Assembly (NCBI GenBank): GCA_017511185.1 | Contig: JAFWLF010000093.1 | Span: 737-32,736, forward strand | Length of the DNA: 32,000 nt | Origin: Lachnospiraceae bacterium | GTDB taxonomy: Bacteria; Bacillota; Clostridia; Lachnospirales; Lachnospiraceae | Direction of reading: 5' to 3' | Part shown: positions 1 to 32,000 of the stretch, piece by piece | How the letters are laid out: each line of letters starts with the position of its first letter | How positions within the stretch are numbered: the first letter of the stretch is position 1 | Position numbers and translations under genes: made by a program | The notes under the pieces: model-generated | Told to the model about the DNA's origin: nothing | What the model saw: the letters and a program-made list of their open reading frames with translations, nothing else | Database searches by the model: none

Positions 1-1371
1 TTCCGGGAGATCTTCCTAGTGCTTGGACGCAAGAACGGGAAGACGCTGCTCGCTGCCGGCATAGCGGAATATATGACATTTCTCGACGGGGAATACGGTG
101 CCCGCATCTATTTCGCAGCACCGAAGCTGGAACAGGCTGCCCTGTGCTTCGACGCTTACTACCAGATGATCAAGCAAGAGCCGGAACTGAAGAAGATGGC
201 TCAGAAGCGCCGGACGGATATTTATATCGCGTCGAGCAACTCGTCTGCGCGGCCGCTGGCATTCAATGCTAAGAAAAGTGATGGTCTGAATATCTCCTGT
301 GCAATAGCTGACGAGTGCGCCAGCTGGCAGGGAGACGCAGGACTGAAGTTCTACGAAGTAATCAAGTCCTCCATGGGCGCGAGAAAGCAGCCGATGCTTC
401 TCTCCATCTCCACTTCCGGATATATCAACGACGGCATCTACGACGAGCTGATCAAGAGATCAACTCGTTTTTTGATGGGAGATTCCAGAGAAAAGCGGTT
501 GCTTCCGTGCCTGTATATGATTGATGATGTTGAAAAATGGAATGATATCAATGAACTTCAGAAGAGCAACCCGAATCTGGGCGTATCGATCTCCGTGGAG
601 TATATGCTCGAGGAGATTGCGATCGCAGAGGGATCACTTTCAAAAAAAGCGGAATTCTTAGCAAAATACTGCAACATCAAGCAGAATTCGTCAGTGGCAT
701 GGCTGCCGGCGCAGACGGTGGAGCGGGCGAGCGGGGAGCATCTGGATCTGGAAGACTTCCGGGACAGCTACGCAGTAGGAGGAATCGACCTTTCACAGAC
801 GCGTGACCTGACGGCCTGCACAATCGTGATCGAGCGGGACGGGGAGCTCTATGTTTTCGCAAAATTCTTTCTGCCGGCGGAAAAGATCGACGAGGCGATC
901 CAGCGGGACGGAATCCCATACAACATCTATGTCGAGCGAGGCCTGCTGCAGGTGAGCGGGGATAATTATATCGATTACCATGACTGCTTCAACTGGTTTA
1001 CAGCCCTGATTGAGCAGTATCAGATCTTTCCTCTCCAGACAGGTTATGACCGTTACTGTGCACAGTACCTGGTGCAGGATATGAAACAGTACGGATTCCA
1101 TATGGATGACGTTTATCAGGGAGAAAACATCTATCCGGTCATCCTGGAAACGGAAGGCCTCCTGGAAGACGGCAGAATCCATATCGGAGACAATGATCTG
1201 CTGAAAATGCACCTGCTGAACAGCGCAATAAAAATGTCTGTAGAGCGGGGCCGGGGACGCCTGGTAAAGATCAATCCTTCTCTGCACATAGACGGCGCAG
1301 CTGCACTTCTGGATGCGATGACGGTCCGGCAAAAATGGTATGCAGAAATCGGCGAACAGCTGAAAAACTGA
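1..1371 (+). CDS. terL: Terminase large subunit, 5'-truncated by the window edge
   Basis: The frame is open from base 1 (FREIFLVLGRKNGKT, a Walker-A-like motif). The nuclease-half motifs look typical of TerL. It lies directly upstream of the portal gene. Confidence 0.9.
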   Translation, partial: FREIFLVLGRKNGKTLLAAGIAEYMTFLDGEYGARIYFAAPKLEQAALCFDAYYQMIKQEPELKKMAQKRRTDIYIASSNSSARPLAFNAKKSDGLNISCAIADECASWQGDAGLKFYEVIKSSMGARKQPMLLSISTSGYINDGIYDELIKRSTRFLMGDSREKRLLPCLYMIDDVEKWNDINELQKSNPNLGVSISVEYMLEEIAIAEGSLSKKAEFLAKYCNIKQNSSVAWLPAQTVERASGEHLDLEDFRDSYAVGGIDLSQTRDLTACTIVIERDGELYVFAKFFLPAEKIDEAIQRDGIPYNIYVERGLLQVSGDNYIDYHDCFNWFTALIEQYQIFPLQTGYDRYCAQYLVQDMKQYGFHMDDVYQGENIYPVILETEGLLEDGRIHIGDNDLLKMHLLNSAIKMSVERGRGRLVKINPSLHIDGAAALLDAMTVRQKWYAEIGEQLKN

Positions 1372-1381
1372 GGTTAAAACT

Positions 1382-2569
1382 ATGGGATTATTTGAAAAAC
1401 TATTTGGGAACCGGCCAAAGGCACGAGGAGAGCTGCAGACGTTCAGAATGTTGAACGGGTATACACCAGTCTTCACAACATTCTCCGGCGGCCTTTATGA
1501 GAGCGAACTGGTCCGAGCGGCAATCAATGCGCTGTCCACGCACATCTCAAAGCTGAATGTCGAAATCAAAGGCGCCGCAAAACCGTCGATGCAGACACTG
1601 CTGAAACACGCGCCGAACGAGTTCCAAACATGGAGCCAGTTCCTGTCCAGGGCTGCAACAATTTACTATACAAGCAATAACCTGATCATTACGCCGGTAT
1701 GGGATGAATACGGGCAGATCAGCGGAATGTATACTCCGCTTCCGTCACGCTGCGAGATCGTGCAGTATCAGAACGTGCCGTATTTGCGCTATGAGTTTTC
1801 AAACGGACAGAGGGCAGCCGTCGAGCTGTCGGCCTGCGGGATAATGCCTAGGATGCAGTACAGGGACGATTTCTTCGGGACTGATAACTCCGCACTTTTC
1901 CCGACAATGGAACTGATCAACATCCAGAACCAGGGCATCGAGGAAGGCGTGAAGAGCGCTGCCACTTACCGCTTCATGGCTCAGCTGTCGAACTTCTCGA
2001 AGGCGGAGGATCTGGCCAAAGAGCGGAAGCGCTTTACTACGGAAAACCTGGCAACGGACGCGGAAGGCGGCGGTCTGCTGCTTTTCCCGAATACATACAC
2101 AAACATCAAGCAGATCGACGCGAAGCCGTTTGTAGTGGATGCGGATCAGATGAAGATCATCAAGGAAAACGTGTATCAGTATTTCGGAGTAAATGAAAAG
2201 ATCCTGACGAATTCCTTTGACGCGGAGATATGGTCTGCTTTCTATGAAGGGGCCATCGAGCCATGGGCGATTCATTTCTCTGAAGTGCTGACAAAGATGC
2301 TTTTCACCGGACGGGAGCAGTCACTTGGAAATCTGGTGATAGCCACGGCGAACCGGCTGCAGTATATGTCGAACGGTGATAAGCTGCGCGTCTCCGCGCA
2401 GATGGCGGACAGAGGTCTGATGACCAGAAACGAGATCCGCGAGATCTGGAACTTGGCACCGCTTCCGGAGCCTTACGGAAGCCAGCTGCCGATCCGCGGA
2501 GAATACTACAACGTTGGAGAAGACAAAAAGATCGGGGAGGATAAAGACGATGAATCCGGAACAAAATGA
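1382..2569 (+). CDS. Portal protein (HK97 family)
   Basis: 395 aa, positioned between terL and the prohead protease. Sequence pattern is typical of HK97-type portals. Confidence 0.88.
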   Translation: MGLFEKLFGNRPKARGELQTFRMLNGYTPVFTTFSGGLYESELVRAAINALSTHISKLNVEIKGAAKPSMQTLLKHAPNEFQTWSQFLSRAATIYYTSNNLIITPVWDEYGQISGMYTPLPSRCEIVQYQNVPYLRYEFSNGQRAAVELSACGIMPRMQYRDDFFGTDNSALFPTMELINIQNQGIEEGVKSAATYRFMAQLSNFSKAEDLAKERKRFTTENLATDAEGGGLLLFPNTYTNIKQIDAKPFVVDADQMKIIKENVYQYFGVNEKILTNSFDAEIWSAFYEGAIEPWAIHFSEVLTKMLFTGREQSLGNLVIATANRLQYMSNGDKLRVSAQMADRGLMTRNEIREIWNLAPLPEPYGSQLPIRGEYYNVGEDKKIGEDKDDESGTK

Positions 2570-3176
2570 GATCAGAATGTTTGATTTCGATATCCGGGCG
2601 GAGCAGAACGACGAGCACGGCCACCATCTGACGGGCAGACCGATTGTCTTCGGAGTGCGCACGGATCTAGGATGGTATGATGAGATTATCGACCAGGGGG
2701 CACTGGATGGAACAGACCTGAAAGATGTACGCTTCCTGGTAAACCACAACACCGATATGATTCCGCTTGCACGTTCGCGGAACAACAACGCGAAAAGCAC
2801 CATGCAGATGGAAGTGGACGCGCAGGGCATGACTATCCGCGTTGATCTTGACACGGAAAACAATGCCGATGCAAGAAGCCTTTACTCCGCTGTGGATCGG
2901 GGGGACATTTCCGGAATGTCTTTCATGTTCCGTGTGGATAAAGATAGCTGGGATGATATAGACACGGATCATCCGACAAGACATATCCGGAGCTTCCGGA
3001 AAGTTTTCGAGGTGTCCGCCGTGACTTTCCCAGCATATGAACAGACCTCGATATCTGCAAGGGGCCTGTCTGATGCGCTGGAGAGCGCAAGGGCATCACT
3101 GGAGAGTGAAAGAGCCGAGAAGCGGGAGATCGAGAGGAAAAAACAGAGGATCAAGATCCTCACGGAGGTAATGTAA
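2550..3176 (+). CDS. Prohead maturation protease (HK97 / S78-like)
   Basis: ATG at 2550 is preceded by GGGGAGG. The track ORF starts at 2514, but 2550 fits the RBS and the portal stop better. The VNHN...GMSFMF pattern and a basic C-terminal tail match this family. Confidence 0.85.
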   Translation: MNPEQNEIRMFDFDIRAEQNDEHGHHLTGRPIVFGVRTDLGWYDEIIDQGALDGTDLKDVRFLVNHNTDMIPLARSRNNNAKSTMQMEVDAQGMTIRVDLDTENNADARSLYSAVDRGDISGMSFMFRVDKDSWDDIDTDHPTRHIRSFRKVFEVSAVTFPAYEQTSISARGLSDALESARASLESERAEKREIERKKQRIKILTEVM

Positions 3177-4300
3177 TGGACTTTACTCAGATGACTGCAG
3201 AGCAGCTGATGGAGCGCCGTACGGCTATTGCCGCGGAAATCGACGCGCCGGATGCTGATCTCGATGCGCTGGAAGCAGAAGCCAGAGGCATCAATGAAGA
3301 GCTGGAGAGACGCAGAAACGCGGAAAGCCAGCGCACTGCCATCCGGACCGCCATTGCTGACGGTGCCGGAGAAACAACTAACACTTTTGAAAACCACGAA
3401 AGAGAGGAAAGAAAAATGTTTGGTATTGAAACTGTTGAATACCGTGACGCATGGGTCAAGAAGATCATCGGCCGCGACCTGAACGAGGAAGAGCGTTCTG
3501 CCCTTTCTTCCGCCGGCGCCGTGATCCCGACCATGACCGTGAATGCGGTCTGGGATAAGCTGGTAAAACCTGCTGAGCTGCTCGGCAAGGTCGATGTCAG
3601 CCAGTTCCCGAACTATGTCCGCTTCCCGAAAGCTACGACTGTGAATCCCGCAACTGCTCAGGCCGTCGGCGGCAGCATCTCCGAGTCCAGTGATGTGGTC
3701 GGTTATGTTGATCTCGTCCCGAATGAATATGTCAAGCTCCTCACTGTAGGTGCTGACATTGAACACATGGCCATTCCTGCAATCCATGACTGGATTGTGG
3801 ACAACCTCACCAACAGCATCCGCTATGCTATCAACAAGGACATCGTTGTCGGTACCGGCACAAATGCCCTGAAGGGCCTTACCGCGAGCATCAACGCGAA
3901 TGCCACCGCGATCCCGGCAACGGTCACCAAGGCCTCGCTGCTCAAGATCATGGGCACACTCGGCGCGAACTACCAGAACGGCGCTGTCTGGATCATGACA
4001 CCGACTATGTTCTTTGAGAACGTGATGACACAGACCACTCTCAACGATTACGTCATCAACGACGGCTTCGAATACAAACTGTTCGGCCATGACGTGGTAC
4101 TGATGTCCGAATGCCTGGTATCCAGCAAGGAAACCGTCTTCTACGGCGATCCGAAGGCCTACAAGGTGAACATCTTCAAGGCTCTGGAAGTGAAGCCCTT
4201 TGAGACCGCGACCACCACGAACATCCAGTTCCGTGGCGCCTGCATGGCTGACGGCGAACTGCTTGACACCAGCGCCTTCGTGAGATTCGCACAGACCTGA
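3176..4300 (+). CDS. Major capsid protein (HK97 fold) with N-terminal coiled-coil delta domain
   Basis: 374 aa. The N-terminus is charged and helical. It directly follows the protease with an ATGA-type start-stop overlap. Confidence 0.9.
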   Translation: MDFTQMTAEQLMERRTAIAAEIDAPDADLDALEAEARGINEELERRRNAESQRTAIRTAIADGAGETTNTFENHEREERKMFGIETVEYRDAWVKKIIGRDLNEEERSALSSAGAVIPTMTVNAVWDKLVKPAELLGKVDVSQFPNYVRFPKATTVNPATAQAVGGSISESSDVVGYVDLVPNEYVKLLTVGADIEHMAIPAIHDWIVDNLTNSIRYAINKDIVVGTGTNALKGLTASINANATAIPATVTKASLLKIMGTLGANYQNGAVWIMTPTMFFENVMTQTTLNDYVINDGFEYKLFGHDVVLMSECLVSSKETVFYGDPKAYKVNIFKALEVKPFETATTTNIQFRGACMADGELLDTSAFVRFAQT

Positions 4301-4325
4301 TAAACCATAACATCGGAGAAAATCC

Positions 4326-4958
4326 ATGAGGACACTGGTTGCCGTCCCGTGCATGGACATGATGCACACGCAGTTTGTAAGCTCGCTTGTCGGGCTGAAG
4401 CTCGGTGATGATTACGAAGTGAGATTCGGAGCATCGTCACTGGTTTACGATACAAGGAATCAGCTTCTGGTGTATGCACTGGAAAACGGGTTTGACAGGA
4501 TCCTCTGGCTTGACTCCGATATGGTTTTCACACCTGACGTTCTGGCCTGCCTTGAGCAGGATGCGGACAAGGGTTTTGATATTGTGAGCGGCTTGTATTT
4601 CAAACGCAAGCCGCCACACTCTCCCGTCGTGTTCAGGCGGTGCGAGGTTGTCAAAACGGAAGACGGGAAGGTCGACCCGGTAAACGAGGTTTTCAGCGAC
4701 TATCCGGATGAATGCCTGTTTGAGATCGCTGCCTGCGGGTTAGGCTGTGTTCTGATGAACATGGAAACCGTGCGGCGCGTGACAGAGGCATACGGAAGAT
4801 GGCTTTTTATGCCGCTCAGCGGCTTCGGTGAAGATCTCAGCTTCTGCCTGAGGGCAAGGGCAGCCGGCCTGAGAATATGGTGCGACAGCCGTGCGAAGTG
4901 TGGCCATGTCGGAGAGATGATCTTTGATGAAGACTATTACAAGAGGTTGCAGGAATGA
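4326..4958 (+). CDS. GT-A fold (family-2-like) glycosyltransferase
   Basis: Rossmann-like N-terminus (LVAVPCMD), a DxD motif in WLDSDMVF, then DIVSGLYF. RBS is GGAGAAAATCC before the ATG. No terminator separates it from the capsid gene. Confidence 0.65.
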   Translation: MRTLVAVPCMDMMHTQFVSSLVGLKLGDDYEVRFGASSLVYDTRNQLLVYALENGFDRILWLDSDMVFTPDVLACLEQDADKGFDIVSGLYFKRKPPHSPVVFRRCEVVKTEDGKVDPVNEVFSDYPDECLFEIAACGLGCVLMNMETVRRVTEAYGRWLFMPLSGFGEDLSFCLRARAAGLRIWCDSRAKCGHVGEMIFDEDYYKRLQE

Positions 4959-5143
4959 TGAGAGTAACACTTGCCAGAGATACCAGGATCGCGTACAAGG
5001 CCGGAGACACCATTGAGGTATCACCGGATCTTTACAAGCTTCTGGTCGAGACAGGATCCGTGGAAGCGGCTCCGGAAGTTGCTGACGAAATGCTGACGGA
5101 AGCGGAAACTCCGGAAAAACCGAAGCGGACCAGGAAAAAGTAA
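4955..5143 (+). CDS. Hypothetical small protein with a basic C-terminus
   Basis: Start overlaps the glycosyltransferase stop (translational coupling). 62 aa, no recognised motif. Confidence 0.5.
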   Translation: MMRVTLARDTRIAYKAGDTIEVSPDLYKLLVETGSVEAAPEVADEMLTEAETPEKPKRTRKK

Positions 5144-5155
5144 GAGGGCAGTGAA

Positions 5156-5467
5156 ATGGCAATGCTTGATGACGTAAAGGTAGCCGTCCGGCTGACAACC
5201 GATGCCTTTGACAGCGAAATAAACAGCCTGATTGAAGCGGCAAAAGCAGATCTGGGCATTGCGGGAGTTGTTCTGCCGAACGAAATGGATGATATCTGCA
5301 AGCGGGCCATTATTACATATTGCCGCATGAATTTCAGTTATCCGGATGGCGGCGGGCACCTGAACAGCAGCTATGACCGTATGAAATCATCCTATGACGA
5401 GCAGAAGGCTCAGCTGGCCACAGCGACCGGCTATACAGACTGGGGTGACGGGGATGGTAGTAACTGA
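5156..5467 (+). CDS. Head-tail connector protein (gp6-like)
   Basis: The N-terminus MAMLDDVKVAVRLTTDAFDSEINSLIEAAKADL is typical of the gp6-like head-tail connector family. Position in the module fits. Confidence 0.75.
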   Translation: MAMLDDVKVAVRLTTDAFDSEINSLIEAAKADLGIAGVVLPNEMDDICKRAIITYCRMNFSYPDGGGHLNSSYDRMKSSYDEQKAQLATATGYTDWGDGDGSN

Positions 5468-5765
5468 GGATGTCCTGCAGCTCGTGTCCGTTACGAAAAC
5501 TCAGAACAGCTACGGCGTATGGGAAAAAACGGAAACACTGACGCAGGTCTTTTGCAAAGTTTCTTCTATAAGCCAGAGCGAGTTTTTCGAAGCGGGAAGG
5601 AACGGCCTGAATCCGGAATGGCGCTTTATGGTTTTCGCGGGAGACTATAACGGAGAAGAAACTGTAATCTTCCAGAATAAGCGCTACGGCGTTTATCGCA
5701 CTTTCTTTACAGGAGACTGGGTAGAGCTGTACGTCCAGCGAAAAGGCGGAACAAATGGCCAGTAA
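5454..5765 (+). CDS. Head closure / head-tail adaptor protein (SPP1 gp16-like)
   Basis: ATG at 5454 overlaps the upstream stop. The pattern NSYGVWEKTE...FCKV...SEFF.AG matches head-closure proteins. Confidence 0.7.
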   Translation: MVVTEDVLQLVSVTKTQNSYGVWEKTETLTQVFCKVSSISQSEFFEAGRNGLNPEWRFMVFAGDYNGEETVIFQNKRYGVYRTFFTGDWVELYVQRKGGTNGQ

Positions 5766-6156
5766 ACGCACGCCGATCGATAAGCTTGACACAGCAATCA
5801 GCAAGATACTGGAAGAGTATGGTGACGATCTGAAAGAAAACGTAAAATCCGCCGCCAAAGCAGTGACGAAAAAAGGCGTGACTGCCGTAAAGCAGGGAGC
5901 AAGAAGTTCTTTTAAAGGCTCCGGGGATTATCCGAAAGGATGGACGTCAAAATTCGAAGAGGGACGGATCAGCGCACAGGGAATAATCTATAACAAAGAC
6001 CTCCCGGGCTTGCCGCATCTTCTGGAACACGGGCACGCGAAGCGCAACGGCGGAAGAGTTGCCGGCAGGATCCATATCGGGAATGTGGAGCAGGATATTG
6101 TGCAGAAATTTGAAAAGGCGGTGAAGGAAGCCATTGACAGCGCAGGAAATAAATGA
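5755..6156 (+). CDS. HK97 gp10-family tail component
   Basis: The LLEHGHAKRNGGRVAG motif and the position match the HK97 gp10 family. Confidence 0.7.
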   Translation: MASKRTPIDKLDTAISKILEEYGDDLKENVKSAAKAVTKKGVTAVKQGARSSFKGSGDYPKGWTSKFEEGRISAQGIIYNKDLPGLPHLLEHGHAKRNGGRVAGRIHIGNVEQDIVQKFEKAVKEAIDSAGNK

Positions 6157-6469
6157 ACTGATAGACTCGATAGGATTGCCTTATGCTTATTATCAGTTCC
6201 CGGAGAAAACAGATCAGGCGCCACCTTATATCTGCTTTTACATCTCCGGATCCGGTGATTTTATGGCAGACCGGAAAAACTATGTAAAGATCCGTCAGCT
6301 GAATATAGAACTGTACACTGATAATAAAGATTATGATACGGAGAGGACCGTTGAATCGATCCTGGCAGAGAATAATATTTCTTATCAGACCGAAGAGAGC
6401 TATCTTAATAGCGAACGGATGTATATGGTGACATATACATTCGAAATAATTTTGAATGACGAGGTATAA
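6134..6469 (+). CDS. Putative tail terminator / tail completion protein
   Basis: TTG start with a GAAGGAAG RBS. 111 aa, directly upstream of the major tail protein. The call rests on position only. Confidence 0.4.
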   Translation: MTAQEINELIDSIGLPYAYYQFPEKTDQAPPYICFYISGSGDFMADRKNYVKIRQLNIELYTDNKDYDTERTVESILAENNISYQTEESYLNSERMYMVTYTFEIILNDEV

Positions 6470-6471
6470 CA

Positions 6472-7038
6472 ATGGCTAATAAAGTAAAATATGGTCTTTC
6501 CAATGCTTATTATGCTGTTTTGAATGAGACAGCCGGCACTTTCGGAACGCCTGTTGCACTTCCCGGTGCTGTGAATCTTTCGCTTGACCAGGACGGGGAA
6601 ACAAACAAATTCCGCGCTGACAACATTGATTTCTACACAAGCATTTCCAACAACGGCTATACCGGAACTCTTGAGCTGGCGCTGATTCCGGATTCATTCC
6701 TGACGGATGTCATGGGTGAGGAAACAGACGCAACAAACGGACTGCAGTATGAGCTTTCCGACGCAAAGCCGAAGCCGTTTGCTCTTCTTTTCCAGTTTGA
6801 AGGGGATGCAAATGCGGTGCGTCATGTGCTTTACAACTGCAAGGCAACGCGGCCGCAGCTGGCATCGCAGACTACTGAGGAGACGATCACTCCGGTGACG
6901 GAAACCATCAACATCACAGCTGTCGCGTTCAGTACCACTGTCGGAGGGGAGACGGCGCAGATCGTCAAGGCAAAGTGCGTATCCACTGACAGCGCTTATG
7001 AGAACTTCTTCACCGCGGTTCAGCTGCCGACAGCATAA
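6472..7038 (+). CDS. Major tail (tube) protein
   Basis: 188 aa, immediately upstream of the G/GT chaperone pair and the tape measure. Confidence 0.75.
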   Translation: MANKVKYGLSNAYYAVLNETAGTFGTPVALPGAVNLSLDQDGETNKFRADNIDFYTSISNNGYTGTLELALIPDSFLTDVMGEETDATNGLQYELSDAKPKPFALLFQFEGDANAVRHVLYNCKATRPQLASQTTEETITPVTETINITAVAFSTTVGGETAQIVKAKCVSTDSAYENFFTAVQLPTA

Positions 7039-7040
7039 TA

Positions 7041-7370
7041 ATGGAGAGGCAGATCACGATTGACGGCCGCGAGTATCATATGGTGGCCAACGGCGCGTCC
7101 CCGCGCATTTATCGCGGTATGTTCGGAAAGGATGTCTTCAAAGACGCCCAGAATATGGTTGCGGCTGATGGAACGATCAATGACAGCGAGGTGTTTGAGA
7201 ACCTTGCTTTCCTGATGGCTATGCAGGGCGGTGAGATTTCAACAGGTACCAGAATTGAAGACTGGCTTGCCGGAATGGATTCACCGACGGCAATTCTTTC
7301 AGCTGCCCAGGATATTGTGGGTCTTTGGAATGATAATCTGGACCAGGAAAGTGAAGCTAAAAAAAAATAA
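7041..7370 (+). CDS. Tail assembly chaperone, short form (gpG-like)
   Basis: Lies between the tail tube and tape measure genes. It ends ...EAKKK-stop inside a run of nine A residues. Confidence 0.8.
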   Translation: MERQITIDGREYHMVANGASPRIYRGMFGKDVFKDAQNMVAADGTINDSEVFENLAFLMAMQGGEISTGTRIEDWLAGMDSPTAILSAAQDIVGLWNDNLDQESEAKKK

Positions 7371-7555
7371 GACCGACAGACCGAGAAATGAACACGGCGC
7401 TTTATCTGCTGCGCTGTGTGCAGATCGGTCTGTCTATTTCTGATTTGGAATTGCTGAGTATTGGCATGATCTTTGATATGTTCACGGAACAGGCCAACGA
7501 CGAATGGAAGGGATGGCAGGAGAAAGCCACCCAGGATGATTTTGACAGATTCTAA
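7041..7555 (+). CDS. Tail assembly chaperone, long form (gpGT-like) made by a -1 frameshift in the A9 tract
   Basis: The -1 frame opens exactly at 7361, just after an in-frame TAA at 7358-7360. It runs to TAA at 7553-7555 and encodes ...IRPTDREMNTALYLLRCVQIGLSISDLELLSIGMIFDMFTEQ... No start codon or RBS of its own is needed. Confidence 0.7.
7359..7367 (+). promoter_or_regulatory. Slippery A9 tract (A AAA AAA type) for the -1 programmed frameshift
   Basis: gct aaa aaa aaa taa. It sits at the end of the G frame and the start of the open -1 frame. Confidence 0.65.
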
Positions 7556-7567
7556 AGAGGTGGTTAT

Positions 7568-9802
7568 ATGGCAGACAGAATCAAAGGTATAACCATTGAA
7601 ATCGGAGGAGATACCACAAAGCTGCAGTCAGCTTTGAAAGATGTCAACTCCACACTTAAAAGTACACAATCGCAGCTTAAAGATGTCGATAAGCTTCTGA
7701 AGCTGGATCCGACAAACACCGAGCTGCTCCGGCAGAAACAGGCGGCCCTCGGCACGGAGATCGCAGCAACCAGGGAAAAACTGGAAAAGCTGAAAGATGC
7801 GCAGGCCCAGATGGATGCGTCCGGGGTTGATAAAAACTCCCAGGAATACCAGGCACTGCAGCGGGAGATCATTGCCACGGAGCAGGAGCTGAAAGGGCTT
7901 GAAAAGGAAACAAGGAACTTCGGCTCTGTTGGCGCCCAGCAGATCGCAGCGGTCGGTGAGAAACTCAAAACGATCGGCCAGAAAGCTGTCGAAGTCGGGA
8001 AAAACCTGACAACTCACGTCACGCTTCCAATTGTTGCAGCTGCAACAGCAGCAGCGGGAAAGTTTGCAGAAGTCGATAAGATCATGCAGCTGACCAATGC
8101 AACCATGCAGAACACGGAAGATGAAGCAAAACTGCTGAATGATGCCATGAGCGCTGCAGCGGCCAATTCAACCTTCGGCATGGAAGATGCTGCCAATGCA
8201 ACGCTGAACTTTGCGCGTGCCGGTCTGGATGCGAAACAGGCAGCGGCCGCTCTGGCTCCGGCCATGAATCTGGCAGCCGGTGAAGGCGGCAACCTGGACA
8301 CGGTTTCCTCCGGACTTGTTGGTACCATCAACGGCTTTGGGGACAGCTTTGAACGGACGGCGCATTATGCCGATGTGTTTGCAGCTGCGTGTAACAATTC
8401 CGCTCTGGATGTTGACGGCCTGTCAAACGCAATGGGTGTTGCAGCTCCGGTATTTCGGACTGCCGGCATGGAAGTTGAAGATGCTGCACTGATGATTGGT
8501 ATTATGGCCAATGCCAATATAGAAGCTACTGAAGCAGCTAACGCGCTGAAAACAGGCATTGCAAGGCTTGTTGATCCAGCAAAGGAAGGCGCAGAAGCGA
8601 TGGCAGCCCTGGGCCTTGAAATAACCAATGACGATCTGAAAGACGCACACAAGATTTACGATAAACTGCACGCAGCATTCCAAGGATTGAGTGAAAGCGA
8701 ACAGATTGCAGCTGCGTCAGCGATCTTCGGGAAGAACCAGATGGCCAAATTCCTTGCGCTGATCAACACGGCACCGGAAGATGTGGATGCGCTGGAACAG
8801 TCACTGAACAACTGTGCAGGCACGACAAACGAGATGTCGAACGCTATGATGTCTGGATTCGGCGGCTCAATCGAGAAGCTGAAATCATCTCTCGATGTTC
8901 TGATGACGTCGCTTGGCGGCCTGGTTGCAAAGTATATGCAGCCGGTGATCGATAAAGTGCAGGAGTGGGTTGATAAATTCAACAGCCTGGACGAAAGCCA
9001 GCAGAACATGATCGTGAAGATCGGCCTTGTAGTGGCTGCCATCGGGCCGCTGGTCACAGTGATCGGAAGCGTGCTGACCGGCATTGGCCAGTTCATGACG
9101 TTCGCACCGGTTGTCATGACTGCTCTTGGTGCCATCAGTCCGGCGATTGCTCCGATAATTGCCATCATCGGCGCCCTGGTCGCTGCCGGCGTTGCATTGT
9201 ATAAGAACTGGGATACTATCAAAGAGTACGCAGGGCAGCTGAAGGATAAACTTGTCAGTGTCTGGGACACGATCCGGACATCTGTAGGCGCGAAAGTAGA
9301 AGAGCTGCGAGCAGGATGGGACAATCTGAAGCATAGCGCTTTGGATCTGTGGAGCGCTGTTACAAGTGCTTTCAGTAGCATGGTTAATACTGTTTTGTCC
9401 GCTGTTGGCCCGATTATCAATGCGGTGAGGAACATCATAGCGGCTTGCCGTGACGCTTTGTCCTGGCTGAATGCTGTCGGAGAAAAAGGCGCCCAGAGAC
9501 TGGCAAAGAACGAAGCAAACGGATACAGCACATCTCTGGAAGGGTTCGCAGCCGGTGGATTCCCACAGAGCGGGCAGATCTTTCTGGCAAGGGAAGCAGG
9601 CCCTGAAATGGTCGGTACAATCGGCGGAAGATCTGCTGTTGCAAACAATGACCAGATCATTGCAGGAATTAAGCAGGGCGTTTATGAGGCTGTGACATCC
9701 GCCATGGGAGGCAATGGCGGCGTGACAGAAGTCAGGGTGTTCCTGGACAGCAGAGAGATCAAGGCCGGACAGAGAAGGCTCAGCAGGGCGATGGGAGGGT
9801 AA
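7568..9802 (+). CDS. Tape measure protein
   Basis: 744 aa with an N-terminal coiled coil, Ala/Gly-rich and hydrophobic central segments. Canonical position after the G/GT chaperone. Confidence 0.9.
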
Positions 9803-9804
9803 CA

Positions 9805-10179
9805 ATGCTAGACTATACACTGACTATAAATGGCGTTGATTTCACTTCCATGGTTGAGCGGGACAGCTACCAGACGAGCAGGATCCCGATCTATTCGGAA
9901 CGGATCACAACAATTGACGGAGTTGATCATATTGTTATGCTCCGGAATAAGAGCGCACTGTCTTTCAGACTGAATCCGCAAACGGCAGCGCAGACAAAAG
10001 CAGCATATAACGCTCTGATTCAGCAGCCGTGCGAAGTATACTTTTTCAATCTACAGACGCAGGAATATCAGAGCGCCTATATGATTACAGACAGGCAGAC
10101 GGCTGAATATCTGAGCAGGTGCCAATACAAGGGACTGAAATGGAATCAGATCGGGCCGGTCACATTTGAGGAGCTGTAG
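9805..10179 (+). CDS. Tail tip / baseplate component, family unclear
   Basis: 124 aa, directly after the tape measure. Called from position only. Confidence 0.4.
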   Translation: MLDYTLTINGVDFTSMVERDSYQTSRIPIYSERITTIDGVDHIVMLRNKSALSFRLNPQTAAQTKAAYNALIQQPCEVYFFNLQTQEYQSAYMITDRQTAEYLSRCQYKGLKWNQIGPVTFEEL

Positions 10180-10181
10180 CA

Positions 10182-10976
10182 ATGCAGGAAACATCACAGC
10201 TCTATAAAGATATTCTGGCCAATCCACGGCACTGGTATGAAGTCTCCGTCACAATCGGAGAATCTGGCAGACTGATCACGGAAAAGAAAGAGCTGATCCT
10301 TTTCGGCGGTACCGCGATCCTTGTCGCAACCAGTGCAGCTGACGGCGGTTATCGTGAAGCGCAGCTGGTCGGATGCAAAACCTATCAGCAGGTGTTTTCA
10401 GACACTCCGACAATCGGAAACGCAATTGCCAGCGAGATTGACGTGCAGCTGATCAGGCCAATGGGAGAAATCCCGCGGCGGGCAATGGTCAAGCCATATG
10501 TCAGGATTACTGATGGGATTAATGTGTCTGAATGGATCCAGAAGGGTGTTTATTTCATTGACACCAGAGATCACACAGCATCAGCTGAAGGCCTTGAAAT
10601 CATGTCCATCCACGGGTATGACGCCATGCTGATGACGGAAATGGACTATCCGTCTGACAACCAGCACGATTATCCGCTTCTGGACATCACAATGGTCGAG
10701 CATATTGCTGACGCTATTGGTGTGTCGGTGGATGCCAGGACACGGGCAATCATGACAGAGGGATACAGATTCCCGCTTCCTGCGGGTTACTCATCCAGGG
10801 AAGTGCTTGGCATGATTGCAGCGTCTTATGGCGGGAATTTTGTCATGTCAGACGTTGGTGAGCTGCGGCTCGTGATGCTGAACGAGCTGCCTCCGGAAAC
10901 CGGCCTTCTGCTGGATCACGCCGGCAACCGTATTGTGTTCGGCGGAGACAGGATCAACATCTGGAAGACAGCATAA
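10182..10976 (+). CDS. Tail tip component, possibly Dit/Tal-like
   Basis: 264 aa in the tail-tip position. No motif recognised. Confidence 0.4.
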   Translation: MQETSQLYKDILANPRHWYEVSVTIGESGRLITEKKELILFGGTAILVATSAADGGYREAQLVGCKTYQQVFSDTPTIGNAIASEIDVQLIRPMGEIPRRAMVKPYVRITDGINVSEWIQKGVYFIDTRDHTASAEGLEIMSIHGYDAMLMTEMDYPSDNQHDYPLLDITMVEHIADAIGVSVDARTRAIMTEGYRFPLPAGYSSREVLGMIAASYGGNFVMSDVGELRLVMLNELPPETGLLLDHAGNRIVFGGDRINIWKTA

Positions 10977-10991
10977 CGAGGGGGTGGATGA

Positions 10992-12740
10992 TTGTCTGAT
11001 GCAGTAAATATCATGCGAAGAGCGGCGTCGGTCGAGAAAGCGCCGCTTTTTGAACCCTACAGTAAAGTTATCATTCATGTCGGGTTGAGCGACTCCGGCG
11101 ACACGGAAATCACATACGAGGCCGGAAATGATTCCGGGCGCACACTGGAGATCAACAACGAATGGGGCACCCAGATGATGGCAGATACCATTCTGGCAAA
11201 AATCAGGGGATATCAGTATCAGCCTCTTTTTGCAAGCGGCGCGCTGGTAGATCCTTCGGTTGAACTGGGCGATGGAATTACCGTCAACGGGATTTATTCC
11301 GGGATCTTCGTGCAGGCAACTACTTTCAACAGCCAGATGGCTTCTGATGTATCAGCTCCTGTCGATGAGGAAATTGAGCACGAATATGGTTTCGAAAGCA
11401 AGACCGACCGCGCATACACCAGGATGGTCGCTCAGACACGTTCCGGAATCAGCCTGAGCGCAGAAGAAATAGCGGCAGAGGTTGCAAGAGCGACAGACGC
11501 TGAGGGTGAACTGAGCGGCAGAATAACAGTAAATGCTGAAAATATTACTGCAGAGGTCACAAGAGCAACAGGTGCTGAAAGTACGTTGAGCGGCCGGATA
11601 ACAGTAAATGCTGAAAATATTACTGCAGAGGTCACAAGAGCAACAGGTGCTGAAAGTACGTTGAGCGGCCGGATAACAGTAAATGCCGAAAATATCACCG
11701 CAGAGGTCACAAGAGCGACAGACGCCGAGGGAACGCTTAGAAGTTCAATCTCACAAAATGCCGATGATATCACCGCAGAAGTCTCCAGAGCAACGAATGC
11801 TGAAGGAACAAAATTAAATCATACTTATTCCAGTTCTTCTTTCGGCTGGCAGCTGACATCTACAGCGTTTATATTAAAGGCAAACAACAAACAGGTATTC
11901 AAAGCAGATAAAAACGGTATAACAGTCACCGGAAGCGGAGAGTTTTCTGGCAAAATCACTGCAACAAGCGGATATATTGGAAACGGCTCAAGCGGATTTA
12001 CAATTTCAAATACGGCAATCTATAACGGAATGCAATCCCTTAGAGATACATCTAATAATGGTGTATATGTTGGGACTGATGGTATTGCCATCGGAAAAGG
12101 TGCTTTTAAAGTAACTTATACCGGCGCAGTTACAGCAACAAATCTGTCAATCACAGGCGGATCCATAGAAATCGGAAATAATTTTTCTGTAGATTTATAC
12201 GGAAATCTTAGCGCTAATAATGCTACGTTTAAAGGAACTGTATACTTCCAAAATGGTCAGTCAATAAGCAGCCTGTCATCAGCAAACCTTTATACAGGTG
12301 CATATCAGGCGAGTTCAAACTATGGGTCCTGGAACGGGACAACGTCAACAGTTAACACGAATGGACAAAACTGGACAAATGCTTATGACTCCGCGTGCGT
12401 GGAGGGAGGATATTCTTATGATGGTGCATCATATGGATATACTTCCCATAGTATCTTTGAGCATCCGGACGGTGAAGCATACTGCACATATCTGTATACA
12501 TATTACCTCAAGGCAACAGAAGGCATTAACTTTAGTGATGCATCGTTGGCACTGGGTGATTTATATTTAAAATATGGCAATAGTAACTATCATGCTCAAT
12601 GGGTGGAAACGTCAGGAAGTATTAATTATTCCACGACATACAAAGTTGCAGATATAAATGGAAATGAGCATTGGACTGGTGAATTTTCGAATCCTCCGGT
12701 ATCCGTTTCGCCTGGGTGGGTAGTAGGATTGAGATCTTAA
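10992..12740 (+). CDS. Tail fibre / tail-associated protein with 25-aa tandem repeats
   Basis: TTG start after GAGGGGGTGG. 582 aa. The central repeat is AEVTRATGAESTLSGRITVNAENIT. The C-terminus is Gly/Ser/Thr/Asn-rich and fibre-like. Confidence 0.7.
   Translation: MSDAVNIMRRAASVEKAPLFEPYSKVIIHVGLSDSGDTEITYEAGNDSGRTLEINNEWGTQMMADTILAKIRGYQYQPLFASGALVDPSVELGDGITVNGIYSGIFVQATTFNSQMASDVSAPVDEEIEHEYGFESKTDRAYTRMVAQTRSGISLSAEEIAAEVARATDAEGELSGRITVNAENITAEVTRATGAESTLSGRITVNAENITAEVTRATGAESTLSGRITVNAENITAEVTRATDAEGTLRSSISQNADDITAEVSRATNAEGTKLNHTYSSSSFGWQLTSTAFILKANNKQVFKADKNGITVTGSGEFSGKITATSGYIGNGSSGFTISNTAIYNGMQSLRDTSNNGVYVGTDGIAIGKGAFKVTYTGAVTATNLSITGGSIEIGNNFSVDLYGNLSANNATFKGTVYFQNGQSISSLSSANLYTGAYQASSNYGSWNGTTSTVNTNGQNWTNAYDSACVEGGYSYDGASYGYTSHSIFEHPDGEAYCTYLYTYYLKATEGINFSDASLALGDLYLKYGNSNYHAQWVETSGSINYSTTYKVADINGNEHWTGEFSNPPVSVSPGWVVGLRS
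11475..11807 (+). repeat. About 4.4 in-frame tandem copies of a 75-bp (25-aa) unit
   Basis: Units begin at 11475, 11550, 11625, 11700 and 11775 (partial). Units 2 and 3 encode identical peptides and differ at three synonymous positions. Confidence 0.9.
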
Positions 12741-12765
12741 TATGATTTAATGCGGAGATAATACT

Positions 12766-13071
12766 ATGATACGAATTAATAATATCGAGTATAGTGGTAA
12801 CCTTGTCCCCACACGGGAGGAAAACAAACTGGACGTCATGCTTTACGTTGCGACCACTATTACAGACCTGTCAATTGCAATGAATGACGTCTCGGAGGTC
12901 ATCGACATAGACGCATCTGGCGCTGAAACAGTATACAAAGTGCAGTCAGCTGTTTCAATCAAAAAATTTAATGATTCTGTCTATATGGTCGAGTTCAGTA
13001 CAAAGAAATCAGTGTTGAAAGATATTAATGATACAATTGATGAAATACTTTTGATGTTGTTGGAGGAATGA
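12766..13071 (+). CDS. Hypothetical protein in the XkdW-like position
   Basis: 101 aa, directly upstream of an XkdX-family ORF. Confidence 0.45.
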   Translation: MIRINNIEYSGNLVPTREENKLDVMLYVATTITDLSIAMNDVSEVIDIDASGAETVYKVQSAVSIKKFNDSVYMVEFSTKKSVLKDINDTIDEILLMLLEE

Positions 13072-13072
13072 T

Positions 13073-13204
13073 ATGTACGAACGGTTAAAAAGGCTATATT
13101 CGGAAGGGGTGTTATCTATTCAGGGATTGCGGAATGCGGTTGAGAAAAAATTGATAACAGAAGAGCAGTTTACCGAAATAACTGGCCAACCATTTAAGGA
13201 GTAA
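13073..13204 (+). CDS. xkdX: XkdX-family small phage protein (43 aa, absent from the ORF track)
   Basis: Translates as MYERLKRLYSEGVLSIQGLRNAVEKKLITEEQFTEITGQPFKE. The ...ITEEQF.EITG ending is the XkdX signature. The ATG follows GGAGGAATGAT. Confidence 0.7.
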   Translation: MYERLKRLYSEGVLSIQGLRNAVEKKLITEEQFTEITGQPFKE

Positions 13205-13206
13205 TT

Positions 13207-13419
13207 ATGGAAGATGATATTATTATCGTAAATAAGGCTGCAATTTTGGCTTTAATTAATTCTGTACAACAGTTTTGCAACATTACGGAGATCAAAGGCT
13301 TTGACAGCATCAATATCATTCTTGGCATTGAGATGGGCCTGGAAGGGATTCTGAAATCCAATGCTGCGGCAAGTAAGCCGAAAGAAGTGGTAGATCTCAC
13401 GGGAAATGCAACGAAATAA
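13207..13419 (+). CDS. Hypothetical small protein
   Basis: AAGGAG RBS, ATG at 13207, 70 aa. Confidence 0.5.
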   Translation: MEDDIIIVNKAAILALINSVQQFCNITEIKGFDSINIILGIEMGLEGILKSNAAASKPKEVVDLTGNATK

Positions 13420-13520
13420 TTTTTTCGACTTCTTATAAAGGAGCGTGATGACTTCTGGCAGATAAAGCAATATCTGAGCTGACCGCGGCGTCACAGGTTG
13501 GCTCACAGGACCTGTTTGTA

Positions 13521-15377
13521 TTGGAACAGGGTAACGTAGCAAAAAAACTGACCGGTCAGATCCTGGAGAACTGGCTGCTCACATTGGCAGACGGGCACGG
13601 CGGGATCCAGACGATCATAAAGACGGGAACGAGCGGGCTGGTAGACACATACACTATCACGTTCGCTGACGAAACCACCAGCACATTTACTGTTACAAAC
13701 GGGCGCAGCATCAGCGGCCTGACGACCAGCAAGTCCGGCAAGGTAACAACGATCACAATTTCTTACAATGATGGTACAACATCATCATTTACTGTCAGAG
13801 ACGGTGAGAATGTGTCAAGCATTACCGAATACTGGGCAGTAAGCACGTCAGGCAGCCAGCAGCCGCAGTCTGGATGGCAGACAACGCCGCCAACGCTGAC
13901 GGCAACGTATAAGTATCTGTGGCATTATTCAAAGTACACTTTCACTGACGGAACAAACACGTCAACGACTCCGGCGGTGCAGGGTGTTTATGGTGATAAG
14001 GGCGACACGGGTAATACAGGAACGTCTATCACAAGCGTTACAAAGACGGGCACGAGCGGGCTGGTGGACACTTACACAATCACCTTTAGCAACGGCACAA
14101 CAACCACTTTCAATGTGACGAACGGCAGCGAGATTGAAAGCATTGAAAAGACAAGCACGGCCGGCCTGTTGGATACTTACACCGTTACCATGGGAAGCGG
14201 CGATACTCACACATTTACTGTTACGAATGGACGCAGCATCGTTTCCTTCACACAGACATCCGGAACCCATGCAGCCGGGACAATTGATGTATATACCATG
14301 ACATACAACGATGGAGATACATCGCAGATCCAGGTCTACAACGGTGCGAACGGAACAGGTGCTGTCTCTACTGTTGCTGGTATTGGGGTTTCAAGTGCTG
14401 ATGGCGATGTCCCTCTGATCATAAAGGGATACGGTGCACCGACAACTGCAACTGTTGGCCAGGTGAACCAGCTGTACTTTGATATGACCGGCGGCATCAT
14501 GTATATCTGCATCTCTGTCACAGGAGGCACTTATGACTGGCGTGGAATGAGCAGCGCTGTTGACAGCGCGATGTCTACAACGTCTGCAAATCCGCTGCGG
14601 AACAGTGTAATATCAAACAAGGTCGGCACCGGTAGCCTCTCCTCTGATTTCACAGCGACCAATCTGACGGATGCTGCGAATGAACTCATGACGGAGGTGG
14701 GCGGCAAAGCACCGACATCACACGCTTCATCTGCGACAACCTACGGCAAGGGTACAAGCACGAACTACGGTCATGTAAAAATCAGTGATTCGCTCACAGA
14801 CACGACACCAGCAGCGACCGGTGGAATAGTTCCGAGCATGAAAGCAGTTAGTGATTTAAATGGTGCAATAAACTCCAACGAGTCTGCGATGGCAATCGTA
14901 GCAAACGGTGACACGCATCCTGCAATTGCATTAAATCAGATGGTTTATATTAAAAACCACAGCACTCTTGCGGAGGGATTGTACAGAGCAACTGCTGCTA
15001 TTCCGCTGAACAATGCGTTATCAGGCAGCGTTACACCTTTATCTGGTGGTGGTTTAAACAATTTAAATGCCTCCAATATGGACGCAGGGATAAGCTCTTT
15101 TACACAAGCATTAGCAAACACATATTTGGGAATATATAGGCGTGATATCACTGACTTAGAAACATTTGATGCTTCAATAGATGCTGGTACAGTTTCATTT
15201 GTTCGCAACAGAACGGGGTATCCTACGTCTGCTTACAACTATTCTCCCGGTATTTACTTTAAACCAACAACGACAGAAAGTTTGTGGGTAATGTTTGGCA
15301 GAAATACAAATGATATAGTGCTTAAAGTCAAAAACAACACATGGGAAAGCGGTTGGCATTACATCAGTTCGACTTAA
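13521..15377 (+). CDS. Tail fibre / receptor-binding-like protein with repeated beta-rich modules; true 5' end unresolved
   Basis: The frame is open from 13452 and encodes ADKAISELTAASQVGSQDLFVLEQ before the first canonical start (TTG 13521, no RBS). The RBS and ATG at 13448 are in another frame. Repeats follow the pattern KTGTSGLVDTYTITF...TFTVTNG. Confidence 0.7.
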   Translation: MEQGNVAKKLTGQILENWLLTLADGHGGIQTIIKTGTSGLVDTYTITFADETTSTFTVTNGRSISGLTTSKSGKVTTITISYNDGTTSSFTVRDGENVSSITEYWAVSTSGSQQPQSGWQTTPPTLTATYKYLWHYSKYTFTDGTNTSTTPAVQGVYGDKGDTGNTGTSITSVTKTGTSGLVDTYTITFSNGTTTTFNVTNGSEIESIEKTSTAGLLDTYTVTMGSGDTHTFTVTNGRSIVSFTQTSGTHAAGTIDVYTMTYNDGDTSQIQVYNGANGTGAVSTVAGIGVSSADGDVPLIIKGYGAPTTATVGQVNQLYFDMTGGIMYICISVTGGTYDWRGMSSAVDSAMSTTSANPLRNSVISNKVGTGSLSSDFTATNLTDAANELMTEVGGKAPTSHASSATTYGKGTSTNYGHVKISDSLTDTTPAATGGIVPSMKAVSDLNGAINSNESAMAIVANGDTHPAIALNQMVYIKNHSTLAEGLYRATAAIPLNNALSGSVTPLSGGGLNNLNASNMDAGISSFTQALANTYLGIYRRDITDLETFDASIDAGTVSFVRNRTGYPTSAYNYSPGIYFKPTTTESLWVMFGRNTNDIVLKVKNNTWESGWHYISST

Positions 15378-15393
15378 ATTTGGGGGTTAAATT

Positions 15394-15621
15394 ATGGAAA
15401 ACAAATTTTTTCTTCACGAAATCAAACGCACAGGCGAAACTATCAACAAGGGCATTGTGGTAGCAGATACCTACGATGCCGCTAAACAAGGCTATCATGC
15501 CTACTTAGGAGCCTATGCCTATGGCCATGAAGCTAATACGGACTTCGTAAGCTGCATGATTACCGACATGAGCGGAATGGTTCTTCTCTCTGAAACGTGG
15601 CTTGCCACAGCACAGGCGTAA
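15394..15621 (+). CDS. Hypothetical small protein
   Basis: 75 aa, preceded by a GGGGG-containing RBS. Last ORF of the tail block. Confidence 0.5.
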   Translation: MENKFFLHEIKRTGETINKGIVVADTYDAAKQGYHAYLGAYAYGHEANTDFVSCMITDMSGMVLLSETWLATAQA

Positions 15622-15908
15622 GTAATTTAAAGTAACCATTTAACGCACAATCCTATCTCGTGATTATCTCGTGATTTTCACATGATTTTCACGAGATAGA
15701 ATTTAACTTGCTTGTAACTTGCAAGCAACTTGCAACCGACATCAATGTCGGTCACAAAGAAGGTGATGCGGAATGTTCCACGACAATTGCGTTGCTGAAA
15801 TTGGTGGAAGCCCGTATATGTAGCAAACGGCACTGCCGCCCGAAGTCCTGCGTGCCACGCAGGGGGATTGTAGGACGGCACTGCCGATTTTTTAAGAGGA
15901 GGTGACTA
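15622..15908 (+). promoter_or_regulatory. Repeat-rich and hairpin-rich non-coding region upstream of the lysis cassette
   Basis: TATCTCGTGA at 15654 and 15665, with the inverted copy TCACGAGATA at 15689. AACTTGC occurs three times at an 11-nt period (15705, 15716, 15727). Hairpins at 15735-15752 and 15847-15863. ACGGCACTGCCG at 15827 and 15875, the second followed by TTTTTT. Confidence 0.6.
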
Positions 15909-16559
15909 ATGAGCAAGCAGACAATCTGGAACCAATTAAAAGCCAGAGGATTCAGTGACATCGCTGCAGCTGCCATCATGGGGAATCTGGAAGCGGAGAG
16001 CAACTGCATCAGCTTCCGGATTCAGGGAGATTTCACAAAAGGCTACCAGCGCTCTGTACAATACACGGCCCAGGTAGATGCCGGGAATATTGACCGACAT
16101 GAATTCATTCACAGCGGACCCGGAGGCGGAGGCTACGGCCTCGCACAGTGGACGCTGCAGTCTCGGAAAGCAGGGCTGTATAATCTGGCCAAAAAGATGG
16201 GAACATCGGTCGGAGACGAAGCCATGCAGATCGAATGGCTATATCAGGAGCTGCAGCTGAGCGAATACAGAACGGTGCGTGAAATTTTGGAGAAGTCACC
16301 TTCTATTCGGGAATGCTCCGACGTGATCGTGAAAATCTACGAGCGGCCGGCGGATCAGAGCGAGGCAGTTCTCAGGCAGCGTGCTGAATTCGGGCGGGCA
16401 ATGTACCAGGAGTTTTCCAAAGGTGAGGCCGAGGATCCAGAAGGGATCCCGGACGACAAAACAATCAAAATCACAGAAGAAGATCTCAAGACTTACACGA
16501 AAGCTGTGCTGATCGTGAAAACACTGAAAGATCTGTTATCTCTGCTTCAGGAGGCCTGA
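15909..16559 (+). CDS. Putative endolysin (phage lysozyme-type peptidoglycan hydrolase, GNLxxES motif)
   Basis: IMGNLEAESN ... GYGLAQWT matches the phage tail lysozyme-type domain. RBS is AGAGGAGG. It lies next to the holin genes. Confidence 0.65.
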   Translation: MSKQTIWNQLKARGFSDIAAAAIMGNLEAESNCISFRIQGDFTKGYQRSVQYTAQVDAGNIDRHEFIHSGPGGGGYGLAQWTLQSRKAGLYNLAKKMGTSVGDEAMQIEWLYQELQLSEYRTVREILEKSPSIRECSDVIVKIYERPADQSEAVLRQRAEFGRAMYQEFSKGEAEDPEGIPDDKTIKITEEDLKTYTKAVLIVKTLKDLLSLLQEA

Positions 16560-16712
16560 ATGAACAAGTGTAAGAAATGCGGAGATCCGGCACCGGAAGG
16601 CCGGGAGCTCTGCTGGTGCTGTCAACACACGAAGCTGCACCCTGATGATCCAAAGCCGGCATCGAAGAAGTGCAGCGGAGACGGCTGCGAAATTGTCAGC
16701 AGAAAGGAGTAA
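16560..16712 (+). CDS. Cys-rich 50-aa protein (CxxC...CWCC...C, zinc-ribbon-like), absent from the ORF track
   Basis: The ATG overlaps the lysin stop (TGAATG). It fills the whole gap up to the next gene. Confidence 0.45.
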   Translation: MNKCKKCGDPAPEGRELCWCCQHTKLHPDDPKPASKKCSGDGCEIVSRKE

Positions 16713-16715
16713 TCC

Positions 16716-16961
16716 ATGAACCCAACAGTACAGGCTGCTCTGATAGCGGCGGCAGCAAGCATTATCGTGAATCTGCTGAACAACTGGCAACAGTCAAAAA
16801 AAAGAGCAGTGGAAACCGCAAAGAAGGACACAGAACTATCTATGCAGCTCAAGAACATTGAGAAGAAATTGGACGAGCATAATGGATATGCCGAGAAGAT
16901 TGGCAGCATCCAGCAGGACATCTCGTACATCAGAGGGAAATTAGACGGGGGAGGAGCATAA
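16716..16961 (+). CDS. Membrane-anchored coiled-coil protein (BhlA/UviB-like holin-type architecture)
   Basis: One N-terminal TM helix (AALIAAAASIIVNLL) followed by a charged helical region. Located in the lysis cassette. Confidence 0.5.
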   Translation: MNPTVQAALIAAAASIIVNLLNNWQQSKKRAVETAKKDTELSMQLKNIEKKLDEHNGYAEKIGSIQQDISYIRGKLDGGGA

Positions 16962-16964
16962 TAA

Positions 16965-17174
16965 ATGAAACTGCCAAACAGAGTATATGACGTTTTGAAA
17001 TGGGTGGTTATGATATGCCTGCCAGCGATCACGACGGCATACGTTGGCCTGGCGGCAATCTGGGGTTGGCCGTATGCTACGGAAGTGGCAAAAACCAGCG
17101 CAGTCGTGTGCACGCTCCTGGGCGCTTTGCTGGGGATCAGCACGGCGGAATATAACAAAGATAATTACCAATAA
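16965..17174 (+). CDS. Holin (phi LC3 / Dp-1 holin family)
   Basis: MKLPNRVYDVLKWVVMICLPAITTAY...LLGALLGIS is the typical pattern of this holin family. 69 aa with 2 TM helices. Confidence 0.75.
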   Translation: MKLPNRVYDVLKWVVMICLPAITTAYVGLAAIWGWPYATEVAKTSAVVCTLLGALLGISTAEYNKDNYQ

Positions 17175-17180
17175 AAAGAG

Positions 17181-17205
17181 CCCTCTGTGGAAAAAAACAG
17201 AGGGC
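17181..17205. terminator. GC-rich hairpin terminator between the convergent lysis and integrase genes
   Basis: CCCTCTGT / ACAGAGGG stem with a GGAAAAAAA loop. A T-run follows on the minus strand (CTCTTTTT). The plus-strand T-tract is poor. Confidence 0.6.
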
Positions 17206-17214
17206 AAATGATCA

Positions 17215-17246
17215 TATTTTACATTTCCGGATGGTAATGTAAAATA
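17215..17246. other. Candidate attP core: perfect 11-bp inverted repeat around a 10-bp spacer
   Basis: TATTTTACATT-tccggatggt-AATGTAAAATA. It lies 3 nt beyond the integrase stop codon, inside the only non-coding gap between the lysis and integrase genes. Confidence 0.4.
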
Positions 17247-17249
17247 AGA

Positions 17250-18530
17250 TTAATTCAAAATCAAAAAAATTTCACCGTCTATAGAGATCTCAATCCGCTT
17301 CAGGATGCGGCTCCAGAAAGCCTTCTTCGCGTCTCTCGACAATCCCGTATACATCGCAAGGGAACCGGCAAGCTCCTCGATGTTGAGCGGGGTGCGGAGC
17401 GGGACGATGTCCGCCTCTGCAAGCTGCTCTTCCAGCGCTTTGTAATCTCTCTCATAGATTGCCCTGTCGATCAGGTCATCCAGATAAAGATCCTTCAGCT
17501 TCTCCATTTTGCGGCGGATCTTGTCCGGGTCCTTTTTCGGCGGGGCTTTTTTGTATATCTCGGCATTATATGCTTCCGCTGTATCGACCAGATGCTCCAG
17601 CAGAAAACTTTCGATCACATCCTCCCGGTTGTGCTTTTTCGCCTGGCATTTCATTTCCCCGTAATCGGAGCGGTTTGCACAGTAATAATAATTCGTGTTA
17701 TCCGGCCGGCTGGCCTTCATCCGCCTGCCGCATTCCCGGCAGTAAACCATGCCGCCGAAGAGATACACGATGCCGGTGCTCTTGTGCCTGACGGAGCGGG
17801 AATTGAGAATCTCCTGCGCTCTCCGGAAGGTCTCCTGGTCGATGATCCCCTCGTGCCATTCGCCGCCGAGATAACGCCTGTTCTGCAGCATCCGTTTCGT
17901 CGGCGTATAGGAATGGACGATCCCGTAGGTGTCGGCCATATAATCCCGGACTTTGAAGACGGATCGCAGCTCGATCAGCCTGCGGAACATATCCTGCACA
18001 ATCGGCGCCGTCTCCGGATCCGGCACCATGCGCTTGTCTGCGATCCTGTATCCGAGCGGGACCTTGCCGCTGCACAGTTCTCCTTTTGCCCGTTTCGCCT
18101 CGAAAACGAACCGGATCCTCTCACCGGTCCTCTCTGCCTCGTTCTGGGCAACGCTCAGCATGATGTTCACCTTGAAGCGCCCGCCGGCCGTGACCGTCTC
18201 GTAATCCTCCTGCGTGGCGATCCACGCGACACCGTGCGCGTCCAGAAGGTCCTGCACCTGATAGAACAGCTTCACCGACCGGAACCAGCGGTCAAGCCTG
18301 ATAAACAGGATCACGTCCACCCGGTCAAGCGCCTGCATGAGCTCTGTCATGGCAGGTCTTTTTTTATATCCCTTCTGCCCGGATATGCCCTCATCCAGGT
18401 ATTCGCCGACGATGACATATCCCTGCTCTTTCGCATACCGGCGCAGCGCCTCCAGCTGCGCACCGATGCTGTATCCGTGCCGCGCCTGCTCTTCCGTGCT
18501 GACGCGGCAATACAATGCTGCCCGTTTCAT
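17250..18530 (-). CDS. int: Large serine recombinase (phage integrase)
   Basis: N-terminal resolvase domain with YCRVSTEEQ, a recombinase domain, a Cys-rich zinc ribbon (CRECGRRM...YYCANR) and a C-terminal coiled coil. The ATG at 18530 follows GGAGG. Confidence 0.9.
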   Translation of the reverse strand: MKRAALYCRVSTEEQARHGYSIGAQLEALRRYAKEQGYVIVGEYLDEGISGQKGYKKRPAMTELMQALDRVDVILFIRLDRWFRSVKLFYQVQDLLDAHGVAWIATQEDYETVTAGGRFKVNIMLSVAQNEAERTGERIRFVFEAKRAKGELCSGKVPLGYRIADKRMVPDPETAPIVQDMFRRLIELRSVFKVRDYMADTYGIVHSYTPTKRMLQNRRYLGGEWHEGIIDQETFRRAQEILNSRSVRHKSTGIVYLFGGMVYCRECGRRMKASRPDNTNYYYCANRSDYGEMKCQAKKHNREDVIESFLLEHLVDTAEAYNAEIYKKAPPKKDPDKIRRKMEKLKDLYLDDLIDRAIYERDYKALEEQLAEADIVPLRTPLNIEELAGSLAMYTGLSRDAKKAFWSRILKRIEISIDGEIFLILN

Positions 18531-18595
18531 GATAACCTCCTTTTTTCCCAGCCACAAAGCGGGGGATTTTTATGCCCGTCTGTGAGAGAGAATTG

Positions 18596-19081
18596 TTATC
18601 TGCTTGGATCGTAGCGTGAGCAGGCTCGCTCAAGCTTTTTGAAATCACAGCAGATTTTCAAAAGAAACTTGTTTTTCTTGTTTACAACCTGAAAATATGT
18701 TTTTGAAGCATGCTCAAGGACATCGCCCTTATGCCTGTTAATAAATGACGCCTGACGCCTAAGTAGATCGGCGTACTGCGGATCTGGTTCTGCATTGATA
18801 TCAAAGCTTATCAGCGCGGAGTCCGGCACAGGAAGCATGTTGTTGAAACCGAGTAAACCAAGGGCACCGTTATCCAGCTTCATAATATGATGCCCGGCTT
18901 TAATGTTGATGTGATTTGGTTTCGGAGATTCCATCGGAACAAAGTATCGATAATCACCGACGAGAAGGACAACACCGACATATGGCCTGCGTCGGCCTTT
19001 GTTGTCCTGGACGCGTGGATCCTTAGTCCTTAGATAGCGGACGTAATGGTCGCTTAATCTGTAAATCTTTAATGATTCCAT
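18596..19081 (-). CDS. toxN: ToxN/AbiQ-family endoribonuclease toxin (type III toxin-antitoxin / abortive infection)
   Basis: MESLKIYRLSDHYVRYLRTKDPRV..RRPYVGVVLLVGDYRYFVPMESPKP.H...LGLLGFNNMLPVP...DINAE...YADLLRRQASFI follows the ToxN/AbiQ pattern. Tandem repeats and a terminator lie immediately upstream. GC looks lower than in neighbouring genes. Confidence 0.8.
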   Translation of the reverse strand: MESLKIYRLSDHYVRYLRTKDPRVQDNKGRRRPYVGVVLLVGDYRYFVPMESPKPNHINIKAGHHIMKLDNGALGLLGFNNMLPVPDSALISFDINAEPDPQYADLLRRQASFINRHKGDVLEHASKTYFQVVNKKNKFLLKICCDFKKLERACSRYDPSR

Positions 19082-19095
19082 CTTATCCCTTTCAC

Positions 19096-19131
19096 AAATA
19101 AAAGCAGGACAGACCATAAAGTCTATCCTGC
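19096..19131 (-). terminator. Intrinsic terminator between the repeat array and toxN
   Basis: On the minus-strand RNA this is an 11-bp stem (GCAGGAUAGAC / GUCUGUCCUGC, one G-U pair), a 6-nt loop, then UUUUAUUU. On the plus strand the same position is a C-A mismatch. Confidence 0.7.
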
Positions 19132-19238
19132 CTTTTTAAGCCCCTACTTACGGCAAGGGGTATCCGCTTTTTCAAGTCCCACCTTACGGCGTGGGCTTTC
19201 CGCTTTTTCAAGTCCCGTCTTACGGCGCGGGCTAACCG
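19132..19238 (-). ncRNA. toxI: ToxI-like antitoxin RNA array: three tandem repeats of 36, 36 and 35 nt
   Basis: Repeat boundaries are 19203-19238, 19167-19202 and 19132-19166. The minus-sense consensus is CGG..A..CCC..GCCGUAAG..GGG.CUU.AAAAAG. There are no spacers. The array sits directly upstream of toxN on the same strand. Confidence 0.7.
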
Positions 19239-19309
19239 CTTGGGGGGGTGGTGAATAACAACACAAGGCGAGTTATTAATTCACACTTGCAGATTACTCT
19301 GCGCAGGAT

Positions 19310-19338
19310 ATTGTATATGAAATTGTGTTTTTTTGCAA
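19310..19338 (-). promoter_or_regulatory. Sigma-70-type promoter for the repeat array and toxN
   Basis: On the minus strand: TTGCAA (19338-19333), a 17-nt spacer, then TACAAT (19315-19310). It lies about 65 nt upstream of the first repeat. Confidence 0.55.
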
Positions 19339-19446
19339 GACTATATGTAGAAAATATGGGATGAAGACCACCAAATAAGCATTTTCATAAGAAATTTTTA
19401 TGAATTTTTTTAGCCGCTTCGGCGGGGGATTATTTTATTTTCCGGA

Positions 19447-19851
19447 TCAGCCATTTGAAGCGGTCTGCCCTTTTTGGTACCGGCCGCCGGAGAGGAGATC
19501 CTCGGAATAGTCCAGAAGCTTTTCCTTGCCTTCCTGATTCAGATCCCGGTAGTTCCGGATCAGCGTCTGCTCGTTGTATGTGAGTTCCCATTCGCCGGTG
19601 GGGGATTTAAAACCAGCCGATGAATTGGAGGAAGGATTATCAGTATTCCCTATTATCCAGTTGGGATCGACTTGGAGAACACGAGCGATAGACTCAATAA
19701 CAGGTAGTTTTACCCTTTTGATAGTGCCTTTTTCATATCGTTGTACAGTAGATTTTGCAACTCCTATAGCAACTGCGACTTCATCCAGAGTTAAGCCTCT
19801 TTGATCTCTTGCACTGCTTATACGGCAACCTATATCATAATTTGAAAACAT
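19447..19851 (-). CDS. CI-like repressor (XRE-family HTH)
   Basis: The HTH is LTLDEVAVAIGVAKSTVQRYEKG. The ATG at 19851 follows GGAGGTG. It is divergent from a cro-like gene. Confidence 0.85.
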   Translation of the reverse strand: MFSNYDIGCRISSARDQRGLTLDEVAVAIGVAKSTVQRYEKGTIKRVKLPVIESIARVLQVDPNWIIGNTDNPSSNSSAGFKSPTGEWELTYNEQTLIRNYRDLNQEGKEKLLDYSEDLLSGGRYQKGQTASNG

Positions 19852-19872
19852 TATAATCACCTCCGCAGCGCT

Positions 19873-19984
19873 ATAATAACACATAAATTTGCACAGCGCA
19901 ATATTTTTATAATAAAAAATTGCACTGCGCTATTGACAATGGTCGGCGAGTGTGTTATCTTAAAGTAAAAGTTGCATAGCGCAA
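19873..19984. promoter_or_regulatory. Divergent promoter/operator switch region
   Basis: Rightward promoter: TTGACA (19933-19938), 17 nt, TGT-TATCTT (19956-19961). Leftward promoter: TTGCGC (19901-19896), 17 nt, TATTAT (19878-19873). Operator-like TTGCA-N3-CGCAA sites are at 19889-19901, 19920-19932 and 19972-19984. Confidence 0.65.
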
Positions 19985-20004
19985 CTACGAAAGGAGGGCA
20001 GAGG

Positions 20005-20220
20005 ATGCCAAACGTACAGCTTATAAAGGAACAGATGAAAGAAAAAGGCGTCACGCAAAAAGACCTTGCAGAGGCAATTGGGATTGCAGCTCCGACAGTT
20101 TCTCAGAAACTTAACGGGGTTCGACCACTTGATCTTGCAGAAGCAAGAATCATAGCTGATAAGCTTGGAATTGACGCTGGAGATTTCGGAAAATTCTTTT
20201 TTTCGTCGGATGTTGCGTAG
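20005..20220 (+). CDS. Cro-like / XRE-family HTH regulator
   Basis: The ATG at 20005 follows AAAGGAGGG. The HTH is VTQKDLAEAIGIAAPTVSQKLNG. The TTG start at 19972 in the track is rejected because it lies inside an operator and has no RBS. Confidence 0.85.
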   Translation: MPNVQLIKEQMKEKGVTQKDLAEAIGIAAPTVSQKLNGVRPLDLAEARIIADKLGIDAGDFGKFFFSSDVA

Positions 20221-20228
20221 CGCAACAA

Positions 20229-20279
20229 ATCTGTGGTATTTCTACCACAGATACCATGATTTGCCGTTGACAAATCATG
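20229..20279 (+). promoter_or_regulatory. Two adjacent perfect hairpins downstream of cro
   Basis: ATCTGTGGTA-tttc-TACCACAGAT (20229-20252) and CATGATTTG-ccgttga-CAAATCATG (20255-20279). Neither has a T-run. Confidence 0.5.
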
Positions 20280-20309
20280 ATGAAGCTTTGAGCGGGAGGA
20301 GGTGAACCA

Positions 20310-20519
20310 ATGGACCTGAAAGAGGAAATAAAAAAGCGACTGTCACAATACGAATTGGAGATGACAGAGGCTGAAAATCGTGAAGACTGGGAAGAGGCGG
20401 AAATGATCAGACGTGAGGTACAGGGTTATCGGCTCGGCCTCTCAATAGCAATCAACACCAAACTGATCAGGAGAGCGTTCAGCGGCACGATGTTTGACGC
20501 CCTGTATGAGGATCAGTAA
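20310..20519 (+). CDS. Hypothetical small acidic protein
   Basis: GGGAGGAGGTG RBS, 69 aa. Confidence 0.55.
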   Translation: MDLKEEIKKRLSQYELEMTEAENREDWEEAEMIRREVQGYRLGLSIAINTKLIRRAFSGTMFDALYEDQ

Positions 20520-20561
20520 AGCCATAAGCGGGCAGCATCATTGCTTTTTCAGGTTGGCAGC

Positions 20562-20583
20562 AAAAAACCGCCCTCACGGGCGG
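20562..20583 (-). terminator. Intrinsic terminator for the minus-strand gene 20603-20881
   Basis: On the minus strand: CCGCCC-gtga-GGGCGG followed by TTTTTT. Confidence 0.75.
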
Positions 20584-20602
20584 CAGCAGACTTTCGCCGA
20601 AT

Positions 20603-20881
20603 TTACGGAGTGCATACCGGGCATCGCTGCCCGGCAGGGCGATGATTCACCTCGGCGTCACAAAGTTTCTTAACGGAAAGACCTTCAAGAGCACTAACAA
20701 ATTCAGGAGCGAACTCAATCTTAGGCAAATCAAGAGCGGGAACGTGCAATGCTTTAACTGCTTCAGACATGGTTTCAGAGATTCCTGTTATCATGGTTGT
20801 TACTCCGCTGACGCGGGAGCAGGTCATTTCTGCCTGCTTCTTACGGTCGCCCGCAAGGCCAGACTGTGCCTTCATCCGCAT
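20603..20881 (-). CDS. Hypothetical 92-aa protein with a C-terminal CPVC; opposite strand to its neighbours, with its own promoter and terminator
   Basis: GGAG lies 6 nt before the ATG. A strong promoter lies upstream and a terminator downstream. The gene sits inside the inverted-repeat-bounded cassette. Confidence 0.55.
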   Translation of the reverse strand: MRMKAQSGLAGDRKKQAEMTCSRVSGVTTMITGISETMSEAVKALHVPALDLPKIEFAPEFVSALEGLSVKKLCDAEVNHRPAGQRCPVCTP

Positions 20882-20948
20882 GGGATGCTCCGTGTCCAGT
20901 CGTTACACCTTCCCGGGAGGGCTTGGCTCGGCGTTATCTGCGGGGGAC

Positions 20949-20978
20949 ATTTTAACAGAGCAGATCTGCAGCTGTCAA
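20949..20978 (-). promoter_or_regulatory. Strong sigma-70-type promoter reading leftward
   Basis: On the minus strand: TTGACA (20978-20973), 18 nt, TAAAAT (20954-20949). Confidence 0.6.
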
Positions 20979-21130
20979 TCTGAAAAAGCAATGATGCGAA
21001 AAACCGAAGCCATAAGCGGGCAAAAAAAGCGCCGCACCGGGACTGCCTTCCCGATACGGCAATATAAAGTTGAGGTGTTCCTTATGCAGGAACATCTGCA
21101 TTATAACACAAAAAGGGAGTATTTGCAAAT

Positions 21131-21340
21131 ATGATTACAGTCACCATCATGACAGACAGCCCGGAAGAGCTGACGGGGCTGCTGGATGCGCTGCGCAGGA
21201 CGGTCCGGGAAGAATGCCGGGACACGATCCTGGAACATGAGCGGGAACACTATGACGCGCTGCAGGAAGCGTTCAGGCGTCGAGCTGAAGAAGGCCGAGC
21301 TCGTCAAGAAGCCGCCCGGCAGTCCGAACAGAAGTCCTGA
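21131..21340 (+). CDS. Hypothetical helical protein; its 3' end overlaps a convergent ORF
   Basis: 69 aa with a weak RBS. It overlaps the gene at 21273-21485 (-) by 68 nt. Confidence 0.35.
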   Translation: MITVTIMTDSPEELTGLLDALRRTVREECRDTILEHEREHYDALQEAFRRRAEEGRARQEAARQSEQKS

Positions 21341-21485
21341 CGGTATCGGCAGCCGCTTCAGCAATGATATCTTCAGTCTTCATGGAGCGGTTATGCTGCA
21401 TAAGGGCGTTCATCCTGTCAAAAATGCCGTTTGTCGCTTCTTCAGCGACCTTGTCGAGAATCTTATCAAATTCATCACGGGTCAT
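21273..21485 (-). CDS. Hypothetical 70-aa protein
   Basis: A strong AAGGAGGG RBS lies 5 nt before the ATG at 21485. The product MTRDEFDKILDKVAEEATNGIF... looks like a real helical protein. The longer track ORF (to 21764) is rejected. Confidence 0.55.
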   Translation of the reverse strand: MTRDEFDKILDKVAEEATNGIFDRMNALMQHNRSMKTEDIIAEAAADTVRTSVRTAGRLLDELGLLQLDA

Positions 21486-21562
21486 GGCTTTGCCCTCCTT
21501 TTCATGATAACAGCAGTATACCACAGAGCGGGAGGGCAGGGCAACCCGAAAAGGAGAAAACC

Positions 21563-21724
21563 ATGGCGAAAACGGAATACCGCCTCGCGCCGGGATGCAA
21601 CCCGCAATGGGATATCCCGAAAATCTATGACATTCTGGCCGAGCTCTACAACAGGGAGCACGGCACTGACTATGAAATAATCTGTACAAAGAAGGAGAAA
21701 AACGATGCCAGGAAAGAAAACTGA
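21563..21724 (+). CDS. Hypothetical 53-aa protein
   Basis: AAAGGAGAAAACC precedes the ATG at 21563. Confidence 0.5.
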   Translation: MAKTEYRLAPGCNPQWDIPKIYDILAELYNREHGTDYEIICTKKEKNDARKEN

Positions 21725-21953
21725 GAAGCCGCAGCGGGATCATCTGGAAGACGAATGGTTCCACCTTCCGAAATGCATGGACTGCGGGAGAAGGATCCCC
21801 GGGGACACGAAGAACTACACCGTAAAATCCGCCATCGGATTCGGGACGTCGGTCGTCTGCCCGATCTGCGCATCAAAACCGGGTATCCGGCTGAAAACAC
21901 CGTATATCTCGTATGACGGGATGGAAGCGATCCGCCGGATGGGAGGTGACTGA
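21705..21953 (+). CDS. Small zinc-ribbon protein (CxxC...CxxC)
   Basis: AAGGAG RBS. Motifs are CMDCGRR ... CPICASK. Confidence 0.55.
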   Translation: MPGKKTEKPQRDHLEDEWFHLPKCMDCGRRIPGDTKNYTVKSAIGFGTSVVCPICASKPGIRLKTPYISYDGMEAIRRMGGD

Positions 21954-21955
21954 AA

Positions 21956-22204
21956 ATGCTGCCGAGATGGTTTTCTTCCCTGCTGATCTGGGACAAGATC
22001 CTGATCATCGTTTTCACCCTGTTTGCGGCCTTCCTGATCACGGCCATGATCATCATCAGCGCGCCGGAGCGCCGCCGCAAGCTGGAGCGGCTGCTCACGA
22101 AGTGGGTGATCCGCCTGGAAGAATTCAACGCAGCCATGCGGGACGACGAGGCCTTTGATCCGGAATGGATGGATGCGAAGAAATGGAGGCAGACGCGTCC
22201 GTGA
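21956..22204 (+). CDS. Small membrane protein (one TM helix)
   Basis: GGGAGG RBS. Hydrophobic segment ILIIVFTLFAAFLITAMIIIS. Confidence 0.55.
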   Translation: MLPRWFSSLLIWDKILIIVFTLFAAFLITAMIIISAPERRRKLERLLTKWVIRLEEFNAAMRDDEAFDPEWMDAKKWRQTRP

Positions 22205-22359
22205 AGAAAAAGAAAAGAAACGAGCTGACGGAGACGGTCACGCCGCTGAAAGGCGCGGCCTATGAAATGCAGCGGAAACACTGGGAGAAGCAGCTGCAGC
22301 CGAGGAAGATCCGCCAGAAGAAAAACAGAGAAACGAAAAAAGACAAGGAGGAACTGTGA
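22165..22359 (+). CDS. Hypothetical highly basic small protein; start uncertain
   Basis: 64 aa, Lys/Arg-rich, no clear RBS. Confidence 0.35.
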   Translation: MDGCEEMEADASVKKKKRNELTETVTPLKGAAYEMQRKHWEKQLQPRKIRQKKNRETKKDKEEL

Positions 22360-22466
22360 TGGTGCTGATCGCTTTGATAATCCTTGCGACGGCAGTGGCC
22401 AGTTATTTCATCGGGATCATGGTAGGCAGACGCATCGAGAGGATGAACCATGAGCGTTTTGATTAA
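22359..22466 (+). CDS. 35-aa single-TM peptide, absent from the ORF track
   Basis: AAGGAGGAACTGTG precedes the ATG. Translates as MVLIALIILATAVASYFIGIMVGRRIERMNHERFD. Confidence 0.45.
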   Translation: MVLIALIILATAVASYFIGIMVGRRIERMNHERFD

Positions 22467-22794
22467 AGGCATGGAGATGCCGAAAAGCTGTTTTTACTGC
22501 CCGTTTCGCAGGAAGATAAACCCCGATGACATTCAATGTCTTGTGACAAGGGATGTTTTTGAAGAGACATTTGCGGGAACAATCGAGATGCGAAAGAGAG
22601 GATTCTGTCCTCTCATCGAAATGCCACCGCATGGGAGATTGATTGATGCGAAGTACGTCAGAGATAAGATTATTCAAAAGTGGATGTATAAAGCAGACGA
22701 TTCCCATATGTACAAGCGTGGAATGGAAGATGCCTACGAGGTTATAAGGAACGCTCCAACCATCATCCCTGCGGATAAGGATGGTGAAACATGA
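22450..22794 (+). CDS. Cys-rich hypothetical protein, paralogue A (MSVLIKGMEMP family)
   Basis: Shares MSVLIKGMEMPxxCFxC, CPLIExPxHGRL and PT(I/V)IPAD with the gene at 23143-23475. Confidence 0.6.
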   Translation: MSVLIKGMEMPKSCFYCPFRRKINPDDIQCLVTRDVFEETFAGTIEMRKRGFCPLIEMPPHGRLIDAKYVRDKIIQKWMYKADDSHMYKRGMEDAYEVIRNAPTIIPADKDGET

Positions 22795-22955
22795 CGGAAA
22801 TAAAAATAAAGATTGACGATTATGGTTACGTATACGCAGAAATGCCAGATGGGACGATTCGTGAATTGATTACAATTGCAGATGAATTTGGTAATCCATA
22901 TTTCGGTAAGATTAAGCTTGGGAAAGAATTCGAAGCAGAGGAGGACGAGACATGA
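22791..22955 (+). CDS. Hypothetical 54-aa acidic protein, absent from the ORF track
   Basis: ATGA start-stop overlaps at both ends. Confidence 0.45.
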   Translation: MTEIKIKIDDYGYVYAEMPDGTIRELITIADEFGNPYFGKIKLGKEFEAEEDET

Positions 22956-23146
22956 GCGTAAGAGGGGCAACAACTGCAAAAGAACGTCAGTTATATTACT
23001 GGCGGCAAGAAATGGAGTCTACGCTCAGAAGAAGAAATGTTTATCCAAAAGACAGCGAAAAATGGAAAGAATGGAATAATCGTTATGAGAGTGCCGTTAG
23101 GACGTGGAATGAACTTACTGGAATGAAACTGGAGGCGATGAAATGA
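22952..23146 (+). CDS. Hypothetical small protein
   Basis: 64 aa, translationally coupled to both neighbours. Confidence 0.5.
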   Translation: MSVRGATTAKERQLYYWRQEMESTLRRRNVYPKDSEKWKEWNNRYESAVRTWNELTGMKLEAMK

Positions 23147-23475
23147 GCGTCTTAATCAAGGGCATGGAGATGCCACAGACCTGCTTTAAGTGCAAGTTGT
23201 CTCGGATTACACCAAGCATATATGCGTTCTGCCCTTTGAACGAGAAGTGCTACCCAGCAGATGAAACGCCACCATCTGACTGTCCTCTCATCGAAGTACC
23301 ACTGCATGGGCGGCTTGGTGATCTGGACAAACTGGAGCAGATGTTTGTTGACATTGACAATGCCCCATACAGTGGATTTGATGGGGAGGAGCCTTTTTAT
23401 TCCGCCGAGGATGCAGCGCTGATAATCAGATTGACTCCAACCGTCATCCCTGCCGATAATGAGTTAGGATGGTGA
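23143..23475 (+). CDS. Cys-rich hypothetical protein, paralogue B (MSVLIKGMEMP family)
   Basis: GGAGG RBS. The shared motifs are listed under paralogue A. Confidence 0.6.
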   Translation: MSVLIKGMEMPQTCFKCKLSRITPSIYAFCPLNEKCYPADETPPSDCPLIEVPLHGRLGDLDKLEQMFVDIDNAPYSGFDGEEPFYSAEDAALIIRLTPTVIPADNELGW

Positions 23476-23478
23476 AGC

Positions 23479-23679
23479 ATGATAATTGAAGACGGTAATT
23501 ATGCTCTGATGTATAACAGTGGGAAAAACCGTATAACCATCTTTCTTCCGCAAACAGCAGAGACAGCAGAAACTACAGCAGAACCGATTCAAGAAAGGAA
23601 AACAGAAGTGAAATCAGAGATGTTGGGATTCCTATTGCAGATGACAAAGTACATCTTTGAGAAAGAGGTAAAGGAATGA
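23479..23679 (+). CDS. Hypothetical small protein
   Basis: 66 aa, compact spacing to its neighbours. Confidence 0.45.
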   Translation: MIIEDGNYALMYNSGKNRITIFLPQTAETAETTAEPIQERKTEVKSEMLGFLLQMTKYIFEKEVKE

Positions 23680-23912
23680 TAAAAACAACGGCAATCATCG
23701 GTGAGCCGGCGCCTTTCGAAACAGGAACCGTCTGCCAGATCTGCAACAGGTTTATTCCTACACCGGCGATGAGGGCAGACAGATGGATCTGCCAGGAATG
23801 CAGCAGGCGATTAAAGAAAGTGATCTATCCCGAATCTGATCCGGAACTCTGCACCCAGGACGAGATCCAGCATGTAGGCTACGACGATGCGCAGCTCGGG
23901 AGGAATAAATGA
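23676..23912 (+). CDS. Small zinc-ribbon protein (CQICNRF...CQECSRR)
   Basis: 78 aa with two CxxC pairs. Translationally coupled. Confidence 0.55.
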   Translation: MIKTTAIIGEPAPFETGTVCQICNRFIPTPAMRADRWICQECSRRLKKVIYPESDPELCTQDEIQHVGYDDAQLGRNK

Positions 23913-24088
23913 GCAAATTCGCATTTGAAGCAGAGCGGCAGCGGGACGGATCTTACATCATGTGCATCAGCGGGAAACTGTACAGATGCAAAGACTGGGA
24001 AGACGTGTGCAGGCAGTACCGGAAACACCTGGAAGGAAAACCGAATGGGAGTGACGATAATAATGGCGGGATTCAAAGAGACGTTTGA
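23909..24088 (+). CDS. Hypothetical 59-aa protein, absent from the ORF track
   Basis: ATGA overlap with the upstream stop. Translates as MSKFAFEAERQRDGSYIMCISGKLYRCKDWEDVCRQY... Confidence 0.4.
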   Translation: MSKFAFEAERQRDGSYIMCISGKLYRCKDWEDVCRQYRKHLEGKPNGSDDNNGGIQRDV

Positions 24089-24476
24089 CGACAGTAAGCA
24101 GTTTTTTCTACCTGACGGTAGAGCATACGAAACCGTGCCGATGCGGGAATGTGCCATCCACCACGATGACAGGATCCTGAATGATCTGGCAAAGCATGTG
24201 ATCATCCAGGCCGTGCAGGACTGGCATAAACTCAACAAGGGCGGGCGGAAAGACTGGTGCTATGGAGAAGGATCATCTGTCGTCTGGAGGCATGAACTGG
24301 TGCGGTTTTTCAACGGTTCGTTCTGCTGCGACCTCCTGGAGCTGATCATGCCGGACGTGACACAGCAGGAAGCCATCCAAAAAATGAACTCGATGGATTT
24401 CAGCCGGAGGCAGATCGGCATGGGCATGGGGAAACTGAAGGATTACGGATACAATCCGAGGAGAGGCGGAAAATGA
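24045..24476 (+). CDS. Hypothetical protein; start uncertain (24045 or 24063)
   Basis: The first 40 codons of the track ORF from 23925 look like an out-of-frame overlap of the previous gene. MGVTIIMAGFKETF... follows GGAAGGAAAA. Confidence 0.5.
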   Translation: MGVTIIMAGFKETFDDSKQFFLPDGRAYETVPMRECAIHHDDRILNDLAKHVIIQAVQDWHKLNKGGRKDWCYGEGSSVVWRHELVRFFNGSFCCDLLELIMPDVTQQEAIQKMNSMDFSRRQIGMGMGKLKDYGYNPRRGGK

Positions 24477-24688
24477 AGGAACCGAAAGACGCTGCCAGGG
24501 ATCTGCGGAACATCTATGATATGCCTTTCAAGATGCAGCTGCACGCGAACGGTCAATCTGATTACTCCTGTTCTCCATCAATGCTCCGGCAGATAAAGGA
24601 AACATGCCTCGAGGCGGCAGAGGTGATCGAAAACCTCCTGCTGGAGCGGGATAGCCTGCTGGATTTGTTGGAGAACGATGGCGGGTAA
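24473..24688 (+). CDS. Hypothetical small protein
   Basis: GGAGAGGCGGAAA RBS, 71 aa. Confidence 0.5.
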   Translation: MKEPKDAARDLRNIYDMPFKMQLHANGQSDYSCSPSMLRQIKETCLEAAEVIENLLLERDSLLDLLENDGG

Positions 24689-24944
24689 TGATGACCGCAG
24701 CCGGCAGAAGCGCTGGGAGGAATTTGATAACCGGCCATACGAGGCCGTGCCGGATGCCGTGACGGGATACAGCTTCCCGGAAAGCACGATGAGGGAGTGC
24801 CCGCACCCGGCCGTCAGGAAGAAATATCAGTTTTACGACGGGCGCTGCCCGGTCAGCCCGTGGACGTGCAGATCAAAATGCAAATTTGCGATCACGTTCA
24901 CCGGCCACGGAGGCGTCGCCTGCGGATATAAAAAAGAAAAATGA
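24678..24944 (+). CDS. Hypothetical Cys-containing small protein
   Basis: 88 aa, GGAGAACG RBS. Confidence 0.5.
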   Translation: MAGNDDRSRQKRWEEFDNRPYEAVPDAVTGYSFPESTMRECPHPAVRKKYQFYDGRCPVSPWTCRSKCKFAITFTGHGGVACGYKKEK

Positions 24945-24952
24945 GGTGTTCC

Positions 24953-25300
24953 ATGGAAGCAATTGAAGAAATCAAAAGGCTGCAGATCGGGAAAGAAAAC
25001 AGCCCGGCATGGATGATCGGCCAGCAGCTGATCGACATGATCAAAGCGGATGAGCGGATCGCTCCGATCATCGGGGAGGATCTGCAGAATCCGGGCATGA
25101 GCTTGGAGAAATGCGCGGAAGCCATGAAAAAGCGCGCGGATGAGATCCACAGCAAGACAAAAGGAAACTGCGTCTGCATAACTCCGGCGGAAGCGGAAAA
25201 GGTCATCCGGAAGTTTTACGGCCTGCCGGATCCTGCCGAAGCAGCAGCACCGGAACCGGTTAATCAGGCGGATATCATAAGCCTGGAGGATTTCCTGTGA
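24953..25300 (+). CDS. PcfK-like protein (the family that includes anti-CRISPR AcrIIA9); tentative
   Basis: The ATG at 24953 follows GAGGTG. The pattern ...MSLEKCAEAMKKRADEIHSKTKGNCVCITPAEAEKVIRKFYGL resembles PcfK-like proteins. It lies immediately upstream of a PcfJ-domain gene. Confidence 0.4.
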   Translation: MEAIEEIKRLQIGKENSPAWMIGQQLIDMIKADERIAPIIGEDLQNPGMSLEKCAEAMKKRADEIHSKTKGNCVCITPAEAEKVIRKFYGLPDPAEAAAPEPVNQADIISLEDFL

Positions 25301-27111
25301 TGAAAAAGAAAACCGATGAGCGGGAATGGGCGGAGGACCTGCTGGACCGTTTGCCGGAAGAGGCATCGGATGAGGTGGTTTCATTTGCCAGAGGGCTGGA
25401 AGAAATCAATCCGCCGGTGATCCTCTTCGGCAGGGAAAGCGTGCCGGAGCCGCATTATGACATTATGACCTGCCTCGGATGGATAGGGAAAGAAAAATAC
25501 CACTGGGGAGCAAGATGCCGCTGCACATCCTGCGGGGACGTCTTCGATGCGGGATATAAAGACAATCACGTCGTCCTGCTGCAGATGGAGGACGGCAACC
25601 TGCTGGAAGGCTGGACGAGCGGGGACGAATATGAGGACGTCTCATTCGCAGAAGGGACGACTATGGAATGCCCGCGGTGCGGGCAGCACGCGATCCTCGT
25701 CAGGAGATCCTCCATCCGGGGAAGGAGAAGATGCAGCACCCAGGTCGTGGAACTGGCCAATATTGGGAGCACAACCGTGCTCATATACTGGATAGCGACA
25801 TACTACCTGAAAAAGACCGGATATGAATGGGGAGGGATTTCACCCAGGGCAGCCGTTGCGATCTCTCCGGGGGGAAACCTGTTCCGGTACAGCCATGTGG
25901 GCTGCACAATGACAGCGGAATACTGGATCGAGAAATGGAAAGAGATCAAAGGGATGCGAGATCCGGAAATGATGCCGTTCAGCGCTGAGGGACCAGTCAG
26001 GAGAACCATCGGCGGATATTATATCCGGACTGCCGGAGATATGCAGGGCACGACGGGAGAAAAAACAGGGATCGCCGCATACTTCACACCGGAGGCCCAG
26101 AAGGCGGCAACATACCTGATGCTCTGGAAGAGATACCCGAATATAGAAAACCTTGCAAACACCGGGGCAAAAGTGCTGTTGGAAACGCTCGTTGAAAAGT
26201 GCCAGAAGCGCGTCAATTACAGCTATGCATCCTTCTGTTTCACGGTACCGGATATGGAAATCAATTTCCGGGAGAAGAAGCCTCACAGGATGCTCGGCGT
26301 GACGAGGCCGGAATTCAAAGCTATCGCTTTAAAACGGTGGTCGGTGGACGATCTGGATGCGTTTCAGGAATACAGAAGCATGCACCCGAAAACCAGGGCG
26401 GAAGAATTCACGGAATGGCTGAAAACGCTGGGAGGAGAAACGCTCGAGACTCTCCGGCCGTTCTGGGCGGAAGGCCTTGATAAGCTGTACAGATATCTCT
26501 GCCGGCAGGAAGCGGATCACGGGATCGGGGTGATCGAGCATTACTACTGCGATTACCGAAACATGCTGGATCGGCTGAGGGCATTGTCAGGCATCGCCGG
26601 TGCTTTGACACAGGTGGAGAAGTTCCCGGTCGATCTCGTCGAAGCCCATGAGCGCGTAAACGACGCGATCAGAGCGATCAAGCGGGAGAGAAAGCAGCGT
26701 GGCGGGAGCAAAGAGCAGTTCCAGACCTTCGCGGAGCTGAAACAGAAGCACGCAGCTCTGGAATGGAAGAGCGGGGAATACTGCATCATCATCCCGGAAA
26801 GCCCGGAGGATCTGGTGCGGGAGGGCGAGACGCTCCACCACTGCGTCGGAGGCTACGCATCCCAGCACTGCAAAGGACAGATGATCTTTTTCGTCCGGCA
26901 TGCCAGGCGGCCGGAGCGCAGCTGGTTCACCCTGAACGAGAATATCAACGGAGAGAACGTCTCCCGAATCCAGCTGCATGGATACGGAAACGAATTCGCT
27001 CATGGGAAGCGGCTGACGATCCCGGAGAAAGTGGAAAACTTTGTGCAGGAATGGGAAACAACGATTCTGGCACCATATCTGAAAAATAAAAGCAGGAGGA
27101 TAACCGCATGA
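25297..27111 (+). CDS. PcfJ-domain protein with N-terminal Cys clusters
   Basis: The C-terminal LVREGETLHHCVGGYASQHCKGQMIFFVRH....WFTL matches the PcfJ-like domain signature. 604 aa. Confidence 0.7.
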   Translation: MMKKKTDEREWAEDLLDRLPEEASDEVVSFARGLEEINPPVILFGRESVPEPHYDIMTCLGWIGKEKYHWGARCRCTSCGDVFDAGYKDNHVVLLQMEDGNLLEGWTSGDEYEDVSFAEGTTMECPRCGQHAILVRRSSIRGRRRCSTQVVELANIGSTTVLIYWIATYYLKKTGYEWGGISPRAAVAISPGGNLFRYSHVGCTMTAEYWIEKWKEIKGMRDPEMMPFSAEGPVRRTIGGYYIRTAGDMQGTTGEKTGIAAYFTPEAQKAATYLMLWKRYPNIENLANTGAKVLLETLVEKCQKRVNYSYASFCFTVPDMEINFREKKPHRMLGVTRPEFKAIALKRWSVDDLDAFQEYRSMHPKTRAEEFTEWLKTLGGETLETLRPFWAEGLDKLYRYLCRQEADHGIGVIEHYYCDYRNMLDRLRALSGIAGALTQVEKFPVDLVEAHERVNDAIRAIKRERKQRGGSKEQFQTFAELKQKHAALEWKSGEYCIIIPESPEDLVREGETLHHCVGGYASQHCKGQMIFFVRHARRPERSWFTLNENINGENVSRIQLHGYGNEFAHGKRLTIPEKVENFVQEWETTILAPYLKNKSRRITA

Positions 27112-28073
27112 GCGAAGAACTGACCATCACAAGAACCACAGCCGTCCGGGAAGGAGAATTCCGGGATATCAACACGATCACGACAGAGATCAAAACGCTG
27201 TACCAGACGGCGCTCCGTTCGGAGCTCTCCTACGCCGTGCAGCTGGGGCGGAAGCTGACCGAGGCAAAGCAGCTGGTGGAGCATGGGGAATGGGGAAGCT
27301 GGATCAAAGACAACCTGCCTTTCTCACAGGACAAGGCATCCATGATGATGAAGATCTACGATGCCTACGGAGCAAATCAGGAGAGTCTTTTCGGGGATAT
27401 AAATTCCGAAACGTTTCGGAATTTGGGAATTTCTCAGGCTTTTGCCCTGCTTTCTGTACCGGAAAACGAGAGGGAGCAGTTCGTGAAGGACAACGATGTG
27501 GAGAGCATGTCCGTCCGGGAACTGAAAAAAGCGATCGAGGAGCGGGACGCTGCCATAACGGTCCGGAAGGCGCTTGAGGAAGACAATAAAAAATTGAGAG
27601 AATCAAACGTCAACCTCAACATGAAAGCGCAGCAGGTGGAGAATCTGCAGAAGGAAGCCGAAAAGGCTGTTGATAAAGCAAAGAAGGCGGAAGCGGCCAA
27701 AGATACCGCGGTGAAGGAGCTGCAGGACGCCAGGGTGGAGTTGGCCAAGGCAAAAGCGGATCCCGTCATCCCGGAAGAAAAGAAAAAAGAGATCCGGGAC
27801 GAAGCACATGCGGAGGCAAAGGCGGAGATCGCCGCAGCGGAAGCCGGCAAGGCCGCAGCAGAGCAGAAGGCACGCGATCTGGAGAAGCAGCTGGCGCTTG
27901 CGTCGCCTGATTTGACAACATTCAAGCTGCTGTTTGAGGAGCTGCAGGAGACGCAGAACCGGCTGCAGGGCTGCCTGATGAAGATCCGGGGATCGGATCC
28001 GGAGACGGCCGAGAAGCTGGCCAAAGCGACCATGCAGGTCGTCAGTCAATTTGTGAAGAAGGTGGAAGCATGA
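27108..28073 (+). CDS. DUF3102-family protein with a long Lys/Ala/Glu coiled-coil C-terminus
   Basis: QLGRKLTEAKQLVEHGEWGSWIKDNLPFSQDKASMMMKIY is the DUF3102 core motif. Confidence 0.7.
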   Translation: MSEELTITRTTAVREGEFRDINTITTEIKTLYQTALRSELSYAVQLGRKLTEAKQLVEHGEWGSWIKDNLPFSQDKASMMMKIYDAYGANQESLFGDINSETFRNLGISQAFALLSVPENEREQFVKDNDVESMSVRELKKAIEERDAAITVRKALEEDNKKLRESNVNLNMKAQQVENLQKEAEKAVDKAKKAEAAKDTAVKELQDARVELAKAKADPVIPEEKKKEIRDEAHAEAKAEIAAAEAGKAAAEQKARDLEKQLALASPDLTTFKLLFEELQETQNRLQGCLMKIRGSDPETAEKLAKATMQVVSQFVKKVEA

Positions 28074-28240
28074 TGGAAAAATATTATTCTGTTATGGAGG
28101 GGGACACTGTTCTCGCGGAGCACATGACAATTGAGCACGCATTGCTCTTTATTAAAGCGTTGTTTGAACAGTATTACAATGAGCGGGACTGCTCATATAT
28201 TATCCATTTGGAAGAGCCAGAGAAGGAGGAAAATCAATGA
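28070..28240 (+). CDS. Hypothetical 56-aa protein, absent from the ORF track
   Basis: ATGA overlaps at both ends. Confidence 0.45.
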   Translation: MMEKYYSVMEGDTVLAEHMTIEHALLFIKALFEQYYNERDCSYIIHLEEPEKEENQ

Positions 28241-28755
28241 ACTTCAAGAAATTAGCTTCCGTATTATCAAAGAAAAAAATATTGATATTAAGAACCGACG
28301 GGAATGGCGTGCAGTGGGCTGGTGACGATGTATCTATGTACGAGCTGAGCGGGATGCCGAAATTCACAACGGATACACTTCTTTTTTGTTTCGGGGTGAA
28401 CATGTCGAAAAAGGACAGCTGGCTGATGGAAGAAGCAGATTTCCCGGAGGAGTTTGACACATCCCCGGAACTGACAAGTGATCTGCCGATCGTGATCGAT
28501 GAGAATATGATCATTATCAGCGGAAGCACTTATGCGCTGCTGCATACGGCAGACTGTTGCTTTATTCTGCCCGAGCGTTATACGATCCCGATTATGACGG
28601 AACAGACTCATCTGTTCCTGCGGACGATGCCGATAACGGGAGAGGCGAAGATCATCGCCAGGGAGGGCATGTTTGTCACGGCGATCTTCCAGCCGGTCAA
28701 TGCGACGGAAGAGATTACAAAATGGCTGGAAAAGACAGCGAATGCTGTCAGATAG
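28237..28755 (+). CDS. Hypothetical protein
   Basis: GAAGGAGGAAAATCA RBS, 172 aa. Confidence 0.55.
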   Translation: MNFKKLASVLSKKKILILRTDGNGVQWAGDDVSMYELSGMPKFTTDTLLFCFGVNMSKKDSWLMEEADFPEEFDTSPELTSDLPIVIDENMIIISGSTYALLHTADCCFILPERYTIPIMTEQTHLFLRTMPITGEAKIIAREGMFVTAIFQPVNATEEITKWLEKTANAVR

Positions 28756-28763
28756 GAGGAGAA

Positions 28764-28919
28764 ATGGTATTTGAAGTGGATGTACCGGAAAAAACAAAAG
28801 CAGTCAGCATGACAATCATTGTTGACGGAGAGAACACAATGCAGGTGCGATCCTTTGTTTTCACACCCGGTAACGGCGAAGTGTTTGTATTCCCGGAAAC
28901 TGACAATGAGAATGATTGA
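28764..28919 (+). CDS. Hypothetical 51-aa protein
   Basis: TAGGAGGAGAA precedes the ATG at 28764. The upstream part of the track ORF (from 28557) overlaps the previous gene and is rejected. Confidence 0.45.
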   Translation: MVFEVDVPEKTKAVSMTIIVDGENTMQVRSFVFTPGNGEVFVFPETDNEND

Positions 28920-29118
28920 TGCTGATCTTCTGATCGAAATGCTGAAAAATGCAAAAGAAGCACAGAAACAGGAAAAGGAGGACCAGATCGAGCGGGCTGC
29001 TCTGGATGTGATATACGATTTTGCAATTGAGGCCGTTGAGGAAGTAGCGGAGTTAATAGAGGAAGGAAGCAAAAGAAATGGCCATGATAGACAAGCAGAT
29101 CCTTGTGAAGGAAGTTGA
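28906..29118 (+). CDS. Hypothetical acidic helical protein; overlaps the recombinase start by 41 nt
   Basis: Internal ATG at 28906 of the track ORF 28819-29118. Confidence 0.35.
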   Translation: MRMIDADLLIEMLKNAKEAQKQEKEDQIERAALDVIYDFAIEAVEEVAELIEEGSKRNGHDRQADPCEGS

Positions 29119-30064
29119 AAAAGCATTATATGACAAGCTGACTGCGAAGGATATCAACACCGTAGCAACGGCACTGATGAACCGGCTGGCGGTATATGAA
29201 CTGAAACGGACGGAGGAATCCGAAACAGCCGGGGATTCAGAAGAACTGTTGAGCGGGTTCCTGGACGCGAAGCGGCTCTCCGGCTGCTCGGAAAAAACGC
29301 TGACCAGATATCGGTACGTCATCGGAAGAATGCTGGAGAGCGTAAAGGTGCCGATTCGTGAGATCACTGTGTACCACCTGCGCGGTTATCTGATGGATGA
29401 GAAAAAGCGCGGCATAAAAGACAGCACGCTGAACGGGAACAGGCAGGTATACAATTCCATGTTCAGCTGGCTGAAGCGGGAGGGAATGATCCCGATAAAT
29501 CCATGCGCGAACCTGGAAACGATTCGGAAAAAGAGGGAGATGAGGAAACCGTTCTCTGACGTGGAGATTGAAAGACTGAAGGAAGCCTGCACAAGCCTTC
29601 GGGATAAGGCTATCATAACCTTCCTGCTTTCAACGGGCTGCCGGATCAGTGAGGCGTGCGAACTGAACGTGGAAGATATCGACCTGCAGAACATGGAATG
29701 CACCGTGCTCGGGAAAGGAAATAAGGAAAGAAAGGTATACATGAACCCGGTGGCGGAGCTCCATCTGGAAGACTATCTGGACGAGCGGGGGAAAAAGGAA
29801 GGGCCTCTTTTCGCAGGAAAGGGATCCGAGAGGCTTCAGCCGGGAGGCGTCCGCACAATGCTTAAAAAAGTGGCTGAGCGGGCTGGTGTGGAAAACGTGC
29901 ACCCGCACCGTTTCCGGAGGACGCTGGCGACCAATCTGATCAAGCGCGGAATGACGATCCAGGAAGTGGCCAGGGTGCTCGGCCATGAGAAGATCGACAC
30001 GACAATGCGGTATATCTATCTCGATGACAGGGATGTAAAGAACAACCATATGAAATACGCCTGA
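29078..30064 (+). CDS. Tyrosine recombinase (XerC/XerD-like, phage integrase family)
   Basis: The C-terminal catalytic pattern is present: ...TGCRISEA..., HPHRFRRTLAT, LGHEKIDTTMRYIY. There is an N-terminal SAM-like core-binding domain. Confidence 0.85.
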   Translation: MAMIDKQILVKEVEKALYDKLTAKDINTVATALMNRLAVYELKRTEESETAGDSEELLSGFLDAKRLSGCSEKTLTRYRYVIGRMLESVKVPIREITVYHLRGYLMDEKKRGIKDSTLNGNRQVYNSMFSWLKREGMIPINPCANLETIRKKREMRKPFSDVEIERLKEACTSLRDKAIITFLLSTGCRISEACELNVEDIDLQNMECTVLGKGNKERKVYMNPVAELHLEDYLDERGKKEGPLFAGKGSERLQPGGVRTMLKKVAERAGVENVHPHRFRRTLATNLIKRGMTIQEVARVLGHEKIDTTMRYIYLDDRDVKNNHMKYA

Positions 30065-30146
30065 GACTTTGAGCCTGCTGCACCGGAAGGCCGATGCAGC
30101 TGCCTGAGAGCCTTAAGCACCTTGAAAACTGAAAGATCTTCTTTAT

Positions 30147-30174
30147 ATAGGTACGCGCGCGCACGCGTATCTAT
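30147..30174. other. Hairpin with an alternating-CG core immediately upstream of the Rep-like gene
   Basis: ATAGGTACGCG-cgcgca-CGCGTATCTAT: an 11-bp stem with one mismatch. It sits in an AT-rich context 49 nt before the ATG at 30223. Confidence 0.5.
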
Positions 30175-30222
30175 GAGGACCTTTTAGCGGCTAACATTAG
30201 AACACACCGGGAAGGAGCGGAG

Positions 30223-31017
30223 ATGAGAAGGCTGATGGAGTACAAGATTATATCAGGGCGCGTCATAGAAACAAAGCGAAGCTGGTTTTCTATGAATGAA
30301 TGTTTCAAACCCAGGGGGACGCGCAGAGCAGGCAGCACAAGTGAGAAGAAGATCCGGGCGAACGAGAAAAGCAGCATCCGGAACCTCGCCAGGGTGATCA
30401 ACTGCAACTTTGACGCCGGGGACGTATTTGCGACTCTGAGCTATGACGGGGATCACTACCGGCCGGATCTGGACTATGAGCAGGCAAAGCTGCAGCTGAA
30501 GAAGTTCAGGGCAAAGCTCCGGAAGATCTATGCCAGGGAGAAAGGCAAAACTCTGAGGGCAATCTGGGTGACGGCCAACTGGAGCCCGCACAGGGATGCT
30601 CCGACGCGGCTGCACCATCACATGGTCCTTCCGGAAGATGCGACGGAGATCGCCAGGGTGATATGGCAGGAATTCGGAGGAGCCGGAACCTTCAAGATGG
30701 AAGGCCTGGACAGCCGCGGGGATCACACGGATCTCGCTTCCTACATGTCGGAGAACGTTCATGGCCGTCCTGCCGGGGAAAACAAGTGGAGCTGCTGCCG
30801 CGGGATGGATCGGCCAATCTACACGGAGCCTGTGGAAGTGGCCGACATGGAAGACATGCAGCCGGATTATGACAGCACGATCAAGGACGTCGAGGAGATC
30901 CGCGACGATGACGGCCAGCTGATCGGCAAATACATGCGCTGCCTGCTGAAAGAGAGGCCGCATGTCAGGGGCGGGCAGGTGGTGCTGCCTAAGAAACAGA
31001 CCAGGAGGCGGACATGA
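30223..31017 (+). CDS. Putative HUH-type (rolling-circle Rep-like) replication initiator; tentative
   Basis: Three motifs occur in Rep order and spacing: FATLSY (motif 1), RLHHHMVLP (HxH, motif 2), DLASYMSEN (Tyr, motif 3, lacking the usual Lys). RBS is GGAAGGAG. Confidence 0.4.
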   Translation: MRRLMEYKIISGRVIETKRSWFSMNECFKPRGTRRAGSTSEKKIRANEKSSIRNLARVINCNFDAGDVFATLSYDGDHYRPDLDYEQAKLQLKKFRAKLRKIYAREKGKTLRAIWVTANWSPHRDAPTRLHHHMVLPEDATEIARVIWQEFGGAGTFKMEGLDSRGDHTDLASYMSENVHGRPAGENKWSCCRGMDRPIYTEPVEVADMEDMQPDYDSTIKDVEEIRDDDGQLIGKYMRCLLKERPHVRGGQVVLPKKQTRRRT

Positions 31018-31415
31018 GCAAACCGAGGGAACCATGGTGGGGATACGTCAAGAACGTGATCCGGAAGTATCCGGCATACAAGAAAGAGCTGCGGGCGCTC
31101 AGAAGCCAGAAGATCACGCCGGGATACAGCAAAGCGGGAGGCCGCGGATCAACGCAGCGAAAGACGGAAGCAATCGCTCTGCGGGAACTGCCGCCGAGGG
31201 ATCAGGAACGCTATGAAGCTGTTGACCGCGCCATGCGGAAGACAAGACACCTGCCGGATGGAGATCTCCGCTGCAGGCTGATCGAGATGACGTATTTCAG
31301 GAAGACGCACAACATGCAGGGGGCTGCCATGGTCCTGCACGCGGATTACTGCACCGTGCTGCGCTGGAACAGGTCTTTTGTCTATCTCGTTGCGGAATAT
31401 ATGGGCCTGACATAA
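31014..31415 (+). CDS. Late-gene transcriptional activator (RinA/ArpU-like, sigma-70 region-4-like HTH)
   Basis: VIRKYPAYKKEL... and the C-terminal IEMTYFRKTHNMQGAAMVLHADYCTVLRWNRSFVYLVAEYMGL are typical. It lies upstream of the HNH and terminase genes. Confidence 0.65.
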   Translation: MSKPREPWWGYVKNVIRKYPAYKKELRALRSQKITPGYSKAGGRGSTQRKTEAIALRELPPRDQERYEAVDRAMRKTRHLPDGDLRCRLIEMTYFRKTHNMQGAAMVLHADYCTVLRWNRSFVYLVAEYMGLT

Positions 31416-31440
31416 TTGCATTAAAAAAGCCTTTTTCGTG

Positions 31441-31631
31441 TGCTATAGTCGTACCGTCAAAAGCTATAGCATCAGGCGGGGGAAGTGGTCAGATCTCCTG
31501 CCTGTTGTTTCGCAGCCGCCGGGTGCAGGTTAATGGCGGCGCCGATTGCCAGTGTTCAGGTTTTTCATAGGGATCCTTTCTCCTTCACATACATCCTCGA
31601 TAAAAAGATTGACTCTCAATCACCTGCACCC
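31441..31631 (+). promoter_or_regulatory. Structured leader before the packaging genes
   Basis: TGCTATAG / CTATAGCA inverted repeat (31441-31448 and 31464-31471). GGGTGCAGGT (31521-31530) pairs with ACCTGCACCC (31622-31631), which is followed by TTTTTGATTTTTG. Confidence 0.45.
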
Positions 31632-31651
31632 TTTTTGATTTTTGTCTAAGC

Positions 31652-31981
31652 ATGAAAGAATACGCCGAGAAGTTTTATAAGTCCAGAGCATGGGAGCAAT
31701 GCCGCTCAGCTTATGCAAAGAGCAAGGGCGGACTGTGCGAGGTCTGCCTTGCGAAAGGTCTGATCGTACCGGGTGAGATCGTACACCACAAGGTGCATAT
31801 CACTCCGGAGAACATTAATGATCTCCATGTAATACTTGACTGGAACAACCTGCAGCTCGTCTGCCGTGAATGCCATGCCGAGGCGCACCATGCCGCGCGT
31901 TTCGGTGCGGCGCGGCGGTACGACGTGGATCAGCTCGGGCGCGTGACGGTGAGGCCGGATATCCCCCCTGGTCAATCCTGA
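31652..31981 (+). CDS. HNH endonuclease (terminase-associated type)
   Basis: CEVC...HHK...N..L.CRECHAEAHH is an HNH zinc-finger pattern. The position is typical, just before terS/terL. No obvious SD sequence. Confidence 0.85.
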   Translation: MKEYAEKFYKSRAWEQCRSAYAKSKGGLCEVCLAKGLIVPGEIVHHKVHITPENINDLHVILDWNNLQLVCRECHAEAHHAARFGAARRYDVDQLGRVTVRPDIPPGQS

Positions 31982-32000
31982 AAGCTTGCTTCCCGGGGAC

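What the first reader, a model, noticed from the sequence alone, without database searches (positions are those of the whole stretch)
18596..19338. Complete type III toxin-antitoxin (ToxIN/AbiQ-like) cassette inside the lysogeny module
All parts of the type III TA layout appear in order on the minus strand.
- Promoter: TTGCAA, 17 nt, TACAAT (19338-19310).
- Three head-to-tail 36/36/35-nt repeats with no spacers (19238-19132).
- Intrinsic terminator: 11-bp stem plus UUUUAUUU (19131-19096).
- An RBS, then a 161-aa ORF whose motifs follow ToxN/AbiQ endoribonucleases.

The repeat length matches the 36-nt ToxI unit of Pectobacterium ToxIN. A terminator between the repeats and the toxin is the known device that sets the antitoxin:toxin ratio.

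The cassette sits between the CI-like repressor and the serine integrase, so it should be expressed from the prophage. It looks AT-richer by eye than both neighbours, which suggests a moron-type acquisition. No terminator is visible in the 65 nt between toxN and int, so the two may be co-transcribed.

A phage-borne abortive-infection TA of this type, with this repeat family, may not be described.
Basis: partly seen in the sequence, partly recalled or inferred. Interest (0 to 1): 0.8.

Follow-up and report, generated by a model that had tools for sequence, protein, structure and literature searches.

The report
Phage-borne ToxIN RNA-antitoxin toxin cassette
A temperate gut-bacterial phage carries a complete, ordinary-looking ToxIN-type toxin/RNA-antitoxin module next to its integrase and repressor genes; it is a new member of a well-known family, and phages turn out to carry this clade often.

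Summary
On the minus strand there is a promoter (19338-19310), three tandem 36/36/35-nt units (19240-19134), a strong terminator (19131-19096), an RBS and a 161-aa ORF (19081-18596). The ORF is a full-length ToxN/AbiQ endoribonuclease (Pfam PF13958, E 6e-48). The closest solved structure is B. thuringiensis ToxN.

Across 94 distinct related units, covariation supports a hairpin plus a second helix. Together these form a compact H-type pseudoknot, as in known ToxI RNAs. Every inter-unit junction carries AAAAA, the expected ToxN processing site.

This is a ToxIN-family type III toxin-antitoxin cassette in a temperate phage of gut Clostridia.

- The cassette is not compositionally distinct. Its GC is 0.451, the same as cI and cro.
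- The repeat family is not new. It is recognisably related to Bacillus ToxI repeats.

The exact protein is already in NCBI, named as a ToxN/AbiQ toxin.

Added value from this work:
- At least 99 IMG/VR viral contigs carry the clade.
- The closer relatives sit between repressor and integrase.
- All 21 arrays checked have a conserved two-hairpin leader.
- Glu replaces the active-site Thr52 throughout the clade.

Verdict: new member of a known kind, of modest interest.

The parts
19310..19338 (-). Sigma-70-type promoter of the cassette: -35 TTGCAA (19338-19333), 17-nt spacer, -10 TACAAT (19315-19310)
   Evidence: Read and listed. A TATAAT box at the equivalent place is present in 21 related loci.
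19289..19302 (-). Leader hairpin 1: GCAGA-GUAA-UCUGC, a 5-bp stem with a GNRA-type loop, about 7 nt after the -10 box (probably the 5' end of the transcript)
   Evidence: Folds. Present in 21 of 21 loci. Compensated changes: C-G to U-A in 3 sequences, G-C to A-U in 1 (the window itself).
19248..19286 (-). Leader hairpin 2, a longer stem (GUGUGAAU...AUUCAC(C)AC), followed by a pyrimidine tract (19251-19242) that ends just before unit 1
   Evidence: Folds. An equivalent second hairpin is present in all 21 leaders. Function unknown.
19205..19240 (-). ToxI-like antitoxin unit 1 (36 nt): AGCGGUUAGCCCGCGCCGUAAGACGGGACUUGAAAA
   Evidence: 52.2 bits; this unit is part of the model's training set. There is no A5 run on its 5' side.
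19169..19204 (-). ToxI-like antitoxin unit 2 (36 nt): AGCGGAAAGCCCACGCCGUAAGGUGGGACUUGAAAA
   Evidence: 54.5 bits; training-set unit. Its stem CCCAC/GUGGG differs from unit 1 by compensated changes.
19134..19168 (-). ToxI-like antitoxin unit 3 (35 nt): AGCGGAUACCCCUUGCCGUAAGUAGGGGCUUAAAA
   Evidence: 56.6 bits; training-set unit. It most resembles unit 3 of the other loci (0.83 identity).
19096..19131 (-). Intrinsic terminator between antitoxin array and toxin: 11-bp stem, loop UUUAUG, tail UUUUAUUU
   Evidence: -24.8 kcal/mol, z -6.9. An equivalent hairpin is present in every related locus read.
18596..19081 (-). toxN: 161-aa ToxN/AbiQ-family endoribonuclease toxin (stop codon included); RBS AAGGGA at 19091-19086
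   Evidence: PF13958 E 6.4e-48 over profile positions 1-159 of 159. PADLOC AbiQ 1.7e-45. 4ATO ToxN_Bt 8.7e-25. Ser52, Lys54 and Arg32 are conserved.
17250..18530 (-). Neighbour: large serine integrase, 65 nt downstream of toxN on the same strand, with no terminator between them
   Evidence: Resolvase 4e-30, Recombinase and Zn_ribbon_recom. Spacer fold.
19447..19884 (-). Neighbour: CI-like HTH repressor upstream on the same strand; a divergent Cro-like HTH gene lies at 19972-20220 (+)
   Evidence: HTH_3 2.7e-13. PHROG transcriptional repressor and regulator families.

Best explanation
This is a ToxIN-family type III toxin-antitoxin module carried in the immunity and integration region of a temperate tailed phage of gut Clostridia. 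NCBI's name for the source is a Lachnospiraceae MAG.

Proposed mechanism, step by step:
1. A constitutive-looking promoter drives a transcript that begins with a two-hairpin leader and continues into three 36-nt ToxI-like units.
2. Most transcripts stop at the strong terminator. A minority read through into toxN, whose RBS lies only 5-10 nt past the terminator's U-tract. Antitoxin RNA is therefore made in excess over toxin.
3. ToxN, a sequence-specific endoribonuclease, cuts the precursor in the invariant AAAAA run at each unit boundary. By analogy with its closest solved relative, ToxN_Bt, the cut would be A/AAAA.
4. Each released unit folds as a compact H-type pseudoknot. This comprises a hairpin (unit positions 9-14 with 23-28) plus a helix between the 5' GCGG and CCGY in the hairpin loop. 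A-rich single-stranded tails flank it.
5. The units bind ToxN and hold it in an inactive ribonucleoprotein complex.
6. When transcription from the locus is shut off, or the RNA is degraded, the labile antitoxin is no longer replenished and free ToxN cleaves cellular and viral RNAs at A-rich sites. Triggers would be infection by another phage or loss of the prophage.

For the lysogen this means abortive-infection defence against other phages, stabilisation of the prophage, or both.

Shown here by sequence analysis: family membership of the toxin, the cassette layout, RNA-level selection on both helices, and the conserved junction. Inferred by analogy: the cleavage position, complex formation, toxicity and the biological role.
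For: Toxin:
- PF13958, E 6.4e-48, full length.
- PADLOC AbiQ, 1.7e-45.
- Solved relatives: 4ATO 8.7e-25, 4GLK 1.9e-15, 7D8O 1.2e-13, 2XD0 5.4e-12.
- Ser52 and Arg32 are invariant and Lys54 is nearly invariant across the alignment that includes ToxN_Bt. They map to Ser53, Lys33 and Lys55 of the documented active site (PMC8860590).

Layout:
- Promoter, three tandem units and terminator with z -6.9.
- The same order recurs in 18 genome and metagenome loci and in nearly all IMG/VR loci of the clade that include the upstream region (197 model hits, all just upstream of toxN on its strand).

RNA structure, on 94 distinct units:
- The four core hairpin pairs are 100% paired, with 28, 1, 21 and 58 double changes.
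- Pseudoknot pair 3:18 is C-G in 85 units, A-U in 9, and unpaired in none.
- Covariation score is 0.394, against 0.142 when shuffled (0 of 500 shuffles reach it) and at most 0.122 when the 3' partners are slid.
- More distant loci show U-A at the same pair (L122: UGGU with ACCA, beside CGGU with ACCG). The C. botulinum phage units pair CAGUG with CACUG, and CGGA with UCCG.

Processing site: all 33 inter-unit junctions read AAAAA directly before GCGG. Published cleavage sites are A/AAAA for ToxN_Bt and A/AAA for AbiQ (PMC5086642).

Phage context:
- Terminase, portal, head, tape measure, endolysin, holin, integrase, repressor and Cro-like genes.
- At least 99 IMG/VR contigs encode relatives.
- The closer relatives lie between a repressor and an integrase.
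Against: - Nothing has been tested experimentally. Toxicity, neutralisation, processing and phage defence are all inferred.
- The residue equivalent to Thr52 of ToxN_Pa and ToxN_Ec is Glu in this whole clade. Thr52Val abolishes toxicity in E. coli ToxN. AbiQ has Leu at that position and is active, so the change is not disqualifying, but the catalytic detail may differ.
- The pseudoknot helix rests on a single covarying pair plus two invariant G-C pairs. Its fourth pair (2:19) is unpaired in 13 of 94 units.
- The sequences are related, and some alignments were fitted to the hairpin model, which inflates the shuffle statistics.
- No Rfam family matches.
- The model built from this clade does not score the crystallised ToxI_Bt (5 bits).
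- Whether the role is defence or prophage addiction cannot be decided from sequence.
Confidence: 0.87

Rival explanations
1. The molecular device is the same, but its selected role is prophage addiction (post-segregational killing) rather than defence against other phages. Cells that lose the prophage, or an episomal copy of it, stop making the labile RNA and are killed or arrested by the stable ToxN. This would stabilise lysogeny.
For: - The cassette lies in the lysogeny module on the same strand as cI and int, so it is probably expressed in lysogens.
- There is no terminator before int.
- The one published phage-borne toxIN is on a plasmid prophage (PMC3401426), where addiction makes sense.
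- The window also encodes a replication initiator and a second, tyrosine recombinase. These hint at a possible episomal lifestyle.
- Plasmid stabilisation by ToxIN systems has been reported (my recollection, not checked here).
Against: - The characterised family members (ToxIN_Pa, AbiQ, E. coli ToxIN) were found, and are best documented, as abortive-infection systems (PMC5086642, PMC8860590).
- An integrated prophage is rarely lost, so addiction adds little.
- The two roles are not mutually exclusive.
Confidence: 0.3
2. The locus acts mainly as an anti-defence device. The phage carries ToxI-like repeats as decoy antitoxin, as Pectobacterium phage PhiTE does with pseudo-ToxI, to neutralise a host-encoded ToxN during its own infection. 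On this view the adjacent toxN is incidental or decaying.
For: - Phages that escape ToxIN by carrying or expanding ToxI-like repeats are known (my recollection of the PhiTE work, not checked here).
- Chromosomal copies of the same clade exist in potential hosts, for example Colidextribacter, between a Mur ligase gene and a GntR-family gene.
Against: - toxN is intact, full length and under clear purifying selection. Ser52, Arg32 and the NNM-P motif are invariant and Lys54 nearly so.
- It is always coupled to the array with the canonical terminator.
- A decoy needs only the RNA.
- The cassette sits in the lysogeny module, not among early lytic genes.
Confidence: 0.04
3. The repeats act as DNA, not as an RNA antitoxin. 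They would be iterons or operator sites bound by the repressor or integrase. The ToxN homologue would then be controlled in some other way, or be inactive because of the Thr52-to-Glu change.
For: - The array lies between cI and int, where regulatory DNA sites are common.
- Glu51 replaces a residue needed for toxicity in E. coli ToxN.
- No Rfam match.
Against: - Compensatory changes keep base pairing while the sequence changes. That is the signature of selection on RNA structure, not on a protein-binding DNA motif.
- The array is bracketed by a promoter and a terminator on the toxN strand in every locus.
- The same array accompanies toxN in chromosomal, non-phage contexts that lack cI and int.
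- Glu51 is conserved across the whole clade sampled, which argues for function rather than decay.
Confidence: 0.03

Closest known systems
ToxIN_Bt of Bacillus thuringiensis plasmid pAW63 (structure 4ATO)
   Same: - Best solved-structure match for the toxin (E 8.7e-25; 36% identity).
- Same cassette order, with about 3 units (2.9 against 3.3 copies).
- Same unit layout: 5' G-rich strand, short hairpin, loop ACCGUAG (GCCGUAAG here), A-run at the boundary.
- ToxN_Bt cuts A/AAAA (PMC5086642), which fits the invariant AAAAA junction here.
   Different: - 34-nt units there, 36-nt here.
- The RNA sequence is too diverged for the clade model to score it (5 bits).
- Active-site motif PLTS there, PMES here.
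- On a conjugative plasmid of a Bacillus species, not a phage of gut Clostridia.
- Its toxin has a C-terminal extension that is absent here.
Uncharacterised ToxIN locus on a Bacillus sp. A260 plasmid (NZ_CP046399)
   Same: - 36-nt units in 3.1 copies, with an identical GCCGUAAGU loop and the same hairpin position.
- Recognised by the clade's covariance model at 31.5 and 29.9 bits, E about 1e-4, although it was not in the training set.
- This shows the repeat family is shared with Bacillus ToxI-type antitoxins.
   Different: - Toxin only 39% identical.
- The 5' strand is UUGG rather than GCGG.
- The junction is GAUAAAU rather than AAAAA.
- Plasmid context.
AbiQ/AntiQ of Lactococcus lactis (structure 4GLK)
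   Same: - Same protein family (E 1.9e-15; PADLOC AbiQ model 1.7e-45).
- About 2.8 repeats of 35 nt (PMC5086642 and my recollection).
- Cleavage in an A-run (A/AAA).
- Like this clade, it lacks Thr at the position before the catalytic Ser (Leu in AbiQ, Glu here).
   Different: - Plasmid-borne in a dairy lactococcus.
- Much lower protein similarity.
- Different repeat sequence.
ToxIN_Pa of Pectobacterium atrosepticum pECA1039 (2XD0/2XDB/2XDD) and E. coli ToxIN (7D8O)
   Same: - Founding members of the family.
- 36-nt unit length.
- Promoter, repeats, terminator, toxin order.
- Pseudoknotted antitoxin.
- Ser53 and Lys55 are conserved.
   Different: - Distant toxin (E 5e-12 and 1e-13).
- 5.5 near-identical repeats there, against 3 non-identical, position-specific units here.
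- Cleavage at AA/AU or GAAAU.
- Gram-negative plasmid or chromosome.
- The 36-nt match is in length only.
toxIN of Clostridium botulinum plasmid-prophage D-1873 (Blower et al. 2012)
   Same: - The only phage-borne toxIN named in the type III TA papers read here (PMC3401426; PMC12283969).
- 40% identical toxin.
- 38-39-nt units with a hairpin plus a compensated 5'-strand-to-loop helix.
   Different: - A plasmid prophage of about 190 kb, not an integrating phage of about 33 kb.
- Not located in an int-cI module.
- Different repeat sequence and length.

Membership tests
[quoted passage not shown] | The toxin is a ToxN/AbiQ-fold endoribonuclease (Pfam PF13958) | tested here: met
   PF13958: E 6.4e-48, 163 bits (cut-off 25), profile positions 1-159 of 159. 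Sequence matches to 4ATO, 4GLK, 7D8O and 2XD0.
[quoted passage not shown] | A tandem array of short direct repeats (about 34-36 nt) lies immediately upstream of the toxin on the same strand | tested here: met
   3.3 copies of period 36 at 19123-19241. Three model hits and no others in the 32 kb. Conserved in all relatives examined.
[quoted passage not shown] | A Rho-independent terminator lies between the repeats and the toxin gene | tested here: met
   19131-19096: -24.8 kcal/mol, z -6.9, U-tract UUUUAUUU. An equivalent hairpin is present in the relatives.
[quoted passage not shown] | A single promoter upstream of the repeats drives both components | tested here: met
   TTGCAA-17-TACAAT. A TATAAT box is conserved in 21 loci. 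Only 14 nt separate the terminator tail from the toxN ATG, which leaves no room for a second promoter. Promoter activity itself cannot be tested here.
[quoted passage not shown] | Each antitoxin unit folds as an H-type pseudoknot with single-stranded tails | tested here: met
   At the level of secondary structure. The hairpin's four core pairs are 100% paired with many double changes. The second helix (positions 2-5 with 16-19) has pair 3:18 as C-G in 85 units, A-U in 9 and broken in none, plus two invariant G-C pairs. U-A occurs at the same pair in a distant locus. The tertiary fold and base triples cannot be tested here.
[quoted passage not shown] | An A-rich toxin recognition and cleavage site lies at unit boundaries | tested here: met
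   AAAAA directly before GCGG in 33 of 33 inter-unit junctions. Unit 3 is also followed by AAAAA. The cleavage itself is not testable here.
[quoted passage not shown] | Active-site residues Lys33, Thr52, Ser53 and Lys55 (ToxN_Pa/Ec numbering; PMC8860590) | tested here: inconclusive
   Ser52 (= Ser53) is invariant. Lys54 (= Lys55) is nearly invariant. Arg32 (= Lys33) is invariant, and the same K-to-R swap is reported in E. coli clusters 4 and 5. Thr52 is replaced by Glu51 throughout the clade; AbiQ has Leu at that position.
[quoted passage not shown] | The toxin is toxic, the cognate RNA neutralises it, and the toxin processes the RNA | not testable with these tools
   Needs expression, rescue and RNA end-mapping experiments.
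Curated RNA families in Rfam 15 (my recollection is that a ToxI entry exists; not checked) | Match to a curated covariance model | tested here: not met
   No relevant hit, even at E up to 10. The best hits are unrelated families at E 1.5-10. ToxI RNAs of different ToxIN subgroups share little sequence (PMC5086642), so this does not bear on family membership of the system.
CptIN and TenpIN families of type III TA | Toxin belongs to the CptN or TenpN protein family | tested here: not met
   Only ToxN_toxin is matched in Pfam at E <= 0.01, and only AbiQ in PADLOC. These families were considered and rejected.

The most novel reading that the evidence does not exclude
This locus represents a distinct, phage-adapted ToxIN subfamily. 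Temperate phages of gut Clostridia would be its main vehicle.

Its defining features would be:
- Glu in place of the active-site Thr52.
- Three non-identical units that are orthologous by position in the array.
- A conserved structured leader (a GNRA-capped 5' hairpin, a long second hairpin and a pyrimidine tract) that stays fused to unit 1.

The leader would add a layer of control not described for ToxIN, such as RNA stabilisation or coupling of toxin release to the prophage's transcriptional state. If so, type III systems are a common prophage-encoded superinfection-exclusion device in the gut. That contrasts with the literature's statement that almost none have been reported in phages.
Probability: 0.3. 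Interest if true: 0.5.

Novelty: new member of a known kind. Interest (0 to 1): 0.35.

Why it matters
For the window itself, this assigns a function to about 750 bases and flags an RNA gene that genome annotation pipelines do not call. NCBI names only the protein. PHROGs lists the protein's family (phrog_9764) as 'unknown function'.

More broadly:
- Type III toxin-antitoxin systems are treated in the literature as plasmid and chromosome defences against phages, with very few phage-borne examples.
- Here one clade turns up on at least 99 viral contigs.
- In the closer relatives it sits between the repressor and the integrase, beside integrases of two unrelated classes.
- This suggests it is a mobile cargo that temperate gut phages use to protect or hold on to their hosts.

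The 94-unit alignment also gives covariation evidence, independent of any crystal structure, for the pseudoknot fold of a ToxI-type RNA. It points to concrete features to test: the leader, unit 1 remaining fused to the leader, and Glu51.

None of this changes what is known about how ToxIN works.

Tried and rejected
- Rfam scan of 18400-19600 at E up to 10: only chance-level hits.
- Megablast of 17000-20400 against 50,697 phage records: no match. This phage has no close sequenced relative in that collection.
- Exact-sequence look-up of the window's own protein in the contig index: not on record.
- The single-protein scans of the three contig collections returned only 3-10 loci each. An alignment query was needed to reach 99 viral loci.
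- Automated test of complementarity between the 5' tail and the hairpin loop in distant ToxI units: invalid. The MFE fold often chose the pseudoknot helix itself, or a tail-to-tail helix, as 'the hairpin'. I replaced it with manual reading and pair counts on alignments.
- tblastn of one serine and four tyrosine integrases, plus repressor and M78 probes, against 73 viral loci: hits in only 9 of 67 loci. This was too insensitive to estimate how often an integrase is adjacent.
- Pfam on flanking ORFs of ten representative viral loci: mostly no family. Where informative, the context was different: a convergent Amidase_2 endolysin in L057 and L073, and an Mrr-type nuclease in L107. I therefore dropped the idea that the repressor-integrase slot is universal for the clade.
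- CptIN and TenpIN membership, and a DNA-iteron reading of the repeats: considered and rejected (see the membership test and the rival explanations).
- Structure prediction was not run. Sequence similarity to four solved structures made it unnecessary.
Full report
**1. What is in the sequence.** Read on the minus strand, the region holds the following, in order:
- TTGCAA, 17 nt, TACAAT at 19338-19310.
- A leader of about 70 nt.
- Three head-to-tail units, each starting AGCGG: 19240-19205, 19204-19169 and 19168-19134.
- A stem-loop with a UUUUAUUU tail at 19131-19096.
- AAGGGA, then an ATG at 19081 that opens a 161-aa ORF ending at 18596.

Tandem Repeats Finder reports period 36, 3.3 copies and 80% matches at 19123-19241. 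The repeat finder gives three copies spaced 36 and 36 nt apart. The terminator folds at -24.8 kcal/mol, against -9.0 +/- 2.3 for shuffles (z -6.9). The promoter is listed by the consensus scan. That is weak evidence on its own, but a TATAAT box recurs at the same place in all related loci. The ORF list also gives a 173-aa version. Its ATG lies in the terminator loop, most listed homologues are 161 aa, and the Pfam match starts at residue 4 of the 161-aa form.

**2. The protein.** The protein matches Pfam ToxN_toxin (PF13958) over the whole profile (E 6.4e-48, 163 bits against a cut-off of 25). It also matches the PADLOC AbiQ model (1.7e-45). Against solved structures, the order of similarity is:

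| Structure | Protein | E-value |
|---|---|---|
| 4ATO | B. thuringiensis ToxN | 8.7e-25 |
| 4GLK | AbiQ | 1.9e-15 |
| 7D8O | E. coli ToxN | 1.2e-13 |
| 2XD0 | Pectobacterium ToxN | 5.4e-12 |

The E. coli structure paper names Lys33, Thr52, Ser53 and Lys55 as the catalytic site, and shows that Lys33Ala, Thr52Val and Lys55Ala abolish toxicity (PMC8860590). In my alignment these map as follows:
- Lys33 maps to Arg32, which is invariant. The same K-to-R swap is reported in E. coli clusters 4 and 5.
- Ser53 maps to Ser52, which is invariant.
- Lys55 maps to Lys54, which is nearly invariant.
- Thr52 maps to Glu51. The motif PMESPK is fixed in every clade member sampled. ToxN_Bt has PLTS and AbiQ has PLLS.

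Glu51 is the one real departure at the protein level. It does not argue for decay, because it is conserved, and AbiQ works with Leu at that position.

**3. The RNA.** I extracted the units from 18 non-redundant genome and metagenome loci, aligned 49 distinct units and counted pairs. I then built a covariance model and ran it on 78 IMG/VR loci. It gave 197 hits, all on the toxN strand just upstream of the gene. Pooling gave 94 distinct units.

Hairpin (unit positions 9-14 with 23-28):
- Its four core pairs are paired in 100% of units.
- They carry 28, 1, 21 and 58 double changes.

Second helix (5' G2-C3-G4-G5 with C16-C17-G18-Y19 in the hairpin loop):
- Two pairs are invariant G-C.
- Pair 3:18 is C-G in 85 units, A-U in 9 and never broken.
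- Pair 2:19 is a G-U/G-C wobble pair, unpaired in 13 units.

The A-U state appears in unit 1 of several loci and in all three units of the 54%-identity clade (L107). A locus at about 40% identity has U-A at the same pair (UGGU with ACCA, next to CGGU with ACCG). The C. botulinum phage units pair CAGUG with CACUG, and CGGA with UCCG. The whole-structure covariation score is 0.394, against 0.142 for shuffles (0 of 500 reach it) and at most 0.122 for slid partners.

The two helices are arranged as S1(5'), 3 nt, S2(5'), 1 nt, S1(3'), AAR, S2(3'). That is a compact H-type pseudoknot with A-rich single-stranded tails, which is what the reviews describe for ToxI_Pa and ToxI_Bt (PMC5086642).

Caveats: the units are related, part of the alignment was fitted to the hairpin model, and the second helix rests on one covarying pair.

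**4. Processing site and array organisation.** All 33 inter-unit junctions read AAAAA directly before GCGG, and unit 3 is followed by AAAAA before the terminator. Published sites are A/AAAA for ToxN_Bt, A/AAA for AbiQ and AA/AU for ToxN_Pa. Cleavage inside the A-run is therefore the natural inference.

No locus has an A5 run 5' of unit 1. Unit 1 probably stays attached to the leader.

Units at the same array position are more alike between loci (0.76-0.80 identity) than units at different positions (0.69-0.73). None of 300 permutations reaches the observed difference. The three-unit array is therefore old, and its units have diverged in their stems by compensated changes instead of being homogenised. 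In the window itself, unit 2 is 86% identical to unit 1, which suggests some local homogenisation.

**5. The leader.** In 21 of 21 loci the transcript would start with these elements:
- A short hairpin capped by a GNRA-type loop. In the window this is GCAGA-GUAA-UCUGC at 19302-19289.
- A longer second hairpin (19286-19248 in the window).
- A pyrimidine tract. It reads CCUCCUUUC-like in many relatives and CCACCCCCCC in the window.

Hairpin 1 shows compensated changes. I found no description of such a leader in the ToxIN papers I read. Its function is unknown. A 5' stabiliser is the simplest guess.

**6. Is the repeat family new?** No.
- A Bacillus sp. A260 plasmid has 36-nt units in 3.1 copies with the same GCCGUAAGU loop. 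The clade model scores them at 30-31 bits (E about 1e-4).
- It also scores a C. difficile phage-plasmid array at 29 bits. Neither was in the training set.
- The crystallised ToxI_Bt of pAW63 has the same layout with 34-nt units, but is too diverged to score.
- The resemblance to the Pectobacterium 36-nt unit is in length only.

**7. Context.** The window is most of a tailed-phage genome. It encodes a large terminase subunit (cut by the window start), portal, major head protein, tape measure, tail protein, endolysin and holin. These are followed by a serine integrase, toxIN, a CI-like repressor, a divergent Cro-like gene and early genes. The integrase lies in the middle of the sequence, next to the lysis genes. 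That is the circular or packaged gene order, not that of an integrated prophage.

The exact protein is in NCBI as 'MAG: type III toxin-antitoxin system ToxN/AbiQ family toxin [Lachnospiraceae bacterium]' on a 32,736-nt contig. 788 homologues passed E 1e-3, and the 120 best are 69-100% identical.

Among six sampled clusters:
- Four clusters (P0031, P0050, P0064, P0115) lie between an HTH repressor and a tyrosine integrase, three of them with an M78 peptidase alongside.
- In a fifth (P0015) an M78-domain protein is upstream and the contig ends just past toxN.
- The sixth (P0011, Colidextribacter) is chromosomal.

tblastn found a serine or tyrosine integrase 156-367 nt downstream in seven of the 67 viral loci with enough downstream sequence, one further locus (L066) with less flank, and two more distant hits. 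At least 99 IMG/VR contigs encode a relative.

In the 64%-identity viral loci, however, the downstream neighbour is a convergent endolysin. In the 54% clade it is an Mrr-type nuclease. The repressor-integrase slot is therefore typical of the closer relatives, not universal.

**8. Composition.** GC values are:

| Region | GC |
|---|---|
| toxIN cassette | 0.451 |
| cI | 0.452 |
| cro | 0.450 |
| int | 0.560 |
| Whole window | 0.505 |

15% of equal-sized windows have GC as low or lower than the cassette. The cassette shares the composition of the immunity region. There is no compositional sign of recent acquisition.

**9. Literature.**
- Blower et al. 2012 catalogued 125 type III loci, many in Lachnospiraceae and other Clostridiales, with one on a C. 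botulinum plasmid prophage (PMC3401426).
- A 2025 survey states that, apart from that case, no other type III system had been reported in bacteriophages, and then reports tenpIN in viruses (PMC12283969).
- GenBank phage records already include an annotated ToxN, in Fusobacterium phage phiFN37.
- PHROGs holds the family as phrog_9764, 'unknown function'.

**10. Verdict.** The finding is real and correctly interpreted. It is a ToxIN-family type III toxin-antitoxin cassette, a new member of a known kind. The points worth keeping:
- Phages carry this clade often, and the literature under-reports this.
- The pseudoknot is supported by covariation.
- The three units are orthologous by array position.
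- The leader is conserved.
- Glu51 replaces Thr52.

Toxicity, neutralisation, processing and the biological role (defence or prophage addiction) remain inferences by analogy.

Noticed in passing
window 17180-17245: A bidirectional terminator (17180-17205) is followed by an imperfect palindrome, ATTTTACATT-TCCGGATGG-TAATGTAAAAT (17216-17245), directly after the stop of the serine integrase. This is a candidate attP core.
   Followed up: no
window 29078-31017: A second recombinase, tyrosine-integrase-like (phrog_1, 1.9e-60), lies in the early region next to a replication-initiation protein (phrog_3584, 2.8e-40). The phage therefore has both a serine integrase and a tyrosine recombinase, which may hint at an episomal or dimer-resolution function.
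   Followed up: no
window 19242-19302, and the leaders of L001-L036: Between the toxI promoter and unit 1 there is a conserved leader in 21 of 21 loci. It has a GNRA-capped hairpin, a longer second hairpin and a pyrimidine tract. In relatives the tract reads CCUCCUUUC, like the 3' end of 16S rRNA. Function unknown.
   Followed up: partly
window 18596-19081 (protein): PHROGs family phrog_9764 matches the toxin over its full length (6.4e-40) but is labelled 'unknown function'. ToxN homologues in catalogued phage genomes therefore go unnamed by PHROG-based annotation.
   Followed up: no
window 11512-11794: A 75-nt tandem repeat (2.8 copies, 95% matches; also read as 150 nt in 1.9 copies) lies inside the 582-aa ORF 10992-12740. 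This is presumably a repeated domain in a tail or fibre protein.
   Followed up: no
window 15654-15735: Three adjacent short tandem arrays of period 11 lie in the AT-rich spacer (GC about 0.39-0.43) between the tail gene and the endolysin gene.
   Followed up: no
window 19169-19240: The window's unit 2 is 86% identical to its unit 1. It resembles unit 1 of the other loci more than their unit 2, which suggests local homogenisation within this array.
   Followed up: partly
L107 4030-5802; L057 4313-5032; L073 4305-5015: In more distant viral relatives the cassette has other neighbours: an Mrr_cat plus SWIM nuclease (L107), or a convergent Amidase_2 endolysin (L057, L073). The insertion site varies within the clade.
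   Followed up: partly
L120 1-250 (IMG/VR contig); L041 (C. difficile phage pCD1602_4): C. difficile-type phage-plasmid arrays alternate two different unit types (A-B-A in L041; at least five units, A-B-A-B-A, in L120). The array length therefore varies between otherwise similar loci.
   Followed up: no

Follow-up and report, generated by a model that had tools for sequence, protein, structure and literature searches.

The closest structurally solved relative of the toxin considered here is that of ToxIN_Bt from the Bacillus thuringiensis plasmid pAW63 (PDB 4ATO), whose antitoxin RNA (ToxI_Bt, 34 nt × 2.9) adopts an H-type pseudoknot fold and forms a 3:3 ring with the toxin (PMC5086642). ToxN enzymes are reported to cleave at AA^AU, GAA^AU, and AAA^AA, the last being the specificity of ToxN_Bt (PMC8860590). 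In ToxIN_Pa of Pectobacterium atrosepticum (plasmid pECA1039) and in E. coli ToxIN (PDB 2XDD, 7D8O), cleavage of the RNA falls between A residues, and toxin and antitoxin assemble into a heterohexamer (PMC3401426, PMC8860590). Blower 2012 gave a “group I” template for ToxI, with stems of 3–4 nt and loops of 3–4, 1–2, and at most 7 nt, and took a Rho-independent terminator separating the repeats from the toxin gene as a criterion for ToxIN (PMC3401426). AbiQ/antiQ of Lactococcus lactis (PDB 4GLK; 35 nt × 2.8) likewise comprises some three repeats, each about 35 nt long (PMC5086642). The TenpN toxins form a different family, with longer repeats that usually number two; a paper on tenpIN arrays (Sci Rep 2025) described repeats that differ by up to about 35% with pseudoknots still possible, asked whether all repeats are functional, and set them against toxI repeats, described as nearly identical (PMC12283969).

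In the window, by which we mean the whole 32,000-nt stretch of DNA analysed, a type III toxin–antitoxin locus lies in a temperate siphophage, with the integrase gene on one side and the repressor gene on the other. A serine recombinase gene and a cI-like HTH gene flank the toxI–toxN locus, and the phage genes annotated upstream in the window encode terminase, portal, head, tape-measure, and endolysin proteins. The best explanation is a joint one: the array very probably supplies the antitoxin of a type III toxin–antitoxin module of the ToxIN family and the abortive-infection type, and this module in all likelihood belongs to the lysogeny region of a temperate phage with an Oscillospiraceae-like gut Firmicute host. 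By homology, the module may serve in phage defence. The locus shares with ToxIN_Bt the succession of promoter, about three repeats, terminator, and toxN, but it is part of a phage lysogeny module, whereas ToxIN_Bt is plasmid-borne and AbiQ/antiQ plasmid-encoded. It adds to the family a large uncultured and uncharacterised ToxIN clade of gut Oscillospiraceae and their phages, with 788 toxins and about 70 distinct arrays.

Toxin gene and operon layout

The toxN gene (18596..19081, minus strand) encodes a predicted 161-aa endoribonuclease toxin of the ToxN/AbiQ family and starts with an ATG at 19081, with AAGGGA 5–10 nt upstream. Its product matches Pfam PF13958 over profile positions 1–159 of 159 (E 6.4e-48) and the PADLOC AbiQ model (1.7e-45). 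Among the PDB sequences, the match to ToxN_Bt (4ATO, 8.7e-25), distant as it is, is followed by AbiQ (4GLK, 1.9e-15), 7D8O, and 2XD0 (down to 5e-12); the toxins of the ToxIN_Pa/E. coli type, which share the Pfam family and the architecture, match more weakly than ToxN_Bt (E 1e-13 to 5e-12). No CptN or TenpN toxin was found, ToxN_toxin and AbiQ being the sole Pfam and PADLOC matches, and the repeats of 35–36 nt fall short of the about 40–50 nt or more of CptIN and TenpIN. The 788 toxN homologues mostly encode 161 aa from the same start, and the best toxin identity in plasmid and phage collections is at most 41%. We take the catalytic residues of ToxN_Pa/Ec to be Lys33, Thr52, Ser53, and Lys55. 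Aligned with 7D8O, the window toxin has Arg32, Glu51, Ser52, and Lys54 at these positions, thus keeping Ser and Lys while Lys33 is replaced by Arg, as in ToxN_Bt, and Thr52 by Glu, where ToxN_Bt has Thr; the residues after the catalytic Ser also differ from those of ToxN_Bt. The stretch E51-S52-P53-K54-P55 is invariant in 24 clade members, and with Glu51 in place of Thr52, chemistry or specificity may differ.

Upstream, a predicted sigma-70-like promoter of the toxI–toxN operon (TTGCAA, 17 nt, TACAAT; 19310..19338, minus strand) was located by a consensus scan with 9/12 matches, and related loci have a TATAAT-like box equally far upstream of their leader hairpin. The leader itself (19242..19309, minus strand), delimited from the sequence and from folds of relatives, is structured, with a 5'-terminal hairpin 1 (GCAGA-GUAA-UCUGC, 19302..19289), a hairpin 2 (19284..19251), and a C-rich single-stranded tail (19250..19242). 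Single-sequence folds of related leaders give the same two hairpins and a pyrimidine tail. The MAFFT/RNAalifold analysis of 47 leaders predicted hairpin 1 only, with double changes in 5/5 pairs, since hairpin 2 varies too much in sequence for an alignment. In 21/75 relatives the pyrimidine tail contains CCUCC and is sometimes identical to the 16S 3' end (UCACCUCCUUUCUAAG), a motif that the window's tail (CACCACCCCCCC) lacks. An anti-Shine-Dalgarno role of the tail, masking the toxN ribosome-binding site, was considered and rejected, as duplex energies gave it no locus-specific support (own leader/RBS pairs −6.5 kcal/mol vs. −7.1 across loci and −6.9 with shuffled tails; permutation p = 0.998). 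Unlike that of the window locus, the pAW63 transcript lacks a long structured leader, and its first unit is preceded by an A4 run.

Between antitoxin and toxin, sequence and minimum-free-energy fold predict an intrinsic terminator (19096..19131, minus strand) with a G+C-rich 11-bp stem (GCAGGAUAGAC pairing with GUCUGUCCUGC), a 6-nt loop, and then UUUUAUUU. Its position between repeats and toxin gene is that named by Blower 2012 for ToxIN, and the A-run of the last unit can lengthen its stem by pairing with the U-run. The hairpin is absent from the list of a simple terminator scan; it forms part of the minimum-free-energy structure of the 148-nt array region (minus strand z = −3.6), and in the related loci inspected by eye, a hairpin plus U-run is seen at the same place. 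The three direct units (19238..19132, minus strand) end 51 nt before the toxN start. Complete arrays from 170 related loci all lie upstream of the toxin gene and on its strand, with three units in 154 and two in 6. The first-pass annotation had read the array as a ToxI-type antitoxin precursor transcribed from the minus strand, and the promoter-like site, the three units, the terminator, and the ToxN gene all agree with this reading.

Antitoxin units and their pseudoknot fold

The minus strand from 19238 to 19132 comprises head-to-tail units of 36, 36, and 35 nt, and the three units delimited earlier (CGGTTAGCCCGCGCCGTAAGACGGGACTTGAAAAAG, CGGAAAGCCCACGCCGTAAGGTGGGACTTGAAAAAG, and CGGATACCCCTTGCCGTAAGTAGGGGCTTAAAAAG) were recovered exactly, with CGG, GCCGUAAG, and AAAAAG identical in 3/3 units as previously noted. 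Tandem Repeats Finder reports a period of 36 with 3.3 copies and 80% matches (19123..19241). The window contains three instances of the pattern CGG-N4-CCC-N2-GCCGTAAG-N2-GGG, all in the array, against 0 expected (100 shuffles). A search of Rfam with positions 18000..20500 at E ≤ 10 returned no relevant family, only chance miRNA and sRNA matches far below gathering scores.

The fold of each unit is an H-type pseudoknot like that of known ToxI RNAs, with a 3-bp stem 1 (NGG:CCN), a 4-bp stem 2, and loops of about 4, 2, and 5 nt across 69 distinct homologous arrays; the stem and loop lengths of the window units fit the “group I” template (PMC3401426). The unit boundaries and stems below rest on the sequence together with family covariation. 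In unit 1 (19203..19238, minus strand, 36 nt), CGG at 19238–19236 pairs with CCG at 19225–19223, and CCCG at 19231–19228 with CGGG at 19217–19214, followed by a 3' tail ACUUG and an A5-G junction; among the units at position 1, CCCG is more frequent than any other stem type (26/69 arrays). Unit 2 (19167..19202, minus strand, 36 nt) forms stem 1 from CGG at 19202–19200 and CCG at 19189–19187 and stem 2 from CCCA at 19195–19192 and UGGG at 19181–19178, and is the only unit with full A-run junctions on both sides. In unit 3 (19132..19166, minus strand, 35 nt), the corresponding pairs are CGG at 19166–19164 with CCG at 19153–19151 and CCCU at 19159–19156 with AGGG at 19146–19143, extended by an outer C-G pair; its 3' end, AAAAAG, abuts the terminator, and the CCCU type occupies position 3 in 47/69 arrays. 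The core of unit 3 resembles that of ToxI_Bt (...CCUUACCGUAGUAGG...); the RNA core reads ...GCCUUACCGUAGUAGGC... in ToxI_Bt and ...CCCUUGCCGUAAGUAGGG... in unit 3. The window units of 35–36 nt are slightly longer than those of ToxI_Bt and share with ToxIN_Pa and E. coli ToxIN the repeat length of 36 nt, the pseudoknot, stems of 3–4 bp, and single-stranded tails (PMC3401426, PMC8860590), although the repeat sequence of the latter (AGGUGAUUUGCUACCUUUAAGUGCAGCUAGAAAUUC) is unrelated.

A short hairpin in each unit, proposed earlier, holds as far as it corresponds to the 4-bp stem 2, but a plain hairpin is not the whole fold, as the CGG listed as merely invariant pairs with the CCG inside GCCGUAAG to form stem 1. 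The variable pair of stem 2 had been given as G-C, A-U, and C-G in the three copies. The first two assignments stand; with the units aligned on the invariant blocks, the third is U-A, the error arising because the count began at the outer stem end, where units 1 and 2 show G.A in place of the extra C-G pair of unit 3. At the innermost stem position, units 1, 2, and 3 have C.A, C-G, and U.U, respectively. Covariation within the array, resting on one pair in three copies, is weak when taken alone and becomes solid with the 69 arrays of the family, where 1441 of the 1449 core base-pair cells are Watson–Crick, stem 2 reaches 99%, and many of the changes are compensatory. Parsimony on the toxin tree counts about 92 pair-state changes. 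The variation in homologous arrays is thus compensatory and not random, and the first-pass view that the divergence preserves an RNA fold extends to the whole family.

The variable pair of stem 2 takes four pair types in each unit and has changed independently at least 12–13 times in every unit along the toxin tree, and the covarying pair of stem 1 in unit 1 (C-G in 50 arrays, A-U in 15, U-A in 2) accounts for 9 of the pair-state changes. Given no input structure, RNAalifold returned exactly three 4-bp stems and zero pairs between units. For the named structure including the pseudoknots, 85% of cells are paired and 20/27 pairs show double changes, with a covariation score of 0.323 compared to 0.107 in shuffles (0/500 reach the observed value) and at most 0.095 with slid partners. 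An alternative in which the loop CCN pairs with the NGG of the next unit is broken in 15/69 arrays and was therefore rejected in favour of the pseudoknot within each unit. The covariation backs the ToxI pseudoknot independently of a crystal structure, and the natural variation of this clade resembles a mutagenesis experiment in which helix sequences are free while the G-C pairs of stem 1, the loop, and the A-run are fixed. One argument about the strand, based on the asymmetry between G.U and C.A, is uninformative, since G.U pairs are nearly absent (two U.G and one C.A among the 1449 core cells) and wobble asymmetry is thus unable to confirm the strand.

The junctions are equally constrained. 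Those between units consist of A5–A6(7) plus G in 75/75 arrays, and A4–7 follows unit 3. This constancy, and the agreement with the AAA^AA specificity of ToxN_Bt (PMC8860590), whose antitoxin junctions are A-rich as well, are consistent with the earlier suggestion that the A-rich junction is a plausible ToxN cleavage site; the predicted site is a pure A-run, in contrast to the AA^AU or GAA^AU of the ToxIN_Pa/E. coli type. The A-run 5' of unit 1 measures only 1–3 nt in 74/75 arrays. The AAG before unit 1 (19239..19241, minus strand) is predicted to be the 5' tail of the processed unit, as each junction between units ends in AAG too, and among 69 arrays its A2 and G3 are invariant and its A1 is at least 90% conserved.

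Divergence between units

Unlike units are the rule in this clade, and their differences are partly conserved by array position. Identity within an array ranges from 0.66 to 0.98 in the clade and is 0.79 in the window. The premise of the first-pass annotation, that characterised ToxI arrays are usually near-identical, applies to the three proteobacterial arrays checked (88–99% matches; E. coli 96%, Klebsiella 99%) but not to ToxI_Bt, whose repeats, read directly from the pAW63 sequence, have 75% matches and compensatory stem 2 changes (CCU:AGG vs. CUC:GAG), nor to three other Firmicutes arrays. The divergence in the window is thus ordinary for this branch. Structure-preserving heterogeneous repeats are common in Firmicutes ToxIN, the crystallised ToxIN_Bt included, which corrects the generalisation of near-identical toxI repeats (PMC12283969) for this group. 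Uncharacterised ToxN/AbiQ toxins at 39–41% identity are encoded by Clostridioides phage pCD1602_4, C. botulinum plasmid p1 / phage D-1873, and Staphylococcus plasmids, and the arrays of these have three 35–38-nt units with A-run junctions and compensatory differences in both stems. They follow the order A-B-A, with units 1 and 3 identical, in contrast to the A-B-C of the window, and the two clostridial arrays have a full A5 run before unit 1, unlike the window. Within the clade, the relatives L106 and L050 carry two or three identical units.

Proposed function and explanations for unlike units

In the proposed mechanism, a constitutive promoter would give one transcript with the structured leader, three ToxI units, the strong terminator, and toxN, the terminator letting only part of transcription through to the toxin gene. 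Every unit would fold independently into its pseudoknot, and ToxN would probably cut within the invariant A5–6 run, most likely as AAA^AAG, to release pseudoknots of about 36 nt with single-stranded tails. As in ToxIN_Pa, ToxIN_Bt, and ToxIN_Ec, these tails may bind ToxN and inhibit it within a closed ToxN3:ToxI3 ring, each unit presumably being antitoxic. If transcription stops, as when a phage infects the cell and shuts it down, decay of the labile RNA would free ToxN. Over evolutionary time, the helix sequences would drift by compensatory substitutions while the nucleotides of stem 1, of the loop GCCGUAAG, and of the cleavage junction stay constant, and the three units very probably differ because they are old paralogues that have not been homogenised.

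Beyond such drift, the divergence may have been selected for the stability of the array, resisting slippage, recombination, or misfolding between neighbours and fixing the copy number at three, which we consider possible but doubtful. Five of the six complete two-unit arrays fall in clades with identical or nearly identical units (two-unit L050, L108, and L110 beside three-unit L106 and L113; L092 and L163 beside L154), although these numbers are small and phylogenetically non-independent. The A-B-A pattern of three other Firmicutes arrays, in which neighbours always differ, and the absence of inter-unit helices from the RNAalifold result point in the same direction. Yet the window stems differ at only 1/4 core pairs, so that cross-pairing between units keeps three G-C pairs, the typical CCCG and UCUG stems could cross-pair via G.U, and the arrays of the ToxIN_Pa/E. 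coli type retain 4–5.6 near-identical copies.

The positional signal lends some support to another explanation, raised as a possibility in the first-pass annotation, namely that the units are not interchangeable and each array position has its own role. Units at positions 1, 2, and 3 are closer to same-position units elsewhere than to the other units of their own array in 50, 53, and 56 of the 69 arrays, and the nearest neighbour outside the array occupies the same position in 36, 42, and 55 of 69, where chance would give 23. Conservation is highest in unit 3 (mean between-array identity 0.79 vs. 0.71 and 0.69 for the others), the boundaries are asymmetric, with a short A-run 5' of unit 1, long internal runs, and a last unit that abuts the terminator, and nearly all arrays have exactly three units, which is the ring stoichiometry of the solved ToxIN complexes (PMC5086642). 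Possible roles are a unit 1 that remains attached to a stabilising leader and a unit 3 that acts as the canonical tight binder; alternatively, each transcript might supply a ring of fixed order. However, shared ancestry without homogenisation also predicts similarity by position, and the tails predicted to contact ToxN are not position-specific, with the consensus ACnn before the A-run in 69 arrays. Moreover, a single unit type suffices in L106 and L050, other Firmicutes arrays have the same sequence in units 1 and 3, and ToxI activity can survive more or fewer repeats (PMC5086642). We regard functional non-equivalence of the units as unlikely; if it holds, or if the leader controls antitoxin stability, this would bear on the activation threshold of type III systems.

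The strongest asymmetric form of this explanation, which we judge quite improbable, is that the three position-specific pseudoknots of one transcript supply one ToxN3:ToxI3 ring, with unit 1 staying fused to the conserved two-hairpin leader, which would set a different lifetime for the complex or for antitoxin kept in reserve and so tune toxin release. The fusion would follow from the lack of a ToxN site on the 5' side of unit 1; owing to this lack, a ring whose three units all come from one transcript would require other 5' processing there. Such a built-in asymmetry would be undescribed for any type III system.

That only one unit, for example unit 3, still works as antitoxin while the rest are degenerating relics seems very improbable. 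Unit 3 is both the most conserved and the most similar to ToxI_Bt, with units 1 and 2 more variable, and the question has already been raised for non-identical tenpI repeats (PMC12283969). In all units, though, 4/4 core stem pairs and 3/3 stem 1 pairs are kept with compensatory changes, and the invariant loop and junction nucleotides are held across toxin divergence down to about 51% identity, which indicates purifying selection on every unit.

Finally, it is scarcely credible that the repeats are DNA iterons or operators, a region coding for a repeat peptide, or a plus-strand RNA: a mechanical 40-aa ORF with a TTG start (19266..19144) does span the array and the plus strand likewise folds into hairpins, but the coding and iteron readings were rejected in view of paired-column covariation including the pseudoknot, which has no DNA- or protein-level explanation, and of unit lengths of 35–38 nt among relatives, which break any reading frame. 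The plus-strand fold (z = −1.6) is no better than shuffled, in contrast to that of the minus strand, on which the promoter, the terminator, the toxin gene, and the A-rich, not U-rich, junctions are all found.

A ToxIN locus in a temperate phage

A temperate gut phage carries this uncharacterised locus, which adds a new member to the ToxIN family. The minus-strand segment 19238..19132 is made up of three tandem units (36, 36 and 35 nt) in head-to-tail order, exactly as quoted in the first-pass annotation (period 36, 3.3 copies, 80% matches in Tandem Repeats Finder), and the pattern of their shared blocks matches only these three sites in the whole 32 kb, where chance predicts none. A consensus scan placed a promoter-like TTGCAA-17-TACAAT (19338..19310, minus strand) upstream of the array, with a 68-nt leader (19242..19309, minus strand) in between. 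Directly downstream of the units lies a putative terminator with an 11-bp G+C-rich hairpin and a U-run (19131..19096, minus strand), followed by AAGGGA and a 161-codon toxN ORF on the same strand (ATG at 19081). The encoded protein is full-length and belongs to the ToxN/AbiQ toxins (Pfam PF13958, E 6e-48; PADLOC AbiQ model, 1.7e-45), and its best PDB match is ToxN_Bt (4ATO, 9e-25), followed by AbiQ and the ToxN proteins of E. coli and P. atrosepticum. Thus, all sequence-level hallmarks of a type III ToxIN operon are present. On sequence and comparative grounds, the standard mechanism, in which a processed RNA pseudoknot would inhibit its own processing nuclease, very probably operates here. 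In the toxin, Glu51 of the VPMES segment (residues 48-52; 18927..18941, minus strand) aligns with the catalytic Thr52 of ToxN_Pa/Ec, and the motif E-S-P-K-P is unchanged across 24 clade members.

Terminase, portal, major head, tape-measure and endolysin genes identify the window as a temperate siphophage. The toxIN module is flanked on the same strand by a large serine recombinase gene downstream (17250..18530) and a cI-like HTH gene upstream (19884..19447). In Colidextribacter sp. OB.20, a close relative is instead surrounded by housekeeping genes, and the module is therefore mobile between phage and chromosomal locations. A second recombinase, a tyrosine-integrase-like protein (29078..30064, plus strand; phrog_1, 1.9e-60), is encoded in the early region. 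Between the cI-like gene and a divergent cro-like HTH gene (19972..20220, plus strand) lies a near-perfect 39-nt palindrome (CGCAGUGCAAUUUUUUAUUAUAAAAAUAUUGCGCUGUGC, 19891..19929), which probably serves as operator in the lysis-lysogeny switch and yielded only spurious miRNA matches in Rfam. In the tail region, a tandem repeat at 11512..11794 (plus strand; period 75 nt, 2.8 copies, 95% matches, or alternatively 150 nt x 1.9) sits within a 582-aa ORF (10992..12740), whose product is probably a tail fibre-like protein with 25-residue repeats.

Fold of the repeat units

A search at E < 1e-10 found 788 toxin homologues in Oscillospiraceae-type gut bacteria and metagenomes, most of them 59-84% identical. 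For 170 loci, drawn from genomes, metagenomes and viral contigs, we analysed the sequence upstream of the toxin gene. The 160 complete arrays contain three units in 154 cases and two in 6, and the three-unit arrays comprise 69 distinct sequences, including that of the window.

Without an input structure, RNAalifold predicted exactly three 4-bp stems for the alignment of these 69 arrays, one per unit and none between units, with double changes in 11 of the 12 pairs. The structure that we tested combines these stems (stem 2) with a 3-bp helix (stem 1), in which the NGG at the 5' end of a unit pairs with the CCN contained in GCCGUAAG. In this pseudoknot, 85% of the cells are paired, double changes occur in 20 of 27 pairs, and the covariation score is 0.323, compared to 0.107 for shuffled columns (0 of 500 shuffles reached the observed value) and at most 0.095 for a slid-partner control. 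Watson-Crick pairing accounts for 1441 of the 1449 cells of the 21 core pairs. The informative stem 1 pair of unit 1 is C-G in 50, A-U in 15 and U-A in 2 arrays, and units 2 and 3 show the same kinds of switch. Pairing of the CCN with the NGG of the next unit was also considered and is broken in 15 of the 69 arrays. Parsimony on the neighbour-joining tree of the toxin requires about 92 pair-state changes, an approximate number that recombination or tree error would inflate, with 12-13 per unit at the stem 2 pair singled out in the first-pass annotation and 9 at the stem 1 pair of unit 1. The compensatory changes at stem positions in these homologous arrays bear out the earlier proposal of selection on the RNA fold.

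The unit topology (3-bp stem 1, ~4-nt loop, 4-bp stem 2, ~2-nt loop and ~5-nt loop) corresponds to the H-type 'group I' ToxI template of Blower et al. 2012 (PMC3401426), and the same fold is seen in the crystal structures of ToxI_Pa and ToxI_Bt (PMC5086642). The short stem described from the sequence is thus real and equals stem 2, but the pseudoknot had been missed: stem 1 forms between the invariant CGG and GCCG. The variable pair, given as G-C, A-U and C-G, is correct for the first two units, but is U-A in unit 3 once the units are aligned on their invariant blocks; the C-G came from counting the stem from its outer end. The outer position holds an extra C-G in unit 3 and G.A in units 1 and 2, while the innermost position (C.A, C-G and U.U in units 1-3) is mostly unpaired across the family.

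Divergence among the units

Mean within-array identity ranges from 0.66 to 0.98 in the 69 distinct arrays, with the window in mid-range (0.79), and a single array type has essentially identical units. Thus, divergent units are the rule in this clade and not a peculiarity of this phage. ToxI repeats have been treated as nearly identical, in contrast to the non-identical tenpI repeats (PMC12283969), and our literature search found no account of heterogeneous, structure-preserving repeats for toxI. Matches are high in the arrays of E. coli pTA137-2 (5.6 copies, 96%), Klebsiella (4 copies, 99%) and Haemophilus (2.7 copies, 88%). The earlier statement that ToxI arrays are usually near-identical nevertheless overestimated the rarity of divergence, as the characterised ToxI_Bt of pAW63 (3.1 copies) has 75% matches and three other Firmicutes arrays have 69-78%, namely those of Clostridioides phage pCD1602_4 (3.2 copies, 78%), C. 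botulinum plasmid p1 (3.2 copies, 69%) and a Staphylococcus plasmid (2.9 copies, 73%). Compensatory changes distinguish the ToxI_Bt units (stem 2 CCU:AGG vs. CUC:GAG; first stem 1 pair G-C vs. A-U), and the other three arrays follow an A-B-A order, the middle unit carrying compensatory changes in both stems. Fold-preserving divergence is therefore not specific to the window; it is real, selected for fold, and general in Firmicutes three-unit ToxIN arrays, one of which has been crystallised.

In 50, 53 and 56 of the 69 arrays (positions 1, 2 and 3, respectively), a unit is closer to same-position units elsewhere than to the other units of its array, and the nearest neighbour occupies the same position in 36, 42 and 55 (chance expectation 23). 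Unit 3 is the most conserved and the closest in appearance to ToxI_Bt, with a CCCU stem at this position in 47 of 69 arrays; the stem order of the window (CCCG / CCCA / CCCU) is the modal pattern. This shows that unit divergence predates locus divergence, with no homogenisation since. Such position-specific similarity is also expected from common ancestry and is therefore not evidence on its own of distinct functions. Most of the two-unit arrays belong to clades with identical or near-identical units (related loci L050, L108 and L110 beside three-unit L106 and L113; L092 and L163 beside L154), and these few cases hint that repeat identity goes with copy-number instability and that divergence stabilises the array.

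Leader and unit junctions

The leader begins with a hairpin with a 4-nt loop (19302..19289, minus strand) that is conserved and covaries in relatives; the predicted transcript start should lie a few nucleotides upstream of it. A long, sequence-variable second hairpin (19284..19251, minus strand) and a pyrimidine-rich tail (CACCACCCCCCC) follow. Related loci (e.g. L009, L013, L014 and L007) share this arrangement, unlike pAW63, which has no such structured leader. Based on mRNA decay in Firmicutes, it is a reasonable guess that the 5'-terminal stem-loop stabilises the RNA. The tail contains CCUCC in 21 of 75 relatives and in some equals the 16S rRNA 3' end (UCACCUCCUUUCUAAG); a test for base pairing between the tail and the toxN ribosome-binding site detected no locus-specific signal.

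Both internal junctions consist of five to six (or seven) A followed by G in all 75 distinct arrays (A5 in the window, at 19204..19208 and 19168..19172), and A4-A7 follows unit 3. ToxN is reported to cleave at AA^AU in Pa, GAA^AU in Ec and AAA^AA in Bt (PMC8860590). An AAG trinucleotide precedes every unit, including unit 1 although it lacks the longer A-run, which would fit cleavage at AAA^AAG; processed units would then have the form 5'-AAG-NGG...ACNN-AAA-3', about 36 nt. Upstream of unit 1, the A-run is 2 nt long in the window (within AAG, 19239..19241, minus strand) and 1-3 nt long in 74 of 75 arrays. ToxN may therefore fail to release unit 1, which may stay joined to the leader in the absence of trimming by another RNase. 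The U-run of the terminator offers a pairing partner for the last A-run. Between the last unit and the terminator, where the window has no such element, a subclade with 59-68% toxin identity (L041, L042, L050, L106, L117, L123, L125, L148 and similar loci) carries a short additional hairpin (e.g. UUGCAUGGGCAA or CACGGGCAAC...) and AAAAG.
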